Positions 1-56,008 of a DNA stretch of 56,008 nt are shown here, piece after piece. The stretch lies in the NCBI GenBank assembly GCA_947623625.1, contig CANQHD010000002.1, positions 1 through 56,008 of the forward strand, read 5' to 3'. A program made the position numbers and the translations under genes. The notes beneath the pieces were generated by a model, which saw only the letters and a program-made list of their open reading frames with translations, was not told the DNA's origin and did no database searches. Numbering within the stretch: position 1 is the stretch's first letter; each line of letters starts with the position of its first letter. The stretch is from an uncultured Bacilli bacterium (GTDB taxonomy: Bacteria > Bacillota_I > Bacilli_A > RF39 > UBA660).

Positions 1-1
1 A

Positions 2-250
2 ATTCATAAATTTAAATTCAATAAAATTAATAAAACTAAATTTAGAGGTGCAGTAGAAAAAACTTTTGAAAAAAGAAAATTTAATGCAGATTTGATTGCA
101 AATTTAAATGTACTTAAAGGTAGTAAGATATTAAGGGATAAATGGACAAGCTATTCTAGAAAGAATAGTTATGCTAGAAATCTAGAATTTGATGAAACTA
201 TAAAATGCTTAGAAGAATTTATTGATATAATAGTACCAGTAGCTGTATAA
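2..250 (+). CDS. 3' end of a gene truncated by the window edge; C-terminus resembles AbiEii/AbiGii (DUF1814) nucleotidyltransferase toxins
   Basis: Frame 2 is open from the window edge to TAA at 248-250. The translation ...AVEKTFEKRKFNADL...DKWTSYSRKN...FDETIKCLEEFIDIIVP fits my recollection of the AbiEii C-terminal pattern (TFxxR...W..Y...f.e....l..f). Only 82 aa are visible. Confidence 0.35.
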   Translation: MHKFKFNKINKTKFRGAVEKTFEKRKFNADLIANLNVLKGSKILRDKWTSYSRKNSYARNLEFDETIKCLEEFIDIIVPVAV

Positions 251-322
251 AACAAAATATATTTTAGGTAGCATTTAAAAACGGGAACTTTCAAATTTAT
301 TTTTAGGATATTTGAAAAACAC

Positions 323-351
323 TTGCTACAAGGAGAAAAAGATGATAGAAT
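323..351 (+). promoter_or_regulatory. sigma-A type promoter for the tRNA gene
   Basis: TTGCTA (323-328), 17-nt spacer, TAGAAT (346-351), about 24 nt upstream of the tRNA 5' end. Confidence 0.5.
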
Positions 352-374
352 AAAATTGTTTTTAAAACAGTTTT

Positions 375-451
375 GGTCCGTTGGTGAAGTGGTTTAACAC
401 GCGCGCCTCTCAAGCTCGTATTCACGGGTTCAAACCCCGTACGGACTACCA
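375..451 (+). tRNA. tRNA-Glu, anticodon CUC, CCA encoded
   Basis: Manual cloverleaf. The acceptor stem is GGTCCGT/ACGGACT with G1-U72. The D loop carries GG. The anticodon loop is CTCTCAA (U33, CTC, A37). The T arm is ACGGG-TTCAAAC-CCCGT. Overall it is close to B. subtilis tRNA-Glu. The anticodon stem has one C:U mismatch. Confidence 0.85.
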
Positions 452-462
452 GAATGAACACA

Positions 463-487
463 ACTAGGCATATTGACCTAGTTTTTT
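463..487 (+). terminator. rho-independent terminator after the tRNA
   Basis: ACTAGG-CATATTGA-CCTAGT hairpin running into a T6 tract. Confidence 0.7.
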
Positions 488-503
488 AGTAGGAGAAGTA
501 AAA

Positions 504-2003
504 ATGAAATTAAAAGAAGTACTTATAAAAGAGGCAAAAGAAGATGTTTATGATTTATATTGTTCAATTGTCTATGATGTAAAAGATTATGATGATATAA
601 CACGAGGTAAAATGCTCGATTTGATTATAAAAGAATATCAACAAAAAGAATATTTGTATCATATCTGTACAACAAAAGAATTAGATTTTTTAAAATATTT
701 CCTCTCAAATTCTCTAAAGCCAAGTGATTTAAAAAAATATGATTGGGAAATAAACCAACTGAGTTCGAAAGGTATTTTTAGCATGGAGTATTCTTGTATT
801 TATGAAGAACAACTTCAAAATGTTCAAGATGCCATTCGTATTTATTCGTCTGAGAAAAAAATAAAACAAAATGAAGATCAGATGATTCTGTTTTTAATTG
901 GTTTTATAAAAACAAATGTGGATATGAATATCATTGCACTTTCTACACTTATTTCAAGTATGGCTAAAATAGATAAAGAACATATTAACTCATTTTTAGC
1001 TCATCCACTGATTCATTTTTACTGTGGTTTTTATGAAAATAATACCTTTTTAAAGGGAACAGAATTCATTTATTATCGAGCATATGAATATTTACTAGAT
1101 GACCTTTTTGAAGCAAGAAAAGAATATGGAATTGCAGGAAGCAGAAATATTGATATCACATCCTTTTTAGATATGTTTTATTATGGTTATCCTCTTCAAA
1201 ATAAAAAGGTAAAGAAAATGTATGATACAGTCAGTCAATTAAAAGGATCTGGTCTTTATTTTGAAATGATTACTCGAGCTAGAATTTTAAATGATCGACG
1301 AGACTTATCTCTTTTTATCGAGGATGATAAACTACTACAAATCATTGAGGATGCCCTTGATGAAATGCCTTGTGCTGCGATGAATGGATTTACTCCTAAA
1401 GAGTATCAAAAAGAAAAAAACAAAGATAATACTATCACGCAAAAATTTGACCTAATTCCTCAAAATAATGCGCATTTATCAAAAAATGCAGCAAACACGT
1501 TTTATAAGTTATATTTTGCGCTTTTAGAGTATACTAATAATCAGTACCATATTAATAAAAACATAAAGAAAATTTATAAACAAGAGGAAATCAATCCGAA
1601 TGAATTAATTGAAATCAATCAATATTTATGGGATCATAAAGAAGTTCTAGATGAATTTGTAAGTGAAAATCCATATCACTTTGATGAAGAAGAATTATCT
1701 ATCATCAGTCAATTTAAAAGCGCAGTTACAGGAATGTTCGTCATTGTTGGATTTGAAAGAGAATATACAAAATTTTTACATGAAGATGGAAAAATATTTA
1801 TGGTAAAAGGAGTTCGTTGTGATATCGATCAAATTATTGATTCAGATTCCATTCCAATAGTTGTTGAAACAACGCTTTTAATGTTTAAAGATAAAATTGT
1901 TTATAATAGTTTTTTCGCTCAAGTTGATATTTCTTTGGGAGCTGATTTTAAAGAACAAGTGCTACTTGATATGAATAAAGCAATGACTTATTACCATTTG
2001 TAA
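504..2003 (+). CDS. hypothetical protein, 499 aa, no motif recognised
   Basis: Long ORF with SD AGGAGAAG 8 nt upstream of the ATG. I could not see a Walker, nuclease, TM or signal motif. Confidence 0.6.
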   Translation: MKLKEVLIKEAKEDVYDLYCSIVYDVKDYDDITRGKMLDLIIKEYQQKEYLYHICTTKELDFLKYFLSNSLKPSDLKKYDWEINQLSSKGIFSMEYSCIYEEQLQNVQDAIRIYSSEKKIKQNEDQMILFLIGFIKTNVDMNIIALSTLISSMAKIDKEHINSFLAHPLIHFYCGFYENNTFLKGTEFIYYRAYEYLLDDLFEARKEYGIAGSRNIDITSFLDMFYYGYPLQNKKVKKMYDTVSQLKGSGLYFEMITRARILNDRRDLSLFIEDDKLLQIIEDALDEMPCAAMNGFTPKEYQKEKNKDNTITQKFDLIPQNNAHLSKNAANTFYKLYFALLEYTNNQYHINKNIKKIYKQEEINPNELIEINQYLWDHKEVLDEFVSENPYHFDEEELSIISQFKSAVTGMFVIVGFEREYTKFLHEDGKIFMVKGVRCDIDQIIDSDSIPIVVETTLLMFKDKIVYNSFFAQVDISLGADFKEQVLLDMNKAMTYYHL

Positions 2004-2068
2004 AATAGAGGATATTTACAAATGAATTCAGATATATTATAATAAACAGTTAAGAAAAGAGGTGGAAT

Positions 2069-2830
2069 ATGTTAATATTACCGTTATCTATCCATTCTGA
2101 GACAGTTCATTTGAATGTCACTTTTGATAAAGCTAAATTAAACGTAGAAGAAAACTATCTTCTTTCAATGAATAAAGTCAATTATATGGGTGATTTTCAA
2201 GTCAATCATGAACGCTTTTTTGGACCAGATTTAATAGCTCGAGAAAGAGAAGTTTTAGAAAAACAACTAAAGCTTTATCCAGAAAGACTAACAGATTTTG
2301 TTCGCAATTACATGCAAAACTTAAATGATTCTATCTTTGTTATTTCAAGAAATTATCAAGAAAAAGATTTTTGTACAAAATATAGAGTTCCATCTCCTCC
2401 TAAAAAAGGTAATATTTCTCTTGATAAGATTTATGGAAAAATTCTCAATGATTTAAGATTGAATGTTAGAACAAAAAAAGAAGATAGCATTTTATCTTTC
2501 GAAGAAATTCAGCTGGATAAAATGCTCCAACAAGAGCCTAAAAAAGCCTTACAAGATGGCGTTGACTTTTTAGAATACTTTCAAGAACTTCAGTTTGATA
2601 CATTAGATAAAGACGAAGAGAAAAGAGTTCAAGAAGAGATGAAGAAGCGTCCTAAAAAATTTGTAGAGACTTATCAGAAAACGGCTTCTAAAAATAGTGA
2701 AATTTATGAACAAATCAAAAAACTATATGAGTGTATTTATGAGATAAAACCTGATTGGCCAAATCTGGATGAAAAACAGAAAGTCTACATTAAATCCAAT
2801 TCAGAGAAAAGTGATAAAAAGGTCGCTTAA
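2069..2830 (+). CDS. hypothetical protein, 253 aa, K/E-rich
   Basis: ORF with SD AAGAGGTGG. Its TAA stop overlaps the next ATG (TAATG), which suggests translational coupling to tcdA. Confidence 0.55.
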   Translation: MLILPLSIHSETVHLNVTFDKAKLNVEENYLLSMNKVNYMGDFQVNHERFFGPDLIAREREVLEKQLKLYPERLTDFVRNYMQNLNDSIFVISRNYQEKDFCTKYRVPSPPKKGNISLDKIYGKILNDLRLNVRTKKEDSILSFEEIQLDKMLQQEPKKALQDGVDFLEYFQELQFDTLDKDEEKRVQEEMKKRPKKFVETYQKTASKNSEIYEQIKKLYECIYEIKPDWPNLDEKQKVYIKSNSEKSDKKVA

Positions 2831-3528
2831 TGAACGAAAGATTGGATTTACTTTATGGAGAAGATAGTTTTTCTTATCTGTCTTCAAAAACCGTGTTAGT
2901 TGTTGGCTTAGGTGGAGTAGGTGGATATGCAGTTGAAGCTCTTGTAAGATGTGGAATCTCCAAACTTATATTGGTGGATTATGATTGTGTTACTGAATCG
3001 AATTTAAATCGACAACTAATAGCACTTTCTGATACTCTTGGTAAGGCGAAAACAACGTGCTTCAAAACAAGAATTCAACTGATTAATCCAAATTGTTGTG
3101 TGGATGAAAAGAAGATAAAAGTAGGCTTAGAAAATGTTTTAGAACTCTTCGATCAGGAAATTTCATTTGTTTTAGATGCTTGTGACGATAAAGAGGCTAA
3201 ATTAGCGCTTTCTAAAATATGTCAAGAAAAAAATATTCCCTATATAATGGCATTAGGAGCAGGAAAGAGAAGGAATTTAAAAGAAGTCCAAATTACAACG
3301 CTTGATAAAACGAAAGAAGATCCTCTAGCAAGAAAAATGAGGCATCTTTATCGAAAACAAAATCTTTCTTTGAATATTCCTGTTGTTTGCTCTAAAGAAG
3401 TGCCTCAAAAGTCTCTAGAACCTAGTCCTGTTGCCTCTTCGATTTTTGTTCCTGCAACTTGTGGGCTTCTAGCAGCTCAATATATCATTGAATATTTTTT
3501 AAGTCAAAAAGAAAAGGATGTCCTTTAA
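2830..3528 (+). CDS. tcdA: tRNA threonylcarbamoyladenosine dehydratase (ThiF/MoeB E1-like fold)
   Basis: LYGEDSF..L....VLVVGLGGVGGYAVEALVRCGI..L.LVDYD.V..SNLNRQ is collinear with E. coli TcdA/CsdL, and the size matches. Confidence 0.8.
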   Translation: MNERLDLLYGEDSFSYLSSKTVLVVGLGGVGGYAVEALVRCGISKLILVDYDCVTESNLNRQLIALSDTLGKAKTTCFKTRIQLINPNCCVDEKKIKVGLENVLELFDQEISFVLDACDDKEAKLALSKICQEKNIPYIMALGAGKRRNLKEVQITTLDKTKEDPLARKMRHLYRKQNLSLNIPVVCSKEVPQKSLEPSPVASSIFVPATCGLLAAQYIIEYFLSQKEKDVL

Positions 3529-3534
3529 GGCTCC

Positions 3535-4155
3535 TTATTTTATTTTCCGATATAGACCGATAACTTTTCCTAAAATAGTCACATCTTTTAAAATAATTGG
3601 GTCCATTGTATCATTTTCTGGCTGAAGTCTAAAATGTCCATCTTCTTTATAAAAGGTTTTTACTGTTGCTTCATTTTCTTCCGTCATTGCAACAACTATT
3701 TCTCCATTCTTAGCTGTTTTATCTCTTTCAACAATTAAAATATCCCCATCGTAAATTCCAACATTTATCATCGATTCCCCACTTACTTTTAAGGTAAAAA
3801 TATCCTTTTTTGAAGAAGCAACGGACGCAGGTAAAGAGAAAAATTCATCAGGTGTTTCGATAGCTTCAATAGGTGTTCCTGCAGTCACCTTTCCAAGAAG
3901 GGGAACATTAATAACGCTCTCATCTTTTTCGATAAATTCATTGGGTACAAGAAGTTGTATAGTTCGGTTGGTTCCAGCATTTTTTTGAATATAGCCCTTT
4001 CGCTCCAATTCTTTTAAATGAAAATGGATGGTGGCAGGGGAATTTAAAGCAGCAACCTTTCCAATTTCACGAACAGTTGGGGCATAACCTTTTTTTGCAA
4101 TCAGTTTTTTAATAATTTGTAAAATATCTTTTTGTCTTTCTGTTAATTTTTCCAT
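3535..4155 (-). CDS. lexA: LexA repressor
   Basis: N-terminal wHTH (LTERQKDIL...GYAPTVREIG), the PLLGKVTAG cleavage region, and the S24 peptidase motif SGESM...K. The start is set at MEKL (ATG 4153-4155) behind GGAGGAG, not at the upstream ORF-track start. Confidence 0.9.
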   Translation of the reverse strand: MEKLTERQKDILQIIKKLIAKKGYAPTVREIGKVAALNSPATIHFHLKELERKGYIQKNAGTNRTIQLLVPNEFIEKDESVINVPLLGKVTAGTPIEAIETPDEFFSLPASVASSKKDIFTLKVSGESMINVGIYDGDILIVERDKTAKNGEIVVAMTEENEATVKTFYKEDGHFRLQPENDTMDPIILKDVTILGKVIGLYRKIK

Positions 4156-4180
4156 GGATTCTCCTCCTTCAATTATTTTC

Positions 4181-4210
4181 ATCATAGCACGAACAAATGT
4201 CATCTGTCAA
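4181..4210 (-). promoter_or_regulatory. lexA promoter with a candidate SOS (Cheo) box in the spacer
   Basis: On the minus strand: TTGACA (4205-4210), 18-nt spacer, TATGAT (4181-4186). The spacer contains CGAACAAATGTCAT (4190-4203 on the plus strand), which matches CGAAC-N4-GT of the Gram-positive LexA box CGAACNNNNGTTCG. The right half is degenerate. Confidence 0.5.
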
Positions 4211-4304
4211 ACAATTGTTTTAAAATAAAGTAATCTTTGTTGAATCGTGCACGTCAAAATAAGAAAAACCGTGTTATAATAGAAAAAAGAAAGAAGGTCA
4301 TTAA

Positions 4305-6926
4305 ATGAAAAAAGTCATTTTAGTAGATGGAAATAATCTTTTATTCCGAAGTTATTATGCAACAAGCTATAGTGGGGTCATTATGAAAAATTCAAAAGGA
4401 TTTCCAACGAATGCACTCTATGGATTTGTAACAACAATCAACAAAATTATTCAAGAAGAAAATCCTTCCTACATCTTAGTTGCTTTTGATAAAGGGAAAA
4501 CATTTCGACATCTTGAATATGATGCTTATAAAGCTGGTAGAAAAGAAGTGCCTGATGAGCTTCGTCTACAACTTCCAAAAGCAAGAGACTTTTTAGATGC
4601 AATGGGAATTCAGCACTTCGAAATTGACAATTATGAAGCAGATGATATTATCGGTACGCTTTCAAAAATCGTGAATCAAGAAGAGGACTTTACAGCAACG
4701 ATCATTAGTAGTGATAAAGATCTGTTACAATTAATTACCGATCAAGTAGAAGTAAAACTATTAAAGAAAAATGACTTTATTCGAATGACGAAAGAAGAAT
4801 TTTTTAAAACTTATGGTTTTGCCCCCATTCATATGATTGATTTAAAAGCCTTGATGGGTGACTCTTCTGATAATATTCCAGGTGTTAAAGGAATTGGGGA
4901 GAAAACAGCAATCACTTTATTAAACAAGTATGAAAGCTTAGATAACCTTTATGCTCACTTAGATGAGATAAAAGGCAAAACAAAAGAAAAGCTTGAACTC
5001 GATCAGAAAAATGCTTATATGAGTTATCATCTTGCAACCATCTATCAAGATGTTGAGATTCCATTTTCACTAGAAGAGTTAAAATATCAAGGAGTGGATC
5101 AAGAAAAATATATTGATCTTTTAAAGGAATTTGAATTTTCATCTCTTCTAAAAAAAATAAATGTGCCTCCTTTAGAAAAAGAAGTGGAAAGCTTGAGTAA
5201 AACACATCAAGAAACCCTTGAATTTTCCTCTTTTAATGGAGAAGAGCCCTTTGCATTCTATATTGAATTAGATGGACTGGATTATAATAAAAATAAAATA
5301 ATTGGAATGGCTATTTGTGATAAGAATCATACCTATTTTATTCCACCAGATGAGATTCAAAATTACAAAAGTATCTTCGAAAATGACACACTAAAGTACA
5401 CATATGACTTAAAGAAGAGCTTAATTGTCTTATCTCGCCTTGGAATTGAGATAAAAAATATTGTTTTTGATGCCATGATTGCTGCTTATTTGCTAGATTA
5501 TACCGTAAAAGATGACATCTCTTTTGTTGCAAAAAAGTTGGGATATATGATTCCACTTTTTGAAGAAAGCCATGGGACTGAGAAAAGACCTCGTCTAATA
5601 ACAGATGAGATGATAAAAGATGAATGTATTCAAAAAGCTTCTTTTATCTTGGATGTGAAAGACAAACTTTTAACAAAGCTTGAAGAAGAGGGCGAAAAAG
5701 AGCTTTTTTATGAGACTGAGATGCCTCTTGCTTTTATTCTTACAGATATGGAACAAACAGGAATTCGAGTAGATCGAGCTTATTTATCTCAACTGGAAGC
5801 TGAACTTAAAGATGAAATGAAGCGAAAAGAACAACAAATTTATGAAGAAGCAGGATGTACATTTAATATTATGTCTCCAAGACAATTAGGAAACATTTTG
5901 TTTGAAGTTTTAAATATTCCATATCCTCAAAAGAAAAAAGGGGAAGATAAAAGATATACTTATTCAACTTCAAAAGAAGTGCTTGATAAAGTCATTCATT
6001 ATCATCCAATCGTTGAAAAAATCCTAGAATATCGGATTGTTGCAAAACTCTACACAACTTATGCTATTGGACTTCAAGAAGAAATTTTAGAAGATGGAAA
6101 GATTCATACTGTCTTTAATCAAACGTTAACAAGAACAGGTCGGCTTTCATCTGTAAGACCTAATTTACAAAATATTCCGATTCGAACAGAACTTGGAAAA
6201 AGAATTCGAAAAGCTTTTATTCCTGAAGAAGATTCGCTTCTGTTATCCAGCGATTACTCTCAAGTTGAATTAAGAATGTTTGCTCATCTTGCGAATGCAG
6301 AAGGTATGATCAAAGCTTTTCAAGAAAATCAAGACATTCATGCAACGACAGCTGCGGATATTTTTCATGTTCCACTATCTGAAGTTACAAAAGAGATGCG
6401 AAGAACAGCAAAAGCAGTGAACTTTGGTATCATCTATGGAATTAGTAGTTATGGTCTTGCAGAAGACTTAAAAATAGCCGTCTCTAGTGCGAAAAAGTTT
6501 ATTGAAACTTATTGGGAAACATATCCAGGTATTAAAGAATATATGGAAAAAGAAAAAGAAGAAGCGTATAAAAATGGCTATGCTAAAACAATTATGAATC
6601 GCAAAAGAATCATTGAAGAGCTAGAGAACAAAAGTTATACAATTCGAAGTGCTGGTGAGCGTATTGCTCTTAATACGCCGATTCAAGGAAGTGCTGCGGA
6701 TATTTTAAAAAAAGCAATGGTTCAAATTTATCAAATTTTCAAAGAAAAAAATTTAAAGAGTAAAATGCTCATTCAAGTCCATGATGAATTGGTCTTCAAT
6801 GTTAAAAAAGAAGAGTTGGATGAAGTCATTCAAATCGTCAAAGATGTAATGGAAAACGTTGTATCTCTTCGCGTTCCGTTAGTTGTTGATATTGCAACTG
6901 GAAACGATTGGTATGAAGCAAAGTAG
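4305..6926 (+). CDS. polA: DNA polymerase I
   Basis: 873 aa with a 5' nuclease N-terminus (LVDGNNLLFRSYYA), and polymerase motifs DYSQVELR and QVHDELVF. Confidence 0.95.
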   Translation: MKKVILVDGNNLLFRSYYATSYSGVIMKNSKGFPTNALYGFVTTINKIIQEENPSYILVAFDKGKTFRHLEYDAYKAGRKEVPDELRLQLPKARDFLDAMGIQHFEIDNYEADDIIGTLSKIVNQEEDFTATIISSDKDLLQLITDQVEVKLLKKNDFIRMTKEEFFKTYGFAPIHMIDLKALMGDSSDNIPGVKGIGEKTAITLLNKYESLDNLYAHLDEIKGKTKEKLELDQKNAYMSYHLATIYQDVEIPFSLEELKYQGVDQEKYIDLLKEFEFSSLLKKINVPPLEKEVESLSKTHQETLEFSSFNGEEPFAFYIELDGLDYNKNKIIGMAICDKNHTYFIPPDEIQNYKSIFENDTLKYTYDLKKSLIVLSRLGIEIKNIVFDAMIAAYLLDYTVKDDISFVAKKLGYMIPLFEESHGTEKRPRLITDEMIKDECIQKASFILDVKDKLLTKLEEEGEKELFYETEMPLAFILTDMEQTGIRVDRAYLSQLEAELKDEMKRKEQQIYEEAGCTFNIMSPRQLGNILFEVLNIPYPQKKKGEDKRYTYSTSKEVLDKVIHYHPIVEKILEYRIVAKLYTTYAIGLQEEILEDGKIHTVFNQTLTRTGRLSSVRPNLQNIPIRTELGKRIRKAFIPEEDSLLLSSDYSQVELRMFAHLANAEGMIKAFQENQDIHATTAADIFHVPLSEVTKEMRRTAKAVNFGIIYGISSYGLAEDLKIAVSSAKKFIETYWETYPGIKEYMEKEKEEAYKNGYAKTIMNRKRIIEELENKSYTIRSAGERIALNTPIQGSAADILKKAMVQIYQIFKEKNLKSKMLIQVHDELVFNVKKEELDEVIQIVKDVMENVVSLRVPLVVDIATGNDWYEAK

Positions 6927-6935
6927 GTGATATAA

Positions 6936-7760
6936 ATGCCAGAAAAACCAGAAGTAATCACAGTCTCAAAGTCTCTTGAGAAAAGACTTTTAGGCAGATC
7001 TTTTATCAAGTGCCGGGTCTTTCATGAAAATATCATTCAAAACTATCCCATCCATCCATTTGAAAAAGATGTGTGTCATCAAAAAATTAAAAAAATTACA
7101 ACTCGAGGAAAATGGATTATCATTCAAATGGAAAGACAAAGTTTACTCATTCATTTAAGAATGGAGGGAAAGTTCTTTTTCCGTGATAATAATATTCCAA
7201 AAAATATTCATGAACACGTCATTTTCTTACTCGATGATGGGAAGATGACTTTCCGCTTTCATGATGTTCGAAAATTTGGGAAAATGACCCTTCTTCCTAA
7301 TGAAGATTTAGAAAATCAATCTCCTTTAAATGCCTTGGGGTATGAATATAATGATCCGGATCTTACAAAAGAATATTTAAAAGAAAAATTAGTGCGAAAG
7401 CGTCTTCCTATTAAAGTTGCTTTACTAGATCAATCTATCATCGCAGGTATTGGAAATATTTATGACGATGAGATCTTATTTCAATCTCATATCTGTCCTT
7501 ATCGAGCGGCGTCATCTATTTCTTTAAAGGAGTGTGATACCTTGATAAAAAATACCCAACTAATTTTATCTCAGGCGATTTTAAAAGGTGGAACGACAAT
7601 AAAAAGTTTTACTTCTGAAGAAGGAGTCCATGGTCTTTTTCAAAATGAACTAAAAGTTCATGGGAAAGAGGGAAGTCGTTGTCCGAATTGTGGAGGTGTG
7701 ATTCAAAAAGATTTTATTCGGGGTAGGGGAACTTATTACTGTTCAAACTGTCAGAAATAA
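6936..7760 (+). CDS. mutM: formamidopyrimidine-DNA glycosylase
   Basis: N-terminal MPEKPEV (Pro2/Glu3) and a C-terminal zinc finger CPNCGG...YYCSNCQ. Confidence 0.9.
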   Translation: MPEKPEVITVSKSLEKRLLGRSFIKCRVFHENIIQNYPIHPFEKDVCHQKIKKITTRGKWIIIQMERQSLLIHLRMEGKFFFRDNNIPKNIHEHVIFLLDDGKMTFRFHDVRKFGKMTLLPNEDLENQSPLNALGYEYNDPDLTKEYLKEKLVRKRLPIKVALLDQSIIAGIGNIYDDEILFQSHICPYRAASSISLKECDTLIKNTQLILSQAILKGGTTIKSFTSEEGVHGLFQNELKVHGKEGSRCPNCGGVIQKDFIRGRGTYYCSNCQK

Positions 7761-7763
7761 ATC

Positions 7764-7792
7764 TTTACAAACGAGACAATTTTTTGTATAAT
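7764..7792 (+). promoter_or_regulatory. pyk promoter
   Basis: TTTACA, 17 nt, TATAAT with TG immediately upstream. Confidence 0.5.
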
Positions 7793-7815
7793 AAATTCTG
7801 TTTGCGAGGAGTGAT

Positions 7816-9228
7816 ATGATGAAGAAAACAAAAATTATTTGTAGTATAGGACCTTCTTCTAATGATGTGGATGTAATGGAGCAAATGGTATTAAAAGGAA
7901 TGAATGTTGCTCGTATTAATTTTTCACATGCTACATTAGAAGAGAGAGAAAAAGCATTAAATTCTGTAAGAGAAGTTCGAAAAAGAACCAATATCCCTGT
8001 TGCGATTTTATGGGATACAAAAGGACCGGAATTTCGTACAGGTATGATGGAAAATGATAAAATTGAACTCGTGGAAGGAGAAACAGTTCGCATTGTTAAA
8101 GAAAGTGTTTTGGGAACCAACGCGGCTTTCTCAGTAAATCATCCTGAAGCATTAGATTCAATTGAAGTTGGAAATACTATTCTGCTTGAAAATGCAAAGA
8201 TGAAACTTGAAGTTATTTTAAAAGATGATGACGGAATTACATGTGCTATTAAAATAGGTGGTGTTCTTGGAAATCGAAAAAGTATCAGTGTTCCAGGCGT
8301 AGAGTTATCCATTCCATATATTAGTGATGCAGATCGTGAAGATATCATTTATGCTTGCGAAAATGGCGGAGAATTTTTAGCAATTTCTTTTGTCTCATCT
8401 AAAGATGATGTTTTGGAAATCAAGGAATTGCTTAAAGAACATAATCGTGAAGACTTACAAATTATTTGTAAAATTGAGAGTCAGTTAGGAATTGATAACT
8501 TAAAAGAAATTCTTGAAGTATCTGATGGTGTGATGGTTGCAAGAGGAGATCTTGGAACAGAAATTCAAAGTGAACGCTTACCGATTATCCAAAAAGATAT
8601 GATTAGAACTTGTAGAAAGATGGGTAAAATTTGTATTGTTGCAACAGAGATGCTTGAGACAATGATGGAGAATTACCGTCCAAAAAGAGCAGAAACAAGC
8701 GATATTGCTAATGCTGTTTTAGATGGAACAGATGCTGTTATGTTATCAGGAGAGACAACTGTTGGAAAGCATCCAATTGAAACTGTAGATGCCATGGCAC
8801 GTATTTGTGAAGTCACTGAAGAATATGCCCAATTTGATTACATAAGAAAACAACATCATTTAGATAAAATATCTGAAGCGATTGCAACGAATGTTGTTGT
8901 TAGTGCAAATCTTTTGAGTGCGAAGTTAATCTGTGCTGCAACCATTAGTGGAAATACTGCAAGAAGAATCAGTAATTTAAAACCCAAAGCACCCATTCTT
9001 GCCTTATCACCATCTGCAAAAGTATCAAGACAGCTTGCTCTAAATTGGGGCGTATATGCAATGGAGTTACCTGTTTTAAACTCAACAGATGAAGTCTTAA
9101 TGGAAAGCGTTAAAAAAGCAAAACAATTTATGAACTTAGAGACAAAAGATTTAGTTATTCTAACAGGTGGATTTCCAACAAATGGAGAAAAAAGCATTAC
9201 AAATTTAATGAAAATTGAAGAAATTTAG
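7816..9228 (+). CDS. pyk: pyruvate kinase
   Basis: KIICSIGPSS...MNVARINFSHA...DTKGPEFRTG...MVARGDLG. Confidence 0.95.
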   Translation: MMKKTKIICSIGPSSNDVDVMEQMVLKGMNVARINFSHATLEEREKALNSVREVRKRTNIPVAILWDTKGPEFRTGMMENDKIELVEGETVRIVKESVLGTNAAFSVNHPEALDSIEVGNTILLENAKMKLEVILKDDDGITCAIKIGGVLGNRKSISVPGVELSIPYISDADREDIIYACENGGEFLAISFVSSKDDVLEIKELLKEHNREDLQIICKIESQLGIDNLKEILEVSDGVMVARGDLGTEIQSERLPIIQKDMIRTCRKMGKICIVATEMLETMMENYRPKRAETSDIANAVLDGTDAVMLSGETTVGKHPIETVDAMARICEVTEEYAQFDYIRKQHHLDKISEAIATNVVVSANLLSAKLICAATISGNTARRISNLKPKAPILALSPSAKVSRQLALNWGVYAMELPVLNSTDEVLMESVKKAKQFMNLETKDLVILTGGFPTNGEKSITNLMKIEEI

Positions 9229-9233
9229 TAATG

Positions 9234-10986
9234 AAAAGGGGCTGTAATGAAATGAAATAATTTCATTGAGCCCTTTTTTGTTTTGGAAAAGGGAATTTTT
9301 CCTCTTTTAAATTAGGTGGAATATTCCAGTAATTACTTTTTATTTTTTTGCCATCTAATGAAGAAAAATATTTTCTTATATTAGCTCCTAAACACATAAG
9401 CATAATTTCACAAGATACTTTCTCTAAACCTCGTCTTCTTATTCTTGTGTATTGCATATTTTGTTTTATTTGTCCAAAAGTACCTTCTACTTGAATACTT
9501 CTGTTTATTCTTATTTCTATTCCTTTAGGGCTTTGTAAATTTTTTCTAGCTTCTTCTTTTAATAATTCATATTCTGGTATCAATTCATATAATCTATAAT
9601 CGTAATTTTTGTTTTTTAGATTTTTCTTACAGATATAAGAATAATTACAACTACTACAGCCTACAAATTTGTACAACTTACTATTTTTATGTCTTGGATG
9701 CCTGATACCATAAAATGATACCTCTTCTCCAATACAAGTGTTTAGACACATAACTCCATCATCAAAAGTATAAAATAATTGTGGTTTTTTTCCATCTGCT
9801 TCCCCACTCCATGTAGAATTTTTAACATAATTTTTTATATTGTGCTCTTTCATATATTGGTAATTTTCATACATTCCATATCCTGAATCTGCACATTCAT
9901 TTTTAGGATATTCTTCATAATATTTATAATATAAGTCATTCATTGGGATAAAAGTATGATAATCATTTCTATCTTGAAACACTCCATACATTGTTATTAT
10001 TCCGCTTGATACCATTACTTGTATATTATATCCAGCATGAAAATCATGACTGGTTTTTGAATAATAATCTTTCTTTAATACCATGGCTGTGGCATCTTTA
10101 TCTGTTTTGTAATAAGAATTCCTATTTTCACCACATATTGCTTCTTTTTCTTCATATTCTAATAATTTAATTAGATATTGACAAGCTGATTTATAGTTTT
10201 TTTGTTCTTTAGTTAATCGTTTACCTTTACCAATGGGAATAGAATTAATATCTATATTTTCTTTTACAACATATTCTTTTATGAATTCATTAAATTGAAA
10301 TGATTTAATCAAAGTTTTATTTTTAAATTCTATATTCATTTTTAATAATAATTCTTTAATTTTTGTGTCCAATTTTTTATGATAAGTTGTCGGTTTCCAT
10401 ACAAATTTATACTTATTAGCATTTGCTTCTATTTTAGTCCCATCATTATACTGGGTATCTATATCAATATTAAGTTCTTCTATAATTGCCTTTGTAATAC
10501 TAGTAAATATTTCATATTGATATGGTAAAATATACTTATTAATACAATCTTTTATTACATTATGACTTGGCTGTTCTTGTTCCATTAAATAAATAACTCT
10601 TAAATCAAATTGGCATAAATATTCTATTTCTCGTAAACTACCCTTAAATTTTGAAAAACAATAAATAATAGTTGCCACCAAATTAAATGGATTATATCCT
10701 TTTCTTCCTACTTTTCTTTGAACTTTTTTTATTATAGATCCTATTTCAGATTTATTCAAAATTTTAAGAAATTTATCAATTTTATCAAATTCCTCACAAC
10801 ATTTATTTGAGGGGACTATGAAAATTGGTCTTTTTGTGTTAAAATATTCCATGTGATACAACTTCTTTCAACAATTAAATTGTATCACAAAACTGCCTTG
10901 AAGTCTTACGATTTCAAGGCTTTTATAATTTTAGAAAAAAAGAAAAGAACTGAATGAATTTATTTTATTTCATTACAGCCCCTTTT
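9234..10986 (-). mobile_element. IS1182-family insertion sequence, about 1.75 kb
   Basis: Terminal inverted repeats AAAAGGGGCTGTAATGAAAT... at 9234-9270 and 10950-10986 match at about 34 of 37 positions by hand alignment. They enclose a single DDE transposase ORF. No target-site duplication is evident. Confidence 0.75.
9263..10861 (-). CDS. IS1182-family DDE transposase
   Basis: N-terminal GRKGYNPFNL (InsH-N-like), NDGTKIEANANKY, ADSGYG, and C-terminal IQVEGTFGQIKQN..R.RRRGL. The likely true start is ATG at 10850-10852 (MEYFN). Confidence 0.8.
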   Translation of the reverse strand: MYHMEYFNTKRPIFIVPSNKCCEEFDKIDKFLKILNKSEIGSIIKKVQRKVGRKGYNPFNLVATIIYCFSKFKGSLREIEYLCQFDLRVIYLMEQEQPSHNVIKDCINKYILPYQYEIFTSITKAIIEELNIDIDTQYNDGTKIEANANKYKFVWKPTTYHKKLDTKIKELLLKMNIEFKNKTLIKSFQFNEFIKEYVVKENIDINSIPIGKGKRLTKEQKNYKSACQYLIKLLEYEEKEAICGENRNSYYKTDKDATAMVLKKDYYSKTSHDFHAGYNIQVMVSSGIITMYGVFQDRNDYHTFIPMNDLYYKYYEEYPKNECADSGYGMYENYQYMKEHNIKNYVKNSTWSGEADGKKPQLFYTFDDGVMCLNTCIGEEVSFYGIRHPRHKNSKLYKFVGCSSCNYSYICKKNLKNKNYDYRLYELIPEYELLKEEARKNLQSPKGIEIRINRSIQVEGTFGQIKQNMQYTRIRRRGLEKVSCEIMLMCLGANIRKYFSSLDGKKIKSNYWNIPPNLKEEKFPFPKQKRAQ

Positions 10987-11101
10987 TTTATTATCCACAT
11001 CTAGAAAATTTTACTTTTCTGTTATTACCTACCTATTCTTATCAATTTAGTTATCATAATCAAAATATTATAAATCATTATTTGCACAGGTGGCTTTTTA
11101 G

Positions 11102-11440
11102 ATTATAATAAAGCTATTATTATACATTGATGAGCAACTATGCAATAATAGTATCCAATTGTATTATTGTACTAAGTGTAATAAAAGATTTACTGCTACG
11201 ACAAATACAATCTTTGAGAATCATAAAATATCAATAACAGAATGGATTGACTTTCTATTAGATTTGTTTAACTATGGTAGTACAACTTTGATTTCTAAAG
11301 TAAACAAAAACAGTATGAATACTTCAATTATTGGTTACATAAAGTTTTTTTAGTGCTAAGACATTGGCAAAATAGCATAGTACTGAAAGACAATGTTTAA
11401 ATGTTTTATTCAGTAATAAAAAAACATAGATAATTAGTGA
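11102..11440 (+). pseudogene. remnant of an IS1595-family (ISXO2-like) transposase N-terminus
   Basis: YYCTKCNKRFTATTNTIFENHKISITEWIDFL matches the zinc-ribbon/HTH N-terminus pattern (C..C.k.Fs.ttgTif...k.pl..W). It has no proper start, the first Cys pair is lost, the ORF stops at 11353, and similarity seems to continue in another frame (..LKDNV..). Confidence 0.45.
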
Positions 11441-11492
11441 AGAAACTTAAATTAGTTTATTAAAATTCTAGATTTTTAATACCTTATATTAC

Positions 11493-12206
11493 CTATTCAT
11501 CATCTTCTAAAAAAAAGTTAACCATTCTTTCATAATTATCTTGACTATTTAAAAAAGTATCTATTAAATAGCCTTTTTCACCATTTGTTTGATATTCTTT
11601 AATACCTCTTATATAAAAATCTTTATTTCTATCTTCAATAAAAAACGGCATTATATCATTATATAGGCATTCTCTAAACATTATCATTCTTCCTATACGA
11701 CCATTTCCATCTTGAAATGGATGAATACTCTCAAATCGAACATGGAATTCAATAATATCTTCTAAAGTTTTTTTAGTTATTTTATCATACCACTCTAATA
11801 AATCATTCATATCATTTGCTACATTACTTGGCAAAGATGTTACAAAATTTCCAACAAAATTTTTTTTCTTTTTATATTCTCCAACATTAAACCATTCTTT
11901 TTCACTATCAGTTAAGGTTCCATCCTTTAAAATGAAATGGAATTTCTTTATCATATCACAAGAGAGTTTATCATCAATAGTATCTAGCATATATTTAAAT
12001 AAAGTAAAATGATTTTTTGTTTCCATGGCATCTTTTAATACGATAACTTTATCACTACTTGTTAGAATTGTTCCTGTATCATAAATGCTTGCTGTTTCAT
12101 CAGGTGTTATTGTGGAACCTTCTATGTAATTCGTATTATATGCAAAATCTAACTGAGTTTTATGATATAGATTACCAGACAAATTCATATTTTTTTGTTC
12201 TACCAA
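11493..12206 (-). CDS. Fic family protein (class II, AMPylation-competent motif)
   Basis: Fic motif HPFQDGNGRIGR (HxFx[DE]GNGRxxR) and an N-terminal inhibitory-helix motif TNYIEG ([ST]xxxE[GN]). The start is uncertain; see findings. Confidence 0.85.
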   Translation of the reverse strand: MVEQKNMNLSGNLYHKTQLDFAYNTNYIEGSTITPDETASIYDTGTILTSSDKVIVLKDAMETKNHFTLFKYMLDTIDDKLSCDMIKKFHFILKDGTLTDSEKEWFNVGEYKKKKNFVGNFVTSLPSNVANDMNDLLEWYDKITKKTLEDIIEFHVRFESIHPFQDGNGRIGRMIMFRECLYNDIMPFFIEDRNKDFYIRGIKEYQTNGEKGYLIDTFLNSQDNYERMVNFFLEDDE

Positions 12207-12376
12207 AGCTTTTTTAATTTTACTTATTTCTATGATAATTGCCTCCTCTTCATTAAAGTATTATCTCTTTTTCTATATACAAATTATATCATTTTTCCAT
12301 AATAAAAGCGAGTTATGATAACTTATTTGTCGAAAATAAGTGAACTCGCTACTTAATTATATTATATTTTTTCCTA

Positions 12377-12417
12377 AATTAAAAGACTGTTTTCAAATTG
12401 TACCTTTGTCAACAGTC
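12377..12417 (-). terminator. rpoC terminator
   Basis: On the minus strand, GACTGTT...AACAGTC hairpin followed by TTTTAATTT, just after the rpoC stop. A second long hairpin, AGCGAGTT...AACTCGCT, lies at about 12308-12352. Confidence 0.55.
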
Positions 12418-12433
12418 TGAGTAGGATATTTCC

Positions 12434-15400
12434 CTACTCCATAAATTCATCTTCTAATTTTTCAAGTGGTTCTTCATCAACAAAAGCATTTTCTAATTCA
12501 TAAGATACATCACGATAAATCTTACTACCCGTTCCAGCTGGAATTAATTTACCAAGTAAAACATTTTCTTTTAATCCTTCTAAGTGATCTACTTTTCCTC
12601 GAATAGCTGCATCTGTTAAGATACGAGTTGTCTCTTGGAAAGAAGCTGCAGATAAGAATGAATCTGTCTCTAAGGATGCTTTCGTAATTCCAAGTAAAAC
12701 TGGACGTCCTAATGCTGGCTTTTTACCTTTGATAATGGCATCTTTGTTTCCGTCTGTAAACTCACGGAAGTTAACTAAACTGCCTGGTAAAAATAATGTA
12801 TCTCCACTTTCAACGATACGAATTTTAGAAATCATTCTTCGTGCAATAATTTCGATATGTTTATCAGAAATATCAACACCTTGAGAACGATATGTATTTT
12901 GAACTTCTTTTAAAATGTATTCTTGTGTTGTAATTGGATCTGTTACATCCAACAATTCTTTTGGTGAAATAGCTCCTTCTGTTAATTTATCTCCACAATG
13001 AACCATATCCCCTTGCTCAACACAAAGTTTTGCACCATAATTGGTTGTATGTTCTTTTGTCTCAAGTTTATTGGTAATACTAATTTTAAACTTACCATGG
13101 TCTTCTTTAATCTTAGATACTTTTCCATCAATTTCTGCAATCGTTGCTTTTCCTTTTGGATTTCGTGCTTCAAATAATTCTTGAACACGTGGAAGACCTT
13201 GAGTAATATCCTCACCACCTGCAACTCCACCAGTATGGAAAGTACGCATAGTAAGCTGTGTTCCTGGTTCACCAATAGATTGTGCTGCCATAACTCCAAC
13301 AGCTTCTCCAATTTCAACAAGATTTCCTGTTGCAAGGTTTCTACCATAACACTTTTGACAAACACCGTTAACTGTATTACATGTTAAAATAGTACGGATT
13401 TCTACTTCTTCAATTCCTGCTTTAATAATTTTTTCAGCAAGAGATTCTGTAATCATTTCATCTTTTTCTACAATGACAGCTTTTGTCTCTGGATGAATAA
13501 TTTTTTTGTTTGCAAAACGTCCAACGATACGATCATACAAGCTTTCAATAACAGCGCCTGTTTTATCGTTAATAAAGTCACGAACAACAACACCTTGATC
13601 GGTTTCACAATCTGCTTCTCTTACAATCATATCTTGACTGACATCCACTAAACGTCGTGTTAAATATCCAGAATCGGCTGTTTTTAAAGCAGTATCTGCA
13701 CTTCCTTTACGAGCAGAGTGCGTTGATAAGAAAAATTCTGATACAGATAATCCTTCTTTGAAGTTAGAAAGAACTGGAATTTCAATTGGATCACCATTTG
13801 GCTTCTGCATAAGTCCTCTCATACCAGCAACTTGAGTAAACTGTGAAATACTACCACGTGCTTTTGAGTTCATCATGATGAAAATTGGATTATCTACTTC
13901 TTTTTTAGAGATAATTTCAAGTTCAGCCTGAACTTTGTCTTTAACTCCATACCAAGTATCAATAACTTTTTGATGACGTTCTTCTTCAGTAATTAAACCA
14001 CGTGTATATTGCTTATTGATTTTATTAACCATTGCTTGTCCTTCATCAATAAACTCTTGTTTTTTATCACTGGTTACAACATCACTCATAGCAACTGTGA
14101 TTCCAGCAACTGTTGAATACTTAAATCCTAAGTCTTTTAACTTATCAAGCATACTAGAAGTTTCAGTTGTCTTATAACGTTTAAATACTTGAGCAATGAC
14201 TTTTTCAAGTGTTCCTTTTGCATAAGGCTTTACAAGAGGCATCTCAGCAATTGCTTCTTTAATATTCGTTCCTCTTTCTAAGAAATACTTATTAGGGGTA
14301 ATTTGTTGAATATTCTCATCAGTTGGCTCATTAATATATGGAAATGAGTCTGGTAAAATTTCATTAAATTTAATTTTTCCAACAGTTGTTACTAAGTATT
14401 TTCCATGTTGCTCTTCTGTAAATAATTTATATTTAAATGAATCTACTGGTACTGCGATTCTTGTATGAAGTGTAATTTCACGTCTTTCATAAGCCATCAA
14501 TGCTTCATTGCAGTTTTTAAAGACTCTACCTTCACCAGGAAGTCCTGCTTTTTCCATTGTAATATAATAGTTTCCAAGTACCATATCCTGACTTGGTGTT
14601 ACAATTGGATCTCCTGATTTTGGATGAAGGATATTATTGGATCCTAACATGAGCATTCTAGCTTCTGCTTGAGCTTCTTCTGAGAGTGGGACATGAACAG
14701 CCATCTGGTCTCCATCAAAATCTGCATTAAACGCTGGGCAGACAAGTGGATGTAGACGAATCGCTTTTCCACCAACTAAAATCGGTTCAAATGCTTGAAT
14801 ACCAAGTCTATGAAGTGTTGGGGCACGGTTTAATAAAACTGGATGTTCTTTAATGACTTCTTCAACAACATCCCAAACAACTGGATCTTGATTTTCAATT
14901 AAACGTTTTGCAGCCTTAATATTATGCGCAATATCATGTTTTACAAGTCCGCAAATTACATGAGGCTTAAATAATTCAAGAGCCATTTCTTTTGGAATAC
15001 CACATTGATACATTTTTAAAGATGGACCAACAACGATAACGGAACGTCCTGAATAGTCAACACGTTTTCCAAGTAAGTTTTGACGAAAACGTCCTTGTTT
15101 TCCTTTTAACATACTAGAAATTGATTTAAGAGGACGATTTCCAGCACCTGTGACGCTTCTTCCACGTCTTCCATTATCAAACAATGCATCTACTGCTTCT
15201 TGAAGCATACGCTTTTCATTTTGAATAATAATGCCTGGTGCTCCTAAATCAATGAGTTTCTTTAAACGATTGTTTCGATTAATAACACGACGATATAAAT
15301 CATTTAAATCACTCGTTGCAAAACGTCCACCATCTAGTTGAATCATTGGTCTTAAATCTGGTGGAATAACTGGAATACAATCCATAATCATCCATTCTGG

Positions 15401-16066
15401 TTTATTTCCTGATTTATAAAAGGCATCTAAAACATCTAATCGTTTGATTAAACGTGTTCTTTTTTGTCCAACTGCATTTTCAAGTTCTTTGTTAATCGTA
15501 GCAATTTCTTTTTCTAAATCGACATTTTTTAAAAGCTCTTTAATGGCTTCAGCACCCATTCCAACTTTAAATCCATTTCCATACTTTTCATAGTAAGCAC
15601 GGTATTCTTTTTCGGATAATGTTTGCTTATTCTCTAAAGGAGAATTTCCCTTATCAATAACAACATAACTGACAAAGTAAAGGACTTCTTCCAAGTCTCT
15701 TGGACTCATATCTAAGACAAGTCCCATACGAGATGGTACGCCTTTAAAGAACCAAATGTGAGAAACAGGACTTGCAAGTTCAATATGTCCCATTCTCTCA
15801 CGTCTTACCTTTGATTTTGTAACTTCAACACCGCAACGGTCACAAACAATATTTTTATAACGAACACGCTTATATTTACCACAAGCACATTCAAAATCTT
15901 TTGTTGGACCAAAGATTTTTTCACAATAGAGTCCATCCCGTTCAGGACGAAGTGTACGGTAGTTAATTGTTTCAGGTTTCTTTACTTCACCATAAGACCA
16001 TTCACGTATTTTTTCAGGGGAAGCAATCCCTATTTTAATTGCTTCGAATTTATTTACATCCATCAT
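12434..16066 (-). CDS. rpoC: RNA polymerase beta' subunit
   Basis: 1210 aa with NADFDGDQM and the zinc-binding CxC..C motifs. The ATG overlaps the rpoB TAA (TAATG). Confidence 0.97.
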
Positions 16067-19000
16067 TATTCTTCATCCCCCTCTAACATAGACTCATCAA
16101 AATCAAGTGGAAATTCTTCCTCTTCATCAAATTCATCTTCTTCTTCATCTAAATAATCATCTTTTGTTAAGTCACTGCCAAGTGATGCATTCTCAATTTC
16201 TGATTGATCTTTTGATGGAATTGTAACCGGTGTAACTTCTATTTCATTCATATCAATCTTTGCATCATCTTCGTCTTCTTCCATCTGTTTAAGTTCGACT
16301 TCTTCGCCCTTATCATTAATTACTGAAATATCAAGTCCTAAAGCCTGGAATTCTTTCATAAGAACTCTAAATGATTCTGGAACTCCTGCTTGATTGATTT
16401 CTTGTCCTTTAACAATCGCTTCATAAACTTTAACACGACCGATAACGTCATCTGATTTAACAGTTAAAATCTCTTGAAGTGTATGTGCTGCACCATAAGC
16501 ATAAAGTGCCCAAACTTCCATTTCACCAAAACGCTGTCCACCAAACTGAGCTTTTCCTCCAAGTGGTTGTTGCGTTACAAGAGAGTATGGTCCTGTACTT
16601 CTGGCATGTAATTTATCATCAACCATGTGATGAAGTTTAATCATATACATAACACCAACTGCAATACGGTTATCAAATGGTTCTCCTGTTCGTCCGTTAT
16701 AAAGTACTGTCTTTCCATCCGGATCCATTCCAGCTTCTTGCATCATTTCTTCAATATCACTAATATGTGCTCCATCAAAAACTGGAGTTGCAACATGTAC
16801 ACCTAATTTCTTAGCAGCCATTCCCATATGAATTTCTAGAATCTGACCAAGATTCATACGAGATGGTACACCTTGTGGATTTAACATAATATCAACTGGA
16901 GTACCGTCTGGTAAATATGGCATATCTTCTTGTGGAAGGATAAGGGAAATAACACCTTTATTTCCATGACGTCCAGACATTTTATCTCCAACTTGAATTT
17001 TTCTTTTTTGAATAATATAGACACGAATGACTTTAGATACACCTGCTGGAAGCTCATCATTGTCTTTTCTTGAATAGATTTTAATATCGTGAACAATTCC
17101 ATCTCCACCATGTGGAACTCTTAAAGATGTATCACGAACTTCACGTGTTTTTTCTCCAAAGATAGCATGAAGAAGTTTCTCTTCTGATGTGAGTTCTGCC
17201 ATTCCTTTTGGTGTTACTTTACCAACTAAAATGTCTCCTTCTTTTACCTCTGTTCCAATGGTTACAATACCATTTTCATCCAAGTTTTTACGAGCTTCTT
17301 CGCTAACATTTGGAATATCTCTTGTAATTTCTTCTGGTCCAAGTTTTGTCTCACGACATTGCATTTCATAATCTTCCAAATGAAGAGATGTATATTTATC
17401 ATCTTTAACTAAGTTTTCATTTAAAATGACAGCATCTTCGTAGTTATATCCATCAAATGTCATGAAAGCGACGACAACATTTTTACCAAGAGCTAGTTCT
17501 CCTTTATCTGTACTATTTCCATCTGCCAAAATAGTTTCATTTGCAACAACTTTGTCTCCCACTTTAACAATTGGTCTTTGATGATTACAAATACCTGAGT
17601 TTGCTAATTCAAAATTGGCAAGATAATATGTATCTTTTCCACCTTTATTTTTTACAATTATCTTTTTAGCATCAACATATTCTACAATACCATCTGCTTT
17701 AGCAACAATTTCAACACCAGAATCTTTTGCTGCAATAAATTCAACACCGGTTCCAACAAATGGTGCTTCTGTTTTTAAAAGTGGCATGGCTTGACGCTGC
17801 ATGTTGGCTCCCATTAGGGCACGAGTTGCATCATCATGCTCAAGGAATGGAATACAACTTGTTGTAATAGATACAACTTGTTGTGGACTTACGTCAATAT
17901 AATCAACTTGTTCTGGTTTTGCAAGAATATTCTCACCACGGAATCTTGCATTAACAAGATCTTGAGTAATTTTATTATCATCATCTGTGTCTACAGTAGA
18001 CTGTGAAATGATAAAATCCAGTTCTTCATCTGCAGTTAAATACTCTACTTCATCTGTAATTTTAGAATCAACTACTTTACGATATGGAGTCATGATAAAT
18101 CCATATTCATCAATTTTTGCATAACTTGCAAGGGATGTAATCAATCCAATATTAGGTCCTTCTGGAGATTCAATCGGACAAATACGACCATAATGAGATG
18201 TATTAACATCACGAACTTCAACTCCAGCACGATCCCTTGAAAGTCCTCCTGGTCCTAATGCAGATAAACGTCTTTTATTTGTAAGCTCAGCAATAGGGTT
18301 CGTTTGATCCATAAACTGTGATAGCTGACTGCTTCCAAAAAATTCTTTCATAGCAGCAGTAACAGGTCGAATATTAATTAATGTTTTTGGCGTAACTTCT
18401 TCCATCTCTTGAGTTGTCATTCTCTCACGAATAACACGTTCCATTCTTGAGACACCAATACGGAATTGATTTTGTAAAAGTTCTCCTACTTGACGAATTC
18501 GTCTATTTCCTAAGTGATCGATTTCATCAAAATTTCCAACACCATGGAGTAAATTTAAGTAGTAAGAAACAGAAGCATAAACATCACTGATCGTTAATCT
18601 TTTTACGTCGATTGTTGGATCATTTCCAATTACTGCAATCTTCTTTTTCTTATCTTTAGGATCTTGAATCATCACTTGTTGAACACGATTATAAGTATCT
18701 AACTCTTCATTAATAGGAAGTTCTTTCATTCCATAACCATTACTAAATACGACGCGTAATTTTTCTAATAAATCTTTAGTAACAACCGTTCCTTTTTCTG
18801 CAATCATTTCATCATCTACTTTAATATCTTCTGCTAAAGTTTGATTCAATAATCGATCACAAACATTTAGTTTACGATTAAACTTATAACGTCCAACGCG
18901 TGCTAAATCATAACGAAATTCATCAAAAAATCTTGTAATAATTTGGTTCTTTGATGAATCTAATGTCGCAGGCTCACCTGGTCGCAATTTTTCATAAATT

Positions 19001-19713
19001 TCGATTAAAGCCTCATCTGTATTCTTTGTACTATCTTTTGCAATAGTATTTTCTAAATAATCATCAACGCCAAAAACTTTTTTAATGTCATCATCACTTG
19101 AAAGTCCAAAAGCACGAAGTAGTGTTGTGAGTGCTACTTTTCTTGTTCGATCAATTCGAACATACATCACATCTCTTGCATCTGTTTCATATTCAAGCCA
19201 AGTTCCTCGAGTTGGTATAATTTGAGAAGTAATCAATTCACGACCATTTTTATCAATTTCATGATTAAAATAAACACTTGGAGAACGAACAAGTTGTGAG
19301 ACAATAACACGTTCTGCACCATTAATAACAAAGGTTCCACTATCTGTCATAATCGGCATATCACCCATGAAAATCTCTTGTTCTTTAACCTCTCCTGTTT
19401 CACGATTAAAAAGACGCACTTCTACTTTTAAAGGTGCTGAAAAAGTTGTTTCCCTATCCTTGCTTTCTTTAATAGAATATCTTGGTTCATCAAAATGATA
19501 ATCTCCAAATTCTAAGGAAAGTGTTCCAGAAAAATTTTCTACAGGAAATAAGTCTTCAAATACTTCCTTAATTCCAGTTGTAATGAACCAGTCATAAGAC
19601 TTTTTTTGAATCTCTAATAAGTCTTTTAGTTCATACGTATTTTTAATTTTTGAAAAATTTCTTCTTTGTCGATGAGCTCCACAATCTACGATTTTATATG
19701 CCACAAAATTCAC
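16066..19713 (-). CDS. rpoB: RNA polymerase beta subunit
   Basis: 1215 aa with [16 protein letters not shown] and the conserved C-terminal regions. The likely real start is the second GTG (19702-19704), 6 nt after GGGGTG. Confidence 0.97.
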
Positions 19714-19802
19714 CCCTATACATAAATTTTCGCTTCTTAATATTTCTAAAAATAATACGTTGCCAATTTATATTATTAACATAAAAGTATCAACAAGTCA
19801 AT

Positions 19803-20390
19803 TTAAATTTTACATTTCACTATAAAAAAGCCTTTTTTTCTTTCTATGATAGTGACATTATATATTTTTTTCATGTCGGAAATTACCGATTTTGCTCCCT
19901 GTTCTTTGCGAATAACAAAATAAAGTGTTCCATCCAATTCTAAATATTCTTTTGCTTTTGTTAAAATTTCATAAACAACTTTTTTTCCCGCTCGAATAGG
20001 TGGATTCGTTAAAATAAGTGGATATTTTCTAGATACATTTTGATAACAATTACTCTCAAATATTTCTAAACCCTGACAGTCATTTTCTTTACAATTTCTT
20101 TTTGCAAGATGTAAAGCTCTTAAATTAACATCCAGTAAATCACCCGTTAATTGATATATTTTGTTAACTGCAATTCCCAAGATGCCAGATCCACAACCAA
20201 CATCTAAAAAAGGCGACTTTAAATCTTCTTGTTCTAGGCTTTCTAGCAATAACTTGCTCCCAAAATCAAGTCCTTTTTTCGCAAAAACACCATTATCTGT
20301 AAACAATATAAATGACTTTCCTAACACTTCCGCTTTTGTTTTTTGAATTTCACTCTTTAGATTTGAATCATTTTCAAAATATTGACTCAT
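19803..20390 (-). CDS. class I SAM-dependent methyltransferase, RsmC/YbxB-like
   Basis: LDVGCGSGILG and LTNPPIRAGK motifs. It occupies the position of B. subtilis ybxB, between rplL and rpoB. Confidence 0.75.
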   Translation of the reverse strand: MSQYFENDSNLKSEIQKTKAEVLGKSFILFTDNGVFAKKGLDFGSKLLLESLEQEDLKSPFLDVGCGSGILGIAVNKIYQLTGDLLDVNLRALHLAKRNCKENDCQGLEIFESNCYQNVSRKYPLILTNPPIRAGKKVVYEILTKAKEYLELDGTLYFVIRKEQGAKSVISDMKKIYNVTIIERKKGFFIVKCKI

Positions 20391-20410
20391 TTAATCACTC
20401 CATAAAAAGG

Positions 20411-20448
20411 AAAAAGAGATAACTAAATCTGAATGATAGAGTTATCTC
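20411..20448 (-). terminator. intrinsic terminator/attenuator between rplL and the methyltransferase-rpoBC genes
   Basis: On the minus strand, GAGATAACT-15 nt-AGTTATCTC followed by T5, about 20 nt before the methyltransferase ATG. Confidence 0.5.
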
Positions 20449-20461
20449 CTTTCGTATTTGT

Positions 20462-20490
20462 ATAATACAACAAAATTAACTAATCGTCAA
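20462..20490 (-). promoter_or_regulatory. candidate promoter downstream of rplL
   Basis: On the minus strand: TTGACG, 17 nt, TATTAT. Confidence 0.4.
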
Positions 20491-20579
20491 CAAAATTTTA
20501 TTGATTTTATATAGATTATACAAATTTATGTAAAATGAAAATATCCACAGTTTCCCGTGAATATTTATTGTATTTTGTC

Positions 20580-20951
20580 TTACTTAATTTCAACTGTTGC
20601 GCCAGCTTCTTCAAGTTGAGCTTTAATTTGATTTGCTTCTTCCATAGAAATATTTTCTTTAATTGGAGTTCCAGCATTATCTACTAAGTCCTTAGATTCT
20701 TTTAATCCTAAACCAGTAATTTCACGAACAACTTTGATAACAGCAACCTTAGCAGCTCCAGCATCTGTAATAGAAATTGAAACTGTCTTTGGTGTATCAT
20801 CTTCAGCTGCACCTTGAACTGGAGCTGCAACTGCTACAGCACTTGGATCCACTCCAAACTCTTCCTTCATTGCATCTACTAATTCTTTAATTTCTAAAAG
20901 ATTCATTTCTTTTAAAGAACTGATAAAATCATCTTTATTTAATTTAGCCAT
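20580..20951 (-). CDS. rplL: ribosomal protein L7/L12
   Basis: Typical sequence ending ...[10 protein letters not shown]. Confidence 0.97.
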
Positions 20952-20988
20952 TTTTTATTCCTCCTCTATCTTATTTTTAGCTAAATGA

Positions 20989-21486
20989 TTACTCATTTTC
21001 ATTTTTTTGCTCAGCATATAAATCTAAACAAATAGATAAATCGCGTACAAGTCCAATCATACCACCTGCTAACATTGTTAGTAAGCCATCTCTTGATGGA
21101 ATTGTTGCATATTCTTTTAATTTTGCTTCATCTGCAATCTCTTTATCTACAATTCCAACTTTTAATGTAAGAGCTGGATGATCTTTTGCAAAATTAGAAA
21201 GTACTTTAATTGGAGCAATTTGATCTTTACTATAAGCAAAGGCACTTGGTCCTGTTAAAGCATCTCCCATATCTATCTGCAAATCATTAAATGCACGAGC
21301 CATTAAAGTATTTTTATAAACTTTGTAGTCAGCATCCACATCTTTTAATGCATGTCTTAATTCTTTGGCTTCACTATCTGTTATTCCACGATAATCAAAT
21401 AAAACGACGCTATTGCTTTCTTCAACTCGTGTTTTAATCTCATCAATTACGCTTTGCTTTTCTGCTAAAATTTTTGCACTTGCCAC
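20989..21486 (-). CDS. rplJ: ribosomal protein L10
   Basis: Start set at GTG (21484-21486), 6 nt after AAAGGAGGTG, giving MASAKILAEKQ. Confidence 0.93.
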   Translation of the reverse strand: MASAKILAEKQSVIDEIKTRVEESNSVVLFDYRGITDSEAKELRHALKDVDADYKVYKNTLMARAFNDLQIDMGDALTGPSAFAYSKDQIAPIKVLSNFAKDHPALTLKVGIVDKEIADEAKLKEYATIPSRDGLLTMLAGGMIGLVRDLSICLDLYAEQKNENE

Positions 21487-21652
21487 AAAAACACCTCCTT
21501 TATTTGAATGAATATGAGACTTAAAAAAGTTCTTAGAAATCACCAAGAACTTTTTTAACAAAGTTTGCTAAAACGAAAGTCCTCGGTAGGATTTACTTTT
21601 TTACCTACTGTCTATGGCACTCAAATCATTTGTTATTATATGCACTTTTTTC
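21487..21652 (-). ncRNA. L10 (rplJL) leader with attenuator hairpin
   Basis: The minus strand contains ACAGTAGG...CCTACCGAGG, typical of Firmicute L10 leaders. A hairpin follows, AAAAAAGTTCTT-loop-AAGAACTTTTTT. The position upstream of rplJ fits. Confidence 0.55.
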
Positions 21653-22351
21653 TTATTTGTCAAATGCATTTATTTGAATTTTAATACCAGGTCCCATTGT
21701 AGATGAGATTGAAATGTTTTTCACATAATCACCTTTTACTGTTGAAGGTTTAATTTTTAATATTTGTGCAACAAAGGCATTTAAGTTCTCAATTAAATCT
21801 TCTTCAGAAAAACTAGATTTTCCAATGATTCCATGAATATTTCCAAAACTATCTGTACGATATTCAACACGTCCTGCTTTTGCATCAGAAACTGCTTTTG
21901 CTACATCCATTGTAACCGTTCCAGTTTTTGGGTTTGGCATTAAGCCTTTAGGTCCAAGTACTCGTCCTAAACGTCCAAGAAGAGGCATCATCTCAGGTGT
22001 TGCAATCATCGTATCAAAATCAAACCAATTTTCTTTTTCGATTTTTTCTAATAAATCAGTATCTCCAACGAAATCTGCTCCTGCTTCTTTCGCTAATTTT
22101 GCTTGATCGCCTTTCGCAATGACTAACACTTTTACTTCTTTTCCTGTTCCTTTTGGAAGTACAATGGCTCCTCTTAATTGTTGATCTGCTTTTTTTGTAT
22201 CTAAATTAAGACGCATTGCAACTTCAATAGAAGAATCGAAAGAAGTGATGGATGTTTCTTTGACAAGTTTAACGGCTTCTTCTTTAGTATAAACTTTATT
22301 TTTTTCTACTTTAGAAAAAGCTTCTTGATATTTTTTACTTCTCTTTTTCAT
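21653..22351 (-). CDS. rplA: ribosomal protein L1
   Basis: Typical L1 sequence, 232 aa. Confidence 0.97.
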
Positions 22352-22444
22352 TTTCTTTCCTCCTTATGTGGTTTTTATCAAGTCTTTTCGTGTTGTTGTG
22401 CGGACTTATTTCATTTTCCTCCCACATAGGTTACCCTATATGTA

Positions 22445-22969
22445 TTATTCTTCTTTTTGAGCTTCTTCTTTCAAAGCTTCTTTCGCTTCACGGGCTTCTT
22501 CTTGTGCTGCTTCCTCTGCTTCTTCTTCAAGTTCTTGATCGTTAACTCCTTCAACAGCAATACCCATGTTTCGTGCAGTTCCTTCAACAATTTTCATTGC
22601 TTCTTCAATCGTATAGCAATTTAAATCTGGAAGTTTAATTTCTGCAATTTCACGAACTTGATCTTGTTTAAGTGTTGCAACAATTTCATGTGCTCCCTTA
22701 ACAGATCCTTTCTTTAATTTTGCATACTTTTTTAATAAAAAGCTTACTGGTGGAGTTTTTATTACAAAATCAAAACTTCTATCATCATAAATTGAAATTT
22801 CAACTGGTAAAACATCACCCATTTTATCTCGAGTTGCATCATTATATTTAGTACAAAACTCTTGTAAATTAATTCCTGCAGGTCCAAGTACAGTTCCAAC
22901 TGGTGGTGCTGGTGTTGCTTTTCCAGCTTCAATTTGTAATTTTATTTTTTTTACAACTTCTTTTGCCAC
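22445..22969 (-). CDS. rplK: ribosomal protein L11 with a ~33-aa Glu/Ala/Lys-rich C-terminal tail
   Basis: Start at the second GTG ([25 protein letters not shown]). The conserved body ends around ...[10 protein letters not shown], followed by [33 protein letters not shown]. Confidence 0.93.
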
Positions 22970-23112
22970 GAAAAACACATCCTTTCTTTAATTCTTCGTG
23001 AGTGGTACAAACAGCTTTTTGTCCGCAAAATAAGCGAATGCTTCCCACTTAATCTATATTTAATCAATATAGCCACTCAATAATAACATAATTTTTTTCT
23101 TCTTGCAACACT

Positions 23113-23646
23113 TTATGCTTTTTCAATTTGACTTAACTCGACTTCTACACTGGTCTCTTGTCCAAATAAATCAACGAGAAGCATAATCTTTTGATTTGGA
23201 AGATCAATACTATCAACTGTTCCAAACATTCCTTGAAAAGGTCCTGCGATGATTTTGACCTTGGCACCTTCTTTTAAATCTTCATCAAGGTCAATTCGAC
23301 TAATTCCCATATTTCCAAGTACTTTATCTACTTCATAAGGTTGCAAAGGCGTTGGCTTCGCACCTTTTCCACTAGATCCAATAAATCCTGTAACACCTGG
23401 AGTATTTCTTACAACATACCAAGCTTCATCTGTCATAATCATCTCAACCAAAATGTATCCAGGAAACATTTTCTTTAACTTTTTCTTCGTTACTCCATCT
23501 TTAACTTCTACTTCTTCTTGTTCTGGAACAACAACTCGAAAAATATAGTCTTGCATTCCCATTGATTCTGCACGCATTTGCAATTTTTCTTTGACTTTAT
23601 TTTCATGACCTGAATAAGTATTAACTACATACCACTGTTTATCCAT
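23113..23646 (-). CDS. nusG: transcription antiterminator NusG
   Basis: WYVV.TYSGHENKV and a KOW domain. Confidence 0.95.
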   Translation of the reverse strand: MDKQWYVVNTYSGHENKVKEKLQMRAESMGMQDYIFRVVVPEQEEVEVKDGVTKKKLKKMFPGYILVEMIMTDEAWYVVRNTPGVTGFIGSSGKGAKPTPLQPYEVDKVLGNMGISRIDLDEDLKEGAKVKIIAGPFQGMFGTVDSIDLPNQKIMLLVDLFGQETSVEVELSQIEKA

Positions 23647-23657
23647 ATGATTTCCTC

Positions 23658-23966
23658 CTATTTAATAAGTGAGTGAATAAGGGCAAAAATGAGATCTAAA
23701 ATATAAAAGAATAGCGCAAAGAATAATATAAACACAACAGTTGCAATCGAATATTTAATCATCTCTTTTTTAGTAGGCCAATGAATTCTTTTTGCCTCCG
23801 TTTTTACACCATGAGCAAAACCATAAGTTTTCTCTTTAAAACTTTTTTTCGTATTCGATGGTTTTAAAGAACTTTTACTCGTATCCTTAGACTTTTCTTT
23901 TTCTTTTTTAGGTTGTTCTTTTGTTTCTAACTCTTTAAAATTCTCATTTTTTTCTACTTGGGCCAT
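23658..23966 (-). CDS. secE: preprotein translocase SecE with a Lys/Ser/Glu-rich N-terminal extension
   Basis: The C-terminal 55 aa are SecE-like (EAKRIHWPTKKE + TM). It sits directly upstream of nusG. Confidence 0.85.
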   Translation of the reverse strand: MAQVEKNENFKELETKEQPKKEKEKSKDTSKSSLKPSNTKKSFKEKTYGFAHGVKTEAKRIHWPTKKEMIKYSIATVVFILFFALFFYILDLIFALIHSLIK

Positions 23967-24089
23967 TTTTCATCTTCCTTTTTCAAAATAAAAACACATC
24001 TCGCTTGTGTCGAAATTAACATATCAAAATTCTATCAATTTGTCAAATAAAACTTTTGAAATCTTTAAAAGACGAGAAAATTTTCCCAT

Positions 24090-24112
24090 ACAAAAAGCAC
24101 TTTTACGTGCTT
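24090..24112 (-). terminator. terminator after the 24111-25454 gene
   Basis: On the minus strand, AAGCAC-GTAAAA-GTGCTT followed by TTTG. The hairpin overlaps the stop codon. Confidence 0.5.
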
Positions 24113-25454
24113 ATATTGAGAATTGATATGGACTCTCTTCTGTTCCATCTCCTGTTACTTTTACATTGCTTTTCAAATAAAAACTTGGATAAACTTCTCT
24201 TTCTTCAAGAAGAGAACTTAAAAAATCTAAGTTTTTGTTAAAAGTGATTGAAACAGCTGTATATTCATTATTTGCTTTAGTATTATAGGATAGAAGAAAA
24301 CTACTTCCTTGGATCATTTCTTCTAACCATCCATTATTACATAATTTATTTTCCTTAAAACAGTTTTGATTAAAATTAAGCGCATAACTATATAGATAAT
24401 CACTTGGATATAATAAAGAAATATTATATAGATACGTTGAATTTCCTTCTTTTATTCTTTCTTGCTGATACAAATTACTAACAGTTCCATCTTTCAAATC
24501 AGCTACATTCCACTCCACTTTAGCAATTAAATTTTTAGAATTTTCATCTAAATTTTTATAAAACTCATCCTCTAAAAGTGCTTTTATCAATGATTCATCA
24601 TATGAATTTTTATCCTCTTCTTGATAACGTGATGTTTTTAGTGGACTCTCTTTTACTAATTTAATTCTTTTTTGAGAAGTACCATATTCATCTTTAGTTT
24701 CAAAAATTCCAACAATTCTATATTGTTCATTTTGAAAGAGAACATGATTATTGGGATGATTTCCTATATAACGATAATCTACTATTTCTTCTTTTTCGTC
24801 TTCCTGGTTTTGTAAAGACATTTTGAGTGAATATAATTCTTTTTCAGTGTTTTCTTCATACTGACTTATTTTATTGGCTTTATCTAGTAATTCTTTAATA
24901 GCAGGACCATCTATTGGTTGATAAGATTCTATTACATAGGCGTCTTCCCTAAAGTTAAGTGGTTTGTTTTCTAATCCTACATCACTTCCAAAAGAAATTT
25001 CAACAGGTTCTGTTCCTTGATTATATATACGAATTTTAAAGTCTTTTTGACTATCTTTTTCTATAACAAATCCTTCTTTTAAAGGAACTTCTGAATTTTC
25101 TAAATAACCAACTGCGACATCTTTTAAGGTAGATGCTTGATAATACAAATTAAATTTTGCAGGACGATTATTGATATTTTCTATTTTCAATTCAACTGTT
25201 TTTTCTTCATTCGGCTGGATTAAAAAAGTTTTTTTTGAATTTGGAGTAATTCTACTACTTGCATACATTGCAATTTTATTTGAATTGTCCGACAACTTAG
25301 AATAAAGGGAGCCCGTTACAATTTGAATGGCTTTCTTTTCTTCTGATCGAACAGTAAAAAGAGCATAACTATAATAAGTCCCAAGAAGCAGAAGTGTTAC
25401 AATTCCAAGTAACATGATATAACTTCTTTGAATATTTACTTTTAATATCTTCAT
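24111..25454 (-). CDS. secreted or anchored protein with a SipW-type (TasA/camelysin-like) signal peptide
   Basis: Start at ATG 25452-25454 after GAGGTGG. The N-terminus MKILKVNIQRSYIMLLGIVTLLLLGTYYSYALFTVRSEE...IVTGSL resembles the ...GTYAYFTD...aG.l signal class. The C-terminus is ...YLKSNVKVTGDGTEESPYQF. Confidence 0.55.
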   Translation of the reverse strand: MKILKVNIQRSYIMLLGIVTLLLLGTYYSYALFTVRSEEKKAIQIVTGSLYSKLSDNSNKIAMYASSRITPNSKKTFLIQPNEEKTVELKIENINNRPAKFNLYYQASTLKDVAVGYLENSEVPLKEGFVIEKDSQKDFKIRIYNQGTEPVEISFGSDVGLENKPLNFREDAYVIESYQPIDGPAIKELLDKANKISQYEENTEKELYSLKMSLQNQEDEKEEIVDYRYIGNHPNNHVLFQNEQYRIVGIFETKDEYGTSQKRIKLVKESPLKTSRYQEEDKNSYDESLIKALLEDEFYKNLDENSKNLIAKVEWNVADLKDGTVSNLYQQERIKEGNSTYLYNISLLYPSDYLYSYALNFNQNCFKENKLCNNGWLEEMIQGSSFLLSYNTKANNEYTAVSITFNKNLDFLSSLLEEREVYPSFYLKSNVKVTGDGTEESPYQFSI

Positions 25455-25503
25455 ACTATATGTTTCCACCTCACATTATGCTTATATAGCATATTTTAAT
25501 TTC

Positions 25504-25532
25504 ATTATACGAATAAATCTTCTTTTTTTCAA
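25504..25532 (-). promoter_or_regulatory. promoter of the SipW-signal protein gene
   Basis: On the minus strand: TTGAAA, 17 nt, TATAAT. The palindrome TATGCT-TATAT-AGCATA lies just downstream. Confidence 0.5.
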
Positions 25533-25575
25533 CCAGTTTTCTTATTTTCATCCAAGAAAAAAAAGAATTGACATT

Positions 25576-26238
25576 CTATTCAATTCTCCAATCGATAGGT
25601 TTTTTTCCATCTTTTTCTAAATATGCATTGGCTTTTGAAAATGGATGACTTCCAAAAAAACCATGATAGGCAGAAAAAGGAGATGGATGCGCAGATTCAA
25701 TAATATGATGAGATGGATTTGTAATAATACTTTTTTTGGCTTTTGCATAGCTTCCCCATAAAATAAAGACAATGGGCTCTTTTCTTTGATTTAAAATACG
25801 AATAACTGCATCCGTAAAAGTTTCCCAGCCCTTATCACGATGGGAGGCTGCTCTATCTTTTTGAACCGTCAATACACTATTGAGTAACATAACTCCTTGT
25901 TTCGTCCATGGAATTAAACTATTATGTTTGGGAAAAGGAATTCCTAAATCTTCTTCTAATTCTTTAAAAATATTTTGAAGAGAAGGTGGCTTTAAGACAG
26001 TATCTCGTACTGAAAATGAAAGTCCTTGAGCTTGCCCTTCTCCATGATAAGGATCTTGTCCTAAAATAACAACTTTGACATCTTCATAAGGCGTATAACG
26101 AAAAGCATTAAATATTTCATTTTTAGGTGGATAAATTGTATTTATTTTATACTCTTCATTTACAAAAGAAAGAAGTTTTACAAAATATTCCTTCAAATAT
26201 TCATCTTTTAAATATTCATCCCAACTATTTCCAATCAT
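25576..26238 (-). CDS. ung: uracil-DNA glycosylase
   Basis: VVILGQDPYHG and HPSPFSA motifs. Confidence 0.95.
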   Translation of the reverse strand: MIGNSWDEYLKDEYLKEYFVKLLSFVNEEYKINTIYPPKNEIFNAFRYTPYEDVKVVILGQDPYHGEGQAQGLSFSVRDTVLKPPSLQNIFKELEEDLGIPFPKHNSLIPWTKQGVMLLNSVLTVQKDRAASHRDKGWETFTDAVIRILNQRKEPIVFILWGSYAKAKKSIITNPSHHIIESAHPSPFSAYHGFFGSHPFSKANAYLEKDGKKPIDWRIE

Positions 26239-26427
26239 CTAAAACACTTCCAATTCTTTTTTATATTTATTATCAAATATCAAATTCATCTTTTTGGAAT
26301 ATCCAATAAAATTTGATGGATAAATGCACTTTTTTGAATATAATCCCAAGATAAGATGTAAAATAGTGACTACACAAACAATTCTTATCTTACATAACAT
26401 TTTTACCACTATACAAGTCTTTTTTCG

Positions 26428-26877
26428 TTACTTATGATAAGTTTCATGGTTTCGAATTTTATAACTTCTATAAATTTGTTCTAATAAAAGAACTCGAAAC
26501 AATTGATGTGGAAATGTAAGTTTTGAAAAAGAAAGAGCTTGATTGCTTCTTGATTTCACTTTTTCTGAAAGACCATCACTACCACCGATTACAAAAACAA
26601 GTGATCCTAGTGCTTCTTTTTTCTCCAAGTTTTGAGAAAAGGAAACAGAGTTGAGTTCTGTTCCTAAAATCTCTAGTGTAATAACATAATCTTTTTCTTT
26701 GATATGACTTAAAATTTTTTCGCCTTCATATTCTTTGTTTTTTTCTACTTCGTTAAAAGAGGCATCCGCTATTTCAATGATTTCTAATTTTGTATAACGC
26801 GAAATTCTTTTTTGATATTCTGCTACTGCCTCTTGTAAATATTTTTCTTTTAGTTTTCCAACACAAATTAATTTCAT
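26428..26877 (-). CDS. rlmH: 23S rRNA (pseudouridine1915-N3)-methyltransferase
   Basis: SPOUT RlmH pattern (MKL..VGK.K......EY.KR; C-terminal LT..H.L.R..L.EQ.YR). Confidence 0.9.
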   Translation of the reverse strand: MKLICVGKLKEKYLQEAVAEYQKRISRYTKLEIIEIADASFNEVEKNKEYEGEKILSHIKEKDYVITLEILGTELNSVSFSQNLEKKEALGSLVFVIGGSDGLSEKVKSRSNQALSFSKLTFPHQLFRVLLLEQIYRSYKIRNHETYHK

Positions 26878-27639
26878 TTAAACCTCGATTAAAATAGATT
26901 CTACATTTTGTTTTGCAACTGTGATATGTGGACGATATCTTGTCTTTTCAACTTCAGATAAGACCGTTTTCACAGCAAGTTCTTCATCATTGTTATGTTC
27001 ACTTAAGTGAGCCAGTATAATTTCCTTGGTATTGTCCCCTATTAAAAATTTTAAATAGCTCGCTGCAAGTCGATTCGATAAATGTCCCTTATCTCCTAAG
27101 ACTCTTTGCTTTAAGTAATAAGGATATGAGCCATTCATTAACATTTCCTCATCATGATTTGTTTCGAAAAAATAAACTGTTTTATTGGTTAATTGGTTTA
27201 AATATTTTCTTGGAATATAACCTGTATCTGTTACATAGACAAGACTATTTTCATCTTCTTCTATTAAAAATCCACAAGAAAATAGAGCATCATGACTTGT
27301 TGGAAAAGATTGAATTGTCATGGTTCCAAGTGTTACTTGAGGTGTTATAAACTCTACTTTTTCTCTTGGAAGAATATTTTTTACTTCTTTATAAATTCCT
27401 TCTTGAATATAAATTTTCAATGGGGCATGTTTAGCTAAAACTTCAAGACCTGCAATATGATCTTTATGGGTATGTGTAATAAATAAAGCATCGATATCAT
27501 CAATGGTTAAGGAAAGGTTCTTTAATGAAGATAAAATTCGATGATAACTAATTCCTGCATCAATTAATATTTTCTTATCATTTCCTTCAATATAAGAACA
27601 ATTTCCTTTAGAACCAGATGAAAATGAACGAATTTTCAT
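26878..27639 (-). CDS. MBL-fold metallo-hydrolase, YycJ/WalJ-like
   Basis: ITHTHKDHIAG motif, adjacent to rlmH as in Bacilli. Confidence 0.8.
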   Translation of the reverse strand: MKIRSFSSGSKGNCSYIEGNDKKILIDAGISYHRILSSLKNLSLTIDDIDALFITHTHKDHIAGLEVLAKHAPLKIYIQEGIYKEVKNILPREKVEFITPQVTLGTMTIQSFPTSHDALFSCGFLIEEDENSLVYVTDTGYIPRKYLNQLTNKTVYFFETNHDEEMLMNGSYPYYLKQRVLGDKGHLSNRLAASYLKFLIGDNTKEIILAHLSEHNNDEELAVKTVLSEVEKTRYRPHITVAKQNVESILIEV

Positions 27640-27640
27640 T

Positions 27641-29113
27641 TTAATAAAGTGAAAGTGGATTTAACACCGTACCACCGTGGTATGGAGCACCTTTCCATAG
27701 TCCGAAGTGCAAATGAACTCCTGTTACATACCCAGTTGATCCCATACCACCTATTACTTGTCCTTGTGAGACAATTTGTCCGACTTTTACATAAAAAGTA
27801 TCTAAGTGACCATAAATTGTGTAATAGCCATTATTATGATTAATAACAATATAGTTTCCATCTGGCCAACGATATCTTGCTTCTGTTACAACACCATTGT
27901 TTGCAGCATAAATTGGTGATCCACGTCCTGTTCCTGCGATATCAATCGCATCATGATAAGTTCCCCAACGATAACCAAGTCCTGATGTAATCGTATACGG
28001 TGTTTTAGTAGGCCATGCCCAATAACCTGATACCGCATATGCATTTGCTCGTCCACCTTGAACAATAATTTCATTAACTGCTGGCGTGATTGTTTCTGTT
28101 AATGATCGTTCTGTAAGGAATGATGTAATTTCACCATTGACTTTTTTGACTTTACTCGTCGTTCTTGCAAGTCCATTTTGTCCTTGTTGAATAACATTCG
28201 TTGTACCAATTAACAAATTATTATCATAGCGTACTTCTCTTGTATATTTTACTTCTTTAAGCTCAACAACATGATCGACTTCTACAATATCAAATTGTGG
28301 TTGTAATATTCCAAGAGTCACTTCTTGTCCTGGAAATAAAAGACTATTTTCATCTTGAAATTGTGGATTGGCAACAAGAAACTCTTCATTTGAGATTTTA
28401 TTATTATAGGCTATATCACTAATCGTATCTCCTACTTGGACAGTATATTTTTTCTGTTCCTCAAGTGTTCCAAACATTAGAAATTTTGATAAATCTTCAA
28501 CTGTTTGATAAATCATTTCATTTGCTGGAATATTTTCTTTGCGAATTGTAATTTTATTTTCAATATAAACATCTTCTATTTTACTGCCCTCATCTTTAAT
28601 TTCTTCTTGAGTATTGTTTAAATAATCTTCATATTTTTCTTTTTCTACAAAGGATTCGATGGTATTTTGAACAGCTTTTTCAAAGATTTCTTTATCAAGC
28701 ACATAGATTGTTTTATCTTTTGTTATAATGTCATTTCCAGCTTCATCTTTCTCTTCTAATCCTTTAATTGTAATGCTATAACCATTTACTGTAAAAGGTG
28801 TGATGTTCTCAATTTTATGATAAATTTCTTGAGTTGATTGAATGCGTTCATTATAAGTAATTTCTTTTTCAATATCTAAATCAGTTGGAGCATAAACTTT
28901 TTGAACATTATACTTCTCTTTTAAAGATTGTTGTTCTTTATCTATATAGTTTTCCAAATCATTTTTAGATTGAATAAGTCCTAAAGATTTTCCTTCTAAA
29001 TATACTCTATAAACCTGTAATGGTTCTTGCACCTTTGCTTCATATCCTAAACAAAGGCATCCGACTGAAAGCATTGTAGATAAAGCTATTTGTATCATTG
29101 TTTTTGTATTCAC
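27641..29113 (-). CDS. M23 family metallopeptidase with LysM and G5-like domains
   Basis: N-terminal anchor; LysM (YTVQVGDTISDIA); a G5-like segment; and the M23 motifs HDAIDI and GYVTGVHLHFG. Confidence 0.85.
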   Translation of the reverse strand: MNTKTMIQIALSTMLSVGCLCLGYEAKVQEPLQVYRVYLEGKSLGLIQSKNDLENYIDKEQQSLKEKYNVQKVYAPTDLDIEKEITYNERIQSTQEIYHKIENITPFTVNGYSITIKGLEEKDEAGNDIITKDKTIYVLDKEIFEKAVQNTIESFVEKEKYEDYLNNTQEEIKDEGSKIEDVYIENKITIRKENIPANEMIYQTVEDLSKFLMFGTLEEQKKYTVQVGDTISDIAYNNKISNEEFLVANPQFQDENSLLFPGQEVTLGILQPQFDIVEVDHVVELKEVKYTREVRYDNNLLIGTTNVIQQGQNGLARTTSKVKKVNGEITSFLTERSLTETITPAVNEIIVQGGRANAYAVSGYWAWPTKTPYTITSGLGYRWGTYHDAIDIAGTGRGSPIYAANNGVVTEARYRWPDGNYIVINHNNGYYTIYGHLDTFYVKVGQIVSQGQVIGGMGSTGYVTGVHLHFGLWKGAPYHGGTVLNPLSLY

Positions 29114-29114
29114 T

Positions 29115-30461
29115 TTATTCCTCCTCTTTATCTTTTGTTAAATTTAAAAAGGTACTCGTATCTTTCTTAAAAAGTAATTCAATTGTTGCATTCGATCCAT
29201 TTCTGTGTTTTCCAATAATTAATTCACTAATACTTGTATTATCAGAGAGTCGTGCCTCTTTATTATAGTAATCATCTCGATAGAGAAATCCAACAATATC
29301 AGCATCTTGTTCAATGGAGCCTGATTCACGTAAGTCACTCATCATCGGTCTTTTATCTTCTCTTCCTTCAACAGCACGAGATAGCTGTGCAAGTGCAACA
29401 ATTGGAATATTCAGTTCCATTGCAAGTGTTTTCAAACTTCTTGAGATGTCTGCGACTTCTTGTTGTCTATTGCTTCCATAATTACGACCACCAGAGATCA
29501 GCTGTAAATAATCAATCACAACAAATCCTAGTCCTTTATCACTTGCTGATAATCTTCGACATTTTGCTCTTATTTCTCCAATACTAATTCCTGGAGTATC
29601 GTCAATATATAAAGAAGCATTTTCAAGTTGACCTATTGCTTCACTAATTCTTTTCCAATCTTGATTAAGAAGTGTCCCCGTTCTTAGTTTATAGCCTTCA
29701 ATTTGTCCAAGAGAGGATAAGATTCGGTTTGCAATTTGCTCAGCCCCCATCTCAAGCGTAAATATAGCAACCGTTTTATCTGTATTCATCGCAATATTGG
29801 TCGCAAGATTGAGCGCAAATGCCGTTTTTCCCATCGCAGGACGGGCTGCAATAATAATGAGTTCATTTTCATGAAGTCCTGATGTTAATTTATCTAAATC
29901 ATACCATCCTGTTGGAAGACCTGTAATCTCTCCTTTGGATGCGGCAAGACGCTCTAAATTACTTTGAGTTTTAACAAGAACTTCTTGGATAGAACGAAAT
30001 TCACTGGTTTTTCTATTTTTCGATAAGGAGAGTATTTTTCTTTCGGCTTCATCCAGCGTTTCGTTAATATTTTCATCAATATTATAACCCGAAGTTGCAA
30101 TATTAGTAGCGGTATCAATTAGCTTTCTTAAAAGTGCCTTATCTTCAACTTCTTTCACGTAGTAAAGTACATTCGCACTCGTCGGAACAAAATTGACAAC
30201 TTCTGTTAAATAAGGAACCCCTCCTGCTTCCTGTAAAAGACTCTTCTTTTGTAATTCACTTGTTACAGTAGTCAAATCTACAGGAATTTTTTGCTCCACT
30301 AAACTGGATAAGGCACTAAATATTTTCGCATTTTTGTCATCGAAAAAAGAATCTTCATTCAAATTTTCCACAGCTGTTGTAAGTGCTTCCTTTGATAAAA
30401 AACACGCTCCAAGCACACTTTCTTCTGCTTCTAAATTGTGGGGTAATTCTCGTAATGCCAT
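29115..30461 (-). CDS. dnaB: replicative DNA helicase
   Basis: LPHNLEAEESVLG and Walker A ARPAMGKT. Confidence 0.96.
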   Translation of the reverse strand: MALRELPHNLEAEESVLGACFLSKEALTTAVENLNEDSFFDDKNAKIFSALSSLVEQKIPVDLTTVTSELQKKSLLQEAGGVPYLTEVVNFVPTSANVLYYVKEVEDKALLRKLIDTATNIATSGYNIDENINETLDEAERKILSLSKNRKTSEFRSIQEVLVKTQSNLERLAASKGEITGLPTGWYDLDKLTSGLHENELIIIAARPAMGKTAFALNLATNIAMNTDKTVAIFTLEMGAEQIANRILSSLGQIEGYKLRTGTLLNQDWKRISEAIGQLENASLYIDDTPGISIGEIRAKCRRLSASDKGLGFVVIDYLQLISGGRNYGSNRQQEVADISRSLKTLAMELNIPIVALAQLSRAVEGREDKRPMMSDLRESGSIEQDADIVGFLYRDDYYNKEARLSDNTSISELIIGKHRNGSNATIELLFKKDTSTFLNLTKDKEEE

Positions 30462-30473
30462 TCAATCCTCCTA

Positions 30474-30914
30474 CTACTTTATTAAATGTGCTTTTACCTT
30501 TGCTTTTACATCTTGAAAAAGAACTATCTCTATATCATGAAATCCTAAACTAGATAATGAAGAGATGGGCACAATTTGATTTTTTTCAATATGATATCCT
30601 TTTTTTGCTAAAGCTTCTTTTATTTGTTTTACGCTAACACTTCCGAAAACTTTATCACCTTGTCCTGTTTTAACTTGAAACTCTAATACTTCTTTTTCTA
30701 GGCTTTCTTTTAATTTTAATGAATCACTTCTTTTCATTTGTTCTTCTTTTTCTTTTCTTTGTTGCTCACTTTTTAATGCTGCCCTATTTTTATCATTCGC
30801 AACAACAGCATAGCCTTTTTTTATCAAAAAATTTTCTGCATAACCATCTTTAACTGTTTTTATTTCTCCTTTTTTTCCTTGCCCTTTTACATCTTTGATA
30901 AAAATAACTTGCAT
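30474..30914 (-). CDS. rplI: ribosomal protein L9
   Basis: [19 protein letters not shown]. Confidence 0.95.
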
Positions 30915-30916
30915 AT

Positions 30917-31912
30917 TTATTCTCCTTCTATTTCTTTTAGAATTTTTATGAGCTCACTTTCTACTTTAGCGATAGTACTGTCTTCAACTCTTGCTGCTGC
31001 AACATGCTCATCTCCACCACCACCTAATTTGGAAAGAACTTCTCCTACATTTACACCAGAACTACTTCTTGCACTAATCCCAATCGTTTTTTCTCCAACT
31101 TTTCCAATGACAAAAGTCGTTTCTATATCATTAAAAAAGAGCAATGTATCTGCAATTTTAGCCAGGTCTTCTCTTCTATAGATAGTATAGGCACTTCCTT
31201 TTGAAATTGCAATTGTTTTGTTTTTAATATCTACATTCAATATTAATTGTTGCCGTTCCATATATTCTTTAATATCTTGCTTTAATAGGTATTGTACTTT
31301 CTTAGGAGATGCACCTTGATTCGTTAAAAAATAAGCAGCATAATATGTTTCCTCCGTTGTCTTTAAAGTAAAATTATTCGTATCTAGTACAATTCCTGAT
31401 AATACTAAAGTACTATAATAAGGATCTATTTTTACTTGATAACATTCCATTAAGTTGGCAACCATTTCACATGTACTAGAAACTTCTTGGTCAATGATTT
31501 CTAAGCCAGCAGTTAACGAAGTGGGACCTTTATCATGATGATCAATAATAATCATGTGTTCTTCATCAAAATAATCTAAGACACTTTGATTTTGCAATAG
31601 TTCTTTCTTATTCGTATCTAAAATAAGTAATAAATTTTGACCAATTCTCGAATAAAGATGATTACAAACATCATCCCCTTTAATAATTCCAATACAGCCA
31701 TCTAATTCTTTTAATATTTTTGAAACGCCTAATTCATTTCTTTTATCATCAATTATGAGATAACAATTTTTTCCCATTTTTTCAAGAATAGAATAAAATC
31801 CTATAGAACTTCCTAAAGCATCTAAATCTAAGTCTTGATGTGCCATTATAAAAATTGTCTTCGCTTTTTTTATTTTTTTTGAAAGTTGTTTTCTTTGTTC
31901 TATAATTCTCAT
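30917..31912 (-). CDS. stand-alone DHH/DHHA1 phosphoesterase at the gdpP (yybT) locus
   Basis: Start at ATG after AGGAGGAATT. DHH motifs DLDALGS, IIIDHHD and [11 protein letters not shown] are present. No TM, PAS or GGDEF region is present. Confidence 0.75.
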
Positions 31913-31996
31913 AATTCCTCCTAGCCAATCCCCCAATTTAATTATACTACAAAAAATGCTCTTTTCAAGGCATAAGAAAAGAAGTGATCATCACTT

Positions 31997-32212
31997 CTAC
32001 TTTGTATATGGTAATAAACCTATTGCACGTGCACGTTTAATTTGATCAGCAATATATCTTTGATGACGAGCACAGTTACCTGTTACACGTCTTGGAAGAA
32101 TTTTTCCTTTTTCATTAATATATTTTTTTAAAGTTTCAACATCTTTATAATCAACTGTTTTTCCAGTACACATTAAGCAAACTTTCTTTTTCTTGCGATA
32201 AAACTCTGCCAT
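31997..32212 (-). CDS. rpsR: ribosomal protein S18
   Basis: Typical S18 sequence. Confidence 0.95.
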
Positions 32213-32227
32213 TTGATATCCTCCTTT

Positions 32228-32707
32228 TTAGAATGGTAATTCGTCATCATTAATTTCGATGCTAGACCCAAAATCTGCAAAAGGATTTCCTGAGACATCA
32301 GTACTAGATGGTTCTTCTTGTGGAAAATCAGAAAATACTGGTGCAGGCTCTTGTGACACAGGGGTAGAATTAGATTGATCTGTTGATGATCTTTTAGCAC
32401 CAACAAACTCAATATTGTCTGCAATGACTTCAGTAACATAATGACGTTTTCCATCATTTCCATCATAACTTCTAGATTGTAAACGTCCATCAATTGCAAC
32501 TTGACTACCTTGAGTTAAATAATTTTTTACAGTTTCTGCTTGTCTTCTCCAAACAACTATATTAATAAAATCTGCTTGACGTTCTCCATTTTGTCCTGTA
32601 AATGGTCGATTGACTGCAATGGAAAATGTTGCAACTGCAGTATTGCTTCCTGTATATCGAAGCTCTGGGTCCCTTGTTAATCTTCCGATTAAAAATACTT
32701 TATTCAT
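32228..32707 (-). CDS. ssb: single-stranded DNA-binding protein
   Basis: MNKVFLIGRLTRDPELRYT and the C-terminal DDELPF tip. Confidence 0.96.
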   Translation of the reverse strand: MNKVFLIGRLTRDPELRYTGSNTAVATFSIAVNRPFTGQNGERQADFINIVVWRRQAETVKNYLTQGSQVAIDGRLQSRSYDGNDGKRHYVTEVIADNIEFVGAKRSSTDQSNSTPVSQEPAPVFSDFPQEEPSSTDVSGNPFADFGSSIEINDDELPF

Positions 32708-32722
32708 GATAACTCCTTTTTT

Positions 32723-33019
32723 TTATTCGTCTACTCGAATAACTATATGACGAATAATATTTTCATTAATTCTTGCAACACGAGAAAATTCTTTTGTCGC
32801 TTCTTTAGCATTTTCTACAATAAACAAATAGTAAAAACCTGTTTTATATTTATTCATTTCATAAGCTAAATCTTTTTGTCCCATTGACTTTTCTTCAAGA
32901 ACTTTTGCTCCATTATCTGTTAAAACCTTCTTCATATTATCCACTGTTTTTTTAATTTCAGCTTCCTCTAAATCAGGCTTTACGATAAACATTATTTCAT
33001 ATTTGTTCATCTTTTTCAC
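32723..33019 (-). CDS. rpsF: ribosomal protein S6
   Basis: Typical S6 sequence at the head of rpsF-ssb-rpsR. Confidence 0.95.
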   Translation of the reverse strand: MKKMNKYEIMFIVKPDLEEAEIKKTVDNMKKVLTDNGAKVLEEKSMGQKDLAYEMNKYKTGFYYLFIVENAKEATKEFSRVARINENIIRHIVIRVDE

Positions 33020-33284
33020 CTCCTTCTGGACATAAGGCTTACTTCAAAGTAAGCAAGGAGTACTTTTAATACTCGCATATAGTATAGCAAACAAATATTT
33101 AGTTGTCTATTCTTTTTTTCGTTTTTTGATGCGAATTTTTAGGATTATTTTTACACTTTTAAAATTTTTTTTGAAGTATTCCTATAATCTAAATTAAGGA
33201 CTCCTTCTCTTGGCTTTTTATAAAATAAAGTATAGTATCTAACAATTCATTCAAGGAAATAAGTCCAAGTTATCGCATTTTTCC

Positions 33285-34385
33285 CTATACATTAAATCTA
33301 AATAAGCAAATATCTCCATCTTTCATTAAATAATCTTTTCCTTCAAGACGAACTTTTCCATTTTCTTTTACTTTAAGTTCACTTCCCAAAGTAATTAAAT
33401 CTTCATAAGACATAATTTCTGCTTTAATAAATCCCTTTTCAAAATCTGTATGAATAATTCCAGCACATTGTTTTGCATTCATTCCTTCTTTAAATGTCCA
33501 AGCTCTTACTTCATCTTTTCCTACAGTAAAGTATGTTGCAAGTCCTAACAAATCATACGTTGCTCGAATTAATCCATTTAATCCACTCTCTTCCATATTG
33601 TACATTTCTAAAAGTTCCTTTTTCTCGTCTTCTTCCAAAGTACTTAATTCTTCTTCAACTTTGCAACAAATAGATACAACTTTTGCCTGTTCTTTTTGAG
33701 CATATTCTTCAACTTGTAAAACATAACGATTTTTAGGAAGTCCTAATTCACTTTCATCAATGTTTGCAAGATAAATAATAGGTTTTAATGTTAAGAATTG
33801 GAAGGATTTTAATGCTTCTTTTTCTAAAGGAGTAAATTGAACAAGTCTTAACGGCTGATTTTGTTCTAATGCTTTTTTGGCTTTTTCAAGAGTCTCTAGT
33901 TCTAATAAATCTTGTTTATCTTTCGTTGTTCTTGCTTTTTTAGCGATACGTTCAATTCGATTTCCTATGATTTCTAAGTCTGCAATAACAAGTTCTAAAT
34001 TAATTGTTTCAATATCTCTTATTGGATCAATTGTTCCTTCGACATGAATAATTTTTGAAGAATCAAAACAGCGTACAACTTCTACAATAGCATCTGTTTC
34101 TCTAATATGTGCTAAAAACTTATTTCCAAGACCTTCACCTTGACTTGCTCCTTTGACAAGTCCTGCAATATCTGTAAATTCATAACTTGTTGGGATGAGT
34201 CTTTTAGGTTGATACATCTCGTTTAATTTTTCTAATCTTTTATCAGGTACCATTACAATACCGACATTCGGATCAATAGTTGCAAAAGGATAATTCGCTG
34301 CTAAAATAGTTTGCTTCGTAATTGCATTAAATAATGTACTTTTTCCAACATTTGGTAGTCCTACAATTCCAGCTTTTAAACTCAC
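33285..34385 (-). CDS. ychF: redox-regulated ATPase YchF
   Basis: GIVGLPNVGKSTLFNA and a C-terminal TGS-like region. Confidence 0.95.
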   Translation of the reverse strand: MSLKAGIVGLPNVGKSTLFNAITKQTILAANYPFATIDPNVGIVMVPDKRLEKLNEMYQPKRLIPTSYEFTDIAGLVKGASQGEGLGNKFLAHIRETDAIVEVVRCFDSSKIIHVEGTIDPIRDIETINLELVIADLEIIGNRIERIAKKARTTKDKQDLLELETLEKAKKALEQNQPLRLVQFTPLEKEALKSFQFLTLKPIIYLANIDESELGLPKNRYVLQVEEYAQKEQAKVVSICCKVEEELSTLEEDEKKELLEMYNMEESGLNGLIRATYDLLGLATYFTVGKDEVRAWTFKEGMNAKQCAGIIHTDFEKGFIKAEIMSYEDLITLGSELKVKENGKVRLEGKDYLMKDGDICLFRFNV

Positions 34386-34414
34386 AATAACACCTCTTTT
34401 TTTTAAACAGTATT

Positions 34415-34443
34415 ATTATAACAAACATCTTTTTATTTGTCAC
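34415..34443 (-). promoter_or_regulatory. ychF promoter
   Basis: On the minus strand: GTGACA, 17 nt, TATAAT. Confidence 0.45.
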
Positions 34444-34446
34444 AAA

Positions 34447-34466
34447 ATTATTTCCCGGGAAATAAT
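34447..34466. promoter_or_regulatory. Noc-binding-site (NBS) palindrome
   Basis: ATTATTTCCCGGGAAATAAT is a perfect 20-bp palindrome containing the B. subtilis NBS core ATTTCCCGGGAAAT. Confidence 0.6.
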
Positions 34467-34504
34467 TGGATTGTACTACTCTCTAAGAATGGATTCAATC
34501 AAAA

Positions 34505-34536
34505 TAAAAAAAAGCTTATCCTATAACGTAGGATAA
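34505..34536 (-). terminator. terminator after the AbgT-family gene
   Basis: On the minus strand, TTATCCTA-CGTTA-TAGGATAA followed by GC and a T-rich tract. Confidence 0.65.
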
Positions 34537-34561
34537 ACTGAAGGTCCTATTGGTAACCCAA

Positions 34562-36115
34562 TTAAATCCAACCCAAAATGAGTAAAATCCATGCAAGAGA
34601 AATAAAAGCAAAATATGGTACTAAAAATTGAATGGATTCATGAATTGTAATTGGCTTATTCTTTTTTGGATTATAAATATTCAAATAACCTATATAAATA
34701 ACAAATCCAGCAAGTAATGGTGTTATTCCATTTGTAATAGAGTCCCCTGCTCTTAATAACATCTGTGAAAAAGCAGGAGATATGTTTGCTTGCATCAAGG
34801 CTGGCACAACAACAGGTGCAAAAATACTCCATTTTAGAGTTGGTGTTGTACTAAATATATTGGATACCCCAATCATTACAATGACTAATATTAATAATGG
34901 AATTCCAGAAAAAGAAAGATTTTGTATTACATTTGCACACCAACAAGTAATAATTGTTCCAATATTTGTATTTCTAAATATAGATATAAATTGACTTGCC
35001 ACAAAAATTAGAATAAATAATTCTCCTAAATCTGCAAAAGTACTTTTACATCCATTAATAATATCTTTATCATTCTTTATTGTTTTAGCCCCAACTCCGT
35101 ATGCAAGTCCCATTCCTAAGAAAAATAAACACATCATATAAGTAAAACCATCTTGAAAGTAACTATTACTTCCAAACAATTGATTCAAATAAGTATTTTC
35201 ACTCATATCAAGAAGCATTCCAGAATTAGGAAGACCAGGTACTATCATATATATAAATGCAATGACAATAATAATACCTGTAATATAAGCAAAACGAAGT
35301 CCTCTTTTTTCTTTTTTCTCTTCTGCAATTTTTGTCTGTTCCAACTCTTCTTCATTCATCAATAGAAGTTCTTCTGTTCTTTCAAAATTATCTTTATCAC
35401 GATATTTACCTATTTTAGGAGCAATAAATTTTTCTATAATAAATGTTCCTACTATAGAAAGTAAAATTGTAAATGCAATGATGATATACAAATTAGATGT
35501 CAAAGATACATGAGCTGTCTCATCAATTAAGTGTGCTGCGCTTTCAGTATATGGAATTAATCCAACTTCCATACTTCCAACGAACAAACTCACACCATAT
35601 CCAAATGAAACTCCACAAAATGCTGTGATAATTCCAAGTAATGGATTTCGATTATTCATAATATAGAAAATAGCAGCAAGTGGAATTAAAAAGGAATAAC
35701 CTACTTCATTAATCAAAGATGAAAACGTTGCTAGAAATAGGACAACAAAAGTCAAATTTCTCTTACGCATCTTTAAGAAATGCCTATTTCCAAAGGCATC
35801 TATAAATCCTGTAGCTTTTGCCACAGAAATTCCAATTAATGCAAGAAGAAGCATTCCAAGAGGTGCAAATGATATAAAATTTCTTAAGGCATTACTAAAG
35901 ATGTATTTCATTCCATCAAAGTTAAGCATATTCTCAACGGAAATTAAAACAGATTCCAATTCATTTGTTACCTCATTTACCGTGTTATATGTACCTTGCA
36001 TTTCAAATGCTGATAAAATAGCACTTAAAAATACAACAATTACTGTTAAGAATAAAAATACTGTAATTGGATGAAAATAAAATTTTTTTAATTTCAATTT
36101 TCTTTTATCTTTCAT
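34562..36115 (-). CDS. AbgT-family (p-aminobenzoyl-glutamate/YdaH-like) transporter
   Basis: 517-aa polytopic membrane protein. N-terminus and overall layout resemble AbgT family members as I recall them. Confidence 0.6.
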   Translation of the reverse strand: MKDKRKLKLKKFYFHPITVFLFLTVIVVFLSAILSAFEMQGTYNTVNEVTNELESVLISVENMLNFDGMKYIFSNALRNFISFAPLGMLLLALIGISVAKATGFIDAFGNRHFLKMRKRNLTFVVLFLATFSSLINEVGYSFLIPLAAIFYIMNNRNPLLGIITAFCGVSFGYGVSLFVGSMEVGLIPYTESAAHLIDETAHVSLTSNLYIIIAFTILLSIVGTFIIEKFIAPKIGKYRDKDNFERTEELLLMNEEELEQTKIAEEKKEKRGLRFAYITGIIIVIAFIYMIVPGLPNSGMLLDMSENTYLNQLFGSNSYFQDGFTYMMCLFFLGMGLAYGVGAKTIKNDKDIINGCKSTFADLGELFILIFVASQFISIFRNTNIGTIITCWCANVIQNLSFSGIPLLILVIVMIGVSNIFSTTPTLKWSIFAPVVVPALMQANISPAFSQMLLRAGDSITNGITPLLAGFVIYIGYLNIYNPKKNKPITIHESIQFLVPYFAFISLAWILLILGWI

Positions 36116-36309
36116 GATACTTCCTCCGATAAAACTTTTTTAATTTTTTTATTCAAGTCTACTCTAGGAACAAAAATAGTTCTTCCACAACCACAGCATT
36201 TTATTTTTATATCAGCTCCTAATCTTATCACTTCCCATTCATTGCTTCCACAAGGATGTCCTTTTTTTAAAATGATATGATCACTTACTTTATAAACTTT
36301 CTCGTTCAT
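36112..36309 (-). CDS. DUF951 family small protein (YyzM-like)
   Basis: GHPCGSNEWEV.R.GADIKIKC..CGR is characteristic. Start taken at MNEKVY. Confidence 0.7.
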   Translation of the reverse strand: MNEKVYKVSDHIILKKGHPCGSNEWEVIRLGADIKIKCCGCGRTIFVPRVDLNKKIKKVLSEEVS

Positions 36310-37105
36310 AATGTACCTCCATTTGAGGATATGGAATACTAAATCCATTTTTTTCTAATCCAATTTTATAATCTCGTTTTAAATTTCGTTCTGTTTGAAA
36401 TTGTTGTCCCGCTTCTGTAAGAACCGTAATTCTATAAACAACACTCGACTCATCTAATCGATCAACACCAAGTATTTCAATAGGTCCTTTTAAGCCTTTA
36501 TATGTTTTTTCAAGATTTTTAGCAATTTTAGAGAGCACTTTTTCTAACGCCTCCAAATCACTTTCATAACGAACCGGAAGTTCAATTAATGCAAGAGCAG
36601 GATTTAAACTATAATTAATAACTTCTGTAATATTTCGATTCGAAATAATTTTAACGGCTCCCTTAAAATCTTTAATACGTGTTGTTTTTAATCCAATGAA
36701 AATAACTTTTCCACGAAATCCTCCAACTTCAATATCATCACCTATTTCAAATTGATTTTCTAAAAGAATTGCAATTCCTGATAAAATATCTTTTAATGTA
36801 TCTTGAAAAGCAAGACCAACAACAGCAACTCCAATTCCTAAACCTGCAATAATGGATTGAACATCAACATGATAGGTATTTAAAATAATTAACACAACAA
36901 CTATCATGATAATATATTTTAAGAAGTTTTCAATTAAAACACGTATTGTATCTATTCTTTTTTTATCTTTCCCTTTTACTTTTGGATGTTTAAATAACTT
37001 ATCTAAAATTGTTTTCGAAGTTTTATAAAAACTATATCCTATAATAATATAGATAATTGGTAATATAATATATTGAAATAAATCTGTTTGGACATAAGCA
37101 CTCAA
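36290..37105 (-). CDS. mechanosensitive ion channel (MscS family)
   Basis: N-terminal TM helices and an MscS beta domain (IGD.IEVGGFRGKV..IGLKTTRIKD). TTG start after AGGTGA. Confidence 0.8.
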   Translation of the reverse strand: MSAYVQTDLFQYIILPIIYIIIGYSFYKTSKTILDKLFKHPKVKGKDKKRIDTIRVLIENFLKYIIMIVVVLIILNTYHVDVQSIIAGLGIGVAVVGLAFQDTLKDILSGIAILLENQFEIGDDIEVGGFRGKVIFIGLKTTRIKDFKGAVKIISNRNITEVINYSLNPALALIELPVRYESDLEALEKVLSKIAKNLEKTYKGLKGPIEILGVDRLDESSVVYRITVLTEAGQQFQTERNLKRDYKIGLEKNGFSIPYPQMEVHYERESL

Positions 37106-37113
37106 AAAATCAC

Positions 37114-37992
37114 CTACTTATTCAATTGCATAATTTCTAAGATACGATTTAAGTCATTTTTATTTGTAAAAGTAATAACAAGTTTGTTGTTTTTAACTTT
37201 TACTTTTGTTCCAAGTTTTTCTTCTAAAGTGTTCTCAACATATGTATATTCACCATCAATTGTTGCTTTTCGTTTCATCTCTCTTCTTCTTGGATATTTC
37301 TCTTTTGTTGTTAATTCTTCTAATGCTCGAACACTCAAGTCTTCATCAACGATTTTTTCAGCAAGTCGTTTAATTTGTTCTCTATCACTTAATTTACTCA
37401 AGACACGAGCATGTCCCATTGAAATTTGATTTGTTGTAATAAAATCTTTGACTTCTTCTGGAAGATTGAGAAGTCCTATCATATTTGTAATATAGCTTCT
37501 ACTTTTTCCAAGGCGATGTGCTAGCATATCTTGTGTCAGTGAAAGAGAATCTTGTAGTTTTTTATAAGCAACGGCTTCTTCTAATGGGGATAAATTTTCA
37601 CGTTGTAAATTTTCAAGAATGGCAATTTCCATCATTGCTTCATCTGTAAAATCTTTAATAATCGCTGGAATCGTTGTAAGTCCTGCTAAACGAGAGGCTT
37701 TAACTCTTCGCTCTCCTGCAACGATATCATAGCCTTTAATACTTTTCTTCGCAATAATTGGCTGTAAAACACCATGTTCCTTGATAGAAATTGCAAGTTC
37801 TTCTAGTTTTGCTTCATCAAATGTTTTCCTTGGTTGATAAGGATTCGCACGTAATTCTGCAAGAGGTAACTCTACAATCTCATTTTTTGGAGTTTCTTTG
37901 ACAATTTTCTCTTCTAAATTGTTATAATCAATTGGTTCATTATGGAATAATTCTTCTAAGCCTTTTCCAAGTGCTCTTCTTTTAGTTTCCAT
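37114..37992 (-). CDS. parB: chromosome partitioning protein ParB/Spo0J
   Basis: RALGKGLEELF, NPYQPRK, GERRVKAS, HTH GKSRSYITNMIGLL, and C-terminal LGTKVKV...LNRILE. Confidence 0.92.
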   Translation of the reverse strand: METKRRALGKGLEELFHNEPIDYNNLEEKIVKETPKNEIVELPLAELRANPYQPRKTFDEAKLEELAISIKEHGVLQPIIAKKSIKGYDIVAGERRVKASRLAGLTTIPAIIKDFTDEAMMEIAILENLQRENLSPLEEAVAYKKLQDSLSLTQDMLAHRLGKSRSYITNMIGLLNLPEEVKDFITTNQISMGHARVLSKLSDREQIKRLAEKIVDEDLSVRALEELTTKEKYPRRREMKRKATIDGEYTYVENTLEEKLGTKVKVKNNKLVITFTNKNDLNRILEIMQLNK

Positions 37993-38767
37993 TGCGATCA
38001 ATCACTTCCTTTGCTAAATTAATATAAGCTTCACTGCCTCTACTTTTAGGATCATATGCGATAATTGGTTCTCCATGAGATGGAGCTTCTGTTAAACGAA
38101 TCAAACGGGGTATGATGGTATTATAAACTTTTTCTTTAAAAAACTTTCGAATATCTTCTACAACTTCAAATCCTAAATTCGTTCTTGAATCTAGCATTGT
38201 CAGTAGTACGCCTTCAATATCTAAACTTGGATTGAGTTGTTTTTGAGCAAGACGGATTGTATTTAACAATTGCATAATTCCCTCTAAAGCAAAGAATTCA
38301 CATTGAACAGGAATAATCACTGAGTTGCTTGCTGTTAAAGCGTTTGTTGTAATAAGTCCTAATGATGGGGGACAATCTATAATAATAAAATCAAAAAAAT
38401 CTTTGACTGTGCTTAAATGATTTTTTAACTGTGCTCCCTTTGCAAATCCAGGTTCACTTTGACTTTTTTCCAATAACTCAATATCAAGCCCTGCTAAATT
38501 AATGGTGGCAGGAATGACATAAAGCTGTTTATATTTTGTATGAATCATTGCCTCTTTAATTTGACACTTTCCAACTAAAACGTCATAAATGCTTAAGGAG
38601 ATGTCTCCTTTATTTATTCCTATTCCTGTTGTTGTATTTCCTTGAGGATCTAAATCGACTAAAAGGACTTTTTTTCCAAGAATAGCCAAGCTTGCAGAAA
38701 GATTGATACTGGTTGTAGTTTTCCCAACTCCACCTTTTTGGTTCACTAATGAAATAACTTTTCCCAT
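37982..38767 (-). CDS. parA: ParA/Soj ATPase
   Basis: Deviant Walker A NQKGGVGKTTT. Confidence 0.93.
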   Translation of the reverse strand: MGKVISLVNQKGGVGKTTTSINLSASLAILGKKVLLVDLDPQGNTTTGIGINKGDISLSIYDVLVGKCQIKEAMIHTKYKQLYVIPATINLAGLDIELLEKSQSEPGFAKGAQLKNHLSTVKDFFDFIIIDCPPSLGLITTNALTASNSVIIPVQCEFFALEGIMQLLNTIRLAQKQLNPSLDIEGVLLTMLDSRTNLGFEVVEDIRKFFKEKVYNTIIPRLIRLTEAPSHGEPIIAYDPKSRGSEAYINLAKEVIDRNGN

Positions 38768-38840
38768 TTTACTTCACCCGTTTCTTTTCATATCATAATT
38801 TATTGTAGCAAAGTTTTTATTCTTTTTCTAGACTCTCGAT

Positions 38841-38864
38841 AAAAAAAGTAGATTTCTTCTACTT
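38841..38864 (-). terminator. terminator after the noc-like gene
   Basis: On the minus strand, AAGTAGA-AGAAA-TCTACTT followed by T7. Confidence 0.65.
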
Positions 38865-38869
38865 TATAT

Positions 38870-40156
38870 TTAGTCCTTCATAATTCTTATTACAATCTGA
38901 TAGTTATTATCAAAATCCATTTCATCCATTTCTATTTTTACGCCTGCTGCTTTAAGATCCATAACACTTGCTTTTACTTTATCTATAGAAGATTGTAATG
39001 AATTTTCACTCTTTGGAATGAAATTTGTAGGATCTACAGATGCAGTTTGATTTTCAGAATTTTGAATTAACGGAATTTGGAAAGGATCTGGTGATGATGG
39101 CTCCTTAGGTTTTTCTGGAACTGGTTGAATATCAGGAACTTTAAAATACTCATCCGTCATTGTATGAGGTGTTGTTGCCGTTGAAGAAGGACTTTGTTTT
39201 TCTACTTCTGGATTCATATTAAAGAATTTAAAAGATTGCTGACTTCCTTCGCTTTTCTCATTTTGACCACTTACTTGTAACAAATTATCTAAATCTGCTG
39301 GTTTTTTGCTATCAAAATTAATATCTTGAGCCGTTTGTCTTAAAGCATTTATATCTGGAGGAATAATCGCATTACTAACTCCAGCATCTGCATCCGGATC
39401 TTCCTCATCTAAATCATAATTAATAAATTTAGGCGGTGTACTATAGTCAATTGCACCATCTTCTTTTGATGATGAAACCGCTTCTTGAATCGAAGGAGCA
39501 GCTATTGTATTTTGAAGAGGAATTTCTAATCCATTTTTCTCTTCCTTAGGGGCAACTTTATCAGGATTAATTGTCTTTTCAAGTTCTCTTACCGTCATTT
39601 TTTCATCCATAATTCTCTTGAGCATTTTCTTTTGTTCTTCTGGATCAGATAACCCTAAAAGACTTCGTGCATGTCTTTCTGAAATTTGTTCTTTTAATAC
39701 AGCATCTTGCACCACTTCAGGTAAAGTCAAAAGTCTTAATTTATTCGCAATAGCTCCCTGACTTTTTCCCATTGTTTTAGCAAGACCTTCTTGTGTCATT
39801 TGATCGAGCTCTAGTATTTTTTGATATGTTCTTGCTTCTTCTATTGGGTTCAAGTTTTTTCTTTGTAAATTTTCAAGAAGAGCTACTTTAGATGTTTCTT
39901 TATCATCTAAATTTCGTATAATAGCGGGAATTTTTGTTAGTCCTGCTAACGCACTTGCTTTATAGCGTCGCTCTCCTGCAATGATTTCATATTTGTTTCC
40001 AATATTTCGAACAATAATTGGTTGAATAACACCATGTTCTTTAATAGAAACAGCTAACTCTTTCAAAGCTTTTTCATCAAATATTTCTCTTGGTTGAAAC
40101 CGATTTGGAATAATATCATCTAAATGTAATTGTACGACTTCATTTTCCTGAGGCAT
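38870..40156 (-). CDS. noc: Noc-like ParB-family protein with a long internal low-complexity linker
   Basis: ParB N-domain (IPNRFQPR, GERRYKAS). The HTH is GKSQGAIANKLRLL...ISERHAR. The C-terminus AGVKIEMDEMDFDNNYQIVIRIMKD resembles B. subtilis Noc. Position between rsmG and parAB is as in Bacilli. Start taken at the ATG after GAAGGA. Confidence 0.75.
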   Translation of the reverse strand: MPQENEVVQLHLDDIIPNRFQPREIFDEKALKELAVSIKEHGVIQPIIVRNIGNKYEIIAGERRYKASALAGLTKIPAIIRNLDDKETSKVALLENLQRKNLNPIEEARTYQKILELDQMTQEGLAKTMGKSQGAIANKLRLLTLPEVVQDAVLKEQISERHARSLLGLSDPEEQKKMLKRIMDEKMTVRELEKTINPDKVAPKEEKNGLEIPLQNTIAAPSIQEAVSSSKEDGAIDYSTPPKFINYDLDEEDPDADAGVSNAIIPPDINALRQTAQDINFDSKKPADLDNLLQVSGQNEKSEGSQQSFKFFNMNPEVEKQSPSSTATTPHTMTDEYFKVPDIQPVPEKPKEPSSPDPFQIPLIQNSENQTASVDPTNFIPKSENSLQSSIDKVKASVMDLKAAGVKIEMDEMDFDNNYQIVIRIMKD

Positions 40157-40283
40157 AACCACACATCCTTCTATTCTTTTATAATTTTCTTAATGATAAC
40201 ATTATAACATGCTTTTTTTAAATCGGAAATAAAAAGTTTTAATTTGTTCTTTTCCTTATTTTGAGTTGTTCTAGAAAAAGAAA

Positions 40284-40922
40284 CTATCTTTTTATAAATT
40301 CCAGTAACGTTCTTTGACTCTTTTCAACTGGAAGAAGAAAGGAAACTTTCTGTTGCAAGTGAATTTTCTTTTTCTTCATCATTGAAAGTGATTTTTGTAA
40401 CTCTTCATCTACATTTGCTTTCATCGCAATAAACTTTCCTTTCTCATTAAGAAGAGGCATACAAGTTGGTAATAATTTCTCTAAAGAGGCAACAGCTCGT
40501 GCTGTTACGATATCAAATTTTTTCTCATGATAGTCTTCACTACGCACATGAATAGCTTTTATGTTCTTCAAATTTAAGTAATCTATTAATTCATTCAAGT
40601 AGTTTACTCTTTTTTGAAGCGCATCTAGTAAGACGACTTCTAAGTGAGGATAAACTATTTTTAAAACAATTCCTGGAAAACCTGCTCCACTTCCAACATC
40701 ACAAAGTGTTTCTATCTCATTAAAATTAACTATCTTTGAAAGTGTTAAACTATCATAGAAATGTTTGAGATAAACATCTTCTTTTGATGTGATTCTTGTT
40801 AAATTCAAATTTTTATTTTTTTCAATTAAAAATTGATAAAAAGAGGATAATTGTTCTTTTTTCTCTTTGGACAATTCAATATTTAAAGCATATAAAGCTT
40901 CTTCAAATTCTTTTTCAGTCAT
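40284..40922 (-). CDS. rsmG: 16S rRNA m7G527 methyltransferase
   Basis: GidB pattern (DVGSGAGFPG) and position after mnmG. Confidence 0.92.
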   Translation of the reverse strand: MTEKEFEEALYALNIELSKEKKEQLSSFYQFLIEKNKNLNLTRITSKEDVYLKHFYDSLTLSKIVNFNEIETLCDVGSGAGFPGIVLKIVYPHLEVVLLDALQKRVNYLNELIDYLNLKNIKAIHVRSEDYHEKKFDIVTARAVASLEKLLPTCMPLLNEKGKFIAMKANVDEELQKSLSMMKKKKIHLQQKVSFLLPVEKSQRTLLEFIKR

Positions 40923-42786
40923 GTTTTTTTATCCCCTTCTTTAAATAAATAGACAATATGGCTATATCACTTGGATTTACACCACTAATTCTACTTGCTT
41001 GTCCGAGCGTTTCTGGTTTTATTTCTTCTAATTTTTGTTTGGCTTCTGAAGCAATATTTAAAATTTCTTGATAATGAATATTTTTTGGTATTTTTATTTT
41101 TTCTAGAGCAATCATTTTTTCAGCATCGTTATTGGCTTTTTGAATATAACCTTCATATTTAATTTCAATTTCTACTTCGTTTAATACTGAATCTTCATAT
41201 GGAAGAGGTAGAAATTTTTTACAGTAATCCATTTTAAACTCTGGTCGTTTCAATAGTTCGTAAAAAGAAATACCCGCATTAAGAGGACTGCTTCCTATCT
41301 CTTTTAAAAATTCATTCACTTCTTTTTGGGGAGTCATTCTTTTTTCGTGCAAATACTCCATCAAATTCTTTATATCTTCTTTTTTCTTTAGAAATTTTTG
41401 ATAACGTTGTTCATCAATTAATCCAATTTCATATCCATATTGGCGAAGTCTTAAATCGGCATTATCATCGCGTAATAAAAGACGATATTCAGCACGAGAT
41501 GTTAAGAGTCGATAAGGATCTTTCACTCCTTTGGTAACTAAGTCATCAATTAAAACACCTATATAAGCTTCATTGCGCTTTAAAATCAATGGATCTTTTC
41601 CTTGCAACTTTAAACTGGCATTAATACCCGCTATCAATCCTTGTCCTGCTGCTTCTTCATAACCTGAAGTACCATTAATTTGTCCTGCTGTAAATAAGTT
41701 TTCGACCAATTTAGTCTCAAGAGATGGTTTAAGTTGTTTGGAATCAATCGCATCATATTCAATCGCATATGCATATTTTAAAATTTCAGCATCTTCAAGT
41801 CCTTGAATACTATGAACAATTTGCTCTTGAATATCTTGGGGCATACTTGTTGAGAGACCTTGAATATAAATGTCATCATAATATATACTTTCAGGTTCTA
41901 AAAACAATTGATGTCTTTGTTTATCACGAAATCGAACAACTTTATCTTCAATTGAAGGACAATATCGTGGTCCTATCCCTTCTACATATCCACCATACAT
42001 ACTTGATTTTTCTAAATTATCAAGAATAATTTTATGTGTCTTTTCGTTTGTATATGTTAAATAACAAGGAACCTGTAACTGATATGCTGTAGAATCATGA
42101 CTATCATACGAAAAGGTTAATAACTCCTTACTTCCTTCTTCTTTTGTAAGTTCATCAAAATGAATACTTTCTCTTTTAATTCGTGGAGGCGTTCCAGTTT
42201 TCAATCTTAATATATTAAAGCCTAATTTTTTTAAGCAATCACTTAAGAAAAGACTTGGTCTTTCTCCATGAGGTCCTTCACTTTTTTTCTTACTTCCAAC
42301 TAAAATAGAGGATTTTAAATAAGTTCCTGTTGTTAATATTACAGCACGTGCTAAAATACGCTCTTTATTTTCTAAAATAACCCCTTTAATTTGGCTGTTT
42401 TCCACAATCAAATCTTCGACAAGAGAAGTTTTTAGTTCCAAATTTTTCTCTTGTTCCAAAGTTTTTCTCATTTCTTTTGGATATGTTATTTTATCTGCTT
42501 GTGCCCGAAGTGCCCAAACAGCAGGACCTTTTTTTGTATTTAACAATTTCATTTGTAAAGATGCTTTATCGGTATTTTTCCCCATTTCACCACCTAAAGC
42601 ATCTATTTCTCTTACAACAATTCCTTTCGCTGGTCCTCCAATAGATGGATTACAAGGCATATCTGCAATATTTTCTAAATTTCCTGTTACAAGAAGTGTC
42701 TTCATTCCAAGACGTGCTGCTGCAAGAGATGCCTCACATCCTGCATGCCCGCCACCAACGACAATAATATCAACCAAATTTCTCAC
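40915..42786 (-). CDS. mnmG: tRNA uridine 5-carboxymethylaminomethyl modification enzyme
   Basis: VVGGGHAGCEA with GidA length and motifs. Confidence 0.96.
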   Translation of the reverse strand: MRNLVDIIVVGGGHAGCEASLAAARLGMKTLLVTGNLENIADMPCNPSIGGPAKGIVVREIDALGGEMGKNTDKASLQMKLLNTKKGPAVWALRAQADKITYPKEMRKTLEQEKNLELKTSLVEDLIVENSQIKGVILENKERILARAVILTTGTYLKSSILVGSKKKSEGPHGERPSLFLSDCLKKLGFNILRLKTGTPPRIKRESIHFDELTKEEGSKELLTFSYDSHDSTAYQLQVPCYLTYTNEKTHKIILDNLEKSSMYGGYVEGIGPRYCPSIEDKVVRFRDKQRHQLFLEPESIYYDDIYIQGLSTSMPQDIQEQIVHSIQGLEDAEILKYAYAIEYDAIDSKQLKPSLETKLVENLFTAGQINGTSGYEEAAGQGLIAGINASLKLQGKDPLILKRNEAYIGVLIDDLVTKGVKDPYRLLTSRAEYRLLLRDDNADLRLRQYGYEIGLIDEQRYQKFLKKKEDIKNLMEYLHEKRMTPQKEVNEFLKEIGSSPLNAGISFYELLKRPEFKMDYCKKFLPLPYEDSVLNEVEIEIKYEGYIQKANNDAEKMIALEKIKIPKNIHYQEILNIASEAKQKLEEIKPETLGQASRISGVNPSDIAILSIYLKKGIKKHD

Positions 42787-44142
42787 CTACTTTCCAACAC
42801 AAAAATTTTCAAAAAGTGTGTCTAAAATTTCATCTTGGTATGTCTGTCCAGTAATCATACCTAATGTATCTAAAATATCTTTTAAATCTATCGAAATTAA
42901 ATCTAACTCGACTCCATTTTCTAATGCTTCAAAAACAGAATTTAATTGTTCTTTTGCTTTTTCTGCCAAACCTACTTGGCGTGCATTTAGTAATAGTTGA
43001 GTATCATCTTCATCCATTTCCCCTTGTTCAAACATTTTTATAATTTCATCTTTTAATGAATTGAGACCACCCTCTTCTAAAGTAGTCGTATAAACAATAT
43101 GCGAAAATGGAAGCATTTCTTTTTGAATGACTTGATTTTGATCGGATTTATTTAAAACAATAATTGTCTTAGAATCTACTAAATTATTTAAAATGGTTTT
43201 ATCTTCTTCATCCAATTCTTTAGAACAATCCATTACGTAAAGAATTAAAGTTGCATCTTGTAGCAATTGAATACTTTTCTCTACTCCAATTTTTTCCACA
43301 ACATCTTCTGTTTGTCTAATTCCCGCTGTATCCATTATTTTAAGGGTAAGCTGATCCATTGTAACTTCCCCTTCGACTATATCTCTTGTCGTTCCTTCAA
43401 CGGATGTTACAATTGCCTTCTCTTCTTCCAATAAATGGTTTAAAATACTACTTTTTCCAACATTTGGACGTCCTATAATTGCTGTTTGAATCCCATTTTT
43501 GACAAGTTGACAATTTTTAGAATTCTCAATAATTTTTTCTAAATGCTTCTCTAATTTGATTAAAAGCTTTTTCAAATTTTCCTCTGTCATTTCTTCAATA
43601 TCTTGGTATTCTGGATAATCAATATTGACTTCAATTGAGGCTATAATCATTTTTAATTTTTCACGAAATTCATTAATTAATTTAGAAGTACTCCCTCTTA
43701 ATGATGAGATAGATACTTTCCGAGCAACTTCATTTTTACTTTCAATTAATTCCATAATAGCTTCTGCTTGTGTTAAATCAATTCGTCCATTTAAAAAAGC
43801 TCTTTTGGTAAATTCACCTGGTTGTGCTAAACGGATTCCATTTTGAAGCAAAAGTTCAAGTACACGTTTTGTTGGAAGAATTCCACCATGACAATTAATT
43901 TCAACAACATCTTCTCTTGTAAATGTCTTAGGAGATTTCATGATACTCACTAATACTTCATCAAGAATTTCATTCTTATCTTTAATAAATCCATAATGAA
44001 TGGTATGGCTTTTTTCTTGTTCCAAGTTGCATCCTTCAAATATTTGATTCACTTTAGAAATTGCTAATGGTCCACTCACTCGAATAATCGAAATTGCCCC
44101 AACACCTAATTTGGTTGCAATTGCGCAAATTGTGTCATCCAT
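42787..44142 (-). CDS. mnmE: tRNA modification GTPase
   Basis: DTICAIAT, GRPNVGKSS, and C-terminal FCVGK. Start at MDDT. Confidence 0.95.
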   Translation of the reverse strand: MDDTICAIATKLGVGAISIIRVSGPLAISKVNQIFEGCNLEQEKSHTIHYGFIKDKNEILDEVLVSIMKSPKTFTREDVVEINCHGGILPTKRVLELLLQNGIRLAQPGEFTKRAFLNGRIDLTQAEAIMELIESKNEVARKVSISSLRGSTSKLINEFREKLKMIIASIEVNIDYPEYQDIEEMTEENLKKLLIKLEKHLEKIIENSKNCQLVKNGIQTAIIGRPNVGKSSILNHLLEEEKAIVTSVEGTTRDIVEGEVTMDQLTLKIMDTAGIRQTEDVVEKIGVEKSIQLLQDATLILYVMDCSKELDEEDKTILNNLVDSKTIIVLNKSDQNQVIQKEMLPFSHIVYTTTLEEGGLNSLKDEIIKMFEQGEMDEDDTQLLLNARQVGLAEKAKEQLNSVFEALENGVELDLISIDLKDILDTLGMITGQTYQDEILDTLFENFCVGK

Positions 44143-44215
44143 TTTTTCACCCACTTTTTTTTCTCACTGATTTCAGTCACCTATTATAGCACATTTTTCC
44201 ACAATTGAAAAAGAG

Positions 44216-44830
44216 TTATTCACTCTTTTGTCTTGGCTTAATCACAACAGCACGATTGGGTTCTTCTCCAACGCTTTCTGTATAAACATACTTATAGTTA
44301 GAAAGTACATTATGCACAAGTCTTCTTTCATATGAATTCATTGAATCCATCTTCACTTCAACTTGACTTTCTTTTACTTCTCGTGCTAAGCGTTTTGCTA
44401 AATTTTCAATATTTTTTTCTTTTCTTTCTTTATAATCACTCACGTCTAAAATGAATTTATAATTCTCACCTATTTCATTTTTTACCATTTGATTAAGAAT
44501 GGTTACCAATGCATTTAAATTTTTTCCATTTTTTCCTATTAGTAAGGCATCATGGTCAGAATAGATTGTATAAACAGGTGTAAGAGAAGAAGATCGCATC
44601 TCAATTTTTGCATGAAATCCTAAGTCTTTTAAAAGAGATGCTAACAATTCCCTTATATATGGTTTAATCTCTCTTTTTTCAATGACTTCAATTTCAACTT
44701 TTTTTCCAAATAATCCCTTTTGTTCCCCTATTTCATGAATAATTAAATTTTCTGAAGATTCTTGTAAGGCGATTTTTGCTTGCAGGATTGCATCTTCCTT
44801 ACTTTTCCCAACAAATCTATGCTTTTCCAT
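44216..44830 (-). CDS. jag: Jag/KhpB RNA-binding protein (KH + R3H)
   Basis: Jag-N, KH and R3H (ERRLVH) domains, located next to yidC. Confidence 0.88.
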   Translation of the reverse strand: MEKHRFVGKSKEDAILQAKIALQESSENLIIHEIGEQKGLFGKKVEIEVIEKREIKPYIRELLASLLKDLGFHAKIEMRSSSLTPVYTIYSDHDALLIGKNGKNLNALVTILNQMVKNEIGENYKFILDVSDYKERKEKNIENLAKRLAREVKESQVEVKMDSMNSYERRLVHNVLSNYKYVYTESVGEEPNRAVVIKPRQKSE

Positions 44831-45746
44831 TAAATTCCTTACTCCTTTTCACCAATATATTTTGTACGATTGTAAATAAATTACTTGTTACCCAATAAAT
44901 TCCAAGTGCTGATGGCATAAATAATCCTGTGATAAAAATAATTCCTGTCATTGTATAAGGCATCATTTTCATAGATGGATCCATATTAGCAGTTGCATTT
45001 AATTTAAATGAAAAGTAAGTAGATAAACCTATTAAAATTGCCAATAAAACATAACAAACTACTGTATTCGAAGCAAAACCAACCATAGGTGTTGTTCCAA
45101 GTTGTAGACCTAAAAAATTATCTTCAAATATGGCTGGAACTCGATTAATGGCTTCAAAGAAAGCGATGAAGAGTGGCAACTGTAAAAAGGAAAATAAGCA
45201 TCCACTCATTGGACTGATATTATATTTTTTATAAATCATCAACATTTCTTGACTTTGTTTCATCATCGATTCTTGGTCTGTTTTTCCTTCATACTTCTTT
45301 TTTAATCTTTCAAGCTCTGGATTTGCTTTCTTCAATAATTCGGATTGAATGGCTGTTTTTTTGGTAACAGGATACGCAATCAAACGAATTGCTAAACTCA
45401 CTGCAATCACCGCAAGAGCAAAACTTCCAAGATACTTCCCAATCCACAAAATGACAAAAGCAAGAGGTTTTATTAAAAAGGTCGTCCAAAGTCCTTCATA
45501 TTTACCTGATGTTATTTTAAAATCTTCACAATCAGGTAATTTATCAACTTTAACGCCATTTTTTTCATAAGCTTTTATGGTTGTTTTCGATGTTGGTTTA
45601 CATAAAATATTTTCTGTAAGTGATTGACCCGTTTCAGGATTTTTTACAGCCTTTTTATCTTTATCTACCAATGTTGTTGTACATCCTGTTACGAAAAATA
45701 ACATCATCAATAATAGAATTAATTTTAAACCTTTTTTCTGTCTCAT
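44817..45746 (-). CDS. yidC: membrane protein insertase YidC (lipoprotein type)
   Basis: Lipobox FVTGC and the YidC core. Confidence 0.9.
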   Translation of the reverse strand: MRQKKGLKLILLLMMLFFVTGCTTTLVDKDKKAVKNPETGQSLTENILCKPTSKTTIKAYEKNGVKVDKLPDCEDFKITSGKYEGLWTTFLIKPLAFVILWIGKYLGSFALAVIAVSLAIRLIAYPVTKKTAIQSELLKKANPELERLKKKYEGKTDQESMMKQSQEMLMIYKKYNISPMSGCLFSFLQLPLFIAFFEAINRVPAIFEDNFLGLQLGTTPMVGFASNTVVCYVLLAILIGLSTYFSFKLNATANMDPSMKMMPYTMTGIIFITGLFMPSALGIYWVTSNLFTIVQNILVKRSKEFNGKA

Positions 45747-45747
45747 C

Positions 45748-46083
45748 CTATTTCTCCTTTTCTATTTGCATTAACAACTCAATTAAATGTTTTTGCATCT
45801 CTAAATATGGAAGTTCAATACAACCTTTTCTTATAATTATAATACAATTATAAGAATTTGGATAGTTCTTTTTATAAAAGGAGAGAATCTCTTTTGTTCT
45901 GCGCTTTAAATAATTGCGAAGATGCGCTTTTCCACATTTTTTCGGAACTGCTATTCCAAATAAAGTATTTTTATCTGGACTCTTTTCATAAAAAATTAAA
46001 AAATATTTATTTTTTTTAAGTGGACAAGTTGCAATCATTCTATCGAATTCTTTACTTTTTTTAATGATTTCACTTTTTTTCAT
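45748..46083 (-). CDS. rnpA: RNase P protein component
   Basis: Size, basic composition and position after rpmH. Confidence 0.88.
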   Translation of the reverse strand: MKKSEIIKKSKEFDRMIATCPLKKNKYFLIFYEKSPDKNTLFGIAVPKKCGKAHLRNYLKRRTKEILSFYKKNYPNSYNCIIIIRKGCIELPYLEMQKHLIELLMQIEKEK

Positions 46084-46107
46084 TTTAACGATTCACTTCC
46101 TAACAGT

Positions 46108-46132
46108 AAAAAAACCACTGCAAAACCAGTGG
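46108..46132 (-). terminator. hairpin with T-tract between rpmH and rnpA
   Basis: On the minus strand, CCACTG-GTTTTG-CAGTGG followed by T7. Confidence 0.55.
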
Positions 46133-46133
46133 A

Positions 46134-46256
46134 TTACTTACATAATACCTTTCGTCCTTTTTGACGACGCTTATTCATTACTTTTGTTTCAATACGTGCA
46201 AAAAATCCATGTTTCTTTGCTCTTTTTCTTTTATTCGGTTGAAAAGTTCTTTTCAT
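46134..46256 (-). CDS. rpmH: ribosomal protein L34 (40 aa; absent from the ORF track)
   Basis: Manual translation gives [40 protein letters not shown] behind GGAGGTG. It is about 4 aa shorter than B. subtilis L34. Confidence 0.9.
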
Positions 46257-46298
46257 CTATTACACCTCCAAACATAAATCTCCATTATTATAAAGGAC

Positions 46299-46506
46299 TT
46301 TTCCACATCTTGTCAATTCTATTTTAAAAGTTTTCCACAATATCCACAGGCTGTGGAAAACTTTTATCCACATGTGGAAAACAAAAATGTGGAAATTGTG
46401 GAAAACTCAATTTTTTCTTTATTTTATCGACATTTAAGCTGTGGAAAACTCTGTGGATAAATTGTGGAAAACTTTTTTTTCGTATTTTAGAGTTCCTTTT
46501 TCCACA
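46299..46506. promoter_or_regulatory. oriC part 1: cluster of 12 DnaA boxes upstream of dnaA
   Basis: TT(A/T)TCCACA-type 9-mers start at 46299, 46331, 46340, 46364 (perfect) and 46498. TGTGGA(A/T)A(A/T)-type 9-mers start at 46352, 46373, 46388, 46397, 46440, 46452 (perfect) and 46463. Confidence 0.9.
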
Positions 46507-46549
46507 ATTTTAGTCTATTATAATGGTGAATTATTTATTTTGAGGGGAG

Positions 46550-47932
46550 ATGGTTGGAACGAATGTAAATATTTTATTTCAAAATGCACTCAAAATTATA
46601 GAAGAAGAACTATCATCTCTTTCTTTTAGTACATGGTTTGATGAAGTAAAATTAATTGAATTAAAGGATGGAATTGCTACATTTCAAGTCCCGATGGCAA
46701 TTCATAAAAAACAGTTAAGTAACAATTATTATGACATTATTAAAGAGGCTCTAAACCAAGTAACTGGAACCAATTTTGATTTAGAGTTTCTCTTAGAAGA
46801 TGAAATAAATGTGAACAAAGAACAAACATCCACTCAAGTATCGATTCAAGAAGAAGAGGTGGGGGTCCCCAGTACTTTTTTAGAAAAATCAAATCTCAAT
46901 AGTAACTATACTTTTGACAATTTTGTTGTAGGAAATAGTAATAAGTTTGCACAAGCTGCAGCACTTTCTGTTGCGGAAAACCCTGGAAAAATGTACAATC
47001 CTTTATTTCTTTACGGCAATAGTGGGTTAGGTAAAACACACTTAATGCACGCAATTGGAAATTATATTACCAACAATAGTAATCGGAAAGTACTCTATGT
47101 TACAAGCGATCAATTCATCAATGATTTTATCAACATTAATAAAAAAGATGAACGTGGTACCAATTATAATTATGTTGATTTTTTTAAAAATAAATATCGA
47201 AATATAGACGTTTTAATCATTGATGATATTCAGTTTTTAGGAGGAGCCACTCAAACTCAACAAGAATTTTTCCACACCTTTAATACTTTATATGATGATA
47301 GTAAGCAAATCATCATCTCTTCTGATCGTTCTCCAGATGACTTAAAACTTTTAGAAGAGCGCCTTAGAACACGATTTTGTTGGGGATTAACTGTGAATAT
47401 TTTTCCTCCAGACTTTTCTTTACGAACAGAAATACTGCGCAAAAAAATTCTAGCGGGTAATTTTGAACAAGATATTCCCGAGGATGTTATTGAATACATT
47501 GCTTCTAATATTGGAAGTGATGTAAGACAACTTGAAGGCTCAATTACAAGATTAGTTGCTTATTCAACAATTATGGGAGGTGCATCCATTACATTAGATC
47601 TTGCAATTGATGCTTTAAAAGACTTTATTAATAAAGGAGTTAGTGAAAAAAATGACATCGCAAGAATTCAAAAAATTGTCGCAGAATTCTTTCAAATCAA
47701 TGTCGAAGATATTCGATCCAAGAAAAGAAGTGCAAATATCGCTTTTCCAAGACAAGTTGCAATGTATCTTTGTAGAGTAGCAACATCCGAGTCTTTTCCT
47801 AAAATAGGAACAGAATTTGGTGGAAAAGATCATTCCACAGTCATGCATTCGGTGGAAAAAATCGAAAATGAGATGAAAGTAAACCAAGATTTAGCGAATA
47901 TTATTGACAAATTAAAAAAGGATATCGGGTAG
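46550..47932 (+). CDS. dnaA: chromosomal replication initiator DnaA
   Basis: YTFDNFVVGNSN, GNSGLGKTHL, and the domain IV HTH. The exact start is uncertain. Confidence 0.96.
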   Translation: MVGTNVNILFQNALKIIEEELSSLSFSTWFDEVKLIELKDGIATFQVPMAIHKKQLSNNYYDIIKEALNQVTGTNFDLEFLLEDEINVNKEQTSTQVSIQEEEVGVPSTFLEKSNLNSNYTFDNFVVGNSNKFAQAAALSVAENPGKMYNPLFLYGNSGLGKTHLMHAIGNYITNNSNRKVLYVTSDQFINDFININKKDERGTNYNYVDFFKNKYRNIDVLIIDDIQFLGGATQTQQEFFHTFNTLYDDSKQIIISSDRSPDDLKLLEERLRTRFCWGLTVNIFPPDFSLRTEILRKKILAGNFEQDIPEDVIEYIASNIGSDVRQLEGSITRLVAYSTIMGGASITLDLAIDALKDFINKGVSEKNDIARIQKIVAEFFQINVEDIRSKKRSANIAFPRQVAMYLCRVATSESFPKIGTEFGGKDHSTVMHSVEKIENEMKVNQDLANIIDKLKKDIG

Positions 47933-47936
47933 GGGT

Positions 47937-48078
47937 TGTGGAAAAAATAAAGTTTTCCACAAAGTTTTCCACAGGCAAAAAAACGTGATACAATAGATAA
48001 ATAAAGGGAAAAAGTGAGTTTTCCACAGTTTCCACAGGTAATAATAATAATATATATATAAGAAAGAAGGAATATATA
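47937..48078. promoter_or_regulatory. oriC part 2: 5 DnaA boxes, candidate DnaA-trios and AT-rich unwinding region
   Basis: Boxes at 47937-47945, 47953-47961, 47965-47973, and the tandem pair 48019-48027 and 48028-48036. These are followed by GG, (TAA)4 at 48039-48050 and a (TA)n run. Confidence 0.8.
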
Positions 48079-49206
48079 ATGAAATTAACAATCAAAAAAG
48101 AATTATTACAGGATGCTTTAAATAAAGTCTCTAAAGCAATATCCACAAAAAACTTAATACCAGTTTTAGCAGGTGTTCGTTTTGAACTTACAAAAAAGAA
48201 ATTAATATTAACTGCAAGTGATAACGATATTACTATTCAAACATTTATCGCTTGTGACAATAGTGAAGATATCGATGTAAAAGAAGAGGGAAGTATTTTA
48301 ATTCAAGGAAAATATATTTTAGATATTGTTAGAAAAATTCCTGATAAATATATTAATATTGAAGTCATTGATGAGTTAAAAATACTTATTTACACAGAAA
48401 ATATTGAATTTAATTTAAATGGAATTAGTGAAAGTGAATATCCAAACATTGAGTTAAATGAAAGTAAAAATTATATTAAACTTCCAATTGAAGAGTTAAA
48501 GAAGCTTGTATCAGAAACTGCTTTTGCAACTTCTGTAGATGAGACAAAACCTGTATTTACAGGAATTAACTTTAAAATTTCAGGAAATGTTATGGAGTGT
48601 AGTGCAACAGATTCATATCGTTTAGCAAGAAAATTAATTACGCTCGAACAACCAGCTGAAGAAAGTTATAATATTGTTATTCCTAGTAGAAATATTTTGG
48701 AATTTACAAAGATTTTAACAAGTGATGAGGGAATCGTAGAATTACATATATTTAATAATAAAATTTTATTTAAACATGAAAACTTATTATTTCAATCTCG
48801 ATTAATTAATGGAACTTATCCAAATACAACCAATTTATTGCCAAATACGAGGGAAATGATTATCAAATTAAAGCTCCAAGATTTTTATGATGTAATTGAT
48901 AGAGCAAGTATTCTAACAAGTGATAAAGATAAAAATATTGTCACTCTTGAGACAGAAGGTAATCTTTTAAAATTAAAGTCTTCTTCATTAGAAATTGGTA
49001 AAGTAGAAGAAAAGATGGTTATTGAAAAAGATAAAGAAATGGATATTAAAATATCATTCAGTGCAAAATATATGATGGATGCCCTTCGATCTTTTGGAAC
49101 TGAAAATATTGATTTATATTTCGTAGGAGAAATAAAACCTATCGTTTTAAAAACAAAAGAAAATGAAAGTTTAACACAATTAGTTCTTCCTATTAGAACA
49201 TATTAA
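48079..49206 (+). CDS. dnaN: DNA polymerase III beta sliding clamp
   Basis: Typical DnaN sequence, 375 aa. Confidence 0.96.
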   Translation: MKLTIKKELLQDALNKVSKAISTKNLIPVLAGVRFELTKKKLILTASDNDITIQTFIACDNSEDIDVKEEGSILIQGKYILDIVRKIPDKYINIEVIDELKILIYTENIEFNLNGISESEYPNIELNESKNYIKLPIEELKKLVSETAFATSVDETKPVFTGINFKISGNVMECSATDSYRLARKLITLEQPAEESYNIVIPSRNILEFTKILTSDEGIVELHIFNNKILFKHENLLFQSRLINGTYPNTTNLLPNTREMIIKLKLQDFYDVIDRASILTSDKDKNIVTLETEGNLLKLKSSSLEIGKVEEKMVIEKDKEMDIKISFSAKYMMDALRSFGTENIDLYFVGEIKPIVLKTKENESLTQLVLPIRTY

Positions 49207-49219
49207 AAAAGTGAATTAT

Positions 49220-49253
49220 GTGAAAAGAAATGACATTTTTTTTCACTTTTTTT
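49220..49253 (+). terminator. dnaN terminator
   Basis: GTGAAAA-13 nt-TTTTCAC followed by T7. A TGTGGAAAA DnaA box follows at 49253-49261. Confidence 0.55.
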
Positions 49254-49349
49254 GTGGAAAAGTCTAAAAAACGCCCTTTTTCGACAGTAAGATATAGTAA
49301 GCTGACAATGAAGAAAAGCGAAAAAGGCTTTTCAAAAGGGGGAATTTAA

Positions 49350-49826
49350 ATGAAAATATCGGCTTATGAAATTAATGATGGAACTTATGCTATTTATGCA
49401 AATAATCAATCGGGTTCCAAAATATTAGAGGAAAACGAGACTTATGAAATTGAACAAAATCCATCTCGTATTATTGATTATGGATGTAATTATTTTGGAA
49501 GTAGTTATAAAGGACGTAGAGATGGTTCAATTTTGATTTTAAACAGTCGCTATAAAGTTCCAATTGTTATTGAGGACAGTCAAAATATGATTTTTTTTCC
49601 AACAGGAAATAAAGATGATATTCATTGTAGTTGGATAGCGCTTAATAAGGTAAAAAGTTATGCACCTTGTGGAAAAAAAACGCGAGTGGAGTTTTTAAAT
49701 GGGAAAACGTTAACTTTTGATGTTTCTTTTCGCTCTTTTCAAAATCAAGTCCTAAGAGCAAGTCGACTGGATTCGATTATAACGAATCGTAAAAGAAAAT
49801 CAGGACCAAATGAGAAAAAAGATTAG
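49350..49826 (+). CDS. comK: ComK-family protein
   Basis: IIDYGCNYFGSSYKGRRDGS...YKVPIVI...MIFFPT...CSWI...FLNGKTL...SFRSFQNQVLRASRL aligns by eye with B. subtilis ComK (CRFFGSSYAGRKAGT...KPPIMV...IFLFPT...CGWI...FSNGKTM...SYNSFENQVYRTAWL). Confidence 0.8.
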   Translation: MKISAYEINDGTYAIYANNQSGSKILEENETYEIEQNPSRIIDYGCNYFGSSYKGRRDGSILILNSRYKVPIVIEDSQNMIFFPTGNKDDIHCSWIALNKVKSYAPCGKKTRVEFLNGKTLTFDVSFRSFQNQVLRASRLDSIITNRKRKSGPNEKKD

Positions 49827-49858
49827 ATTTTCTCATTTTTCATATCGATGAAATATTT

Positions 49859-49931
49859 TGTGGATAAATAAAGAGGTGTTAGAATAAGAGAAAAATAGAG
49901 ATTTCATTTTTTCCACAATAGGTGTGGAAAA
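49859..49931. promoter_or_regulatory. three DnaA boxes between comK and recF
   Basis: TGTGGATAA (49859-49867, perfect), TTTTCCACA (49909-49917) and TGTGGAAAA (49923-49931). Confidence 0.6.
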
Positions 49932-50121
49932 GTTTGAAAGAAAAGGGAACTGACAAACTAAATTATTGATAAAATTCATCTAATTAAAATTGTAATAAAT
50001 TCGCTAAAAAAAAATACTTTTTTTCTTTTTTATATTCTTAATTGTGATATAATAAACTTACGTGTATAGGAGTACTGGGGGAATGGTAAAAATGTTTAAA
50101 TAGGGTTACAATGCATTAAAA

Positions 50122-51231
50122 ATGATAGTGAAGTGTTTAAATTTAACTCAATTTCGAAATTATAAACGACTGGATCTTGAGTTCAATCCAACGATGAATA
50201 TTTTTATCGGAGATAATGCTTCAGGAAAAACGAATCTTTTGGAAGCAGTAGAAGTTTTGTCACTCACAAAAACGCATCGCAGTAATGAGACAAGTTTAAT
50301 TATGCATAAGAAGCACCTTACAAAAATAAAAGGCACCATTCTAGTTGAACAAATGATTAGAAAACTGGAATTTGAATATTGTGAAACTGGGAAAAAAACA
50401 AAAATGAATGGAACCAATATTTCTAAAGTTGGAGATTATATTGGTTTATTAAATGTGATTATTTTTTCTCCAGATGATATTGAAATTATTAAAGGCTCCC
50501 CAAGTGTGCGAAGAAATTTATTAAATATGGAGCTTTCTCAAATTTCAAAAAATTATTTATTGAGTTATAATCAGTTCAACAAACTCCTAAAAACACGGAA
50601 TGAATATTTAAAAATACTTTTGATGAATCATCTTGCAGATAAAAACTATTTTAATATTATCACTGAAAAATTAGTCGAAAAAGCTGTTTTAATTTATCAA
50701 CATAGGAAAGATTATCTCGATAAAATTAATGAAAATATTGGTTCTATTTTTAAAGATATTCACAGTCCTCTTTCTCTTGAAATTCATTATGAGACAAATG
50801 TATCATTTTCGTGGAATGATCTTGAAAAAATGAAATCAGAATTGTTGAAAATTTATCAGAAAAATTATCAAAGAGAATTGAATATGGGTATGACTTTATA
50901 TGGACCACATCGAGATGATTTTTCTCTTTATTTAGATGATAAAGACTTAAAAGTATATGGTTCTCAAGGACAACAAAAAGCTGCAATACTCGCTTATAAA
51001 CTAGCGTGTATTCCTATTTTTTTAGAAAGAACAGGAACAAAACCAGTTTTATTATTAGATGATATTTTTAGTGAACTTGATGGAAAAAAACAAAATAAAT
51101 TGTTAAAATATATAGGAAAAGATATTCAAAGTATTATAACAACGACAGATGTGAAAAATATAAGGAAAAGCTTACTTAAAGATGCCACAATATTTAAAGT
51201 CATATCTGGAACAGTAGAAAGGGAGATATAA
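50122..51231 (+). CDS. recF: DNA replication and repair protein RecF
   Basis: L.L..FRNY, GDNASGKTNLLEA and LLLDD.FSELD. Confidence 0.94.
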   Translation: MIVKCLNLTQFRNYKRLDLEFNPTMNIFIGDNASGKTNLLEAVEVLSLTKTHRSNETSLIMHKKHLTKIKGTILVEQMIRKLEFEYCETGKKTKMNGTNISKVGDYIGLLNVIIFSPDDIEIIKGSPSVRRNLLNMELSQISKNYLLSYNQFNKLLKTRNEYLKILLMNHLADKNYFNIITEKLVEKAVLIYQHRKDYLDKINENIGSIFKDIHSPLSLEIHYETNVSFSWNDLEKMKSELLKIYQKNYQRELNMGMTLYGPHRDDFSLYLDDKDLKVYGSQGQQKAAILAYKLACIPIFLERTGTKPVLLLDDIFSELDGKKQNKLLKYIGKDIQSIITTTDVKNIRKSLLKDATIFKVISGTVEREI

Positions 51232-53172
51232 ATGGATGAAAAAGTGAGTACAAATTATGATTCTTCTGCCATTCAAGTATTAGAAGGACTTGAAGCAGTT
51301 CGAAAAAGACCTGGTATGTATATTGGAACAACAAGTTCTAGAGGACTTCATCATTTAGTGTGGGAAATTGTTGATAATGCAATTGATGAAGCACTTGCAG
51401 GATATTGTACACATATTGAAGTAACAGTCGGAAAAGATAATACAATTACCGTTAAAGATGATGGACGTGGTATTCCAGTTGATATTCATCCAAAAACAGG
51501 AATTAGTACGGTTGAAACAGTTTATACGGTGTTACATGCTGGTGGAAAATTTGGAGGAGGTGGATACAAAGTATCTGGATATAAAGTATCTGGTGGACTC
51601 CATGGTGTTGGTGCTTCTGTTGTTAATGCTTTAAGTATTTGGCTTGAAGTAAAAGTGTATAAAAATGGGCATGTTTATTATCAAAAATATGTCAATGGAG
51701 GTCATCCTCAAGAACCGCTTCATATCATAGATGATTGTGACGATGATCGAACAGGAACAACGGTTACATTTTTACCGGATCCTGAGATATTTCAGGAAAC
51801 AACGATTTTTGACTATGAAATTTTAAAAAATCGATTAAGAGAACTTGCCTTTTTGAATAGAGGTCTTCGAATTACATTATATGATGATAGAGAAGCTGAT
51901 AAAAAAGACTCTTTCTGTTATGAGGGTGGAATTACAGAATACGTAGAACTTCTTAACAAAAATAAAAATCCTATTCATGATACAATTATTGATGTTACAG
52001 GTGAAGAAAAGGATATCGTTGTTGAAGTTGCACTACAATATAATGAAACTTACAACGCTAGTATTTATTCTTTTGTTAACAATATCACAACTCCAGAAGG
52101 TGGAACACATGAAGATGGAGTTAAAATGGCATTAACACGTATTTTAAATAAATATGCACAAAACAGTGGATTATTAAAAAATAATGATAATTCTTTAATG
52201 GGTGAGGATGTTAAAGAAGGAATTACAATGATTGTTTCTGTAAAGCACCCAAATCCACAGTTTGAAGGGCAGACAAAAACTAAACTTGGAAACAGTGAAG
52301 TACGACAAATTGCCAATCATATTTTCGCGGATGCCTTTGAGAGATTTTTAATGGAACATCCTGAAGAAGCGAGAATAATTGTGGAGAAGGTAATGACAGC
52401 ATCTCGTGCAAGAATCGCAGCTAAAAAGGCAAGAGAGCTTACAAGACGAAAAGGAGATCTGGATGTTACTAACTTTTATGGAAAACTTGCAGATTGTAAG
52501 AGTAAAGATGCAAGTGTCAGTGAGATTTTTTTAGTCGAAGGAGATTCTGCAGGTGGTTCTGCGATTAAAGGAAGAGATAGTATGACGCAAGCAATTCTTC
52601 CGCTTCGAGGAAAAATATTAAATGTTGAAAAAGCAAGACTTGACCGGGCACTTTCTAATGAAGAAATAAGAACAATTATTACTGCATTTGGAACAGGAAT
52701 CGGTGAAGAATTTGACTTATCTAAGCTAAGATACGATAAAATTATTATTATGACGGATGCAGATGTAGATGGTTCTCATATTCGTGTTCTTTTATTAACA
52801 CTTTTTTATCGCTTTTTTAAGCCAATTGTTGAAGCAGGTCATGTTTATGCAGCACAACCTCCTTTATTTGTTATTAAGCATGGAAAAACAATTAAATATG
52901 TTTTAAATGAGGAAGAACGAGATGAATATTTGAAAACACTTTCTCCAAATACAAAGTATGATATTATGCGCATGAAAGGTTTAGGAGAGATGGATGCAGA
53001 GGAATTAAATGAAACAACAATGGACATTAATAAGCGAATTTTAAGACAAATTACAGTAGAAGATGCGATTGCAGCAGATGATGTATTCTCTAAATTGATG
53101 GGTGAAGAAGTCGAACCTCGAAGAGAATTTATTGAAACAAATGCTACATATGTAGAAAACTTGGATATTTAG
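51232..53172 (+). CDS. gyrB: DNA gyrase subunit B
   Basis: [43 protein letters not shown] and [10 protein letters not shown]. Confidence 0.97.
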
Positions 53173-53182
53173 GAGGGGTATT

Positions 53183-55636
53183 ATGGATAGATTAGAAAAA
53201 AATAACATTGTAAAAGAAGTCAAGGATTCCTTTCTAGAATATTCAATGAGTGTCATTGTCGCTCGTGCATTACCAGATTTAAGAGATGGATTAAAACCAG
53301 TTCATCGTCGTATTTTATATTCAATGTATGAATCTGGATATACTCCAGATAAGCCTCATAAGAAAAGTGCAAGAATTGTTGGAGATGTTATGGGTAAATA
53401 TCATCCACATGGAGATTCTAGTATTTATGAAGCAATGGTTCGAATGGCACAAGATTTTTCTTATCGTTATATGCTAGTAGATGGTCATGGAAATTTTGGT
53501 AATATCGAGGGTTATGGTGCTGCAGCCATGCGTTATACTGAATCAAGACTTTCTAAGATATCGCTTGAATTACTGAGAAATATTAATAAGAATACTGTTA
53601 ATTTTGTTCCAAACTTTGATGAGTCAGAAAAAGAACCTGAAATTTTACCATCTAGATTTCCAAATATTTTAGTGAATGGAACAACAGGTATTGCTGTTGG
53701 TATGGCAACCAATATTCCACCACACAATTTAGGAGAAGTTATTGATGGCTGTGTAGCATACATTGATAATCCAGATATTGATTTGGATGGATTAATGAAA
53801 TATATTAAGGGACCTGATTTTCCAACAGGTGCCACAATTTTAGGAAATAGTGGAATTAGAAAAGCTTATGAAACGGGTCGCGGAAGTATTACAATTCGCA
53901 GTAAGGCACAAATAGAGGAAAAAAATGGAAGACAGTATATTATTGTGGATGAAGTTCCATACGGAATAAATACTTTAGAGTTAAAAAATAAGGTTGCAGA
54001 GCTTGTTCATAATAAAGTAATCGAAGGAATTGCAGATTACCATTCTGATTTAAAAGAAGGTATCAAAATAACGATTACTTTAAAGAAAGATGCCAATGCT
54101 CAAGTTGTTTTAAATAAACTATATAAGCATACGGCTTTTCAAACAACATATGGAATTATCTTTTTAATGCTGGATCAAGGTGTTCCGAAAACATTAGGAT
54201 TAAAAGATATTATTGTAAAATATATTGATTTTCAAAAAGAAATAATTATTCGAAGAACAAAATTTGACTTGGAAAATGCTGAAAAAAGAGTTCATATTTT
54301 AGAAGGATTAAAGATTGCACTGGATCATATTGATGCAGTAATAAAATTAATTCGTGGTTCAAAAACAGATGAAGAAGCAAGATTAGGCTTAATGAATCAA
54401 TTTGGTTTAACAGAAGCACAGTCTAATGCTATTTTAGAGATGAGACTTCGTAGATTAACGGGATTAGAAAGAGAAAAAATCGAAAATGAGTTGAACGAAT
54501 TGTTAAAATTAATCGCAGAATTAAAAGATATTTTAAGCAGTGATGAAAAAGTATTAAATGTTATTAGAACAGAATTATTGGAAATAAAAGGAAAATATGC
54601 TGATGAGCGTCGAACGAATATTGATATGACAGCGATTGAATATATTGAAGATGAATCCTTAATTCCAGTTGAAGATATTATTGTTACATTAACGAATAGA
54701 GGTTATATTAAGCGTTTAAGAGCAGATACTTATCGTTCTCAAAATCGTGGTGGTGTAGGTATAAAAGGAATGGCAACGAATGAAGAAGATTTTGTAGAAC
54801 AAATTATTTCAATGAAGACTCATGATTATCTTTTGTTCTTTTCTAATAGAGGTAAGGTATATCGTCTTAAAGGTTATGAAATTCCAGAATTTTCTCGGCA
54901 ATCAAAAGGTTTACCTATAGTTAATTTATTATCTTTAGAGAAAAATGAGTACATTAGTTCGATGGTTGAGTTAAATTCAAATGAAGATGTATATAAATAT
55001 TTAATGTTTACAACGAAAAATGGCTTGGTTAAACGTACACCAATTGAAGAATTTAGTAATATTAGAAAAAGTGGAAAAATATCAATCATAATTAAGGAAA
55101 ATGATGAGTTAATTTCCGTTAGAAAAACAACTGGAGAAGAAGAAATTATTATTGGTGGAAGCAATGGAAGAATGGTTCGTTTCCCTGAAACAGAGATTAG
55201 ATCGATGGGTAGAGGAACTTCTGGAGTAAAAGGAATGGAATTGGTCGGTGCAAAAGTAGTTGGTGCAGAAGTTATCCACAAGGGCGAAGAAGTTTTAATT
55301 GTAACGGAAAAAGGATATGGAAAGAAAACAGATATTGAGGAATATCGATTAACACATCGTGGAAGTAAGGGTGTTAAAGCACTAAATTTAACAGATAAAA
55401 ATGGAAATATGGTTAGTTTAAAACGAATTATAGCTGTGGATAATTATGATTTATTGATTGTTACAGATAATGGTGTAATTATGAGAATGCCATTAGAACA
55501 AATTTCTACTTTAAAAAGAGCGACTCAAGGTGTAAGATTAATTAATCTAAAGGATAATCAGAAAGTTGCTACAGTTGCAATTGTGGAAAAAGAATCTGAA
55601 ATGTCTTCAGAGGAAAATATAGAAGAAAGTAATTAA
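53183..55636 (+). CDS. gyrA: DNA gyrase subunit A
   Basis: [29 protein letters not shown] and the C-terminal beta-pinwheel repeats. Confidence 0.97.
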
Positions 55637-55654
55637 ATTTTTCTTCTTTTTTTT
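55621..55654 (+). terminator. gyrA terminator
   Basis: AGAAGAAA-11 nt-TTTCTTCT followed by T7. The stem is AT-rich and overlaps the stop codon. Confidence 0.45.
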
Positions 55655-55742
55655 GGTAAATTTTTGAAAAAATATATTACTTTATATTATTAGTATTTAA
55701 AAATTAAAATATTGAATTTCTTGTGGAAAACTAAATAAATAT

Positions 55743-56008
55743 AAAAAATGGAGAGAAGTAGAAAAAATATTTCCCGGGAAATAATTGAGAAAGAAATAAC
55801 ATATCAAATATGAAAAAAATAAGGAAAAGTAGAAAAAATATTTCCCGGGAAATAATCGAGAAAGAAGAAGAACATCAAATATAGAAAAAATGGGGAGAAG
55901 TAGAAAAAAATATTTCCCGGGAAATAATCGTGGGAAGAAGTAATATCTCAAATATAAGAAAATGGAGAAAAGTAGAAAAAATATTTTCCGGGAAATAATT
56001 GAGAAAGA
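55743..56008. repeat. tandem ~71-bp repeat (3.7 or more units, cut by the window end), each unit carrying an NBS-type palindrome
   Basis: TATTTCCCGGGAAATA occurs at 55768-55783, 55839-55854 and 55911-55926. TATTTTCCGGGAAATA occurs at 55982-55997. Spacing is 71/72/71 bp. The flanking parts of each unit are also similar (AAGTAGAAAAAA...; ...ATCAAATAT...). Confidence 0.9.

Follow-up and report, generated by a model that had tools for sequence, protein, structure and literature searches.

Noc is the textbook example of a ParB duplicate that has acquired another DNA site and another job, and scattered binding sites and a membrane helix are its hallmarks. In a large clade of low-GC gut bacteria, the Noc-binding site (NBS) and the specificity residues of Noc are kept, yet the sites lie in a tandem array close to the replication origin and the protein is devoid of the helix. 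This raises the question of what such an array does beside oriC, and for which protein. Here, we examine one of these loci in the oriC region of a Firmicute of ~30% GC, covered by a window of 56,008 nucleotides (the whole stretch of DNA that was analysed), together with its counterparts in related genomes.

The minus strand of the window carries rnpA, yidC, jag, mnmE, mnmG and rsmG, followed by a gene for a ParB paralogue, parA and parB, and the plus strand carries dnaA, dnaN, a comK-like gene, recF, gyrB and gyrA. DnaA boxes are strongly enriched (31 observed in the window versus 1.9 expected). Judged from their two clusters (Table 1) and a GC-skew minimum at ~44-46 kb, 7.7-9.4 kb separate oriC and the array, in agreement with the ~8 kb originally estimated. 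The array is 13-17 kb away from the noc-like gene and parAB, with oriC in between.

Table 1. Features of the window that bear on the array, with coordinates counted from its first nucleotide.
Feature	Coordinates	Strand	Basis
Tandem array, 3.8 copies visible, runs into the window end	55737-56008	.	Tandem Repeats Finder
NBS copy 1, TATTTCCCGGGAAATA, perfect	55768-55783	.	Pattern search; identical to crystallised NBS core
NBS copy 2, TATTTCCCGGGAAATA, perfect	55839-55854	.	Pattern search
NBS copy 3, TATTTCCCGGGAAATA, perfect	55911-55926	.	Pattern search
NBS copy 4, TATTTTCCGGGAAATA, single C-to-T change	55982-55997	.	Pattern search
Solitary perfect NBS, ychF/abgT intergenic region, ~12 kb beyond oriC	34449-34464	.	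Pattern search
Noc-type ParB paralogue, 430 aa, presumed binder	38870-40156	-	Pfam ParB_N + HTH; PDB phmmer; AlphaFold
parA (soj), ATPase	37982-38767	-	Pfam
Canonical ParB, 295 aa, parS-type residues	37114-38001	-	Pfam; R173, G201; N-terminal LGKGL motif
gyrA, conserved neighbour upstream of the array	53183-55636	+	Pfam; synteny in 41 loci
rsmG	40284-40922		Gene order rsmG, noc-like, parA, parB
DnaA-box cluster upstream of dnaA, oriC reference point	46299-46506	.	DnaA-box search; GC-skew minimum
Second DnaA-box cluster	47937-48027		DnaA-box search
Perfect DnaA box TTTTCCACA, few bases ahead of unit 1, last of four at 55272-55730	55722-55730	-	DnaA-box search

The array starts ~100 bp past the gyrA stop codon and consists of four head-to-tail units of 71-72 bp, each containing one copy of the 16-mer TATTTCCCGGGAAATA, as seen by sequence reading and pattern search. 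Tandem Repeats Finder reports a period of 71, 3.8 copies and 82% matches, and a repeat search gives unit-to-unit spacings of 71, 71 and 72. The original prediction had described four ~71-bp units, three with a perfect palindrome and one with a C-to-T change, cut off by the end of the window. Reading, pattern search and Tandem Repeats Finder all agree with this description, and the tally of sites requires one addition, a fifth perfect copy that had been missed and that stands alone on the other side of oriC. With up to two mismatches allowed, 0.02 occurrences of the 16-mer are expected by chance per window, and none of 100 shuffled sequences contained five matches. At least four NBS thus lie inside 272 bp, i.e., within this 56-kb view the sites are not singly dispersed. 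The entire 71-bp unit is repeated at 82%, including the stretch between palindromes, which supports the earlier proposal that the units arose by duplication; as unique spacers are absent, a CRISPR array was ruled out. Tiny open reading frames in the units (MERSRKNISREIIEKEITYQI and others) were also rejected, the frame being broken in unit 3 and the first ATG missing in a second contig of the same species (L071).

As the cut in the source DNA falls inside unit 4, the copy number is at least four. Extension of the contig had been suggested as a way to obtain the full array. Same-species contigs were retrieved via the ComK-like protein and RecF, and the only one of them that reaches gyrA, L071 from another sample, likewise stops within the array; a same-species counterpart was therefore gained, and the full length was not. 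This shared end point indicates that the truncation in the window is an assembly break. Exact look-ups with the GyrA and GyrB of the window returned no match for an extending contig, and a metagenome scan with its own unit returned no match.

The core of GGATATTTCCCGGGAAATATCC, the NBS duplex in the Noc-DNA co-crystal (PMC7383237), matches the 16-mer at every position, and both the array copies and the solitary copy satisfy the NBS pattern ATTTCCCGGGAAAT. Its assignment as the canonical NBS, differing from parS (TGTTTCACGTGAAACA) only at positions 2/15 and 7/10, was hence correct. The parS pattern (TGTTNCACGTGAAACA) has no match in the 56-kb window at up to three mismatches, the interior of parB included. 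Previous work describes the NBS of B. subtilis as single sites scattered round the chromosome (PMC8429893), as the prediction had also stated. The unit found here is not a generic repeat scattered over replicons, as it was detected nowhere else in the window, in IMG/VR or in plasmid and phage collections. A mobile element or a plasmid or phage centromere was discarded as an origin of the array for the same reason: IMG/VR contained no arrays, and plasmids and phages gave no blastn match.

The presumed binder of these sites is the 430-aa ParB paralogue encoded between rsmG and parA, the position that noc occupies in B. subtilis as well. The residues that separate the two specificities have been mapped as R173, T179, A184 and G201 in ParB and Q173, K179, K184 and R201 in Noc, with a lysine at either 179 or 184 sufficing for NBS specificity (Jalal 2020, PMC7383237). 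The 430-aa protein reads GKSQGAIANKLRLLTL...ERHAR, equivalent to Q173, K179, T184 and R201, and is of the NBS type because one of the two lysines is enough. Its ParB neighbour reads GKSRSYITNMIGLLNL...MGHAR, that is, R, M, N and G at the same positions, which is the parS type. Q, K and R are invariant across 16 aligned Noc-like homologues, while position 184 is T, S or A in these proteins versus the K typical of Noc. A phmmer search of the PDB with the 430-aa protein ranks Noc structures first (7NG0/7NFU, 217 bits, then 7OL9), followed by ParB/Spo0J at ~177 bits. On sequence criteria, we assign the protein as a Noc-type paralogue with predicted NBS specificity and the neighbour as a ParB with predicted parS specificity, and the initial recognition of a Noc paralogue at this position stands.

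The N-terminal and HTH domains are near-invariant among the 16 aligned homologues, and the motifs FQPR, GERRYKAS and ENLQR, which are predicted to serve in CTP binding and clamp closing, are invariant. More than 100 homologues of 430-520 aa occur in gut metagenomes; a named source of one homologue is Candidatus Onthousia (Bacilli incertae sedis). The neighbouring ParB bears ALGKGLEELF at its N-terminus, corresponding to the ParA-binding motif LG(K/R)GL (PMC12704722), which is absent from the Noc-like protein. Ahead of ParB_N, the Noc-like protein has only ~12 residues and no N-terminal amphipathic helix. The helix is indeed missing and not overlooked by gene calling, since an in-frame stop lies nine codons upstream of the first possible start and a ribosome-binding site precedes the ATG at 40156, so that the open reading frame cannot be extended upstream. 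All 15-16 aligned homologues share this short, helix-less N-terminus. The protein further contains a ~190-residue linker that is disordered in the AlphaFold model, in which residues 1-196 and 387-425 are folded and pLDDT is below 50 over most of 201-383. Short motifs stand out in this linker, among them IDYSTPPKFIDY, FKFF and NNPFAxNPIF; among the aligned homologues, IDYSTPPKFI and (F/Y)KF are invariant and NNPFAxNPIF is present in most. Relocation of the membrane helix into the linker was rejected, as AlphaFold shows no helix at FKFF and linker pLDDT is below 50.

These features bear directly on the most conventional interpretation of the locus, namely that an ordinary Noc tethers DNA to the membrane and blocks the Z-ring, and that the array concentrates this nucleoid occlusion activity near the origin. 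The site and the specificity residues are those of Noc, the C-terminal domain resembles that of B. subtilis Noc, and the invariant internal (F/Y)KF may resemble SFSRFF of the B. subtilis N-terminal helix. However, the amphipathic helix (residues 1-10 to 15) is reported to be conserved in all Noc homologues examined and to be needed for function (PMC4331003; the requirement is also reported in PMC8429893). Here, the upstream stop and the uniform start of the homologues leave no room for it, and AlphaFold predicts a disordered linker with no helix at FKFF. Moreover, sites confined to a single locus would leave the bulk of the nucleoid unprotected. We regard nucleoid occlusion as an unlikely function of the array, and the membrane tethering considered in the original prediction is weakened by the lack of the helix.

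To place the array in a wider context, we searched 185,579 genomes, each representing a species, for pairs of exact NBS 14-mers at a distance of 45-75 bp; neither genomic location nor parS entered the search criterion. The 70 loci obtained come from 61 genomes, of which 55 are low-GC (23-34%) uncultured gut 'Bacilli/Mollicutes/Erysipelotrichaceae' MAGs; being conditioned on NBS pairs, these counts give no fraction of the clade with or without arrays. The neighbourhood of gyrA, ffs, tadA and dnaX accommodates 60 of the 62 low-GC loci (53 of 55 genomes), and the remaining two adjoin mnmG on the opposite flank of oriC. gyrA lies directly upstream of the sites in 41 loci, with GyrA proteins 57-87% identical to that of the window. 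NBS clustering is found in noc-bearing relatives, and at the matching locus, as the original interpretation requires. The complete long-read chromosome OZ006981.1 (L026), of which 8 kb were read, has the order gyrB, gyrA, ffs, tadA, thirteen 83-bp units, dnaX, and thirteen is also the highest NBS count in any array. Many other arrays are found at contig ends, and in several genomes the two halves of the array are on separate contigs. In the genomes CANQYK (NBS-only) and CASDWO (alternating, see below), the noc-like gene, parA and parB share a contig with the array, and the ~21 kb around noc-parAB contain neither NBS nor parS. Together with the window, which is free of parS, these site-free regions suggest that the visible sites are concentrated at the array locus.

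The SRP RNA gene (ffs) is found beside the array in 15 of the 18 loci tested with Rfam, and no rRNA was detected by Rfam in the same 18. An array of rRNA-operon promoters, a candidate prompted by recurrent gaps of ~1.6 kb and by the order gyrA-rrnO of B. subtilis, was dropped for this reason and because promoter-like sites in the array of the window are no more frequent than in shuffled sequences.

When the units of the relatives are aligned on the NBS, a second palindrome, GTTTCACGTGAAAC, becomes apparent in most of them, and this palindrome is parS. At least three NBS/parS alternations within 60 bp occur in 26 low-GC genomes, and parS is present within the fetched loci of 44. Alternation can be strict: the units of L026 follow the pattern N-36-P-46 with 13 NBS and 12 parS, L021 likewise has 13 NBS and 12 parS, L020 has nine of each, and L017, L006, L036, L025, L004, L048, L059 and L061 are further strict alternators, with parS-NBS gaps of 26-49 bp. 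Other relatives arrange the two sites in blocks. In L009, four NBS at 74 bp precede at least 13 parS at 43 bp, and in L052, L055, L058, L068, L010, L019 and L038 four to nine parS are followed by an NBS pair. NBS-only arrays are seen in the window and in L051, L039 and L041. The nearest of these NBS-only relatives, L051 (GyrA 86% identical), has the other end of its array on contig L005, where two parS follow the last NBS units ahead of ffs and tadA. The idea that alternating units descend from an array of parS alone, in which every second site was converted, was considered and rejected, as N-to-P and P-to-N linkers resemble each other no more than shuffled sequences do (z -1.3 to 2.5).

Whether the arrays are under selection can be judged from the distribution of changes. 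Across species, conservation is confined to the 16-mer and an A-rich flank on its left (columns -5 to +14, ≥0.95); the linkers are unrelated and array periods range from 58 to 84 bp. Within arrays, mismatches to the unit consensus over 20 arrays amount to 1.3% in NBS and 2.3% in parS versus 7.5% in linkers (Fisher p = 1e-24 for NBS and p = 1e-14 for parS, each against linkers), i.e., the linkers have accumulated 3-6 times as many changes as the sites. The figure for NBS carries a slight bias, since NBS with up to three mismatches served as anchors of the units, and the parS statistic is unbiased in this respect, as parS was not used to define units; concerted evolution is able to mimic part of the within-array conservation. 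Site-only conservation between species together with slower change of the sites within arrays indicates that selection maintains this origin-proximal array, probably as a loading site in multiple copies.

The same comparison corrects two details of the original prediction. A second conserved element of the unit had been proposed in the blocks AAGTAGAAAAAA and ATCAAATAT; these are kept within the species of the window only, and the second element of the relatives is parS. The ATCAAATAT block sits where L045 has parS, yet only seven of 14 positions agree, so that we do not count it as evidence of parS. The spacing of ~7 helical turns (6.8 turns for the 71-72 bp of the window) does not hold across species. 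Periods cluster near 62-64, 73-76, 79 and 82-84 bp, with a Rayleigh p of ~0.013; this value does not depend on whether 10, 10.5 or 11 bp is assumed, and it is derived from non-independent samples.

A neutral satellite would explain the array as a unit that happened to hold an NBS and was expanded by slippage or unequal crossing-over, with a copy number devoid of function. Duplication of the full unit beyond the palindrome, free variation of periods and copy numbers among species, and the breaking of assemblies within arrays are what such a process would leave behind. It would not, however, readily account for arrays with unrelated linkers and differing periods that recur at one locus in 53 genomes across the observed range of GyrA divergence, nor for sites that change several-fold more slowly than the linkers around them, and slippage alone would hardly produce the strict 1:1 alternation between NBS and another functional palindrome. 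Neutral expansion is in our view very unlikely.

A protein bound to the palindromes might instead act as a regulator of the SRP RNA gene, tadA or dnaX, or terminate read-through from gyrA; KorB, which acts as a regulator on RK2, provides the model. The intergenic position of the array, its proximity to the SRP RNA gene in most loci and the existence of CTP-using ParB-family regulators (PMC12704722) are compatible with an array of operators. Its position relative to ffs varies, however, from upstream in L002, L006, L017, L020 and L048 to directly downstream in L021, and the array of L026 comes after tadA and before dnaX. In addition, promoter-like sites in the array of the window are no commoner than in shuffled sequences and a terminator was not found in it, and a dozen operators would be too many for one promoter. 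This combination makes regulation of a neighbouring gene highly improbable.

DnaA boxes also touch the array, as three further boxes besides the one abutting unit 1 lie within the final 370 bp of gyrA and DnaA-box-like 8- or 9-mers occur in units of L051, L018, L045/L057, L004 and L026 (26 observed versus 1 expected over all arrays). A role in replication control, in which the units would titrate DnaA with the NBS incidental or cooperating, is hardly credible despite these boxes and a reported effect of Noc on replication initiation in S. aureus (PMC5540599), as box-bearing units are found in only 4-6 of 34 arrays, the units of the window contain no box (TTWTCCACA) within one mismatch, and the homology of its AAGTAGAAAA block to the DnaA-like box of L051 is ambiguous. 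DnaA boxes were accordingly rejected as a general component of the unit.

We consider it likely that selection maintains the array, close to the origin, as a cluster of high-affinity sites at which the 430-aa Noc-type CTP-dependent clamp nucleates, and that, across the clade, it forms one half of a composite centromere. Among the roles initially proposed, the centromere-like one is best supported, by comparison with the relatives. In the mechanism we envisage, one Noc dimer would be loaded per 16-bp palindrome, close round the DNA with CTP and slide outwards; sites in tandem would raise the loading rate and could lead to a densely packed Noc-DNA complex at ~8-9 kb from oriC. Over the clade as a whole, parS for the canonical ParB would be available at the same locus, whether interleaved with NBS, grouped in a block next to them or limited to a few sites at the far end. 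Two paralogous clamps may thereby be loaded next to each other, at sites separated by 26-49 bp, and spread over common origin-proximal DNA. Since the four visible units of the window lack parS, the composite centromere is extended to the window by analogy with its relatives.

ParB is known to recruit SMC, and it would presumably do so here. For the Noc-like protein, the lack of a ParA-binding motif and of a membrane helix, together with the conserved short motifs in its disordered linker, point to an adaptor, whose most likely task is to bring a partner to the region of the centromere and not to serve genome-wide nucleoid occlusion. A more specific model, which we put forward only tentatively, is that the centromere of the clade is a composite array that loads ParB on parS and a helix-less, long-linker Noc as centromere-specific adaptor, with the window representing an NBS-expanded variant.

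NBS, Noc and centromeres made of tandem ParB sites are all known. Neither a natural NBS array nor an alternation of parS and NBS was described in the literature we searched, a search that was thin on subscription journals and is not proof of absence; to this extent, the arrangement appears new, as had been supposed. If binding holds true, the arrays would represent a second, centromere-associated mode of Noc-type clamps and a natural setting where two CTP clamps, loaded at a distance of 26-49 bp, are forced to pass or block each other, and they might preserve an intermediate of the split between ParB and Noc. A practical consequence is that the arrays break short-read assemblies beside oriC in many gut MAGs.

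The closest known counterpart is the Noc/NBS system of B. subtilis (Wu 2009; Adams 2015; Jalal 2020, 2021), with which the locus shares an identical 16-bp site. The two proteins have in common Noc-type specificity residues and GERR and ENLQR motifs within an architecture of ParB_N, HTH and C-terminal domain. Both lack a ParA-binding motif, and both genes are situated between rsmG and parA. They differ in that sites are scattered singles in B. subtilis and a tandem array beside oriC here, and that a helix and short linker there contrast with no helix and a ~190-residue disordered linker here. Several NBS placed together are also found on the synthetic 8xNBS plasmid pSG4929 (Wu 2009, used in PMC4331003), which nucleates a large Noc complex as we propose for the array. 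Unlike the array, this plasmid is a laboratory tool.

The origin-proximal clusters known to us consist of parS only and are mostly spread over kilobases. Those of B. subtilis and Caulobacter (PMC7333895) resemble the present locus in offering multiple loading sites near oriC in a genome that encodes a parS-type ParB, yet the visible array of the window is without parS, and the relatives alternate the two sites at 26-49 bp. In its layout, the array comes closer to a plasmid centromere. In sopC of the F plasmid, a 43-bp unit occurs 12 times in tandem, and every unit contains a 16-bp inverted repeat to which SopB, a ParB-family protein, binds. The array of the window likewise consists of tandem direct repeats with one palindromic ParB-family site each. 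As in sopC, the units of the locus and its relatives run head to tail, each with one palindromic loading site for a ParB-family CTPase, in copies of 4 to 13 or more, and the parS array of L009 even has the 43-bp period. In contrast to sopC, the array is chromosomal and separated from the par genes by oriC instead of lying beside a partition operon, it presents NBS to a paralogue without ParA-binding motif, and in the relatives two types of site alternate within one array.

No match to the classical ParB centromere site parS (TGTTTCACGTGAAACA) was detected with up to three mismatches across the 56-kb origin window, parB included, although the ParB carries parS-type specificity residues. Exact pairs of the 16-bp Noc-binding-site palindrome (NBS) with spacings of 61-77 bp were also found in six higher-GC genomes (45-66% GC), and no parS lay near the NBS pairs in these six. 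Among them are Clostridium sp. CAG:138, Ruminococcaceae UMGS942, a MAG from the Limnochordia and another that is labelled as a proteobacterium. At seven other loci (L010, L015, L053, L058, L068, L052 and L038), a gap of about 1.6-1.7 kb recurs between the NBS pair and a parS cluster or a further NBS. It looks as if this gap holds one conserved gene bracketed by the sites, possibly dnaX.

DnaA boxes of the form TTWTCCACA are enriched in the window (31 observed versus 1.9 expected), and some lie outside the two oriC clusters. In some lineages, a DnaA-box-like 8- or 9-mer, TGTGGAAAA or GTGGAAAA, is located inside each array unit. Pooled over all arrays, these 8- and 9-mers number 26 against about 1 expected; such units are restricted to 4-6 of 34 arrays, and the units of the window's own array contain neither form.

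The ParB paralogue encoded in the window, here termed the Noc-like protein, has a linker (residues about 200-385) that is predicted to be disordered and yet contains the invariant short motifs IDYSTPPKFI and (F/Y)KF, together with an NNPFAxNPIF motif present in most homologues. These short motifs look like partner-binding peptides. The membrane helix of B. subtilis Noc contains SFSRFF, which the FKFF motif of the linker loosely resembles.

Two further features concern the surrounding genes. In Firmicutes, the dnaN-recF interval usually holds the S4-like gene yaaA; in the window it holds a small ComK-family gene, whose position is syntenic in relatives. About 36 kb from oriC, both GC skew and gene orientation change sign exactly at segment 9263-12206. 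A transposase and a Fic-domain gene coincide with this flip, suggesting that the segment is the IS-associated boundary of an inversion or rearrangement.

Features of the window and of NBS-pair loci in other genomes
Sequence	Feature	Position	Strand	Remark
Window	DDE transposase	9263-10861	-	
Window	Fic-domain gene	11493-12206	-	
Window	Noc-like protein	38870-40156	-	
Window	DnaA-box clusters	46299-46506; 47937-48027		the two oriC clusters
Window	ComK-family gene	49350-49826	+	PF06338, E = 1.5e-38; between dnaN and recF
Window	DnaA boxes	49859-49931		n=3; after ComK-family gene
Window	DnaA boxes	55272-55730		n=4; outside oriC clusters; within the final 370 bp of gyrA and immediately ahead of the array
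L051	DnaA-box-like units	1-725		
L005	DnaA-box-like units	2508-2695		
L018; L045/L057; L004; L026	DnaA-box-like units			
L012, L016, L034, L054, L056, L064, L067, L070	NBS pairs			higher-GC genomes

Both types of site occur as tandem units downstream of gyrA in another genome (L009, 2163-3046), where four NBS units of 74 bp are followed, after a 121-bp gap, by at least 13 tandem parS units of 43 bp that reach the contig end. The repeats of sopC on the F plasmid have a period of 43 bp, equal to that of this parS block.
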